Shown piece after piece: positions 1-53,433 of a stretch of DNA of 53,433 nt (within the stretch, counting starts at the first letter, position 1; every line of letters starts with the position of its first letter). The translations under genes were made by a program, and so were the position numbers. Under the pieces are notes generated by a model. It did not search any database, had not been told where the DNA came from, and saw only the letters and a program-made list of their open reading frames with translations. The stretch is from contig MCFE01000608.1 in assembly GCA_002104905.1 (NCBI GenBank), positions 1 through 53,433 of the forward strand. Reading direction: 5' to 3'. The DNA comes from Basidiobolus meristosporus CBS 931.73. Its lineage: Eukaryota > Fungi > Basidiobolomycota.

Positions 1-465
1 TCAACTCCAAAAATCCACAAATGAGTTGATACAAGCATGGATTTCTCGCAAGATGCTTCAAAATAACTCCTGTTGGGCAACTATCATTGGGTGCCCAAAA
101 GTCCAGCAATTTGCCAAAGCAATAGAGGGGAGTAAAAACCCCAAAGAAGCATATAGCAAGTATCTTAATCAACTATGGCAAGAGTATGTAACTCAGCAAA
201 CCCCATTTCTTTGCTTTATATCACCAATTGGCAAAAGCACATCACAATACATAGATCATAAGTTATTATTGCTAGTGCTACCGCCACTCCCTCTCAACAC
301 TCTATTTAATGCAGAGGAACTACAAGAAATAGCAACCTATCTACATATTAACCCAAAGTGTCTGTACAAATATGTTACAAGACTCCAGAATCAATCCCTG
401 ACTTCTTTATTTTCACAATGATTGACAATAAAGATTACACCAACCGGTGGTTTCCCCCCCCCTAA
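1..465 (+). mobile_element. 3' end of a non-LTR retrotransposon (LINE), cut by the window start
   Basis: ORF 26-421 (LWQEYVTQQTPFL...VLPPLPLNTLFNAEEL) is homologous to the C-terminus of the LINE at 4689-5009 (MWQSYLQVHTPFL...VLPPKPLNFIF). It ends in AATAAA (427), a hairpin and a C-run-TAA. Confidence 0.8.
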
Positions 466-850
466 GGCTCTGATTGGCTGAAATCCTTGAAATGCTAATT
501 GGCCAGATTTGCCTAGTAAATTTGGTCAGTGATTGCCCAGAAATTCATCTCAGTTCCCCCAGTCTACTGGCCATTCCGGCCACAATTCAGCTACCGCAAA
601 CCAGTATAACTTAGCTCAGATATATTCAGATTCTCACCTCTCAGGCCTGGCTTTCCAGGAAACCTCTTTCAAACCTAGCTAACTAGGAAATATAGTACCA
701 CTCAGCTTCTCAACTCTCAAACCTGGCTTACCAGGAAGATATCTCTCAGACCTAGCTTTCTAGGAATAACTTCAGATTAACTTGGCTTCTTTAGATACTT
801 GTCATAAGTAAATAAAGATTTCACCACTTGGTGACTTTCCTCCCCCCTAA
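466..850 (+). mobile_element. Non-autonomous, hairpin-rich SINE-like unit, copy a
   Basis: Near-identical to 980-1149 + 1852-2063 and to 2176-2556. No ORF; it ends in the LINE-type 3' tail. Confidence 0.7.
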
Positions 851-921
851 CAACAGTAGCGCTGGCTTCTTTGTTTCAACTAAAATAAAGATTTCACCTG
901 TTGGTGACTGTCTCCCCCTAA
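851..921 (+). mobile_element. Severely 5'-truncated LINE 3' end (~70 bp)
   Basis: Matches 5681-5750 (caacagtag.gctggcttctttgttt.aact.aaataaagatttca) and carries the same tail. Confidence 0.7.
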
Positions 922-2063
922 GTAAACTGATGTGTGCTCATTGGGGGATGGCTTGATCAGCCATTGGGCAAAGTAAAGGCTCTGATTGGCTGAAATCCTT
1001 GAAATGCTAATTGGCCAGATTTACCTAGCAAATTTGGCCAGTGGTTGCCCAGAAATTCATCTCAGTCCCCCCAGTCTACTGGCCATTCCGGCCATAATTC
1101 AGCTACCTCAAACCAGTATAACTTAGCTCAGATATATTCAGATTCTCACTGTTGTGCATCAACATTTAAAACTTTGCCAATTTTACTCCGTTTGAAAATC
1201 TAGTACCCTAACTGATTTTCCCTAACCCAAACATAACAAATCCCAGTTACAGTTTATTTGATCCCACCTCAGAGTCTATTTTTAGCTATCACACCTGATC
1301 TATTTTCAAATGGTCATCACGTTATCAACCTATCTGCCAAGCCTTCCCAGGTGATTAGTCATCTGAGATCTATCCAACCACTGTGCAGTTGCCAAGACAT
1401 CAGTTGATTGATGATGTAATTTTCATTTATCTTATGCACCTATGAACACCCAAATTGATTTCAATCAATCCAGTCCCTTGGCGCTTACTAATTCAACTTG
1501 ATCAGAAAAGTATAAATAAAGTGTACTGAACCTTTTGGTTTAGTGTGTGTCTCAACAAAATTAAGATTCTGTCTCAGCAAAAATAAGAATCCAACAATTC
1601 CGTTCTAGTTTCTATCCAAGCCTAGTATATCTAGCACTCCAAAGAACACCAAGCCTAGCCTGCCTAGCAAACAAATATCATTGCCTTTATAGCCAACCCA
1701 GCTATATCCAAGACCAATATTAGATCAGAATCTTTCTGCTAATATTTCCGCCACTCTCTGACAATTCTAAGATTCTGCACTTAATTGTCCCTTTGGTTCA
1801 GTTAAACCATTCAAGAGTTTTATTACACTATCTCTTGGATACAACACTCACTTCTCAGGCCTGGCTTTCCAGGAAGCATCTCTCAGACCTAGCTAACTAG
1901 GAAATATAGTACCACTCAGCTTCTCAACTCCCAAACCTGGCTTACCAGGAAGATATCTCTCAGACCTAGCTTCCTAGGATTTACTTTAGACCAACTATGC
2001 TTCTTTAGATACTAATCATAAGTAAATAAAGATTTCACCACTTGGTGGCTTTCCTCCCCCTAA
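922..2063 (+). mobile_element. SINE-like unit, copy b, interrupted by a solo LTR
   Basis: Removing 1150-1846 and one CTCAC copy regenerates tctcacttctcagg, exactly as in copy c at 2341. Confidence 0.75.
1150..1846. mobile_element. Solo LTR (697 bp) with a 5-bp TSD
   Basis: Termini TGTTGT...ACAACA; CTCAC at 1145-1149 and 1847-1851; empty site present in the paralogous units; a reverse-strand fragment of the same terminus at 5383-5474. Confidence 0.8.
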
Positions 2064-2556
2064 CCCTTCCATACCCATGGTTTTGGGTTCAAATTCTGGA
2101 TCCAGCAAAATTTGATTAATAAATTGATGTGTGCCTATTGGGAGATGGCTTGATCAGCCATTGGGCAAAGTAAAGGCTCTGATTGGCTGAAATCCTTAAA
2201 ATTCTACTTGGCCAGATTTGCCTAATAAATTTGGCCAGTGATTGCCAAGAAATTGATCTCAGTTCCCCCAGTCTACTGGCCATTCCAGTCACTATTCAGT
2301 TACTGCAAACCAGTATAACTTAGCTCAGATATATTCAGATTCTCACTTCTCAGGCCTGGCTTTCCAGGAAACCTCTCTCAGACCTAGCTAACTAGGAAAT
2401 ATAGTACCACTCAGCTACTCAACTCTCAGACCTGGCTTACCTGGAAAATATATCTCAGACCTAGCTTTCTAGGAATAACTTCAGATTAACTTGGCTTCTT
2501 TTGATACTTGTCATAAGTAAATAAATATTTCACCACTTGGTGACTTTCCTCCCCTA
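2064..2556 (+). mobile_element. SINE-like unit, copy c (longest 5' end)
   Basis: Direct repeat of copies a and b, with the same 3' tail. Confidence 0.7.
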
Positions 2557-5097
2557 TATTCTCCACCCTGAAAATATTAGCACTATTTCATCCAGACTTA
2601 GAACCCAAGAGGAGCACTTTACAAAGTTCCTCTGACAAAACCATCTGGTCACTCTAAACACTCAGCAAGTTCAACATTATGCTGACTGGGTAACAGCTAC
2701 TCCAGCTGCCTTTCAGTATATCCACCAGGCCACAAGCATTCCAGAGGATATCAGCTGTTGTTCACTAGAGAAATCTGATCACAAGCCAATACATATTATC
2801 ATTTCTGCCAGAAAAACCCTACAAATTGGCACCCTTCTTCAGCCATTTACAATCCTGCCAGCCAAAGCTTCAGTATCACAGACACAGGACTTTACCAACT
2901 ACCTATCCTTGCTTACAGAATATGCATTTCCCAGCTTACCTGCATGGATTTGTGATGATATAAATGCATTATGGCTATTTTACCAGCATTTCATCATAAT
3001 CACTGGCTGTCTGGCCCTGCCCACCAAGTCCTACCAAAAGCCATCTGCAAACCAACTTAAATGGAAATCCATCATTTCAGCCTTAAACTCCAGCTACCTA
3101 TGTTTCCCTGACCCAAAAACACAGAAACTCCTGGAAAGCGCAATCTCCTACTCCAAGTCACTACAGATCACTGAGCATACTAGATTATGGGCTCATATCA
3201 TGGATACCTTGCCCTTGGTAAATATGAATGCCACCACAAGGTCTATATCAAGAGTATACAAAGCCATGAGACCCCAAGCAAGGAGTATACCATCACCAGA
3301 AAAACTGGCCCCTATATTCTTTGATTCATCTGTGCATCCCACTCCTCCTTTCTACCATACTGGTAACATATCCAGCAGTCCAACATCTCCAATTTTGATT
3401 TCAGCAAAGCTTCTGGAGAAAATTTTAAAGAAGCTTCCTGCAAATACTGCACCTGGACATGACTTGATTACCTACAATCTACTCCAGGTGTGCTACTCCA
3501 AAATGAGTCACTTACTTATCCCACTCTACTCTATCTGTGCCCAACAATTGACTACCCCAAAGGCCTGGTCACAGGCAATGTAATACCCTTATACAAAGGG
3601 AAGGGGAAACACTCACTCCCAGGTTCTTACCGGCCAGTTTCACTCCTACCAACCTGCTGGAAAATCTTTGAGCTTATAATAGCAAGATCCTTGCAATCTC
3701 AACTATGTTCATTCCATCCTTCTCAGTTTGGCTTCTTGCCCAAACTCTCCTTGGATATGGCTGTAGTGCTAAGCCATGATCATTCACCTTAATTCTCATT
3801 GCCAACCATTCTGTTTGACATTACTAGAGCCTTTGACTCTGTTGACAGAGCTCTGCTTTGGAGAAAGCTACTAGCAGCTACCACACTACCAATGACCCTT
3901 CTTGTATGTCCTCTATTTTGTGAGAACTCAGCCAAAATTTTGCATCCAAGTTGCACATCAGAGATTTATGAGGTTCCAAATGGTGTAGTCCAAGGATCTG
4001 TACTAGGTCCCTTACTAATTGTGATATTTCAACACAACTTTCGTTTATTTCCAAAAGGCCCCTGACCAGACTCTCCCTATCCACTACTAACTCTCTGTGC
4101 TGACAATATTAAGATTGCTACTCCTAATCCCATAACAGACACTGCCATCATTGGGAAGTACTTGGCTGCCAGCAACCTCTCACTCTCAATTTCCAAGACA
4201 ATTCCAGTTGAGTGCACTACAACTATACAGAGCACTAGCATTCTGCCACAACAAACTGCAATATATCTAGGTCTGCCATTTTGTCAACATGGGATTGACT
4301 CAAAGCTCCACCTGAATAATAGGATCAGTCTTGCCCAACAGGCTCTTAAAAAGCTTCTGGTAGTAGTCACTCCGGAGACTCCAATTCAAAAGATCCCTAT
4401 ACCTCTGAAGCAGTATGTACTGCTGGTACTTGAATTTAGTCTCCACATTATACCCCTAACCTCCAGAGAACTTCACCACCTGGATAAATTTCTCCATCAG
4501 TGTATCAGATCCTTGGTACCTTATCTCTCAGTATCTCCCTATATCCATGCAACTAATGGAGCCTTTGGGTTCTACCCATACCAAATCCAAATGGTCTATC
4601 TCTGTACTTCCTTCCTAGTCAAACTTCAGAAATCACATAACCCCTCCATCAAACAATGGCTTAAATCTAACTCCTCCCTGAAATCTTCTTGCTGGCACAC
4701 CCTGGTTGGCTCTGCTGTAGTAACAGAGCTTGCTTCAAAACTCAAAAAGCTGAGAAACCAAGACTACTGGCTCAGGACCATCTAAGATCTATGTGGCAGA
4801 GCTACTTACAAGTCCACACACCTTTCCTACTACACCTAATCCCAGGCTGGGTTCCAGTCTTGGATTATATTGATCAGAAACATCTACAATTTGTACTTCC
4901 CCCAAAACCCTTGAATTTTATATTTACCCCTGACAAACTTTACTTTATTGAAACTAAGATTAGAGATGAAACAAAACATAAATTAGATTACTTATTAGAG
5001 AGGCTCTAGACCTCTTAATTGGCTTCTTTATTTGTACTTAGATTAGTTATTAACTCAAATAAAGATTTTGCCAACTTGGTGACTTTCCCTCCCCTAA
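2557..5097 (+). mobile_element. 5'-truncated, degenerate LINE (APE endonuclease C-terminus + reverse transcriptase)
   Basis: EKSDHKPI (APE SDH motif, ~2770); YRPVSLLP; LFDITRAFDSV; GVVQGSVLGPLL; degraded YADD (CADN, ~4097). Broken into several ORFs by frameshifts and stops; 3' tail at 5058-5097. Confidence 0.92.
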
Positions 5098-5100
5098 CCC

Positions 5101-5382
5101 TTGGCAGCAGTATCTGAAGCAGCACACTCTATTTATGATGAGTATCAATTCTTATTACATTCCCCTTTTAATGTTGTTCACAAATTGTTCTTACCTCTCT
5201 GCTACCCCCCTTCCCACTGAACAGTGTCTTGAGTGCAGAAGAACTATCATCTCTCCTTATTCACTTACCTACAAATTCCCCTCAGCTACACACTCTTGTA
5301 TCAAAGCTACAACAGTTGTGCTGGCTTCTTTGCTTCAACTGAAATAAAGATTTCACCTGTTGGTGACTGTCTCCCCACCTAA
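5101..5382 (+). mobile_element. 5'-truncated LINE 3' end (related subfamily)
   Basis: Translates as WQQYLKQHTLF...LLPPFPLNSVLSAEEL, homologous to the C-terminus of ORF 26-421; shared tail. Confidence 0.75.
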
Positions 5383-5474
5383 GGTATTAGTTATGGTTAG
5401 GTTAGGGAAGATCAGTTAGGGTACTAGATTTTCTAATGCAGTGAAATTGGCTGTTTAAATGTTGATCCACAACA
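5383..5474 (-). mobile_element. Terminal fragment of the 1150-1846 LTR family
   Basis: The reverse complement aligns with 1150-1240 (tgttgtg.atcaacatttaaa...gaaaatctagtaccctaactgat). Confidence 0.75.
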
Positions 5475-5757
5475 GGCAACAATATCAAAACAACACACTG
5501 CCTTTATGATGTATATCAATCCTTAGCATATTTGTCTTATCAGCATTGTTCTCAAATCATTCTTACCCCTTTGGCTTCCCCCCTTCTCACTGACTCTGTC
5601 TTGAGCACTAAAGGACCATCTTCTCTCCTTATTAACTTACATACAAATTCCCCTCAACCACACACTCTTGTATCAAGCTACAACAGTAGTGCTGGCTTCT
5701 TTGTTTTAACTGAAATAAAGATTTCAGCTGTTGGTGACTGTTTCCCCCCTACCCTAA
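5475..5757 (+). mobile_element. 5'-truncated LINE 3' end, second copy of 5101-5382
   Basis: Direct repeat of 5101-5382 with the same tail. Confidence 0.75.
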
Positions 5758-5859
5758 TCCTTAAGGCATTGGTAGGAGCTAGAGTGAATAAGCCAACAAG
5801 AGTATACAGATGCAAATGTAAGTCCCAAATTACTGAGAACTGTTGTAAAAATTTGTAAT

Positions 5860-6190
5860 CCCACCTGAATTCTCACCTTAGTTACTCTGATCAGTACCTA
5901 CAAGTCTTAGATAATACTGATAAAATACCTTGTTGGGATTTACTTCAAACATTCTCAACAAAACATCAGGTATCCAGAACATGAAAATTCTCAAAGTTGT
6001 CAAAACAGCCTCAAACTTTGCACACATGTTCTTGGGATCTTTCTAAGCCTATTTTACATGCTTATTATGCCAAGTCCATGTAAAAGTATAAATACTACTT
6101 TTACATTCAATAAACAATTAAGTGAAAACCACATAATGTACCCGTTCTCCCAATCACTTCCAATATCTCCAATGACTCTTACAACAATTT
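5860..6190 (-). repeat. Dispersed ~250-300 bp AT-rich repeat family
   Basis: The reverse complement matches 41900-42230 (aagcttggggctgtttggacaact; gtaaaagtagtatttatacttttacatgg). Boundaries approximate. Confidence 0.7.
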
Positions 6191-6823
6191 CAGCCCTGGT
6201 GACTTATCCTACCTGTTCCCAATATACATACTAACGCCCCTCAGCTTCAAGTACTTATATGTTGGCTACAGAACTAACACTGGCATCTATATTTCACTTG
6301 AAGTAAGGACTCAGGCATAAGAATGCAAATGGCAATCAGTACTTGACGTGCAACAATATGGATATTAGGCATTTATTGTTAGTATGGCCCGACTTACTTT
6401 TGCAGATTTCATTCTAATATTTAGTGGCATTAAGTTCAATTATCAACATGATTGGCAGAACTTCATTAATAACTCAGTAGGACTATCGGTGGTGCGGTGG
6501 TAGACTTACAGTTTCACAAACCCATGAGCACCTCAGTCTCCGAATATTTCTCGCCCAGAATTATGATTAACCTTTGATTCTTGCTTGATAACACATTACT
6601 AGTTTGGAAGTCTTGTTGCAATATTCGTTATCTATACCTGCCAATATGCATTAAAATAGAACTCCTCGGATCTATTCATTGATAATACACCAAAAATATC
6701 TCAATGCTTTCTTAAAACATTCATTTATTCTAAGATGCAAGGCTAAGACTACATGAAATAATCACAGATTTATAATTAGTGTACATTGTTAAATACATGA
6801 ATATAGTGTTCTCAATTCGCTAT

Positions 6824-8764
6824 TTAATCCAACTCTTCAACAGTTGGTTTACCGCTATCGGCACCAGGGAATCCACCAGGGGCGGCACCTCCAGGGAACC
6901 CTCCTGGAGCAGCACCTGGAGCACCACCAGCAGCTTGGTACATATTGGTCATGATGGGGTTGGCAACGCCTTCCAACTCCTTTTGCTTGTCTTCGTATTC
7001 CTCCTTAGAGGCTTCTTGGCTGTTGTCCAACCAGCTGATGGTGCTGTTGATGGCTTCCTCAAGCTTCTTCTTGTCATCAACCTCCAATTGCCCTGCAACC
7101 TTCTCGTCTTGAATGGTGTTGCGGAGAGAATAGGCATAGGACTCAAGTCCGTTCTTGGCAGAAATACGAGAGGCAGCGGCTTCATCCTCAGCCTTGTACT
7201 TCTCGGCCTCAGACACCATGCGCTCGATATCCTCCTTGGAGAGACGCCCCTTATCATTGGTAATGGTGATCTTGTTTGAGCGACCAGTGGTCTTGTCCAA
7301 AGCAGACACGTTTAAGATACCGTTGGCATCAACATCAAAGGTAACCTCGATTTGAGGAACTCCACGAGGAGCAGGTGGGATACCGGTAAGCTCGAATTTG
7401 CCAAGGATATTGTTGTCCTTGGTACGGGCACGCTCACCTTCAAAGACCTGAATCAACACTCCAGGCTGGTTATCCGCATAGGTAGAGAAGGTCTCGGACT
7501 TCTTAGTAGGGACGGTGGTGTTTCTCTTGATCAAGGGAGTCATCACTCCTCCCGCTGTCTCAATACCCAAGGAGAGAGGAGCAACATCGAGCAAAAGCAA
7601 GTCTTGAGTCTTCTCAGAGGTATCACCAGATAAGATAGCCGCTTGGACAGCGGCACCATAGGCAACAGCCTCATCAGGGTTGATGGATTTGTTGGGCTCC
7701 TTGCCGTTGAAGTAATCAGAGACGAGTTTCTGGATCTTGGGGATACGGGTGGATCCTCCAACAAGGACAATCTCGTGGACATTGGATTTGTCAATTTTGG
7801 AGTCACGAAGAACCTTCTCGACAGGGTCCATGGTGGAACGGAACAAGTCTTGGCAGAGTTCCTCGAATCTGGCACGAGTCAAGGAGGTGTAGAAGTCAAT
7901 CCCCTCGAACAAGGAGTCAATCTCAATGGAGGTTTGAGCAGCAGATGAAAGGGTTCTCTTAGCACGCTCACATGCAGTTCTGAGACGACGAAGGGCGCGA
8001 GCATTGCTGGACAAGTCCTTCTTGTTCTTACGCTTGAACTCTTGGACGAAGTGGTTGACAAGACGATTATCGAAATCTTCACCACCCAAGTGAGTATCAC
8101 CAGCAGTGGCCTTGACTTCGAAGATACCATCCTCAATGGTCAAGAGGGAGACATCGAAGGTACCTCCTCCGAGATCGAAAATGAGGACATTCTTCTCACC
8201 ACTGGTCTTTTGGTCAAGACCGTAGGCAATGGCGGCGGCGGTAGGCTCGTTGATGATACGAAGAACATTCATACCAGCAATAGCTCCGGCATCCTTAGTA
8301 GCTTGGCGCTGAGAGTCGTTGAAGTAGGCAGGAACGGTGATAACGGCGCTCTTCACCTCACCACCGAGATAGGCCTCAGCGGTCTCTCTCATCTTTAACA
8401 AGATCATGGAGGAGATTTCTTCAGGAGTGAAGGTCTTGCTCTCACCCTTGTATTCAACTTGGATCAGGGGCTTGGAGTCCTTCTCAACAACCTTGAAAGG
8501 CCAGTGCTTCATATCGGATTGGACCTCGGAGTCGTTGAAACGACGACCAATGAGGCGCTTGGCATCGAACACACTGTTGGTAGGGTTCATGGCAACTTGG
8601 TTCTTGGCGGCATCACCGATGAGGCGCTCAGAGTCAGTGAAAGCAACATAGGAGGGAGTGGTTCTGTTACCCTGGTCGTTGGCAATAATCTCTACACGAT
8701 CGTTTTGCCAGACACCAACGCAGGAGTAGGTGGTTCCCAAATCAATTCCGACAGCTTTAGACAT
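6824..8764 (-). CDS. HSP70: Cytosolic Hsp70 chaperone (SSA type), 646 aa, intronless
   Basis: [24 protein letters not shown] and [14 protein letters not shown] signatures; GGAP repeats; C-terminal EELD. Confidence 0.99.
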
Positions 8765-8848
8765 GGTGATTTATGTAATTAAGAATAGATGTAATAGTAT
8801 ATGGTATTAGAATGTGTTGAATGTCGAACCAGTTCGGAGCTAGTGAGC

Positions 8849-8910
8849 TTTTATATTAAACTGAAATTCGGGATTTTTCTCATAAATTCTAGCTTGTTCC
8901 TCGATCATTC
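8849..8910 (-). promoter_or_regulatory. HSP70 promoter: TATA box and step-type heat-shock element
   Basis: TATAAAA on the minus strand at 8849-8855; TTC triplets at 8867, 8877, 8887 and 8897 (exact 10-bp period), plus one at 8908. Confidence 0.6.
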
Positions 8911-11049
8911 CACCAATCATCATCAAGTATCGGATAATCAATAAGACAATTTATGCTGTTCGTGATTTACATGCACTTGGAGCGATAGTGTGTGTCAAGC
9001 TAGAGTTAACCGCCGGTGGCAGATCAAGGCAGTGGAAAAACTCTGCTGCTGGATAAACCGCTGGATAAACCGTATTAATGGCATAGATAATCATCCTTGC
9101 TTAACCTAACCCTGCTTGTTTCACTGGTAACAAGCACAGACAAGGGTAGTGGCACCATTACATACTCGATTGTGGTTACTGTTAGAGTTAAGCCACCAAA
9201 AAGTCTGGCTTCTATTGGAGCCATATACAAGTGATGTTCAAAAGCCAGTGACAGGATCTACTGGAGAGAATAGAAAATCCGGGTAACTGTGGCTGGCATG
9301 AAGTAAGTACTTGGACTCAATGATGAATTATGTCAATTATCTAATTCTTCTCAAGGCTGGCACATCAAGAAATTTGGGGACTCTTCTAGTGCTCATTCTT
9401 TCTGTATGCAAGAACCCTTTTCATCTTCGACAGTTCTATAACTCCAACCTTTATCATCACCATGGCTAAGTCTACCCTTTTTGGACTACATTTGATGATG
9501 TGTTGAGTGTAAAAGGTCCATTTGTATTTTTACTAGATTTGGCAAAAAATACTGTATTCTGCAACATGCCAATGTAATAGCTATGTGACATTCAGCTAAA
9601 ATCATGTTCTTACTATTTTGTACACTTCAGCAATTGGCTATAAGCAAATTCTTTGAATCCTCCATGTCACTTCTCTTAGAAAAGCTGTCTAGATGGGAGT
9701 ATCTGAAGTAACCACAGTGAAAAGTACCAACTTTGGACTTGGAGGAAATTTAGCCATGGATATTAGTTACCACTTGTATCATTGTTGGTCAGATTCCATT
9801 GATTGGTCAAATGGCACAGGTGATGAGTCAACACACCAATGGCAAAACCAAGTGTCCTGGGCTTTATACTTCCATATTGATGGTACTAAAGCTCACTGTG
9901 TTTGCTTGTTTCACACAGTAACTTTAGATTGCCTTCAGCCACACATTTGCTGCAATACATGTCAGTTATATTCCCCCCCACTCTGTAAACCACAGCAATT
10001 ACATTCCAATCATGTATCAGAACATCCCAGTTGTCTTAGGTGCTACCAGCCTACAAGGTATATCTGTTGCTGATTATGTACTCAACATCTCCAACCTGGC
10101 TTTCCCATCAAAAGTCTGAGCCATTACTTATAATTCCTCCAAGCCAGCTGCACAAGTCCTCACTTCTGAGGGAAGAATTATATGCAGATCATACCACAGC
10201 TATCCAGCATAAATATATCACATCTGAGAATCCTTGTTTTTTGTCAAACTGAGTGCAGATAGAAAAGTCTATCTTTGGTAGTTGATTATTTCTGAATTCA
10301 GGCTTTTTCTGTTATCATCTTTCATTTTGAAGCACTATCTGATGTTTGTCCTGTCCTTATGCAGCAGCTGTAGAAAGGTTGCTGCTGCCTTTGAAGGCAC
10401 TGATTACCTCATGTGGTGACTATCATTGCTTATTAAGGCATTTTCTTCTCCCATCTAAATCACACTGAACTTCCTTAGTGCTTTATCCAGGAGCCTTCTA
10501 TATATGTGATTTAAGGTCAGATCTTCAGTTCTGGACTCTAGGGCTGATGCAATGCCCTGAAACTTGCCTTTCAGACTATTCAGATGGTAACTATTACACC
10601 TTCATCAGTAGTTTGTAGACTCACTGATTCCATCTCATCAAGCAACTGAGTAATTCTGCTAATTAAACTTTTCTTTACTTATCCTGGGAGCATCTTTGCA
10701 GTAAAGAACTCTTGTCTAAGATATATTTTCTTAGCAGCTGGGCATGGCTGGTAGCTGTCTTCAATGCCTTCAGGCATTCTTTGTACTTTTGCTCTGAGCA
10801 TTGAATCTACATTTGTCTTTAACAATGGGACATATGCAGCTGAAGGCACTTTGTTCTTTCCTTTGGTACTTTTAGGATGGCATTCCTCACTCCATGACAA
10901 TATCTCAAAGGCCTCTGTCCTGTAGCAGCATCTTTATCTCCACCTTTAGACTTGGTAGTTAGATTTGTCCAACTTCTGAACAGGGGAAAACCCCAATTAC
11001 AACTAGCAGTAAACATTCTCAGAGAATGACAGCTTGGGGCTTATAGCCT

Positions 11050-11900
11050 GTTGTAAGAGTCTTGGCAATATCAAAAGTGATTGGGACGGATAAGCAGACT
11101 GTGTGATTATTCACACTTGATCAATTGCTGAATGTGTGATGAGTATAAAATACTACTTTTACTATGGTTTTGGCAAATAACAAGCCAGTAAAGTATAGTC
11201 TCAAGAAGGCCCCAAAGAGCATGTGTGCAAGCTTGGGCTGTATGAGCAATGTGAGAAGTTGGGTTTTTTAGGCACCTGATATTTTTGGTGAAAATATCAT
11301 TAGTAAATCCTAACAAGGAATTTGGTTGGAATTCTTTGAGATCTGTAGACCTATGAGCTAAGTGACTATTTTAGGTTTATGTTTGTAACCAATTACTATA
11401 TTTGTAACACCTAAGAGCATAGGTGTAAAGTTTGGGACTGTTTGGTTAACTTTAGAGAAGCTTCATGTCCTAAGTACCTGATGTTTTGGTGAAATTATTT
11501 CAGGTAAATCTTGGCAAGGAGTTTGGTCAAGAGTTTTCTAAGATCTGTAGACTATAATCTAAGTGAATGTGTAATGTGAATATCTTGGTGTAAATACAAT
11601 ATTTGTAACAATTGGTAGAACTAAGTAGATTGTGTGGTTTTCATTCAATGAATTAGCAATGTAAAAGTGATATTTTCACTTTAGCATGGTCTTGGCAAAA
11701 CAAACATATAGAACATGCCTATGATGACTCCATGTAGTCTATGTGCATAGTGTAGGTCTGTTTCAATTATTTTAAATTATTTGGTGTACTGGGTATCTGA
11801 TATTTTGGTTAAAATATTGCAAATATCCCTAGAAGAAATTTGGCCAGAATCCTCTAATATATGCTGACAATGAGCTAGGTGACCAAGTATGGTGAGTATT
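11050..11900 (+). repeat. Three tandem subunits of the dispersed AT-rich repeat family
   Basis: Recurrent (aag)ttt/cttggg(g)ctg, tacctgat.tttt.ggtgaa and gatctgtagac..(t)gagctaagtga blocks. Boundaries approximate. Confidence 0.65.
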
Positions 11901-12339
11901 TAGGAGTAATTTTGAGATTTGCAACATATATTTAGGTAACAGTTCAATTTTTCATGTAGGGAATATGCACCTATGAATTTGACATTTCTTCATACAGGGA
12001 ACAATAGAGGATACCTAGGTGCACTCAACTTAATATTGCAATGATGAAATTTGTGCATTTACCTTCAGACAGTCATTGTCTAAAGGTAAATCTAAACATG
12101 TTTAGACAGAATTAGGGCTAGTTGATTTGAGTATTTAGTTATGTAAGAGTGTTTTAAGCTTTGTAATTGCACCTAAATATTCCCTTAACTTGATCACTTA
12201 CATCATGGTTTACAAATCTTAGAGTATTATGCTCAAATTCTTTGTAAGGGTTTATTCTGAATACTTCACCAAACCATTTGGTATCTCTAGGAATAAGAAG
12301 TCCCAAACTTAAGTTAAGACTCCCTAGCCTAGCACACAT

Positions 12340-12495
12340 TTTCTTGGTACCCTCCTGAGCAAAACTACCTGTTTATCTTGCCAAGACCATGTAAAGTACT
12401 AATACAACCTTAACATTTGATAAATCATCAAGTGAAAACCATGTAATCTATTTATTCTCTCTATCACTTGTGGTATCAGCAAAACTCTTACAACA
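12340..12495 (-). repeat. Fragment of the dispersed AT-rich repeat family
   Basis: gccaagaccatgtaaag...aagtgaaaaccat...aaaactcttacaaca matches 6070-6185. Confidence 0.6.
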
Positions 12496-12726
12496 CAAAC
12501 TAGCATTGAGGTGGTACATAACAGTCAGATGAATAGATCCAGAATTATTCAACATTGCAGTTGAAAATTCAAAACTCCTACTTTGAAAAAATACAGTTGA
12601 CATCAAAAGTCCACTTGCAGCATATATATACCATTGTCATGCATTACAGTATTTTATTGCAATAACTTATTGACTCATAATTTCATTGCATTAGTAAATT
12701 TTGCTGTATTACCCATGCCTCTTTCC

Positions 12727-13921
12727 TTATTGAAACGTGAGTGAATAAGGGCGCAGTGCACCCAAAATTTTGCCAACGAAGTCAAACTCATCCTTGGAGT
12801 TTTCCAAAAGCATCTCTGCCCTTGACTCGCCAAGCAACCTACCTGTCAACGCAGAATGCAGTACAGAAAACCTAGACGCTGTAACATGTGCAGTTTAGTG
12901 TGGTGCTTAGGGAAAAGTGTTAGAGGAAAGATAGGTACCTAGAATTTTCTTCCCATCAGGAATGGCACTATAATACAGCTCTTTCAAGCAAATATTTGCC
13001 TCAGCCGATATGCAGCCAATAGATAGCAACAGTAAATCAATGTGAAGCAATTGACCTATAGAATCCCTTCTCCACACGGAAAGCAGCTGGTCACGCACTA
13101 TCTTAGTGATTGGCGGAAATTGACTGGCACATAGCTGCTGGATCCACCGAAGAAGTAAACCGGCCACCTCCTCTCGAAATGTATCCCTGCCTGAACGAAT
13201 CGTGATGTGCTGGGAGCAGGATGCTAGACTACTGCCAATCCTGATCAACCGCTCAATATTTGTGGATAGCTCAACTACTGCTCTTCCCTATCGTTGGTCA
13301 GTGAAAACCACGCTGTAAAAGTCTAGAATAAGGACGGTACCTGACTCTGGGCAAGGGTAACTGTCTTCAGTGCCGCTTCCTTTGTACAACCAGTGGCCTG
13401 TTGAAGCTGACTAATAGTCGAACTTAGATCCCCCGCTTGGCCCATCCAAAGAACACAGGCGAAGACAGTTTGTTCGACCTCTTTGTGAGATATATATGAG
13501 CCGGCCACTAAGGACTCCTCTCTAATGCTACGTGATTCCAAGGTTTGTTGTGACCATCGGGGAGGGGAGGAAAGATATGTTTCGAGAATAAACTTAAAAA
13601 CTGTGGCAATGGTCTCTTTTATAGCGGCTGATAGGTCTTCTGGCAGTGCTTCCAACGCAAGTGTCCTAGTATGTCTTGGTAGGTAATTTTGTCTAGTTCT
13701 TTTGCTCCACTACTATAGAATTACCTGTCTTCGATTGTGTCTTTGGGACAGAGTAATTCCTGGTACTCATCGCGATTATTGGTTACTGAAGTCAGAAAAG
13801 CCAGTAATAGCTCAGCTTCCACTGAAGCTGTTAGGAGATACTTATGATAATGAGGTGCTTGGTGCAAGTATTGGGAAAGAGCAATATTTTTCTGCAACTT
13901 ATCAGTTATTAGAGAATCCAT
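12727..13921 (-). CDS. Ubr1 (N-recognin)-derived protein lacking the UBR box, 340 aa, 4 exons (13921-13725, 13665-13341, 13287-12939, 12878-12727)
   Basis: Three GT-AG introns (59, 53 and 60 nt) join into one open 1023-nt frame. Ubr1-like segments: LPEDL..IKETI..VF.FI....SSP, ClpS-like LQQATGCTKEAA...GRAVV, TIRSGRDTFREE, LKELY...KKILASRFS. Family call is from motif memory; BLAST/HHpred is needed. Confidence 0.75.
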
Positions 13922-15581
13922 GAATACCCTTGTGTCTAAATACACTAACTGTTAGCAACTGAAAAGTACTATCCTCCTTCTTATCCATTATATCTCTGCT
14001 GTCAGTATATCTCTACCCTAGGATCATTATACTTTATTTAGCAAAATCAAGCTCACCACTGGTACAAAGGTTGGCTAATTTTGTATCTCTCAGTACAACA
14101 AAATGACGTGGACAATGCTTATCAAATCAACCCCATGTTTCTAAATGTTTAGTTTATCATTTGATTTGATAGCTATACACTTGTTAGACATAATAATAAG
14201 TAGATTGACGGTAGAAATTATATTGAAGCAGTTTATACTATACATTTCTCTACATCAAATTTATTGTGTATTGCCTGCATATAAGAGGACTCTTTTTCTA
14301 GATGTATTGGAAAAAATGAAAACAAAACTGTGACATCAAATATCTTCTCATCACTAAGCCTCAGTAGGTTGGCAACATACTGTCTATGAATTGGGCAGCT
14401 TCATAACTAATGCACAACAACTAGTAGTGATTAAGAGTTTGATGCATAGATTTTGTAACCCAATGAAGAACACAGTCAACAGGCTTGTATATAATAAGAG
14501 CTTGTGAACTCCAGATTGCATGATAATACTCTTAGGACTTGATATCAATGTGCAAAGTAAATAATTTGATATCATCACAGTTTCAAAAAAGTACTTTACT
14601 TTGAATCCTAGGCAGGCCCATTCTTATGTTCTTTGTTCCTAGAAAGTATTCTCATTACCAATATAACACTTCGAGAGCAGTATCACACACTTCAAGAGCA
14701 GTAACCATGAGCAGACATATACACATGTATTAAGGGAAATCTTGCTTGAAATCAGCAAATTAGAAGGGTACAGGATTGCAAACTTCACAGCATTATATCA
14801 TGGTTATGATCAAAGTCAAGAAACCTAATACAATACTAGTAAACCTGCAAATCTGCGGTTGGTGAGATTGCAGCCAGCATGAGGCTTGTCTTATATAGCA
14901 GCTTCAATCTTATACAATTGGTTGTAGATTTTGCTGATGCTGACGAAACAATATAGAATGAAGTCGGGTATTTTGAGTGGCTATGAATTATGCGAATTGA
15001 CTCTCAGAGTCAGAAATTGAAATGACTGGTTGCGGCATTGTCTCATTCCTGGCGAATCAGTAGAGAAACGATATCGAGCATTTTTGTGGCTGTGCGATTG
15101 ATCGATTGATTTCGAGTGGACTCTTTAAAAGGTATTTGCGGGGATATGCAGGTTGATGAATGGCCAGAATGTACATCGAACACATGATCCATATCTGGTT
15201 CAATTTGAAACACAGCTAATGCAGTCATCATCTTTTACTAGACAAACGAAGCGCTCCAGTCATGTGATGCATCAATATATCTTCCCATAAATGCTCACTG
15301 ATCTACACTACTAAGGTATTTTCTCCCCTTGGCACTAGACTCGGAGGTTTCCGTTTGTAGTTTCAACAGAACAGATATGCATAGATGGAAACAGCACGAA
15401 ATCAATGGTTCAATCAAGCAGCACTTTCTCCAAGATAGGCAATGCAGTAATGAGTGTGTCAAGTGTGTATATGGGGCTTATTTTCCCATCATACAGAATA
15501 GCCCGATATCCATCGGTTCCCAAGTCCATATATTAGCCACCATTCTATTTGGACAGGTTAGAATTTATGACAACTCCTATC

Positions 15582-16330
15582 CTAGCATGCAATACCCGAG
15601 CTGAACAGATCATGCTCAGCCTTGCGTCTTCTAACTAGCCCTGGAAGCACCCTACCACCTCCGTACACCCATAGCCCAAACTCTGCCTCTGCAGCGTTAT
15701 TGTTTTCTTGGTTGATTAGCCTGCGCATGTTGGAGTTGCGGAGACCCCCCACACCCGACATTGAACGAGAACGATACCAATGAAGAACTCTGTTTGAGGT
15801 GATAGGGACCAATATGAGCTCACTGACACATTCCTCGAACTCGGCCATATCTCGTCGCAGCAAATCCTCACCTCGAGCAACAAAAAGAGGTGGATAGATA
15901 TTGGCACAATGGGTGGGGTCCGAATGGCAAGTATGGCCATAGCCAATGGTCCTGATGCCCGCTGGGCCAATGTAGAAGTTGGGGAACCAACCCTCAATGC
16001 TTTGCACCAAGTCTAAGTCCGCTTGGTTGATGTGACCACTTCTATCACCTCCATTCCTCCCACTGCCCCCGTTCCGGTCTCGATGTATTTGTCAAACACT
16101 CAGTTCCCACTGGTCAGCTAGTCCTAAATATCATAGCCATTCACGAACTCTCCAGTTCCTTGGCATTGAATGCTAACCCAGTCTCCTTGTTCAGTGTTCC
16201 TACCTGCAGGTAGCCTGTTCCTGCGCCTGAGCGGACTCTCCCTCCGTCATCGCGGATCGGGAATGCGTTCCCATCTGCCTCAGAACACCTTGGCACGCCA
16301 AAAAAGATGGAAAGGCTGTACACGTAGAGG
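15582..16330 (-). pseudogene. SH3b-linker-GH24 (phage-lysozyme-like) muramidase pseudogene
   Basis: GH24: INQADLDLVQSIEGW..FYIGPAGIRTIGYGH...LPGLVRRRKAEHDLF. SH3b: FPI....RVRSGAGTGY.QVGTL and, after a shift, CQGTGEFVNGYDI*D*LTSGN*VFDKYIETG with three stops. The 5' boundary is uncertain. Confidence 0.85.
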
Positions 16331-18380
16331 GCAGTGCTGGATCGTGAGTGAACGAATACATGGTATCCAATGCTCCACGACTGGGGAGAATAGCACCCTG
16401 TGATATGGCACAGCTTAACCGAGCGGGGCTTTCCGAAACCATGCACGCTAGTTTATGTTAATGCGGCTCCAGAAGGACACGCATTACAGCATCTCATCAG
16501 TATTTACAAACGAGGCAAAGCTTTAGGCACAAACCCAAATCCAGGACTTCTTTGCACGTCGTACTTGGCTGATTGAACATGGAGCGCAAATGCTTCAACA
16601 CCCTACAGTATTGGACCTAATCTTGCTTCCTATATTGCAGCGCATCCATCTCTGAACGCTTGTGATTACATTGACCGACTTGCCATTGAACGGAACTAGT
16701 GCTTTCACCATGCATGAAAACTAGGTTGGATCTCCATGTTACTGCAGCTTTCCACATGCACGAAAACCATATTGGATGCGAAGTACGAAATTTGCGATCA
16801 TGAATCAGCAAACTGTATCAGTTATACAACCCTTTGTTAAGTATCCTACTATCTTGGAATGGCTGTTCATAGATATGTGATTCCACACAAACCAACAACA
16901 CTTCCAACATTTTCCGTGTGATCCAATATATACCGCTCTATTATGTAATCTTCATCATCATCTTTGGTTGCAATTTCTCCAATCGCTTTCCACACCTGAA
17001 TACCTATCATGGGTCGAGTACGATCGATCTTGCTTCATTCTACTTCCCGATAAACACCCATTTAGTCAAGAGATACGAGCGCTGACGTCCACTGAAGCAC
17101 TAGAAATGCTTTCTGTATGGCAAGTTGATCATATGTCACCACCCCATCCATAGATGCGATTGGAGGAAACAGGAGAATGGATTTGTCTGCTGACAAAAAA
17201 CCTCGATAATGGGAAATTCATGATGTATATCTGGTCGTTTGACAATCATTATCTCTGGATTTCTATCCAATAACGAGATCTGGATCTGGGTAAAAATAGA
17301 TTCTGAACTAGTTACACATGAATCCCGATACGATTTCTGCTTGTCTCATTCAACTATAAGCCTCCCATTGCTCGAGTGAAATCTCCTCGACTTCCACTCT
17401 ATGTATCTCGGCTACAACCTGGTTGTGTTGCGACTACTGAGAGAACATCAGAATCTCCATACGTTTAAGGGGGTTTCTGGCGCTTCGGTATTGCTAACAA
17501 TATAGAAATTAAGCTATTTCAGGACCATGTTGCATTGTATATATCCTATTGCTCCTCCATTCACATTGTTCTAGTAGCATTCTGCGATAAGCATCAATTC
17601 ACTGGACATAGATTTGGTCATTAACCCGATTGGAGACCGCGACAACTCAATCCGGATTGCTTGTAACACACATCCTTGGTATTTTCAATATGTTACAGCA
17701 GCTCTCTGCTGATTCATGACGAGGCTGAAACGTACTGAAGGTAGCTTTATTAGAACGATAACAGATAGTCACTAGTGACTGGAGGGAAATCTGTTGGGTG
17801 ATCCAAATGATCCTCGGTACGGTGTACTACGGGTAAGTAATGTGTGTTATGGTTGAGTAGCGTAACTTCAATATTCCAACAGCCTCTCGCCTCACTTGGA
17901 GCTTATTTTACGCACTTTGCATCGTGAGAACTCCCCTATATTAAACATGATTCCTACATCTACCAAGAGATGCTAACGGATGGATAGAAACAGCGGAGGA
18001 TGGCTGCGATAACCCTAAATTGAGCATGTAGTCCATAGAGATGTGATGGTGCAAGTAGCAGTGTCTGTCAGTCGTAAGTCGAGGATACGTCACTTGACTC
18101 TGCCGGCCAACAAGATAAAGTTGGCAGGGAGGTGAGGGTACAAGACCAGTGATACTAGTGAGTGTATAAGTAACTGATGGCACAAGCAACCGATATAGTG
18201 ACAGGGCTGGCTTCTGAGGACAAATTTAGAGCACCAAGAGCCGATAGAGCTTGTCTTGAAGGATATATCTAGAGTGCCAAGAGCCGATATAGAGTTTCAA
18301 GGAGCACTAACTTCCATGAGGGTGTGACATGCGTTGAATTGCACCCTGGTAACTCTAAGTAAGCTGCAGAGTTAAATCTT

Positions 18381-18496
18381 ATTTTCTTCACTGACATATT
18401 TGGGGCCAGAGGCTGGGTTTTCTTCGATGACATATTTGGGACCAGAAGGCTGCAGGTTGCATTTTCTTCACTGACCTATTTGGAGCAGTAAGTTGC
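18381..18496. repeat. Minisatellite, three ~37-43 bp units
   Basis: ttttcttc..tgac.tatttgg units at 18381, 18418 and 18461. Confidence 0.75.
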
Positions 18497-18884
18497 GGCG
18501 CTGTTAGGAATGTAAATGCTACGGCCTATTTCGCCACTACAGCATGGTAGAAAGCAGACCAGAGCTCAAGATTACATGCATTACCCTTATAGTGCGCCAT
18601 CCGCCATCACCAACTACTTGCTCGGCTCTGTCAAAACAGACCGGTCTAGCTCAATTAAGAAGATCCGTTTAAAACCGGGCTGATCACGGGATTTTGGTTG
18701 TCAAACAACTTGATCGATTTGTTACCTTTACTGTTCCTTAGTAGATCCATACTACACTCACATACCTCAGGAATGACTGTATGGTGACACTCCTGCGTAA
18801 TGATTTCGGGCAATAGCTATCTGTGCCGGGACATAGGGCCAGTGGGGGGGGGAGTACAGAGAGGCATTGTAATTATCAATCTAT

Positions 18885-19450
18885 TTATCTAGCTCCTAGC
18901 TCGATCCCCTAGTATCACAGATCCCTGGTACCACCGACACTGTTTCAAAGGTATTTCAAGATGAAGTCCTTACTCCGGTAAGTCAGGTCCAAAAGCGTAC
19001 ATGTTCTCTTAAAAATATGCCTTCCATTGCTGTATACTACACTCATATCTCAGTAACTATGGTCTATGGGTAGACAGATGCGCCCAAGAAAACGCTCAAT
19101 CCGGAAGAAGAGTGTTTGACACCGTTATTCTGGAGATTGCCGACTTGATTCCTCATAGCTCATCTTATAATGGAAAGTGTGGAGCTTGGCTGGCATATCA
19201 ACGCATACACTGAAATATTACCGCACTTCTATTTCTCTCATCCAAAAAAGCTACATTGAAATGAATGTACAAACCTGCGGTGCTGTATGTGCTTGATATT
19301 GCTCTCAGTTTTCTTGCCACCAACGCAGTGATTGTAGCCTCGATTCGGGTCTATCATCTCAGCCCACCACTATGCCAATACTTAACCCACAGCTGATGCA
19401 CCGCTCTAGAGACATGAATAAATTGAATGTTCCAGCGTGAAAGTATGGCT
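18885..19450 (+). repeat. ~570-bp block duplicated at 31140-31710
   Basis: Colinear matches, e.g. gctcaatcc.gaagaagagt and tacttaacccacagctgatgca. Confidence 0.8.
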
Positions 19451-19459
19451 GATATACAT

Positions 19460-19580
19460 TAAGATTATGATTAGGAAGACCCCAACAATACGTGCGCAAA
19501 GTTTGGGGCTGTTTGGACAACTTTCAAATATTAATGACCTAGGAAACCGATATTTTGGCTAAATATTCTAAGTATCTCTC
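19460..19580 (+). repeat. Fragment of the dispersed AT-rich repeat family
   Basis: aagtttggggctgtttggacaactttcaaa...ttttggctaaatattctaagta. Confidence 0.6.
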
Positions 19581-21604
19581 AACAGGGAATATGGCCAGAG
19601 CTCTCTAAGTGTACAGAAAGCATAACTGCTACATGGTCACTAATAGTAATAGCGCAGATGGTAGATATCTTAATATAAGTGGCGTTGTAGTGGCATTGCA
19701 GTGACATCTCCAGTGTATATTTCCATGGGTAAAGTCTTATGAATGTATGCTGCGGATAAACTTCACCACTAGTCACTACTCTAATGAATGAAAAGTAACT
19801 AAACTTCTTATCCCACTTAGTCGTCGTAAAGAATACAACATATTTCAATTCCCAAGTGGGGCAGCAAAGTTGAGTACTGAGGTATCTGAGTAATATAGAG
19901 GTAAAGCAAAGGCATGGTAGTTGGCATTTGGGTAATTGAATTTGTCAAGTGATGGCACTTTGTATTTCTAGCACAAGTCAATGTGGGTAAACAGATTGTA
20001 AGATTCACTCTATATTGCACCTGGAAGTGTGGACCAGTAGGCGCTCAGCAGCAATTCACCAAATTTGCCATGCTCTTTCTAGGTACAATAACTGAGGCTG
20101 CTACAGCTGGGTCAAAGGAATGCGGATTCGAACTCACGTATCACCTTATCCTGATGGTGGCTTGGTGTTGTGGCATTATGCTAATGGCTGCTTCATGTGC
20201 CCTTTACTACTAAGTATAGTGGCTTCCCTCCTAAAGTGCTAAGTCTTAGGCCAAGCTTGGAGAAATGATCTAGAAATCGTGAATGGTTACAGTTGAGGCC
20301 AAATCTGCAACATTACCTGAGGAAACGAGTTTGACAACATATTGACTGACAATGATTAAATGAGTAATTGCACGGAAAATATAGGAATCACTATCCTTCT
20401 CAACATATTTTTCCATTGAATAGCGAGGCAAGGAGCGTAATCAACTTCGATTCTGAGGCCATAGCCCATTGCCAAAATTCATCAACGGAAAGTCCAACTC
20501 AAAGCCATTAGAACCATCACACATTTATAGTCTCTATGGCCCTGGCTGATGTCTTACCGTACTGGCTAAACACAACCGTGAGTATTTCCTTCTTGCCAGT
20601 CATTGGTGACAAGGATTTGCACCAATTAGCAACGAGTCTGTTCTTGTAATAAAAGGTTATATAATAAACCTGCCCAAAAGAATGACCGTGGTAGTCGGTG
20701 GCTGAGCTCTTAATCCAACGCTGTACTCCATCTGTGGCAGGGTGAAGTTAGCAATAGATAAGAGCATGTGTCTAGCAAGAAAGCATTGCTATCCAAGCTA
20801 TCGATTGTAGTGGCATAATTAAGTGAACAGTCACATTTGGCTTGTTTCTTGACAAATAACTAATTGAAAACGCGTATACTACAAGAAATTCCAAGGCAGC
20901 CTCAACTATCCCAAGCACTATCCACTCAATATCCCCAACTCTTGGCAAACAACTAATCAATTTATTCTCGCCTGTACTGTGCTGTACACCACATGACAGT
21001 CGTATTGTTCACCAACCAGCAACAACCCTAGGTTCTTCTAATAACAGGTTAATTAAATAAGCCTGCCCCAAAGCTTGACTGTGGTGGCTGCTCTCCAGTT
21101 GCGGCAGGGTAAGATCAGCAATATATATAAGCATGTGTATAGCAAGAAATCAACACTACCAAAGGACAATACCTTGCAGGCAATGATAGGACTATCGTAA
21201 GAGATACTTGCCTTAAAGATGGAACAAAGATACCAAGCTCACAGGACAAAGTACCATCCAGGAAAGCTACACTGATACAAAGGGAGAAAAACCCGTTGAA
21301 AATGAAAGACAACGACCTTGGAGTCTATCGACGGTAATCTTTAAGCTCATTAGTAAACAATTACCAAAGTCCTTACTAATACGGATAGCTATTGCAAAAA
21401 CTGAGAGAATTTTGAATGATATTAAGGATATCATTGACCAGATCGCCCTCATTCTTCACACTTTGAAGTACAACATATACAGTGTAGCCTTGTTACAAAG
21501 AGGTCAAGTAGTAAAGGTTAAATCAATCTAGCTCGCATAAAGCTAGTGCTATGAACGAAGCCTAATTGAGTGGGATCGAGGTGATATAAATCGGCAAAAT
21601 TCGC

Positions 21605-22150
21605 ATGAGGCTCTACCATCCAGTCATGCAGCTTTCCTTCCTCTTACTAGTTTCCGCCATCGCTTCGTTGCAAGCAATCTCCGCCACCCCACTCGGTGAC
21701 TCCCAGGTAGCCTTCACCAATGAGCCATGTGTCGAACAACAGGGTGCTTGTTATCAGGACACTTCAGCCCCCAGTCAAGAATACCAGCCGTCAACTGAGG
21801 AGGGTGATGATTCGGAGATGAGTGAGCCAATGCAAACAAGCGAGACTTCGGGTGAGCAGCCAGGATTCTCTGGATTGCAAGGGTTCGACATTTCCAATCT
21901 TCAACCATCCCAAGCCTTACTGGATGACATCAATGGCCATTCCTCCAGTAAAGCCAATGCCTTGTCCAACTCAAACCAGTTCGATCAGGCGCAAGTCATT
22001 GATCAAACCCTCTACCAGCCCAAGCAGCAACAGCCCCAAATCATCATCACTCAGACAGCAGCGCGTGCGCTTAGAGGAGGGTACAAGAAGTATAAGAGAT
22101 CTGCTCGTCGCCACTTCAAAATTAGATATTTTAGTGGAAACAGACATTAA
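21605..22150 (+). CDS. Secreted precursor: signal peptide, acidic spacer, cationic C-terminal peptide (181 aa)
   Basis: Hydrophobic MQLSFLLLVSAIASLQAISA; D/E/Q/S-rich middle; last 29 aa contain 11 K/R and no D/E; TATA (gatataaat) ~25 bp upstream; paralog at 35154. Confidence 0.8.
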   Translation: MRLYHPVMQLSFLLLVSAIASLQAISATPLGDSQVAFTNEPCVEQQGACYQDTSAPSQEYQPSTEEGDDSEMSEPMQTSETSGEQPGFSGLQGFDISNLQPSQALLDDINGHSSSKANALSNSNQFDQAQVIDQTLYQPKQQQPQIIITQTAARALRGGYKKYKRSARRHFKIRYFSGNRH

Positions 22151-22511
22151 GTCTAGTAAAAGCAAATTTAGGAAATAAAATGAGCAACATATTACTAGGT
22201 ATACTGATGATGTACAAGTACTCAAGAATTTGCTGATATGCACACGCAGAAATAGCGTCCCTTATCGTTGTAAATAATGGCATAGTTTGTATTGAAGAGA
22301 ATTGCGTGTGATAGAACCATATATATACAGAGGCTGTCATTCCAGCGCATGCGTTTTATATGTTACAAGTTTCCTCAAAGTCCATAACAGAATGTAAACC
22401 ATGCGCAACCTAATAAGACTCACTTTATGCCTTCGGTTTAATTTTATTATATAACCTCCCATGCTATATAGCGGCCTATGCAACAAACCTATTTCTCAGC
22501 CATTCTTCAGC

Positions 22512-23007
22512 ATGCGTTCTACTACCATAGCAGTGATTTGGCCTTGCCGCTCTTCAAGTTGCCGTTGCTGCCCCAATCGGCTGTTCTTCTCCATGCAGTC
22601 GCGAATATAAAAGGGTTCATTATCGCAGCTTACCTTGTGCACAGTAGGCAAACGATTGCCACCAAAACGCTCGAGTGTTACCTGTCGTTAAGCCGTCCAA
22701 TGTCCAATCCCCATTGTTGCGCCAGGTTTTCACCACGGTGACCAGAAAGCACGATAACCTGAACATTGCTAATGCCAACAGCAATAAAGGCTTCAATGCC
22801 AAGTATCAAGAAGGACCCAGTCTCGAACTGGAGGGTGGGGCCAACGCATCTGAATATGCCAAGCAAAAGGGAGCGGAGCACTCGGACGATAGTTCTTTCT
22901 CTCCCTACGCTCTGATGCAGCCCACCCAAGATGTACAATACACAACCCCTGTGGCAGAAATGCAATGCGTAGAAGATTGTTCAGAACGAAATGTTCAATA
23001 CAGTTAG
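22512..23007 (+). pseudogene. Secreted protein gene 2, disrupted copy
   Basis: Paralog of 36064-36444, with a 2-nt deletion in the signal-peptide region and an in-frame TAG. The C-terminal part is open (22675-23007). Confidence 0.7.
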
Positions 23008-23426
23008 TGCGGTGACAATCTCGCCCAACTCAATGCGCTGAAAATGTAGGCAGCCATCACCACACTATTACTGGAAATCTTCAATCAATAAAATTCAAAT
23101 GACATTCTTGTATTTGTTGTCACTAGTGATTAGCTTTAACTGTGTCTCCAGCGCTTTTTACTGGTACATACATGTATCATGATTAGAACTGCGGGCATTA
23201 GTATTTGATATTCACTTACGTACTAAAATACTAACCCAGTCTTTAGTAATGCTACCCTCCACCGAAAAGTATGATATTAGAGAGAATATCTGTCAGTGTT
23301 ACCGGATTGATCTTGGTAACACAAATATTCGAGATTGTCAGACTGGTCAGTGACTGTTAGCATTGTGATATTTCCTTGTATGGTACGTGTAATCATTTTG
23401 TGCAAGCTTTAGGAATATAATAAAAG

Positions 23427-23508
23427 TGATGAGGGTGGGGTTCGAACCCACGCCTCCGAAGAGACTGCGACCTGAACGCAGCGCCTTAGACCACTCGGCC
23501 ACCTCACC
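23427..23508 (-). tRNA. tRNA-Leu(CAG)
   Basis: GGTGAGG acceptor stem, CTGCG-TTCAGGT-CGCAG anticodon arm, long variable arm, GGTTCGAA T-loop; followed by a CTTTT Pol III terminator. Confidence 0.97.
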
Positions 23509-23517
23509 AGCCCATTC

Positions 23518-23827
23518 TGTTATGAATCGAGGGCAAGCGGAGGAGGACCGGAGGATGTCCAATACGAATCAGAGAGGTTATCTGAATAGTTGATGAACCG
23601 GTAAAAGGTTGATGCTTTATTGATAGTGTTCAAAGGAGTTTATATAGAGATAGCCTCGGAGGGAGAGCTTCCGATAACGTAGGGCAAGCTTCCAAAAGGA
23701 GGGTTCAAGATGTATTAAATAACGTGTGTATCACTGAGTGCGATTGATTGTCTGTGTGTAATTCCAGGTGTTCGATCAGTAGTGTTCAAGTGATCGGTAG
23801 TGACTAGTTAGGATTTAAATCATAACA
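23518..23827. mobile_element. Solo LTR family A (310 bp), TSD ATTC
   Basis: TGTTATGA...TCATAACA, flanked by ATTC at 23514-23517 and 23828-23831. Confidence 0.85.
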
Positions 23828-23832
23828 ATTCT

Positions 23833-24058
23833 TGTTATGAAAGTCTGAATCCCGACCAGAACAGGCAGCAAGTTGTCGCATATAGAGATGCGTCAACACC
23901 AAAAATCATCAAAGATGATCAAAGACTGATGGGCTAAAGTAAGACAAGTTGTATGCAAATGATCGAGAAATGTATAAAAAGTAGATCCTACGCTAAAATA
24001 AAGGACAGACCTTGTTACACCAAACAGAAGGACTGGAACTGGCCTGGATTTCATAACA
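23833..24058 (+). mobile_element. Solo LTR family B (226 bp), TSD TTCT
   Basis: TGTTATGA...TCATAACA; appears to differ from 36704-36929 by one base; TTCT on both sides. Confidence 0.9.
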
Positions 24059-24062
24059 TTCT

Positions 24063-24297
24063 TGTCGTAGTATGTACTACCAAGGGTGTTAGCCGGAGAT
24101 TGGTGTTCAAAGGTCGAGGCCGGAAGGAAAGACTACTTTATTTTCTAACGTGTTTTGCTATTTTATACTTTGGTGAACTACGTTTGCTATATGCATGTCT
24201 TAGCCGTTTTGCCTAATTTTAGTAATACTCGACGGATGGTTCAGGGGTAGGTCTCTGGTTGTGATGGTTTGAAGATGCTGATGACCTAACCACGACA
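24063..24297. mobile_element. Solo LTR family C (235 bp), TSD TTCT
   Basis: TGTCGT...ACGACA, flanked by TTCT at 24059-24062 and 24298-24301. Confidence 0.8.
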
Positions 24298-24300
24298 TTC

Positions 24301-24627
24301 TATTACAGAGTAAAGAGTCACTCGATGTTAAGTGACATCAACGCATACAAAGACGACTTAGTAGCCAGGGAAAAGCAAATCAAAGACAAATCACCAGACT
24401 CACAACAAGGTATAAATACCAAACAAGTAACTAAATAAAAAGGGGTTTTTTGGTTATAGGCAGAAGAGCGTAGTAGGAACGAATATTAGTTTGAATATAT
24501 TTCTACAAAGTCACCACCCTAACCTTTTAAGAGATATTCTTACACTACCCCGTCGAATCTACAAGATAACATACACGTTATCCCTTTTCGTACTCTCTAA
24601 AGGACATTACTCTTTAAGTACGTAACA
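24301..24627. mobile_element. Solo LTR family D (327 bp), TSD ATTC
   Basis: T(A)TTAC...GTAACA followed by ATTC; homologous to the segments at 25062, 29926 and 38034. Confidence 0.75.
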
Positions 24628-24632
24628 ATTCA

Positions 24633-24727
24633 TGTCGCAAAGTAAGGAGTTAACAAATGTTAATTGACATTAGCGCATGCAAAGACGACTCAGTAGCCCA
24701 GTAAAGAAGATAAATTGCATATACTCA
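24633..24727. mobile_element. Truncated LTR E (D-related), shared with duplicate B
   Basis: TGTCGCAAAGTAAGGAG...ttgcatatactca, near-identical to 38034-38128. Confidence 0.75.
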
Positions 24728-25440
24728 TAATACCGATCCTTCTCCGCTTACCCTTGATTCATAACAGTTAAGGATCAAGGGCAAGTGGAAAAGGATCGGA
24801 GGATATTTGATAAGCATCGGAGAGGGTGATCTGAATGATTGATGAACCCGTGAAAGGTTGATACTTTATTGATAGTGTTTAGAGGGGTTTATATAGAGAT
24901 AGTCTCGGGAGGAGAGCTTCCGATAACATAGGGCAAGCTTCCAAAAGGAGGGTCCAGGATTTATTAAATAATGTGTGTATCATTGAGTGTGATTGATCGT
25001 CAGTGTGCAATTCAAGGTGTTTGATCAGTAGTGACTAGTTAGGATCTAAATCATAACATTTTGTCACAGGGTAAGAAGCTACTTGGTGCTAAGTAACATC
25101 AACGCATACAAAGACGCCTTAGTAGCCCGGAAAAGTAAAAGAGACAAATCACCGTACTCACAATAAGGTCTAAATACCAATTAAACAATCAAATAAAGCT
25201 CAAGTTTGGTTAGAAGTAGTAAGAACGGTAGATACGATTACGAGTCACCATCATAGCCTTTTAACAGATATTCTCACACTATCCCGTCGAATCTACCACA
25301 TAACATACACGCTATCTATCTACGTACCCCACATCTTATTACAAAGCAAGGAGTCACTCGATGCTAGGTGACATCAACGCATACAAAGTTGACTCCAGGA
25401 CAAAAGGGACAAATCACAATAAGTATAAATATATTCTATC
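24728..25440. mobile_element. Older LTR debris: inverted A terminus (24728-24766), A copy (24767-25058), D-family copies (25062-25440)
   Basis: Sequence similarity to LTR-A and LTR-D; CATAACA end at 25058 and TGTCAC start at 25062. Confidence 0.7.
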
Positions 25441-26386
25441 CTTGATAATGTTAAACGATTGGTGAGTTTTGAATACAAAAACGAGATCCCCTTCACATGA
25501 AAGTTAATTCTAAATCAGAATGCAAGCGTCAAGTTTACCAGAAGCTAAGGTACAATACCTCAGTTCCTCTTACATATTTACCTTGATTATACTGATGACT
25601 GCATCTAGAGCAAGGTCACTTTAGTTGGCGATTCCATATCACTTTCATACGCATTGTCAAGTTCATATTGCTCACACAGGTGATTATTATCAAGTTAATA
25701 TTGCGCATACAGGTGACCAGAACAGCAACAGGGGTCGTTTTATTGTCTGCACCTACCCACAAGTCCTGTTTCATATTTGGCTTGCCTGCACTGACAACTA
25801 GAGTAAACACATAGATGGATTTGCTTGTCATTTCATCTATTGCGCAATAATTGACTGCAGAACTCGGAACAGGGCGACTTGTCTAATTAGAAAATGAAGT
25901 GAACGGCATAGCTTCTGAACTACTGATACTGGCTTGGCTTGGATTTTGTAAGGTTCATGACAAATAGGACAAAACGCACAAATGGGTAACCTGGAATGCT
26001 GGATGAGTAATGTATTAAGTGAAGCTAGCAAGGATTTGACAAGCCATTGACTATAGAGCATATTTACTGAGTTAGGGGCTTACACACTTATCATTGCTTA
26101 GTGATATGCCACCATCAGTATTGCCCCAAATTGCTGCTTACCAAATCAATCTAAACTTCTTGAGCATGACATAAGTTTTTCTATGAAGACTCATGATGAT
26201 TCATTGGCATTGCAGAGAGGAATGCCAGGGATAGAGAGGTGAAGATAGTTCTTGAGACCTTCCGGCCTAAAGAACATGGCTTTGTCACCTTGACGTTTGA
26301 AGTTGATCCTGGTGAAATGACTCTGTGAGCAGTACATATGAAATACCTTAACATCCACAAGAATACTGAAGCCAAGTAATCTTGGT

Positions 26387-26645
26387 GAAGGAGTGAAGAA
26401 GCAGACTGCTGGCATATAGAACTTAGCTTCATCACACAGGCTTCCAATGCTGTCTACCAATGCAAGCATGGACTAGCCCTAATACCCCAACTGGAGAGTA
26501 AGACTTCAATCTTACGACCTTGAATGAGGCTGATATCTCTATTACAGAAGGATACACTATTTGTTCCATACAAACCAATGTTGTGGAGAGAGGACATGAG
26601 TGGCAGTCTTGTATTCAAAGACCAGCAAGAGGCAAAGAGTGAGAC
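26387..26645 (+). pseudogene. Remnant of a YcjY-like alpha/beta hydrolase
   Basis: Nucleotide paralog of 34195-34465 (gaaggagtgaagaagcagactgctggc...gaggctgatatctct...caagaggcaaagagtgag); broken frame. Confidence 0.55.
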
Positions 26646-26652
26646 GCCTGAC

Positions 26653-26849
26653 CTATGCAATTGTATCAAAGTCATTCCCTCCATTGCCATTGCCAACATC
26701 TCCCCTACTTCCGCCGTTACTACAGTCCCTATTTCCAGCACCATTACCACAATTATGCTCGACAATATGTGTATCCATTGCGTCTTGTGCGCTACCATGA
26801 TAACAGCTAAATTTATGAGCCGTAAGATTTGAGGGGCGGACACTCTCAT
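26653..26849 (-). pseudogene. Collapsed paralog of the Gly/Asn-rich secreted gene
   Basis: MRVSAPQILRLINLAVI resembles MKFSAPRILCLLSGLAAI of the 39187-40419 gene; a shifted frame gives GNGAGN...GNGNGGN. Confidence 0.6.
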
Positions 26850-29469
26850 CAAAATTATCAACTGTCCATGCGATATTCTGTGTAGCATTTCCAGTCTTCA
26901 ATCATCAAAAGGTTGGCTAATGTACTGTCCTACTTGAACCAGCTACTCCCTCCAACCTACTTGTTGAGTATAGATTAGCATACGTGTTAATTCTCCTTCA
27001 AAGCCTTCACCACTGTGACGAGAAAATATGGCAACAGTTATAAATGTCTCAGTACTTTGAACCAGAACAGAACTAGTAGCAACGTAATATGTATGTTGCG
27101 TTTCAAGGGTTCATATCTGAAAGACGCACAAGACAGAACATACTTTCCCTCACTTGACCCTTACTTTACAAGCAAGCTATCCATTATGGCAAATTGTACA
27201 CCCAAATTGACAATGGTAGAACTACTCACTTCTGTCATTGGAAAGTGGAGGTAAATGTATAAGCAAAATCACTTATGAGGTTGTTGCTAATTAAACAAAG
27301 CAACGAACAATTGTGCTACAGATTGGTAAAGCTGGGTTGTGTCAAGATTGTATGTTGCAGTAGTCCCAACATTCACTCTGTGTTATAGGCTAGGCAATAT
27401 AGCAACACAGGTAATCACTGGAGTATTCAGCTATTCTTCAACATGTGCTTTACTTCCATAGTAATGAATCTAGACCATGCTCCAAATCAGGTTACCATTG
27501 CCACCCAATCTGCTGTTTGTTTTCATACACTTGCAAATATAGAAGGGCACATTATTGCAGTTTACTATGTGCACAGCATGTTGATTATTGGCCTTGAAGC
27601 TAAAAGCAATGGAGTCCATTACAATTGTTTGATTTTATATTTTACTTTCATTTTGTCTGTGACTATAGAACATAGTTATAACTTGGCTGATACTCATCAC
27701 CAATATTTGGGAGCTTCGGTGTATTTAGGATTGTTGCAATAATGGGGCGGTGCCTCTTTGAGCCGACCTCTTTGAACTTTGAGTTCTTGGTTGTTATCCA
27801 TTCGTCTCACTGTGAGATAGTCGTTGTTGCCTAGTGAGCCACACTCATTTGCATCCACAATCCAAACCACCAAACCTTCATAGCTATAGTTACTCAAGAT
27901 TAATGGCATATTTCATATACTGTATTCTAGACAGACTCTCACCTTCTAATGTTACCAATTGAGTAGAACCCGGGGTAGTGATAAAATAGGTTGGCAAAGT
28001 TTGGGGGTTCCCTCTGACTCATTTCTTTGTTTTGCGTACAAATTCCAATACGAGAAGACTGATTTTCTATAATGCTGAGCACGCTCAAGTGTTATAAGGA
28101 CAAGTTTTCATAATTTAGAAACTAAACGTGTCTCGGATCAGCTTGGGTAGAATGACCTATACTCAATGTGCTAATAAGTATGGTTAATGACTGTTTGTAG
28201 CGGTTATTAAAAAGCAAACATGCATTCCGGGATGAAACAGCCCACAAAGCTAAGGAGCTGCTAAGAGACAGTGATGGGTAATAATTGTGCTATAACCAAG
28301 CTTGTTCCAAGATATCAACTCATGACCAATATTTTGAGCACTTTCAGATGCAGCTCTATAATAGCACTATTTATGATAGCTTGACTCATATCTTAAAACT
28401 TGTTGAGATGATTTGTTGTCCAGTATCACAGATAGCATATTCATGAATGTTGGCTGGCCTGTAAGTCCGGAGCCATATAAAATGTTTTGGGCAGCCTCAG
28501 AAAGCCTTGTACAAGATCAAGCATGGATATTTGGTAAAACCTTGCATAACAACCGCCCACACAATTCCGCAAACTTCCACCTTAATAATCTCTGAGACTT
28601 TAGTATACTGCATCCTTTTTGACTCTGACAAAGTGGTATTGAGACATGATCCACTTAGCTTTATAGCCTAGAAAATGAGCCTCATCTGACAAGCTCCAGA
28701 GCAATTGTGCATTTACTCCAATGGATGAGGAAGCTCTTTCACCAAACAAACTAAGTGACATCTTGAAGGATCTTTTGGTCAAGCATACTAATCCCATCAT
28801 AATGACGATTCTCTTGAGTAATGCTGTCAGCCAAATTACTTTTCAGAAACTCGTCAATATCAAAGACAAGATTGGAACCGATATGAAGAACATCCTGGAA
28901 GTCACCCTTCTGGGACTGAACCGGCTACGCGTCAGCTTCCCACAACCAAAAGTATATTTTATTTTGCGAGGCATGGTCAATCTGAATAAATCAAAATATG
29001 GAGTGGTATTGTACAAAGTTAAATCATACTCGCGCATTTTAAATAATTTTTTAAAAATACCTATGACCCATGCAGAGTTACAGAATGGTAATCTTTCAAT
29101 AATTATTACAAACAGTACAAGCAATTAAAAGGCCAATTTTCCCGCGCAAATACGACAAATATACAATGCTGTATACTGTAGTACTGCTAAAGCACTTGAA
29201 CCAAAACAGCAGAATATAATCATAATATCAGCTGAATTCCAGGTTTCTGTTCAATGTGGCAGTGATTGCACTAATCAGGACTCACAGTATACTGCGCCTA
29301 CAGAAGATACTCAATGAATCCAAAGCCAATCAATTTCCATTGTTCAGTCTATTGGTTGTCTTCAATGTAATAGACGCATAGTAAATCAATTTATGAGAAT
29401 ATTTGCATGGGTTGTACATCTGCTGTACCAGTTTGTATTGATGCTCCAAGTAGCAACTGGCAAGGCAAC

Positions 29470-30098
29470 CAGGTGAAATTAATCTAGCTTGCATAAAGCT
29501 AGCATTAACAAAGGAGTGGGATTGAGGATATAATACAAATATGCAATTTTGCAAGAGACTCCACGTTCATCTTGCTAGTCTCCACCACGCATCATTGCAA
29601 GCAATTTTGACTACCCAACTTGGTGATGCAGACACAAGAATAGCGTCGCTTATTGTTGCGCATAATGACATCACCTGCACTGAAGAGAAGTATGGGTAAT
29701 GGTGATAGAACCCTAAATATACACTGAGGCCAACATTCCAGTGTATGCGTTTTGTATATTACAGGTTTCCTCGATAAAGTCCAAAAGAGAATGTGAAACA
29801 TACGTAATCTGACAAAACTCACTCTGTGCCCTTTGGTATCACAAATATTTAAGATTGTAAGGCTGCTCAGTGACTGTTAGGATCATGATATTTCCTCTTA
29901 TGGTTGCTGCAGCCATTTTTGGACATATAAATACCAATCAAACAATAGAATAAAGGAGTTATTTTGTTAAGAGTGAGAAGGGCGGTAAAATTACCTTGAA
30001 TATATTTCTACAAGATATTCTCATACTACCCAGTTGAATCTACAAGATGACATACACGTTAGTCATTTACGTACTCTTTACTCATTAGTTACCTGACA
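29470..30098 (+). repeat. Third, internally deleted copy of the duplicated segment, followed by an LTR-D 3' fragment
   Basis: Contains, in order, the gene-1 promoter/signal region, the inter-gene spacer and the tRNA 3' flank, then LTR-D sequence ending TGACA|TTCT. The tRNA itself is missing. Confidence 0.7.
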
Positions 30099-31139
30099 TT
30101 CTCCATGAACGTGAAAAGTTTGTAAGTGGTGCACAATATTACAAACACAGCGACTTGAAGGTAGGGGATCAGAATGAGCAAAAATCTAGTTGATTGTCAG
30201 CGTCCAAAACATTTGCGAACTATGCACTAGACCAGATAAGCTTCAGAACAGGTTATTTATATTGCAAGTCCACTTGCCAGACTCCTCTTAAGTATGGGAT
30301 CAATATACTTGATCACTTAGCGGGGGAATAGTGATAAATAAGCCCGATTACAGAGCTGTTGCTTTCAAAGGGAATCCAGATAGGTTTTTGATAAGGGATT
30401 ACACTACAGATCGGCAAAACTGGATTAGGTCAAGAGAACTGGTGGGCTCCTACACTGGGATGTCAGTAAGCCCTTTTGAGCGTCATTTTCAATGTTTGTG
30501 TACTTACTGCATCCAACTGTATAAGAAATGTGTCAATATTGGGAGTTAAATGGACTTAAATGTGATTTTTGGTTTAAGCCAACATACGGTTGTGTTATTT
30601 GATAAACGCAAAACAACTCATATTATAATTTCTCAAGCAAGGGCTTGAAGCGTGCACACAGTAATGGCACTGTTCTTACGCAGTTGGTTACTTCATAGTC
30701 AATATTTGCAGTCTAGAACAGTACATATAATGCATTTATTTTTGTTGCTTCTAATATAATGGGATTGGGCCACGAAATGAGGGAAAATTTTTCTTGATTT
30801 TTTTCCTATAAATAGAGGGCATCTGTGGTTTGGTATTGTTACAACTGTACTTTACAGGATTATGTATATAGCATATTCCCAACAAAGACACCAATGGACG
30901 GTTTGCTCATTCTGACAGCTTGTTGTTACCCAACTATCATTCAATAATCAAATCAAAATGCCAATCTATATTGCCACAAGTTCACATTGAAAAGAAACAT
31001 GCTTAAAATCTTGATTGCAAAATGGTATACTTCTTTGATTACAATTACAGTTTTCTTACCTTTAAAATCAAAATTCATAAATGAATGTACAAGTGGTCAC
31101 ACAACTTTGCATAAAGATCAGTATTGTAACTATCAATCT

Positions 31140-31710
31140 ATTTTTCTAGCTTCTAGCTTGATCCCATAGTATCACAGACACTGTTTCAAAGATACACCCT
31201 AGTGGAGTTCTCCCTCCAGTAGGTCAGATTCAAAAGTGTATGTGTTCTTGTATAAAGATACAATCAAGCCTTTCATTGCTTTATACTACAATCCCATTGC
31301 AATAACTACGGTCAAGGGGTAGGCAGATGCACCAAAGAAGATGCTCAATCCAGAAGAAGAGTACTTGTCACCATTATTCTGGAGATTTCCAACTTAATTC
31401 CCAATAGCTCATCTTATAATTAAGTGTGGAGTTTGCCTGGTGTATTAACACAGGTACTGAAATATTGAAGATGTATGGCTGTTACCATGCCTCTATTTCT
31501 CATCCAAAAAGGCTTCATTGAAAAGAATGAGCAAACATGTGGTGTTATACATTCAGTTTTCTTCCCACCATTGGAGTGATTGTAGCCCCAATGAGGATTT
31601 ATTCCCTCAGCCCACCACTCTAACTACTATGATAATACTTAACCCACAGCTGATGCAGCCCTCCAGAGACTTGAACAGCTTGAATGTTCCAATGTAAAAG
31701 TATGGACTGA
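31140..31710 (+). repeat. Partner of the 18885-19450 block
   Basis: Colinear nucleotide similarity. Confidence 0.8.
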
Positions 31711-32194
31711 TGACCTAATTAAATACTTTGTTGTGCTTTAACTACAACAATACTTGTAGTTGGCATTAGTCCAACAATGAAGAGTACTTACTAATCCATT
31801 GAATGTATTGGTTCCAAACCCCAGACAACTGTGATCAGACCTGCAATCCCACTGCTTCATACTGTTTTTTGGTTTGGGGACCTTAGGAGCACAAAATGAA
31901 TCTTGTGTGACTTACATTGCTCATTTCACCTGAGCTCTTGTGCAGCCTTGAATGACTGCATCAATACAGCTGATAGGATGGCTGACTCTACTCCAGGTAA
32001 TGCAATCATGACAATACCAAAGCTAATTAAAAGTCTCTCAAATGCACTTGTACTAAGCAGTCAAGTTGAGATTTCCAAGGTGTGTTGATATAACAGGTAG
32101 AGTAAAAGCACCTGCCTATAGGCAGAGACACCAAGCAAGCTAGTGTAACAACTCAGGTGACAGGGTATAAGCAAATTTTCTTGGGTATCAGAGC

Positions 32195-32500
32195 TTGTGG
32201 GCAAATTATGCAGTACAAGAGCTTAAGGGTCTTGGGGATATTTGTAATGATTGGAAGAACAAGTAGAACATGTAATCTTTACTCAATTATTCATCAAATG
32301 AAAGGGTTTTACTTATACTTCTAGATGGTTCTGGCTAAGCAAACATCATAATTATGATTAGGAGGGTACTGACAACAAGTGTGCCAAGCTTGGTGCTGTT
32401 TAGACAACTTTCAAACTTCTTATACCCCAGGAACCTATTATTTTGGCAAAATATACCAAGTATTGCTCAGCAAGAAATGTGGCTAGAGCTCTCTAAGATT
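32195..32500 (+). repeat. Copy of the dispersed AT-rich repeat family
   Basis: gtgtgccaagcttggtgctgtttagacaactttcaaa...ttttggcaaaatataccaagta. Confidence 0.6.
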
Positions 32501-33518
32501 TGTATACTATGCTCTTAATGTTTGAGAAGCATTGCAGTTGCATGATCATCAAGAGTGAGATGAGAGGGATGCAAGAAATAATAACAACAGTGTATGTCAA
32601 TCAACTGACCTAATGAAAACTCTTTGACTTGAACTCATCTGATATTCAGCCAGTATTCTGCTGAAACTCAGGTGGTGTCTTCAAGCTTTCAGTTGTAGTT
32701 TTGGATGTAAGTAGTGGGCAGCAGAGTACCAGATTTATTATGAATGCTAGGGGACTTGGTCTCCTCTTGGAAAATATGACTGTTTGTCTGCCCAGGAGCT
32801 AGCACATGAGATACAAAGAGTAGTCCTCTTTGAGAACCTGGTTTCAGCTAAAATTATGATTGTATTCTGCTGATGTTTTTTTAAGTTTTCACTTGGGGTT
32901 AGCTTTGTCACTATGATCTGTCTTGAGTACTACATATGCATAACAATTACTCAAATAAGTGCAACAGTGCACTAAAGGCATCAAAATATTTAGCTGCTCA
33001 ATAATATCCATACACTACCTTTCTACAATAGTTGCAAGGAGCTTTGCAGCTTCTATCAAAGGTACATTGCACATTGACAGCATCAGTTTTGAAGCCATAG
33101 CTGCTTATTCATTTCAAGACCAAACTAACCAAAGATGCTCCTTGAATACCTTTGGTAGCTGTCCTTGAGTTGGAGATCAGTATTCTAGGATACTGGAGGT
33201 ATTCTGGCAGATAGTACTATATCCAGGGATTAGATTATCAAAGCAGTAAGTATAAAATATTACTACTTTCAATAATACATAGTATCCATATATATTTATA
33301 TGTTTAGGAGTCTATGTGGAATCCACAAGGCATTCTATTCAGTTAATAAGCCAAGAGAATATGACTAGGTGACATGATGTTTTCAGTTGTATGCTTACCT
33401 ACTAGATGGTATCCACACTAAGCTCTTGGACACAGAAGGTTACAAACATGCTTAGGGTTAGGGTTAAATTTCCAGTCGGTGATAGCAATATTTATTTCAT
33501 ACAATATCCGCAAATACT

Positions 33519-33821
33519 CTAAAATTTGGTACATTTGCCACCGAAATGATTCTGTGCGGCTATGACCTCATTATAGCTTTCTTCCACACTACAGAGAATG
33601 GTCGTATCACAATTTGCATTGCGTCTCATTTCTCTGGTACTACAGTATTTACGAGTGATATCCCAGTCAGAAAAGCAGTTCTGTTGCTCAATAGTCTCCA
33701 AATCCTCAAGTGCAGTGGGAGTACTAGTAACCCTCTTGAGTACGTAGCAGTGGTTTTCCAGTGCCGCCATAACAGCAGTTAGCTCCAGAGTAAGAGTAAT
33801 AAGTAGGATCTTGAATTGCAT
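33519..33821 (-). CDS. Small secreted cysteine-rich protein (100 aa, 6 Cys)
   Basis: MQFKILLITLTLELTAVMA signal peptide; six Cys in the mature part; TATAAAA ~35 bp upstream (33857-33863, minus strand). Confidence 0.75.
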   Translation of the reverse strand: MQFKILLITLTLELTAVMAALENHCYVLKRVTSTPTALEDLETIEQQNCFSDWDITRKYCSTREMRRNANCDTTILCSVEESYNEVIAAQNHFGGKCTKF

Positions 33822-34156
33822 GTTGATGAGGTTTGCTTGGTTGTCCACGTAGAATATTTTATAGGTGTCAACATGCAGGAGGGTTTAGGAGAACCTCTGG
33901 AGAAAACCGGTCATATTCTAGTTGAGGCAAAGAGAAGATGGTGAAGGAAATGTTGCGTACCTGAATCATAAGTATTATCATTATCAGAACTGATTTGTTC
34001 GTAATACAATGCAATCTTATAGGGTTAGAGCAGCTCAACAGAGTCAAGAAATCTTGTAACAGGTTCATTGTCTTGCCATGATAAAGGTAAAAGCCAAATG
34101 TTGGCCCCTAAGTGTCCGCTCACCTCAAGTGACTCCGGTGAAGTGATACTAATGCA

Positions 34157-34465
34157 GTGCCTTTGACTCCCCGAGAATACGGTCTAAAAAGCAATCCTGA
34201 TGGAGGAGTGAAGGAACAGACTGCTGGCCTTTACATCGAAAAATTGGCCAAGCTTGGCTTCATTACCCTGACTTTCGATGTCGCCAACCAAGGCAAGAGT
34301 GAAGATCCCAACCAAAGAGTGGAGGACTTCAATCTAACTACCTTGGATGAGGCTGATATCTCTGCTTCAGGAGGATACGCCACTTGTGCCGTACAAACCG
34401 ATTTTTTGGGGAAAAGGTATGCATGGCAGTCATTTATTCAAAGACTTGCAAGAGGCAAAGAGTGA
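34157..34465 (+). pseudogene. YcjY/dienelactone-hydrolase-like alpha/beta hydrolase remnant
   Basis: PDGGVKEQTAGLY.EKLAKLGFITLTFD.ANQGKS...PNQRVEDF...ISASGGY resembles the bacterial-type PGGGVKEQTAGLYA..LA..GF.T.AFDA.YQG.S family; internally deleted and truncated. Confidence 0.75.
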
Positions 34466-35153
34466 GGCGCCTTCCCTGAATGTCAAGACTGCGGTAGTCA
34501 TAAGCATACGTACTTGCCACCTCGCAGTACAAACCAAAGCGTGAATGTGGTAGTCGGTGGCTGAGCTCTTAACTCGACGTTGCTCTCCAGTTGCGGCAGG
34601 GTAAAGTCAGCGGTATATAAGACCATGTGTCTAGTAAGAAAGCGAGATACATTTGGCTTAGCAACACTACCAATGACCCGCAATACCAACGGACAACACC
34701 TTCCAGGAGATGATAGGACTACCGTAAGTAGCACTTGGCTCAGAGGTGGAACAAAGATACCAAAAGGTGTGCATATTAAGCTCATAGGGCAAAGCACCAT
34801 CCAGGAAAGCTACACTGACACTAATGAAGAGCCATGCCCCATTGAAAGTGACCATAATGACCTTAGAGTCTATCGACGGTAATTTTTAAGCCCAAGGGTT
34901 ACTGCCCATTAGTAAACAATTACAAAAGTTCTTACTAGTGCAGACAGTTATTGCAGAAGCTGAGACAATTTTGAATGTTGTTAGGGACACCATTGACCAG
35001 GTAGTCCTCATTATTCACACTGTGTAGCCTTGGTACGAAGAGACAATGTAGCAAACGGTGTGGCACCCAGGTTAAATCAATCTAGCTCGCACAAAGCTAT
35101 AAGCGAAGCCTAATTGAGTGGGTATGAGAAGGTTATAAATCGGGAAAATTTGC

Positions 35154-35703
35154 ATGAGACTCCGCCAGCCAGTCATACAGCTTTCCTTCCTCTTGCTAGT
35201 TTCCGCCATCGCTTCATTACAGCATCTCCGCTACCCCACTCGGTGACTCACAGATAGCCTACTCCAATGAGCCATGTATCGAACAACTGGGTGCTTATTA
35301 TCAGAACACTTCGGCCCCCAGCCAAGAATACCAGCCGTCAATTGAGGATGGGGATGATTCGGAGATGACTGAGCCAATGCAAACAAGCGAGACTTCGGGT
35401 GAACAGCCAGGATTCTCTGGGTTGCAAGGGTTCGATATTTCCAATGTTCAACCATCCCACACCTTGTTAGACAGCATCAATGGCCATTCTTCCAGTAAAG
35501 CCAACGCCGTGTCCAGCTCAAACCAGTTCGACCAGACGCAAGTCATTGATCAAACCCTCTATCAGTCCAAGCAGCAACAGCCACAAATTATCACCACTCA
35601 GCCAACAGCGCGTGCACTTAGAGGGGGGTACAAGAAGTATAAGAGATCGGTTCGTCGTCACTTCAAAATCAGATATTTCAGTGGAAACAGACATCAAGTT
35701 TAG
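35154..35703 (+). pseudogene. Paralog of the cationic-tail precursor, frameshifted in the signal peptide
   Basis: caagcaatc becomes cagcatc (two AA-to-A losses). Downstream frame is open through RALRGGYKKYKRSVRRHFKIRYFSGNRHQV. The shift could be an assembly error. Confidence 0.65.
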
Positions 35704-36063
35704 TAAATGTAAATTTACGAAATAAAATGAGTAACATACTACTGGCTATACTGATGATATACAAGTACTCAAGCATTTGCTGGTGTGTACATATGGGAAT
35801 AGCGTACCTTATCATTGTACATATTATTTGCACTGAAGAGAATTATGGGCAGCGGTGATAGAACCCTAGAGATAAACTGAGGCTGGCATTCCAGTGCATG
35901 TGTTTTATAGGTTACAGGTTTCCTCAAATAATGTCCATAACAGAATGTAAAACATGCCTAATCTAACAAAACTTACTTTATGCCCTCGGGCTAACCTTGC
36001 TATAAGCTTCTCATGCTATATAGCGGCCTATGCAACTAACCTTTTTCTCACCTATTCTTCAGC

Positions 36064-36444
36064 ATGCGCTCTACTACCATAGCAGTGATTCTAGGCCTTG
36101 CCGCGAATCAAGTTACCGTTGCTGCCCCAATCGGCTGTTCTTCTCAATGCACTCGCGAGTATAGAAAGATTCATTATCGCAGTTTACCATGTGCACAGTA
36201 TGATTGCTGCCAAAACGGTCGAGTTTTACCTGTCGTTAAGACGTCGAATGTCCAATCCCTATCATTGTGCCAGGTTTTCCCCGCCATGATCAGAAAGCAC
36301 GATACCCTGAACATTGCCAATGCCAACAGCAATAAAGGCTTCAACGTCAAGTATCAAGCAGGACCCAGTCTCGAACTGGAGGGTGGGGCCAACGCATCTG
36401 AATATGCCAAGCAAAAGGGAGCGGAACACTCGGACGATAGTTGA
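36064..36444 (+). CDS. Secreted protein gene 2 (126 aa, Cys-containing N-terminus)
   Basis: MRSTTIAVILGLAANQVTVAA signal-like start; open frame; C-terminus shorter than the 22512 copy because of the flanking deletion. Confidence 0.6.
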   Translation: MRSTTIAVILGLAANQVTVAAPIGCSSQCTREYRKIHYRSLPCAQYDCCQNGRVLPVVKTSNVQSLSLCQVFPAMIRKHDTLNIANANSNKGFNVKYQAGPSLELEGGANASEYAKQKGAEHSDDS

Positions 36445-36609
36445 TCTGCATCGTGGTCATCCAGCCTACAACTGACAGTGCTACACGTTTGATCTCGGTA
36501 TTACAAATATTCGAGATTGTCAGACTGCTCGGTGGCTATTAGGATTGTGATTTTTCCTCTTTTGGTTGCTGCAATCATTTTTGTGCAAGCTTTAGCAACA
36601 TAGAAAAAG

Positions 36610-36691
36610 TGATGAGGGTGGGGTTCGAACCCACGCCTCCGAAGAGACTGCGACCTGAACGCAGCGCCTTAGACCACTCGGCCACCTCACC
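36610..36691 (-). tRNA. tRNA-Leu(CAG), identical to 23427-23508
   Basis: Same 82-nt cloverleaf, with a CTTTTT terminator. Confidence 0.97.
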
Positions 36692-36931
36692 AGCTCATTC
36701 ATGTGTTATGAAAGTCTGAATCCCGACCAGAACAGGCAGCAAGTTGTCGCATATAGAGATGCGTCAACACCAAAAATCATCAAAGATGATCAAAGACTGA
36801 TGGGCTAAAGTAAGACAAGTTGTATGCAAATGATCGAGAAATGTATAAAAAGTAGATCCTACGCTAAAATAAAGGACAGACCTTGTTACACCAAACAGAA
36901 GGACGGGAACTGGCCTGGATTTCATAACATT

Positions 36932-36942
36932 TGGTAGCAGCG
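36932..36942 (+). promoter_or_regulatory. Primer-binding site complementary to the initiator tRNA-Met 3' end
   Basis: TGGTAGCAGCG 2 bp downstream of the LTR's CA; TGGTAGC is the established iMet PBS of Ty1/Ty3. Confidence 0.8.
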
Positions 36943-36974
36943 AAACAACAAATAATCCTCCAAACTACAAGAAA

Positions 36975-37790
36975 ATGAGTACTAGCAAGAGTACTAAAGG
37001 AAGCAGCCCTGGTGAAGACATTAATGCATTGCTGCGAGAGCAATTACAAGAATTGAAAGAAGAGAACCAGTGGCTAAAAGCACAGTATAGTGCACAGGAA
37101 GAGTTGCCTACTAAAGAAGATATTCTGAAGGCATATGGAAGTTTGGAATCTGGTCATGCAAAGTTAGCAAAGCCTGATACATTCGACGGGATGTCAAATG
37201 TGGATTTTTTTTTTGGTCAAATGTGGATTCTTGGATTTTTGAGGTTGAAAAATACCTAAAATTCACAAACGTTAGTAAGATGCAAATGGTTGATTATGCA
37301 TCAAGTCTGTTCAGGGGACAGGCGCTATTGTGGTGGAGGTCTCACATGAAGAGGGTCCAAGAAGGACTTGAAGTTGAAATTGAAAAGTGGAACCAGTTTA
37401 AGCAAGAATTGAAGGCAGAATTCAAGCTTGTGACAGCAACTAAACATGCTAGAGATAAACTGGCACAGCTAGTCCAGAAGGGAACAGTTAGCAGCTATAC
37501 CAATGAATTCAAAAGTATCCTATTAGAAATTGATGGAATATCGGAAGATGAAATACTGGATCGATATGTACGTGGACTCCAAAAGTCCACCAGGAAAGAA
37601 GTGGAGCTTCGAGATCCAAGCTCATTCAAAGAGGCCCACAGGATTGCAGAAAGATATGACCAGATTATGTTTGATAATGTACACAGCACAAAAAAAGAAT
37701 CACATGAAGCTGACAAGAAGTCTACACCAAAGAAAAAAGATGAGTATTGCATCAAACATAACTTGTGCTTTAAATGCAATAACATTTATG
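36975..37790 (+). pseudogene. gag interrupted by a 22-nt insertion (14-bp duplication plus poly-T)
   Basis: gtcaaatgtggatt is repeated around the T-run at ~37205; removing the insert joins ORFs 36975 and 37223 in frame. Confidence 0.8.
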
Positions 37791-37803
37791 TTCATAACAT
37801 TCA

Positions 37804-38029
37804 TGTTATGAAATCCAGGCCAGTTCCCGTCCTTCTGTTTGGTGTAACAAGGTCTGTCCTTTATTTTAGCGTAGGATCTACTTTTTATACATTTCTCGAT
37901 CATTTGCATACAACTTGTCTTACTTTAGCCCATCAGTCTTTGATCATCTTTGATGATTTTTGGTGTTGACGCATCTCTATATGCGACAACTTGCTGCCTG
38001 TTCTGGTCGGGATTCAGACTTTCATAACA
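37804..38029 (-). mobile_element. Solo LTR-B, inverted, TSD TTCA
   Basis: Reverse complement of 36704-36929; TTCA at 37800-37803 and 38030-38033. Confidence 0.9.
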
Positions 38030-38033
38030 TTCA

Positions 38034-38285
38034 TGTCACAAAGTAAGGAGTTGATAAATGGTAAGTGACACTGGCGCATGCAAAGACGACTCAGTAGCCC
38101 AGTAAAGAAGATAAATTGCATATACTCACAATACGGTATAAATACGAGCTAAATAATCGAATAAAACGGTTAGTTTGTTAGAAATGAGAAGAGCGGTAGA
38201 AATGGTTATTATCTTGAATATATTTCTACACGTCACCAGCCTAATATTTTAAAAGATATTCTCATACTACCCCGTTGAATCCACT
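38034..38285. mobile_element. LTR E/D-family copy
   Basis: Starts TGTCACAAAGTAAGGAG and matches 24633-24727 and LTR-D; 3' end degraded. Confidence 0.75.
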
Positions 38286-38852
38286 GCTGTTAGTTATGAT
38301 ATGATCAATGCACAAATCTAGGAGATATTGCTTGGTAATGAATGCAACCTGAGAAAAGTGCTACTTTATACCGGATAAACTAGACTGTTTTCACTTTCGG
38401 AACGTGATCTAACTCATTTATGTTTGTGCCAATTTTGGGAATCTGGCCCACCAAATTCCTGGGTTCTTCCTAAACGTGATTAGTATCAACAGCAAGCCCA
38501 CATATCCTAGCACCTATTGTGGTAGTTGAATTCACAGCTTTAAAATTCTTTAAATCTAGTCATCCTAAACTTGCTTTACTCCAACTCAATCATCAAGCTT
38601 TCTCCTACCCTCCCTCTATTCATCACTACTGCTACAAAGGCAAAGTTACCGTATATTGTCAAGACTTTTGAAAGCAATCCTTGGAACTATGCTCAACATA
38701 TAATGCTGACTTGGATACCAGACAGTTGTGGGAACTAAGAAGGTCGGCCGGGACTACACATAAACGAATATAAAGTCCAAAGTGGAGTGTCCATTCAAGA
38801 AACACTTTACAACAAAATGCTTCACAAATACGTGATTTAGCTGTTTCTCCAC

Positions 38853-38957
38853 ATGCGCTTTACTACCGTAGCAGTGACTCTAGGCCTTGCCATGAATCAA
38901 GTTGCCGTTGCTGCCCCAATCGGCTGTTCTCCATCAAAACCCATTTTGTTGTACTAA
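38853..38957 (+). pseudogene. Signal-peptide fragment of secreted gene 2 (34 aa)
   Basis: MRFTTVAVTLGLAMNQVAVAAPIGCS, followed by an early stop. Confidence 0.6.
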
Positions 38958-39186
38958 AGGCACTTTTTGGCTCTAGAGTAACCTCCACAAAGGAGCATAC
39001 CGATATATCCGAAATTGGTATTCTCCCCTCCCCCAACCTAGGTAGGTACCCACACATAGCTATATATTACTATATTTTCCCCTATGACACAATAGGTGGA
39101 AAATTAATATCATACAAAATAGCATTCCAACTATTAAGCAATTTTATTAATGGGTTATTTAGATTATAAATACATTACTCTATGTG

Positions 39187-40419
39187 TTACTGACAATTGT
39201 TGTTACCGCTACCGTTACCGGCTCCATTACCATTTCTAGAGCCGTTCCCACCATTTCCCGAGTCATAAGCACCAACACTGTTGCCACCGCTGCCATTGCT
39301 ATCTCCATTACCTCCGTTGCCGTTACCGCCGTTTTCTTTTCCTCCATTTCCAGAGCCATAGGCACTGGCTTCGTTGCCATTGTTTCCATTACCATCTCCA
39401 TTGACTCCGTTGCCGTTACTGCCGTTTCCGCTTCCTCCATTTCCAGAGTCATAAATACCAGCTCCGTTCCCTCCATTCCCGTTGCTACCGTTGCTACCGT
39501 TGCTACTGCCGCTATTTCCATCTCCGTTGTCTCCATTTCCCGAGTCATAGGCACCAGCTCCGTTACCGCCAATTCCATTGCCATCTCCATTGCCTCCATT
39601 GCCGTTACCGCCGTTACCATTACCACCGTTTCCGGAGTCATAAGCACCGGTTCCATTTCCGTCGTTGCCACTGCCATTGCCATCTCCATTGCCTCCATTA
39701 CTGTTACCGCCGTTTCCGTTTCCACCATTTCCAGAATCATAAGCTCCGGCCCCATCGCCACCGTTACCATTGCCGCCATTATCACCGTTTCCAGAGCCAT
39801 AGGCATTACCACCGTTGCCAGCGTTTCCATTACCTCCATTGCCATTGCCACCGTCTCCAGAGTCATAGGCATCAGCTCCGTTACCGCCATTTCCATTGCC
39901 ATCTCCATTGCCTCCATTACCGTTACCGTTACCATTACCACCCTTTCCAGAGTCATAGGCGCCAGCTCCATTTCCTCCATTTCCATTGCCACCGCTACCA
40001 TCACCATTTCCTCCGTTACCGTTGCCATTACCACCATTTCCAGAGTCATAGGCACCAGGTCCGTTTTCTCCATTTCCATTACCACCATTACCATCCCCAT
40101 TGCCTCCGTTACCGTCACCATTACCACCGTTTCCGGAGTCATAAGCACCAGTTCCATTTCCGTCGTTGCCACTACCATTGCCTCCATTTCCGTTGCCATT
40201 ACCGCCATTTCTAGGGCTATAGGCACCAGCTCCGTTTCCTCCATTGCCATTACCACCGTTTCCGTTGGAATCACCATTTCCACTATTACCTCCGCCAAAT
40301 ACATCCGTCACATCGTAAGCCCCACCGCTTCTGGCTTGCAATCTTCTATCGAAAGCTGCGGCATTGATCGCTGCCAAACCAGAGAGGAGGCACAAGATTC
40401 TAGGTGCGGAGAATTTCAT
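39187..40419 (-). CDS. Secreted Gly/Asn-rich repeat protein with 13 Tyr-centred (GAYDSG-type) repeats, 410 aa
   Basis: Signal peptide MKFSAPRILCLLSGLAAINAAA, then an RR/AR basic site and GNG repeats; TATAAAT ~60 bp upstream on the minus strand. Confidence 0.85.
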   Translation of the reverse strand: MKFSAPRILCLLSGLAAINAAAFDRRLQARSGGAYDVTDVFGGGNSGNGDSNGNGGNGNGGNGAGAYSPRNGGNGNGNGGNGSGNDGNGTGAYDSGNGGNGDGNGGNGDGNGGNGNGENGPGAYDSGNGGNGNGNGGNGDGSGGNGNGGNGAGAYDSGKGGNGNGNGNGGNGDGNGNGGNGADAYDSGDGGNGNGGNGNAGNGGNAYGSGNGDNGGNGNGGDGAGAYDSGNGGNGNGGNSNGGNGDGNGSGNDGNGTGAYDSGNGGNGNGGNGNGGNGDGNGIGGNGAGAYDSGNGDNGDGNSGSSNGSNGSNGNGGNGAGIYDSGNGGSGNGSNGNGVNGDGNGNNGNEASAYGSGNGGKENGGNGNGGNGDSNGSGGNSVGAYDSGNGGNGSRNGNGAGNGSGNNNCQ

Positions 40420-41076
40420 TCTATTATAAAAAGAGATAAAGTGCTTAGTGGATGACTTGATTCCTCTCTCTGAAGCTTCTATTTATACCAGCTCACTGCT
40501 TTCCTCTTATGGACGAGTGAAATATGGGGTATTTTACATGCAAACGGATGCCCCCTCACGATCCTGCTATGTCTCATCCAGCCAAAGTACAGTTCAATGT
40601 TCACTATCTGCATCAAACTGGATTTAACCTAAAATGACGGTTGGTCGACCGCCCCCTTCCTTGCAGATTGTGTAAGCGGAACCTTTTTCCCCGTATCCCC
40701 ATTGCGTCCTTTAACTTATGTCTGGTTAGTGGCACATCATATCAAGAAAGGGATATATTTTACAGGAATATTACTGACTAGTCAGGAGGATTAGAAGTAA
40801 GGAGCCAAATACCAGGCATACCACACTGGTAGTAGGTTGGTATCTATTCAATCAAGTTGCTGTTAGTATTGGAGGATTTAATGTCGGAAAAGAAATATCG
40901 GATTTTTATGCGCAATGCATTTATACTCTTTATGCATATACCATTCTTCTGGCGCTGAAGATGAAGGAATGTGGAGCATAGATTACTGCGTGCAATGGCA
41001 TTGAATACCTTAAGTCTTACCATCAGATAGCTAACAACGTTGAAAGGTCGAGAAGTACAATTATCAAGATCAACTC

Positions 41077-41300
41077 GTAGTGCTTACCAAGCTCGTACGC
41101 ATAGCGCTCGATGGTCTCGACGTGGTTGGACTTCTTGGCAATAGCATAGCAGGTCTTCTTGACAGTATCAGTTGGAATAACCATGCTATCTTCGAAGTCA
41201 CTTTAAAGGAGTACCAGGCAAGTAAGCTTGACAATGCAACTGTACTGGGCAGTGTGGCGGATAGCTTTGGTGACTCTGACCTTAGGCTTGACACTTGAAC
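41077..41300 (-). pseudogene. UOX: Urate oxidase (uricase) 5' fragment 1
   Basis: KPKVRVTKAIRH...VKLTCLVLL*SDFE..SMVIPTDTVKKTCYAIAKK...IERYAYELGKHY matches the uricase VR..K...VVPTDT.KNT.Y..AK pattern; in-frame stop and a deletion. Confidence 0.8.
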
Positions 41301-41499
41301 TCAACTGCTACAGACATATTATAAGATTGTAGACTACTACTACTGTCTACGACCCAGTACTCCTTTATATATGGTTAGATGTATTTACTTCCACCCGGAT
41401 TGGTAGGATAAGTGTGAACAAAGGCCGAGAATCGCTTGTGAATCCATTCCGACTATCACCAGTCCATACCGAGTATCAGCCAAGCTCACATTCACAAAA

Positions 41500-41660
41500 T
41501 AGTCAGCACTTCCAGCGCTTACTTCAAGAAACAAGCCTATGGCAAGACCAAGGTTCGCATCACCAAGGTCATCCTCCACACCAAAAACTGCCACGATGTT
41601 GTTGAGTTCACTGCCCAGGTTCTCCTTGATGGCAAGTTCGAGACCTCCTATACCGTGGCT
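41500..41660 (+). pseudogene. UOX: Urate oxidase (uricase) 5' fragment 2
   Basis: AYFKKQAYGKTKVRITKV...HDVVEFTAQVLLDGKFETSYT is the uricase N-terminus (YGK..VR..KV...LL.G.FETSYT); truncated and followed by repeat DNA. Confidence 0.8.
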
Positions 41661-41859
41661 CCTCCAGATCAACACCTGCTGAGTCCTTTCATCTTGGGCT
41701 CAATTACTCTACCACTTACAACTATAGTATGCTTTTTGTGGTTCATATTTAGAGATTGGATTGTTTTCCTTGTAGAGAATCTCTATATCTGGTGTCTGGT
41801 CCTTAGTAATGCAAGCTACATTGCATTGCAACTATATTATCTCCATACTACTTCACTGT

Positions 41860-42540
41860 AAGTGTGGTAAGAGTATTAGAGATATTGAAAGTGATTGAGT
41901 AGACTAGTAGATTCATTTGTTGTAAGAGTCTTGGAGATATTGAAAGTGATTGGGAGAACCAGTAGATTATGTGGTTTTCACTTAATGATTTATCAAATGT
42001 AAAAGTAGTATTTATACTTTTACATGGTCTTGGCATAAGAAACACGTAGAATAGGTTTAGGAAGGTCCCAAGAACATGTGTGCAAAGCTTGGGGCTGTTT
42101 GGACAACTCTGAGTATTTTCATGTTCTGGGTAATATTCCAAGTAAATCCCAACAAAGAATTTGGTCAGTATTCTCTAAGATTTGTAGGTAATGATAAAAG
42201 TGACTAAATTAGGTGAATATTTTGGTGGAATTCCAAATTTTTATAACATAATTGGCCTTCACCTAATGACTTGTTATTTGTAAAAGTAGCATTTATACTT
42301 TCAAATGGTCTTGGAAACAGAACATATGGAATATGATTGTAGAGGTGTAAAGAAAGTGTGTGTAAAGCTTGGGGTAGTTTGGATACCTTAATAATCTTTC
42401 ATGTTTTGAGTACCTGATGGTATGGCAAAATATTCTAAGTCCCAATAAGGAATTTGTACAGAATTCTCTAAGACTGGTAGACTATGATCTAAGTGACAAG
42501 GTAAGGTGAATATTTAGGTGTATCTACAAAATATGCGGTT
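41860..42540 (+). repeat. Tandem subunits of the dispersed AT-rich repeat family
   Basis: Two or more subunits, plus a ~55-bp tandem duplication at the start. Confidence 0.7.
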
Positions 42541-44192
42541 GTAAGTGGGTTCACTTCTTCAAATTTGGGTCTAAATTTGAACACAAAAGAACCATTGCTG
42601 GATACATCTTCCTTTACTCTAATTGAGCACTATCTTGTAACTCATGAAAGCCATGTACCATAGCATATTCTACAGTACATGGCTACCTGTGAGGTTTTTT
42701 TCTGGTAAGTCTTCTCGGCTGTTATAGGATTTGGACTGTTCTTGGTTGCCAGCTTTGATTGCTGAAGACTGTAGCTTTTGTCTTGCACTTCTCTGTCACT
42801 GACTAGGTCAGACTTTCTATCCTTCTTGATCTTTGCCACTGATAGAATCTTCACTACTACCCTGACTGAGTGCTTCTTCTATTGAACTACATTTATCCCT
42901 TGATCAATGCTTATTGTTCAGCATCTTGAGCACTGATTACAAATCATTTCTTCTTTTCAACTTACATACCAGCTGCTGTCAGCTCTACACTCTGGTATGG
43001 AAGCTACAGCAACAGCACTAGCTTTTTCACTTCACTTATAAAAAAGATTTCACCTATTGGTAATTGTCTCCCCGTGAACCCTGAGAATTGGTACACTCTG
43101 ACAGAGTGCATAATTGTCGAAATAAACATTTCATTCAAAGGTATATGCAAACCACTTACTGTCACCATATATATGCACAGCTTTCTTTGGTAGAAAGTCA
43201 ACTTGCAAATCACATGGCTAAATACCAGCTGCACTGCCAAAATCCAGCAAGTATACCAACAGAATTTCGAATAAGGGAAGTATAAGACATTGCGCACTCT
43301 TGTGTAATCATCATCTCATAATGTCAGCCTTAATGTGAATGCTGATAAATAGAATATTCCATCGTTCGGAACATAAAGTGCATGACCTCCTCAATTAACC
43401 ACCAAGGGTGTGCAAATCTCGTGCAAACCGGATCTTTTAGAGCATTTTGTATAATATATTTACATGTTGTATTCAGAGGGTTCGTATATTCGGGTATATA
43501 TCAATCCTGAAAGACAAATTGTACCAGAGTTGGAGTGTAAGCAAAGGTATGTTTTTTGGTCGCATCAGCTATAGTTGGTTGCGCAGAGTCCTGAAGTACA
43601 TTGTGGAGGCTGTAGACTTCGATATACTTCTGACAAGATTCGACTCACCAGCTACACTACCTATTAGAAAGGGTTGACGGTGTGCAGTAGTCAAGATTTA
43701 TACATCAAGGTTTATACGCTACCTTACTCTAGGTAACTTCAAAGCCCTGGTAGTGGCTATTCCAGAAAAAAATGATAGGTAACGGTATCAAGGGCTTGGA
43801 TTGGTTCAACCAAGGTAATGCTATCAATACCTACAAACTCTGGCCATTTTATGCCACTTTTTGAACATTCATCACGTAGGGTTAGGGTTGGATTGGGTGA
43901 TTAAAGTTTGAAGAAATTTGGTGCATGAGCAAATCCAGTAATTTTGTTCGATCGTTTATGTTTGTATTTCATTTCTGGTCAGGGTTGTGGTGAGCGAAAA
44001 AAAACCTATTCACACGACAATATTATCCAGATCAAGGTGCAAGCGTGACTTGTGGCAAGGAAAGGCTTATAGTCAAACCGGATATATGCCGTGAATTTCA
44101 TACAACTTGGTGAATTGTGGAGAAACAAGGTTTTCCAGCTATAAAATGGCTCGGCTAAGGACTCAGTTTCCACAGCTTAGTATCACTCGAGG

Positions 44193-45932
44193 ATGAAGAA
44201 GGAAGAGAATTTCGTATCTGGAATAGACGACAAGGACTATATCTCCACAGAGCCAGCTGCGCACTCAGATTCGCATGATAGCAACTTGAAATGGTACATG
44301 CAAAACCTTTGCACTAGGCAAGGCTGGATAGGCGAATATGATTTTGGCTTTCTATGTTTGCCCAATCTACCAGGATTCAAGAAACAAGAAGCAGCAAAAT
44401 TCATCGGGATCAAGGACCGCTTGCCACTTGCAGTCGCACTAATCATGGGCTTCCAGCATTGCCTGGCCATGTTGGCAGGAGTAGTTACGCCTCCGCTCAT
44501 TCTCTCGGGGCCCGGACCTCAACACATGAACCTTGACACCGAGTATCGCTCCTATCTCATCTCCGCCTCCCTGATTACCTGCGGCCTATTGTCCATGATC
44601 CAAATGACCCGGTGGAGAATCCCAGGGACTCGTTACTACATGGGGACTGGGCTTATCACCGTGGTTGGTACCTCGTTCACCATCATGCCCGTGGCCGAAT
44701 CATCCTTTGCGTACATGTATCAGTCTGGCTTCTGTCCATCGGTGAAAGATGACGCCGGCTTGATTACTCAGTACCTTCCTTGTCCTCAGGCTTATGGCGC
44801 GCTGCTAGGCACCACGATGACTTGTTCGGTGCTGATGATCCTCATCTCCTTCGTGCCTGCCAAAGTGCTCCATAAACTATTTCCTCCACTAGTCACTGGA
44901 ATCACTGTGACTCTGATTGGTGCGCATTTGGTGGGCTCGGGGTTGAAGAACTGGGGCGGCGGCAGTGGGCCTTGCATTAGTCATCCAACCAGCGGAACCT
45001 TCATGCGCTGTCCCAACGTGGATGCTCCCAACGCACTGCCCTGGGGCCACATCAAATACATGGGCCTCGGTTTCCTGGTGTTCATCTGCATCATTCTCTT
45101 CGATATCTTTGGCTCCCATTTCATGCGCTCCGCCGAGGTTGTTCTCGGATTGATCGTGGGGCTCATCGTCGCTTGGTCTACTGGCTATGTAAACAACCAG
45201 GTGATAAACGACGCACCAGTCGTGACTTTCCTCTGGGTCAAGACATTCCCATTGGATATCTACACCCCGGCGATCATACCAATGTTAGTGATTTACATGC
45301 TGATTGCTGTCGAGTCCATCGGCACCATCACTGCATGCTGTGATGTCTCTGGTGTGGAGGTGTCAGGGCCAGTATTTGAGACGCGTATTCAGGGTGGAGT
45401 GTTGGCTGACGGAATCAACAGCCTCCTCGCAGGTGCCTTTACCAACCCACCCATGTCAACCTTTGCCCAGAACAATGGTATTGTGGCGTTGACTCGATGT
45501 GCCAACCTTACCACTGGCTACGCATGCTGCTTCTTCCTTGTTTTCCTGGGGGTTTTCTCGAAGCTGGCCTCGGTTTTCCTCGCCATCCCCGAATCAGTCC
45601 TCGGTGGGATGACCACCTTCCTGTTTGCCAACGTGCTAGTCTCCGGCATTCGAATTCTCTCCTACCTCAAATGGACCCGTCGTGACCGCTTTATCGCCGC
45701 CGCCTCCATGACCCTTGGAATGGGTACCACCATCAAGGACGATTGGTTCTCCTACGCGCTCAGCTCTTACAAGGGATCCAACACCACAGTCAACGGATTG
45801 ATCATCTCAGCAGAGATGATTGTGAACTCGGGGTTTACCATTGCCGCGCTCATCGCCATTATCCTGAATCTTGTGATGCCTAGGGAACCGGAAGATCTTG
45901 AAAATGAGGAAAACGATGGCCATCCAGTATAA
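44193..45932 (+). CDS. Uric acid/xanthine permease, NAT/NCS2 family (UapA/UapC-like), 579 aa
   Basis: QH motif in TMS1 (GFQHCLAM); NAT signature FAQNNGIVALTRC; multiple TM helices; TATAAAA ~60 bp upstream. Confidence 0.95.
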   Translation: MKKEENFVSGIDDKDYISTEPAAHSDSHDSNLKWYMQNLCTRQGWIGEYDFGFLCLPNLPGFKKQEAAKFIGIKDRLPLAVALIMGFQHCLAMLAGVVTPPLILSGPGPQHMNLDTEYRSYLISASLITCGLLSMIQMTRWRIPGTRYYMGTGLITVVGTSFTIMPVAESSFAYMYQSGFCPSVKDDAGLITQYLPCPQAYGALLGTTMTCSVLMILISFVPAKVLHKLFPPLVTGITVTLIGAHLVGSGLKNWGGGSGPCISHPTSGTFMRCPNVDAPNALPWGHIKYMGLGFLVFICIILFDIFGSHFMRSAEVVLGLIVGLIVAWSTGYVNNQVINDAPVVTFLWVKTFPLDIYTPAIIPMLVIYMLIAVESIGTITACCDVSGVEVSGPVFETRIQGGVLADGINSLLAGAFTNPPMSTFAQNNGIVALTRCANLTTGYACCFFLVFLGVFSKLASVFLAIPESVLGGMTTFLFANVLVSGIRILSYLKWTRRDRFIAAASMTLGMGTTIKDDWFSYALSSYKGSNTTVNGLIISAEMIVNSGFTIAALIAIILNLVMPREPEDLENEENDGHPV

Positions 45933-46613
45933 GCCAGGGATTCTCCCATTCAAAGGAAACTAATCCAAATAAATCCAATCATTCAGTTAATCAGTGTTCA
46001 TGTAAACGAGTGGGCTAGGCGAATATTGATCAATGCTCATATCAGCGGGTGAATGTATGATGGATGTGAGGATATGACGAAAATGCATTCAGCAAGTAAT
46101 TTAGCACTTTCGGCCCTTCTGTGTAACTGATCCTCTATCCTTGTGCAAACGTGTGGTTGACGGTAGCAACAACTTGACTATCTTGGCATCTCTACTTATC
46201 AACCCGTCTGTTATATCTTAGCGATTGTTGCGTTCGAGGGCAAAATTGCAAACACCATCTCCTGAAACAAACGTTGATACGACCCCTGGTTTGGCTTACA
46301 GCCAAGTTCTTGGTTAATGGATTAGCAGGTAGAGGCTGAATGATCAAACTGCTGCTACCAATTGGTGGTTCAGCCTCAAGTTTATGTCAAGTTGTTTAGA
46401 GTAGACCTTGATATTGTTATTTTCTTGGCAACGGTCGGCCCAATCAAACTCAACCCATGCAATCCTGAACCAGCCGGTTTCCCATAACAATGTATCCCTC
46501 CCCATCTCTGAGAGCGAGCCATTTATAGAATCCACAACCTTACTTGGCACTCTATGAATCAATAAGCTATAAAAGCGTTCACAGTCACTCAATTGATATT
46601 GCACTTCCAGCAA

Positions 46614-49330
46614 ATGCTGACTCCAAGACCTCGAGCAACTTCGTTCACGGCCCAGCTGGGGTTAACACTTAAGCTTAACCTAACGCTTGTATCACGCAAT
46701 ATCTTGAGTGAAATCGCAGGTACCGTGAGCCTCAAGCATTCTTGAAATCGATGTCACCAAACTAACATCTACCAAGCTGTTGTCATACCCACCATATGTG
46801 TGATCTTCGCAGTATTGATCGTAAGTCCTACTTATCCCCAACAGCCACTCGACTGCCCAGACTAACGTTGAGTAGCCGGATTTTCTTCAACTCCAGAATG
46901 GAAATGTGCCTGTTGGGTCGGTCAGTAGGTGAGTGATACCACTCAGGACACAAGAAGATAATGCTAATCTGACTGAACAAGTTGGTCCATGAACATCTCC
47001 TCCACAGTAAATCCCGGATTCGTAGTGGATCAGGGGGTCTCAAAAGATATATGGGACCAGCGCCTGCTTCCCAGCTTCATCCTCCAAAACCCCGCATTAA
47101 CCTTCAGCAACTATAGCTCCATCGCCGATATCATTAAACTTCGAGATTCTGCCGACAAGAAATTCAATAGAGACGCCACCAATAAAATCTCGGAGTTTGG
47201 ACTAGAACTCAACCAGGTGAGCAACAACTCCGACCAACTGGATTTCGGCTACACAGCGTTTTACAGAGGCAACCGTGCCGCATCTCTCCCCTGGCTCATC
47301 TCGAGCGTAGAAGCAGCAATCCAAACAACTTATGGTAGAAGCGTGTCCATGAATAATGTCAGCTTCAAGACGTTGCCGTCTACTGGCTTGGAAGATGCAG
47401 CGATTGTGATGGATATCATCCCAGTCTTTGTTGCTTACGGTAAGTGGGCAGTAAGAGCGATGGATGAATGGTGGTAACTGAGTGAGCATTCTAGCATTGT
47501 CATTTACGCTGCTCTTCTACGTGACCAATATGGTGCGCGAACGCGAACACGGCCAAAAGCAGCTCTTGGCCATGGCAGGATTAGAATCCAGGGCGTACTA
47601 TCTGGCTGCGTTCATCAGGGACTATCTTATTTACCTTCTGCCGACCTCGGTATTTTTGATCATGATGAAGGCCAGATCCACCCCGATGTTCGTGGAATCG
47701 AGCCCCGTCGGCTACGTGCTACTTTTATTTCTGGCCGGGCCACCTTCCATACTCCTGGGCTATTTGCTGTCTTTCGCGTTCTCAAAGAGCCAGTCAGTGG
47801 CCCTGGCGATTGGGTTTATCCTACTGATGATCGTTTTCGTACCCTTCGTGATTATCCACTACGTGTTTAGCGACCGCATCGATCTCTCCACCATCGGTGC
47901 CCTGAGTTTTTTCCTGCCCACCTTTGCTCTTCAACGCGGCCTTACGGTAGGTCTATTGATTTGAAGAGGAGCTTGTGCGCCTGTTAATCCGTCGATTTTA
48001 GGAATTGGCGCTCGGATGGTCGAAGGGGTTTCCCTACTCTGCGTCCATGGTGTTCAACATCCGTAACCCCATCCTTCCTACCTTACTGGCGTTAGTAGCC
48101 AGCACGGCGTTCTACGGAATTCTAGTGACCTGCTTGGAATATACCGTCAGCGCACGAGTATCTCCCCTGAAATCCACCCGCCGATTGTACAACCGAAAGA
48201 GGCATGTGTCAACGGATGGGCCAGAGACGAAGGTGGATATCAAATCCGATTACTCCGATGAAGAGGTGATCAACGAGAAACGGAGAATCCTCGAGAATCG
48301 AGAGGACACCGATGCAATGCGTATCCAAGGGCTAACCAAGGAGTTCCTAGTGCCGTACTCAAATCGACGCAGGCTGGTTATCGACGACTTATGGCTTTCG
48401 TTAAGACGCAACGAATGCCTGGGATACCTGGGGCCGAATGGTGCAGGTAAAACCACCACCATCAAGATGCTAATAGGCGCGGTGTCCCCAACCTCTGGAA
48501 ACGCCACCGTTGAGGGGCATCCAATCGTTCCATACTCCGCCGAGTTGAGGCAGCTTGTGGGAGTCTGCCAGCAGTTTGACATTTTATTCTCAGAACTGAC
48601 TGGTAGGGAGCATCTTCGCCTATTCGCTAGGCTACGCGGGGCAGCAAACATCGAGGAGGCCGTTGAAACGACTATCAACGACATGCGCCTTCAAGAAGTA
48701 GCAGATCAAAAATCCAAAGGCTACAGCGGAGGAAATAAGCGGAGGCTTAGCATCGGCATGGCAGCGATTGGCCACCCGAAGGTCGTATTCTTGGACGAGC
48801 CAACCACCGGAGTGGACGTCCACATCAGGCAGTCGATCTGGAACGCCATCAGGGAATTAAAGAAGAAAACCAGCGTCGTCCTGATCGTATGTATGCTCCC
48901 CTGTCTTTCCTCGTTAACACCAACTGATCGCCTCGTATAGACACACAGCATGGAGGAGGCTGACGCACTCTGCGACCGAATAGGACTCACCGTCAATGGC
49001 CAACTTGCCGCGCTGGGGACACCCCAACGACTGAAAAACGTCTACGGCCGAGGGTACAAGATCAATGTGCGCACCGCGACCACCGACACTGTGGAGTCGG
49101 TGATCCAACAGATATTCCAGCGATTCACCATGAAGTACGAACAGATTAAGCTGATTCGGCGACTAGGCTGCAACCTGGAGTTCGAGGTCGAAGGCAGCAC
49201 CGTGGGAAAGATCTTCCAGGTCCTTCAAGAGCTCAGATCCCCTCTGAACATCATAGATCATGCCGTAGCGCAGACTACGTTGGCCCAAGTGTTTGTCGAG
49301 TTCGCGAAGCAACAGAGGTTGGACCTTTGA
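46614..49330 (+). CDS. Half-size ABCA transporter, ~795 aa, 7 exons (46614-46719, 46777-46820, 46876-46928, 46982-47439, 47495-47946, 48002-48886, 48941-49330)
   Basis: Six GT-AG introns give one 2388-nt frame. ABCA N-terminal F..QL..TLK.N motif; Walker A GPNGAGKTT; signature YSGGNKRRLSI; Walker B VVFLDEPTTG; spliced H-loop THSMEE. Confidence 0.9.
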
Positions 49331-49710
49331 TTCTCGAATATATAAATGTAGTATATGCAAGCATCTCGATCTGGAATATGGTGTTTGGAAATGTCCATAA
49401 TAAATCATTTGACGAATCCATTGAATCCATCGACCCTGGGAATCTGCGTCAACTTTAGGAGTACATATCCCACGGGGTTGGGCATGAATACAAATGACGC
49501 GATTTGACGAGTGGATCAACAAACACCCCGCGAGGCCATATTGGGTGGGATCTGAGGTTAGGTTTATTAAGGGTTCGATTCCGTGAGGTTCGTTTCTAAA
49601 GTGAGTGATGAACATGACAAATGATACAAGGTTTACAACCAAAACTCCGGAATGCGAACATGGGTCACTATGTATAATTATAGGAGAAATCGATGGAGTG
49701 GCGGAATCCA

Positions 49711-50883
49711 TTATTGGGAGGGGACGGCGGCCTCGAGGGCACGCTTGACATCGTTGACAAGGTCCTCGGTGTCCTCGATACCAACAGAGAGGCGGATAAG
49801 AGTGTCGGTGATGCCAAGCTTGGCACGATCTTCGGCGCTGACGGCTCCGTGAGTCATCACCGAGGGAAGCTCAGCGAGAGATTCAACTCCACCCAAAGAT
49901 TCGGCCAAAGTGAACACCTTAAGGGTTTGCAAGAACTTGTTGGAGTTGTCAAGATTGCCCTTGATGCGGAAGCTAACCATACCGCCGAAACCAGCGGTCT
50001 GTTTCTTGGCGAGCTCGTGTTGCTTGTGGGACTTGAGTCCGGGGTAGATCACCTCCTCCACCTTGTCCGAGGCTTCAAGGGCCTTGGCGACAGCCATGGC
50101 GTTCTCGGCATGCTGCTTCATACGAACGTGGAGGGTCTTAAGACCACGGTTGGCAAGGAAACAATCAAAGGGACTGGGGGTAGCACCAATGGCGTTTTGC
50201 AGGAACTTGAGTTTGGTGTAAAGTTCCTCATCCTTGAGCACGGCGACACCGATGACGACATCGGAGTGACCGTTGAGGTACTTGGTACCAGAATGGACCA
50301 CGATGTCAGCACCGAGGGTCAATGGGTTCTGGAAGTAAGGAGACATGAAAGTGTTGTCGACGACCAGGATGGCGCCGGCCTCATGAGCGTACTTGGCGAT
50401 GGCTTCGATGTCGACCAAACGAAGGGTGGGGTTGGTGGGGGTTTCAATCCAGACGAGCTTGGTGTTCTCACGAAGGGCGGATTTGATGTTGTCGGGGTTG
50501 ACAAGATCGACAAAGGTGTGCTCGATGCCGGTGACGGTAGCAACCTTAGTGAAGTATCTGTAGGTTCCACCGTAGACATCGTTGACCAGAACGACATGGG
50601 ACCCAGCGGGGAGAAGATGAGCAATGGTGGCGGTGGTGGCGGAACCGGAGCTGAATGCAAGTCCGAAGTTACCCTTCTCTAAAGCAGCAACAGCTTGCTC
50701 AAATGAATGGCGGGTTGGGTTACCGGCGCGAGAGTACTCGTAGCCAGAGTGGACACCAGCAGCGGACTGAGCGAAGGTGGTGGACAGAGAGATGGGAGGA
50801 ATGACGGCTCCAGTAACGCCATCGGGCTCCTGACCAGTGTGGATAGCCAAGGTGCCAAATCCGGTAAATTCTGAAAGAGTCAT
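49711..50883 (-). CDS. CYS3: Cystathionine gamma-lyase, 390 aa
   Basis: YEYSRAGNPTR, WIETPTNP, VVDNTF, PLP-lysine motif HSGTKYLNGHSD, LAESLGGVESL. Confidence 0.95.
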   Translation of the reverse strand: MTLSEFTGFGTLAIHTGQEPDGVTGAVIPPISLSTTFAQSAAGVHSGYEYSRAGNPTRHSFEQAVAALEKGNFGLAFSSGSATTATIAHLLPAGSHVVLVNDVYGGTYRYFTKVATVTGIEHTFVDLVNPDNIKSALRENTKLVWIETPTNPTLRLVDIEAIAKYAHEAGAILVVDNTFMSPYFQNPLTLGADIVVHSGTKYLNGHSDVVIGVAVLKDEELYTKLKFLQNAIGATPSPFDCFLANRGLKTLHVRMKQHAENAMAVAKALEASDKVEEVIYPGLKSHKQHELAKKQTAGFGGMVSFRIKGNLDNSNKFLQTLKVFTLAESLGGVESLAELPSVMTHGAVSAEDRAKLGITDTLIRLSVGIEDTEDLVNDVKRALEAAVPSQ

Positions 50884-52997
50884 CTTAAGTATATAAAAAG
50901 CAGGAGTGAATGAGGAGATGCCGATGCATCCGTGAGCTATTTATACACCTGGAAGAGAGGAAAAAATCCACCAAATCCGCAAGATGATTTGTCAGATTCG
51001 ACAGATTCAGTTTGGAACATCCGTATGTGTGCAATTGGAATATTTTCTACCTGCGCAGGTCAAATTAAGCAATGGGAAATTTATCAGCGAAATGGTACCA
51101 TACTCCACCAATCAAATCCCCATCGCCCCCTCCAATTGGTAAATGATGCCAAACGGACGAGGGACCATTTCGTAAATGCGGCCGAATCCATCAATGTTTT
51201 GGACGGTTTTCGATCTCATTTCATGATGCTCTCCATTTTGACATCCGTGTCTGAATTAGTAATAAATAATGCCTTGGAGCCTGGGAAATTTCTAGATATA
51301 ATTGTGTGGTGAACCAGCCAATGGAGCTGGTCTATTTTGTCGAAATTCATGCCGATTCCCATGGAGTGGTTTTGGCGAGTGTCCCAAACACAGAGAGCCC
51401 CTGTGGTATTGCAGTGCTCTTAAAGCATATCTGAATCGATGGGTACGAACAGATGATGTATTACAAAGGAGGTAAAGGGGGCCTTTAGCCACAAAGTACA
51501 TCCAAATTGGATTCCGCTTAAGGAGACATTGGCCATTAATAATTTACATCTGCTGCCTGGAGTTGGTCTGCCAAACTGTCCCAATGTTATATTACAAGTC
51601 GTTCTGGCTTCTGAGCGAGCCTCTCCATTCACTCGTGCCATAAGAGTGGGATCTTCACGATTCTCAACCAGCAATGACAGATATTACATCATCGACTCCT
51701 TTTATATAGCCTCAATGCTCCACTGGTATGACCCATGGTAAAAAAAAGGATCTACCTTTTAATCTGATATGTTCACGAAGGCCACTATCAAACTGTCAAC
51801 TTTCGCAGAGTTCATTGAGCGCATATGTACGGAACCGAAAGCTGTTTGGGCTTTTTTATTAAAAAACCACTTCCCAAACGAGAGGGTTGCTATTCGCAGA
51901 GATTCCCCACAGCTAGATGGTGTAAAGGTTGAATAGATGTCCACGACCGATCTAATAGACGCAGAGACTGGTATTTACAATAAGTCCTCGGAAACTCCAC
52001 ACACAACTTCGAACCGCACCTTTAATCCGTCGAAACGGATCCAGGAATTTCCTTAGTACAGGCGGTCGTCCTCTACTGATTGAATGTTTTTTGGCTGTCG
52101 AACTATCGGCATTCGAGGAGTACAAGAAGCGTGTGCTGCTTCTGGAAGATGAGGCCATCCACACTCACAGGGGCAAGTTTCATATTCACCGTCTACATCG
52201 AGGCGGCAATCTCCCAAACGTAGACTCGATCCGAGCAAAGGAAAGTGAGTTTACTGCTAACATGAATGGTACCTTTGAATGGAAAAGGTGATCTAGAACA
52301 GACAAAACCCGGATCAGTGGTCAACCAGCAATCCACTATGCATTAGGGAAGTTTTCAAAGAGAACAATGTTACGTTAGGTGTATCGAAGGCGCGCACCTC
52401 CTCAATCGTCGCTGTAGAAGGATATTGTTCTGTGTGGCACAAGATACCATTCATTCAAGAGCTGGGATTCCAGTATCGATGGATCGGATTATTCCGGAAT
52501 CATGGTTGTGACCCAATCTGGTACGATGGGCTGATTCAATATTAGCTTTGCGTTACTCTTTTGTGTGGGAGAAGATCACCAATGCGATGCAGTTGGCTCT
52601 ACCATCCCACGAGAAGCCCATTGTGGTATGCACAGTGTGGCTGGTATCAGAGCTAATACCTCGATAAACCAACATCGGCAGTTAGGAATAGTAAGCACAC
52701 AATGGGCCTTTTTTCTTTCGGTGTCTCTCATCCCAGTCCCAGGTATGGTTTCCCATGCTGTCTGTTGTACGAACCAATATGGAAATGATGTTCTCAATAC
52801 AGATAATGAAATGAAGGCAGATGGGAATATATCATATAGTTGGTTGCTCATTTGGCTGAAAGCTATTCATTACAGTAAATGCTAAGTATGGTGATGATAG
52901 ACTAATATACAAGAAAAGGTGAGGTTATTTGTGGCGGGGCCAAGGTTAAGAATAGGAGGATGGCCTGGCGAGATTATGATGGTGGCTATGCACAGTT

Positions 52998-53412
52998 CTA
53001 AGCAGGTGGGAGGAAATTACTAAACAAGACGATACCTGTTAGACCGTACGTGATAAAATAAAATAGGACCAAACGAATGGACATCTCATGATGCTTGGGA
53101 TCCTGTACCAGCACATGAGCTGCAAACCAGTAACTGTAGGCATACATGAGAAAAACCGAGTGATGACTTGAATGTGCATGGCCAAAGTGCAATAAGCAAG
53201 CAGTACTCCCCAGAGGTAGATGAATGGTAGGAGAGCATCGGTGTAAAATAGCCCTTCCAGAGCGGCTGTTTTCGGGGGATTAGTGTTGGCGGATATCCGG
53301 CGGATAGGAGAGAGCATCACTGGACGCGCATTCATAGCTTTACGAACGTGCTGATGCTCTTTGGTGGTTTTGACCGGATAGGGGCCCTCGTATCTTTTGC
53401 TAGAGGTTCGAT
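52998..53412 (-). CDS. GPI18: GPI mannosyltransferase II (Gpi18/PIG-V), last exon; the gene continues beyond the window; 1-nt frameshift at ~53132
   Basis: MHIQVITRFFSCMPT, then in the next frame YWFAAH...YGLTGIVLFSNFLPPA*; branch point GCTAAC and an AG acceptor at 53413. Confidence 0.8.
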
Positions 53413-53433
53413 CTGCTCACGGTTAGCGTCTCA

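Follow-up and report, generated by a model that had tools for sequence, protein, structure and literature searches.

Immediately upstream of a tRNA-Leu(CAG) gene of Basidiobolus meristosporus CBS 931.73, a zoopagomycete among the early-diverging fungi, we found five LTR layers stacked at one point, and we consider it very probable that the stack was built by serial integration of LTR retrotransposon families directed to a position relative to the tRNA gene. At least three families, and probably four (A, B, D/E and probably C), were involved. The window, by which we mean the whole stretch of 53,433 nt that was analysed, belongs to contig MCFE01000608.1 of assembly GCA_002104905.1. In the model that we propose, each family would integrate 9-14 nt upstream of the mature tRNA 5' end with a 4-bp target-site duplication (TSD). 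Because the target is set by distance from the tRNA gene, a newcomer would land on the gene side of the elements already present and displace these outward, and LTR-LTR recombination would then turn most elements into solo LTRs. The most likely guide would be TFIIIB/TFIIIC, the initiation complex of Pol III, bound at the tRNA gene as in the targeting of Ty3 and Tj1. The position of the insertions suggests a dependence on Pol III/TFIIIB, and we give a specific TFIIIB contact about an even chance of being the mechanism.

Architecture and layering of the stack

The features of the window are collected in Table 1. Direct reading confirmed to the base the five-layer stack, beginning 9-10 bp before tRNA-Leu, that the first-pass annotation had described, and a script that took agcccattca through five insertions, each duplicating 4 bp at offset 5 or 6, reproduced positions 23509-24729 exactly. 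The ATTC of the host flank is the proximal TSD copy of A, at -6 to -9 from the mature tRNA 5' end, and the duplications of all five insertions fall at -6 to -9 or -7 to -10 relative to tRNA-Leu; paralogs retain agcYcattca or agcccattct beside the gene. Layers A, B and D are solo LTRs as annotated, and C is solo LTR-like, whereas E is a truncated LTR of which only the 5' stump is left, and the four distinct LTR sequences that had been counted are better described with D and E as one superfamily of about 75% identity. A, B and C have perfect terminal inverted repeats of 8, 10 and 6 bp, respectively. The three D copies outside the stack have the termini TGTTAC..GTAACA, and the TA at the start of the stack copy reflects a G>A change. 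The minus orientation of A is predicted from a TATAWAW-24 nt-AATAAA signature.

Table 1. Features of the window that bear on the LTR stack, in order of position
Feature	Position	Strand	Remarks
tRNA-Leu(CAG), insertion target	23426..23508	-	ARAGORN; 5' end towards the LTR stack
Host bases agccc (23509-23513) and ATTC (23514-23517), 9 nt	23509..23517	.	Direct reading
Solo LTR A, 310 bp, TGTTATGA..TCATAACA	23518..23827	- (predicted)	ATTC/ATTC flanks; read directly, re-extracted by script
ATTCT spacer, A to B	23828-23832
Solo LTR B, 226 bp	23833..24058	+	TTCT/TTCT flanks; Ty3/gypsy family
TTCT spacer, B to C	24059-24062
Solo LTR-like C, 235 bp, TGTCGT..ACGACA	24063..24297	- (probable)	TTCT/TTC+T flanks
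TTC spacer, C to D	24298-24300
Solo LTR D, 327 bp, TATTAC..GTAACA	24301..24627	+
ATTCA spacer, D to E	24628-24632
E, 100-bp 5' remnant of an old LTR related to D	24633..24732	+
LTR debris distal to E	24733..25440	.	Not colinear with any paralog
Inverted 34-bp start of A	24733-24766		Joined head-to-head to A2
A2	24767-25058		86% identity to A; followed by TTT
D2	25062-25327		Distal to A2
D3	25336-~25440		Distal to D2
E-type LTR, 3' part	29926..30088	+	Third, more diverged copy of the unit
Second tRNA-Leu(CAG), identical to the first	36609..36691	-	In a ~90% segmental duplicate of 20677-23517
B1, truncated B element	36704..37799	+	12 nt from the second tRNA, after agctcattcatg
B2, inverted solo LTR B	37804..38029	-	Perfect TTCA/TTCA
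E', paralogous copy of E	38034..38284	+	3'-truncated, fused to host sequence

The TSDs had also been read as an ordered history of all layers, and of that history D before C is the one step that is forced. The final T of C's distal duplication (TTC+T) is the first base of D, which is the signature of an insertion beside a resident D, and D's own ATTC duplication is now split by later layers. The other orders yield an identical sequence, and a full chronology from TSDs alone was therefore rejected. E is the oldest layer because it is common to the paralogs. B is very young, and the stack copy is 99.6% identical both to the 5' LTR of B1 (36704-36929) and to B2. In age the inner layers probably rank A, B, C from the youngest, with which the 25 private differences of A relative to A2 and A3 (a copy at locus L011, below) sit uneasily.

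Recombination or gene conversion among tRNA-Leu paralogs that each carried a single LTR might also have brought these layers together, or the assembly might have joined such paralogs into a chimera. The locus is one of a family of 12 or more paralogs whose tRNAs are identical and whose LTR occupants are many and varied, and the structure distal to E is rearranged and includes a palindromic A junction, but the junctions of A to D all fit perfect 4-bp TSDs with no base extra or missing, as is not expected from recombination or misassembly. Since the duplication of C also takes in a base of D, and every LTR is shorter than one long read, we regard such an origin as very improbable. In searches for miRNA hairpins, the palindromic junction gave sub-threshold matches only, and was the only place that gave any.

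Comparison of paralogous tRNA-Leu loci

We compared 12 paralogous tRNA-Leu loci, from the contig of the window and nine further contigs of the same genome (228.6 kb in the ten contigs), all of them paralogs of one tRNA-Leu(CAG) family, whose 83-nt sequence was identical across seven loci. Distances were counted from the mature tRNA 5' end. At nine of the 12 loci an LTR begins 9-14 nt from tRNA-Leu, and the remaining three (L005b, L006 and L013) are empty, with the sequence agcttgtacttggtcattacg.. beside the gene. Besides the ancestral E, we counted 11 lineage-specific insertions among the 12 loci. This comparison, with its empty-site paralogs, bore out the proposal of the first-pass annotation that several LTR families had inserted repeatedly upstream of tRNA-Leu. 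Base precision, as had been claimed, holds at the stack locus itself (9 or 10 nt), whereas family-wide the insertions occupy a window of 9-14 nt.

The D family gave the clearest case, with four independent insertions (TSDs ATTC, CTTG, TACT and TTTG/CTTG), one of which has a matching empty site. The stack D is 92-96% identical to the D copies of L007, L008 and L009, each of them 10-14 nt from tRNA-Leu. At L007, D is flanked by CTTG/CTTG, and excision of D with one CTTG leaves a sequence colinear with the empty-site paralog; at L008 the flanks are TACT/TACT, the same host sequence having been entered two bases away; and at L009 it lies at 14 nt between TTTG and CTTG, which match at three of four positions. 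For A we counted at least two independent insertions and for B at least four. Locus L011 carries A3, a solo LTR that is 89.6% identical to A and lies 10 nt from the tRNA between TTCT/TTCT, where the closest paralog, the second tRNA-Leu locus of the window (W2), has B elements. We rejected a single inherited insertion as the source of A and A3, whose TSDs are offset by one base, W2 being without A. All three A copies share one orientation, as do all four D copies. Both families are multi-copy and are represented in the 229 kb by solo LTRs only. C has no second copy in the 229 kb and is absent from all the paralogous tRNA-Leu loci; neither a structured RNA gene nor host DNA was retained as an explanation of it, given that absence, the lack of an Rfam match and a fold z-score of -0.5.

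E-type LTRs behave differently in the LTR tree, in which the D copies form a tight clade and the E-type copies group by host locus. E is 92% identical to E' and 88% identical to the E of L011, and had inserted before the locus was duplicated. A 3'-truncated E-type LTR fused to host sequence, as in E', is also present in L005a, L008, L010 and L011. The TTCA duplication ascribed to E is putative, no paralog having kept the 3' side of this LTR. At each of the five loci with more than one layer (the stack locus W1, W2, L008, L009 and L011), E lay outermost, as is predicted if newcomers land next to the tRNA; in W2 the layers run outward from B1 through the inverted solo LTR B2 to E'. The third copy of the unit has lost the tRNA and ~110 bp from the start of its LTR.

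Target-site duplications and the choice of target

Perfect 4-bp repeats flank A (ATTC), B and C (both TTCT), B2 (TTCA), the D copies of L007 (CTTG) and L008 (TACT) and A3 of L011 (TTCT), and extending any of these clean cases to 5 bp fails. The 4-bp TSDs of the first-pass annotation were thus borne out, with sequences that differ between insertions. As TSD sequence varied (ATTC, TTCT, TTCA, CTTG, TACT) while the distance to the tRNA was kept, the target is a position relative to the tRNA gene and not a sequence motif. The annotation would have been contradicted by A-D copies lying mostly away from tRNA genes; every copy in the 229 kb was tRNA-proximal, and no match to the A-E library was found in the 228.6 kb away from tRNA-proximal stacks. 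A chance origin of the stack is excluded, because four solo LTRs outside it have a perfect 4-bp flanking repeat and all mapped copies lie in tRNA-proximal stacks.

Had the elements recognised a short TTC-rich motif or the ends of resident LTRs, the stack could be a set of nested insertions that regenerated the motif through their TSDs. All five junctions of the window do carry ATTC, TTCT or TTCA, and the final sequence is the same whichever way the LTR-LTR junctions were ordered, apart from D before C. However, the D of L007 entered an LTR-free site right beside the tRNA, for which an empty-site paralog exists, D used CTTG, TACT and TTTG at other loci, and the many TTCT and ATTC sites away from tRNAs in the 229 kb are all unoccupied. 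Recognition of a motif is already largely refuted by these data, and we give it hardly any weight compared with targeting by position.

A further observation counts against serial integration by position. Where a B copy retains internal sequence, its 5' LTR is preceded by a TG, and a clean 4-bp TSD is missing. Three explanations of the TG at B1 were weighed: that the TSD is 6 bp long, that the element entered a resident LTR two bases in and a deletion followed, and that the cDNA end was left unprocessed. None of them accounts for both W2 and L008.

Family B and its integrase

Family B is a Ty3/gypsy (Metaviridae) element of about 4.6 kb. The full-length copy in L008 measures 4571 bp, with a PBS, TGGTAGCAGC, two bases past the 5' LTR and a PPT, GAAGAAGGGGAAAA, and its Pfam domains are ordered Retrotrans_gag/Ty3_capsid, zf-CCHC, RVP_2, RVT_1, RT_RNaseH, Integrase_H2C2 and rve. 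In B1 the 5' LTR is followed by TT, a PBS (TGGTAGCAGCG) that is probably initiator-tRNA-like, as judged by an A1:U72 signature, and a frameshifted gag with Pfam Retrotrans_gag and Ty3_capsid matches; the copy breaks at ~37782, ends ..ttcataaca and is 94.6% identical to the L008 element over 1090 nt. Of the several gypsy families that had been proposed, B is established by its Pfam domains, whereas A, C and D, which consist of solo LTRs only, are presumptive members of that class.

The best solved relative of the B pol is the Ty3 Gag-Pol (7q5b, E 1.5e-96), and the alignment ends at residue 1432 of 1547. In the one degenerate copy examined, only 95 nt (31 codons) separate the end of the GPY/F module from the 3' LTR, so the B integrase cannot carry a Ty3-type vestigial chromodomain, and no Pfam chromo match (PF00385) follows the integrase in that copy. 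A search with the B gag returned relatives of at most 46% identity, from metagenomes and other assemblies, on contigs without tRNA; the metagenomic relatives found in this way do carry a chromodomain. With the integrase of a relative as query, thousands of metagenomic chromoviruses and no Basidiobolus integrase were retrieved, from a collection that evidently lacks the transposon proteins of this genome, and tblastx with the gag-found relative elements detected no pol remnants in the window.

These features raise the question of whether the tie to tRNA genes arose independently, without the contact between integrase chromodomain and TFIIIB that characterises Ty3. One candidate is a different integrase surface that would contact TFIIIC or, in the way that Ty1 binds AC40, a subunit of Pol III; another is the bent, nucleosome-free DNA of the start site. 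The lack of room for a chromodomain in the B integrase argues in this direction, as does the TSD of 4 bp, which counts against a Ty3-like mechanism with its 5 bp, and so does the use of one site by families with unrelated LTRs. DGLT-A of Dictyostelium targets tRNA genes without a chromodomain (PMC5006619), and convergence is documented for Ty1 and TRE5-A (PMC6101501). On the other hand, a window a few bases wide near the expected start site is the pattern of Ty3 and Tj1 and not the ~1 kb of Ty1 (PMC5911963), and no solved structure resembles the B pol more than that of Ty3, in a comparison based on one degenerate copy. On balance, we judge an independent origin to be a serious possibility that falls somewhat short of even. 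More tentatively still, several unrelated LTR families of Zoopagomycota, whose integrases would lack the chromodomain ruler of Ty3 and make a different contact with the Pol III machinery, may have acquired or retained start-site targeting. Since newcomers would all land at the same few bases, each active tRNA gene would then hold an ordered, datable record of transposon activity, and paralogous or allelic loci would serve as replicate tapes.

Significance

The habit of targeting tRNA genes, the 'safe-haven' behaviour known from yeast Ty3, is commonly regarded as adaptive in compact genomes. The tRNA-targeted LTR elements tabulated in a 2018 review all came from ascomycete yeasts or dictyostelid amoebae (PMC5911963), and in the literature searched we found no report of such elements outside ascomycete yeasts and slime moulds. 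Here the habit occurs in a zoopagomycete, is shared by several LTR families, comes with 4-bp duplications, and is found in at least one family without the integrase domain by which Ty3 fixes its insertion point. With these elements as a natural point of comparison, one can ask whether fungal Ty3/gypsy elements inherited start-site targeting from a common ancestor or evolved it several times, and by which surface an integrase recognises the Pol III complex. The empty, single and multi-layer tRNA-Leu loci are ready filled/empty pairs for dating family activity, and annotators should be aware that tRNA flanks in this genome are solo-LTR mosaics.

Comparison with known Pol III-targeted elements

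The copia-type Ty1, Ty2 and Ty4 of S. cerevisiae, known to target Pol III genes, also leave solo-LTR mosaics upstream of tRNA genes, but through a contact between integrase and AC40 they scatter across as much as ~1 kb (PMC7459421, PMC5911963), whereas the window here is about 6 bp; a Ty1-type spread over hundreds of bp was not found, all insertion points being 9-14 nt from the tRNA. Closer in position are the gypsy-type Tyl6, Ylt1 and Tyl3 of Yarrowia lipolytica and beta/Tca8 of Candida albicans, which are listed as lying from a few to 30 bp upstream of tRNA genes (PMC5911963); their hosts are all Ascomycota. DGLT-A of Dictyostelium discoideum is likewise a Ty3/gypsy element without a chromodomain that inserts upstream of tRNA genes, at 13-33 bp (mean 15; PMC5006619), and differs in its amoebozoan host, compact genome, single ORF and broader distance window.

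Tj1 of Schizosaccharomyces japonicus is gypsy-type and nearly equal in tRNA distance: its insertions precede the mature tRNA 5' end by 5-11 bp and are strongly biased in orientation (PMC4600332), and D (4/4) and A (3/3) likewise keep to a single orientation each. It differs in its 5-bp TSD, its ascomycete host and the tRNA clusters that, together with Tj elements, form the centromeres there, and its targeting was established experimentally, Tj1 having been expressed in S. pombe, whereas that in B. meristosporus is deduced from genome structure. Ty3 inserts 1-4 bp from the TSS (PMC5006619, PMC8632968), and the vestigial chromodomain at the C-terminus of its integrase, about 65 aa after the CTD, contacts Brf1 (PMC8632968). 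Unlike Ty3, which cuts at -6/-2 from the TSS and leaves 5-bp TSDs, the elements described here leave 4-bp TSDs and an LTR edge 9-14 nt from the mature 5' end, family B has no space for a chromodomain in its integrase, and the host is a zoopagomycete and not a yeast. Like Ty3, they are of gypsy type where classified by domains, occupy a few-bp window just before tRNA genes in either orientation, and remain largely as solo LTRs (sigma in Ty3), and B shares with Ty3 a PBS two bases past the LTR that is probably of the initiator-tRNA type.

Stacked LTRs upstream of the first tRNA-Leu

Beyond the 5' end of the first tRNA-Leu(CAG) (W1), the plus strand reads agccc ATTC [A] ATTCT [B] TTCT [C] TTC [D] ATTCA [E], where A to E are LTRs and A is innermost. 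A script rebuilt 23509-24729 base for base from agcccattca by five insertions, each with a 4-bp target-site duplication (TSD) and an offset of 5 or 6, so that the layout and duplications proposed in the first-pass annotation hold exactly. The position of E in the stack was likewise borne out, but it is a 100-bp stump rather than a complete element. The termini of A, B, and C are TG..CA, with perfect terminal inverted repeats of 8, 10, and 6 bp, respectively; D starts with TA in the window and with TG in three other copies. The TATA/AATAAA signature places A and C in the opposite orientation to B, D, and E, and the second tRNA-Leu (W2) holds an inverted B as well. Both orientations therefore occur, with a bias by family (D 4/4, A 3/3, B 3/4).

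LTR debris distal to E (an inverted 34-bp A start and pieces A2, D2, and D3) extends to ~25440 and matches no paralog. At window 24731-24801 two A-type LTR starts meet head to head in a palindrome, which abuts the broken end of E, has sub-threshold miRNA-hairpin matches in Rfam, and is possibly a rearrangement or autointegration scar.

Features of the window and sequence upstream of the tRNA 5' end at paralogous loci (L005-L013, other contigs; B1, truncated B element; E', W2 copy of E; A3, A-type solo LTR)
Feature	Coordinates	Strand	Remarks
tRNA-Leu(CAG), W1	23426-23508	minus	ARAGORN; agcccattc[A..]
tRNA-Leu(CAG), W2	36609-36691	minus	ARAGORN; agctcattcatg[B1..]ttca[B inverted]ttca[E']
LTR A	23518-23827		preceded by agccc ATTC, then ATTCT
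LTR B	23833-24058		then TTCT
LTR C	24063-24297		then TTC
LTR D	24301-24627		then ATTCA
LTR E	24633-24732		100-bp stump
L005a			agcttattct[E]
L010			agcttatttt[E]; tRNA degenerate
L011			agccca TTCT [A3] TTCT [E]
L008			agcttg TACT [D] TACT tg[B full length] tctt [E]
L007			agcttgta CTTG [D] CTTG gacactacg..; tRNA pseudogene
L009			tgctaatgtg TTTG [D] CTTG t[E]
L005b, L006, L013			agcttgtacttggtcattacg..; no LTR
~350-bp dispersed repeat	5842-6186, 11410-11904, 12160-12495, 32224-32462, 41918-42530; L011 6721-7068		both orientations

Independent insertions at paralogous loci

The tRNA-Leu sits in a ~2.8-kb unit, of which the window copies at 20677-23517 and 34536-36700 share ~90% identity and a third, near 27.4-29.9 kb (27388-29919), has lost its tRNA. 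The unit, which contains tRNA-Leu(CAG) and two genes for small secreted proteins (ORFs of 181 aa and 126/165 aa), is tandemly amplified in the window (also 38841-38930), and nine or more other contigs carry it too. Using the secreted proteins, whose genes lie 1.3 kb from the tRNA, as a lead, we reached nine further loci in the same assembly (GCA_002104905.1), annotated their tRNAs, and set the tRNA 5' end in the same way throughout. Seven loci have an identical 83-nt tRNA, with flanks differing by 5-30%; two unit copies, L007 and L010, carry tRNA pseudogenes with an internal deletion.

With D and one CTTG removed, L007 is colinear without gaps with the empty site of L005b. In the closest paralog of W2, L011 (flanks 92-96%), A3 occupies the exact place of the W2 B elements, and D entered the same host sequence in L007 and L008 at two positions, 2 bases apart. 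These observations establish the insertions as independent: D accounts for four of them, A for at least two, B for at least four, and C for one, with the ancestral E in addition. The proposed repeated landing of several LTR families just upstream of tRNA-Leu was thus confirmed, and the suggested survey of LTR distance and TSD length, run on the paralogous tRNA-Leu loci, gave 9-14 nt for all insertions and mostly 4-bp TSDs. Base-precise targeting holds at W1 (9 or 10 nt), and across the loci it is better described as confined to this narrow range. An LTR library had no match outside tRNA-proximal stacks in 228.6 kb sampled, a sample biased to the tRNA-Leu paralog family in which ~200 kb is ordinary flanking DNA with zero LTR copies.

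Compared with the otherwise colinear empty site of L005b, L006 (11983-12143) and L007 (~12170-12340) have an extra ~160-bp segment ~105 nt upstream of the tRNA, which was either gained there as a small insertion or lost from L005b. A ~93-nt repeat in twelve diverged copies occupies window 39180-40455, with long ORFs on both strands and a Gly/Asn/Ser-rich repeat protein on the minus strand; L011 13042-14358 is colinear with it.

The duplicated tetranucleotides vary (ATTC, TTCT, TTCA, CTTG, TACT) while the distance to the tRNA is kept, which rules out a sequence motif as the target, and LTR ends are ruled out by the insertion of D where no LTR resided. This leaves a position set by distance from the tRNA gene.

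Order of insertion

Were the distance from the gene fixed, the newest element would always be innermost. Three independent facts agree with this rule. First, each of the five multi-layer loci has E on the outside (chance 1 in 180 by our own arithmetic), and E-type LTRs group by host locus rather than by position and have in common a truncated 3' end joined to host DNA, making E older than the locus duplications. Second, the distal duplication of C includes the first base of D, where the host base was A, so D was present before C. Third, B sits inward of the older D and is very young, with a difference of only 0-1 bases from the two B LTRs of W2. A history ordered E, D, C/B, A had been read from the TSDs; E as oldest, D before C, and a young B stand, but TSDs alone do not give the remaining order, since A, B, and C can be removed in any sequence with the duplications still consistent. 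Although supposedly the youngest layer, A has 25 private differences from its two relatives, and may represent a separate subfamily, or the order of insertion may be less simple.

Identity of the LTR families

B is the LTR of a retrotransposon beyond doubt. At W2 it is followed by TT, a primer-binding site (PBS; TGGTAGCAGCG), whose implied A1:U72 pair suggests initiator tRNA as primer, and a gag with Retrotrans_gag and Ty3_capsid matches. The 4571-bp B element of L008 (L008 12429-16999; contig MCFE01000115.1) has two LTRs 96.5% identical and a PBS, PPT, gag, zinc knuckle, protease, RT, RNase H, and integrase in gypsy order, with Ty3 Gag-Pol as nearest solved structure. It is an old, dead copy, because its LTRs differ at 8/226 positions (mostly transitions) and gag now spans three ORFs and pol two; in the window, by contrast, the three B LTRs hardly differ. 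Both B copies keeping internal sequence (W2, L008) have an extra TG before the 5' LTR (window 36702-36703, L008 12427-12428) and no clean 4-bp duplication. The TG gives apparent 6-bp repeats, TTCATG/TTCATG at W2 and TACTTG/TCTTTG in L008.

Of the several gypsy families claimed, B is thus secured, and A and D are known from three and four LTR copies in the sample, where the D/E superfamily totals fourteen pieces. C shows the termini of an LTR, is flanked by a 4-bp duplication, and has on its minus strand a TATA-to-AATAAA signature like that of the other families. It is absent at every paralogous locus compared and occurs only once in the 228.6 kb sampled; with less certainty, it would be the solo LTR of a rarer family. 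A structured RNA gene was rejected as a reading of C, which matches no known RNA family and has no unusual fold. The ~350-bp dispersed repeat (70-89% identity) is unrelated to the LTR families.

Comparison with known Pol III-targeted elements

The 4-bp duplication differs from that of Ty3 and is common among other gypsy-type elements. Ty3 and Tj1 target a position by reading the Pol III initiation complex: the cuts of Ty3 fall at -6/-2 relative to the start site, its integrase contacting TBP and Brf1 (PMC8632968), and Tj1 insertions lie 5-11 bp away from the mature 5' ends of tRNAs (PMC4600332). The proposed Ty3-like targeting holds for the position just upstream of the tRNA, and by analogy with Ty3 and Tj1 the Basidiobolus elements most likely read TFIIIB/TFIIIC assembled on the tRNA gene; with duplications at -6 to -14, such reading would imply short 5' leaders. 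In Ty3 a vestigial chromodomain is the ruler. Inspection of the integrase C-terminus, suggested earlier and carried out on the L008 B element, left no room for one, since the protein ends 31 codons past the GPY/F module. The mechanism could be homologous to that of Ty3 or convergent, and we give a convergent version with different contacts somewhat less than even weight.

A review of Pol III-targeted retrotransposons covers elements from Saccharomyces, Schizosaccharomyces, Candida, Yarrowia, and Dictyostelium only (PMC5911963), a survey of tRNA targeting covers dictyostelids and Protostelium (PMC5006619), and the literature joining Basidiobolus or Zoopagomycota with retrotransposons, mostly at the level of titles and abstracts, does not address tRNA targeting. 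Against these sources, the habit itself is known, and what is new here is probable Ty3/Tj1-like start-site targeting in Zoopagomycota, by several families and with 4-bp duplications.
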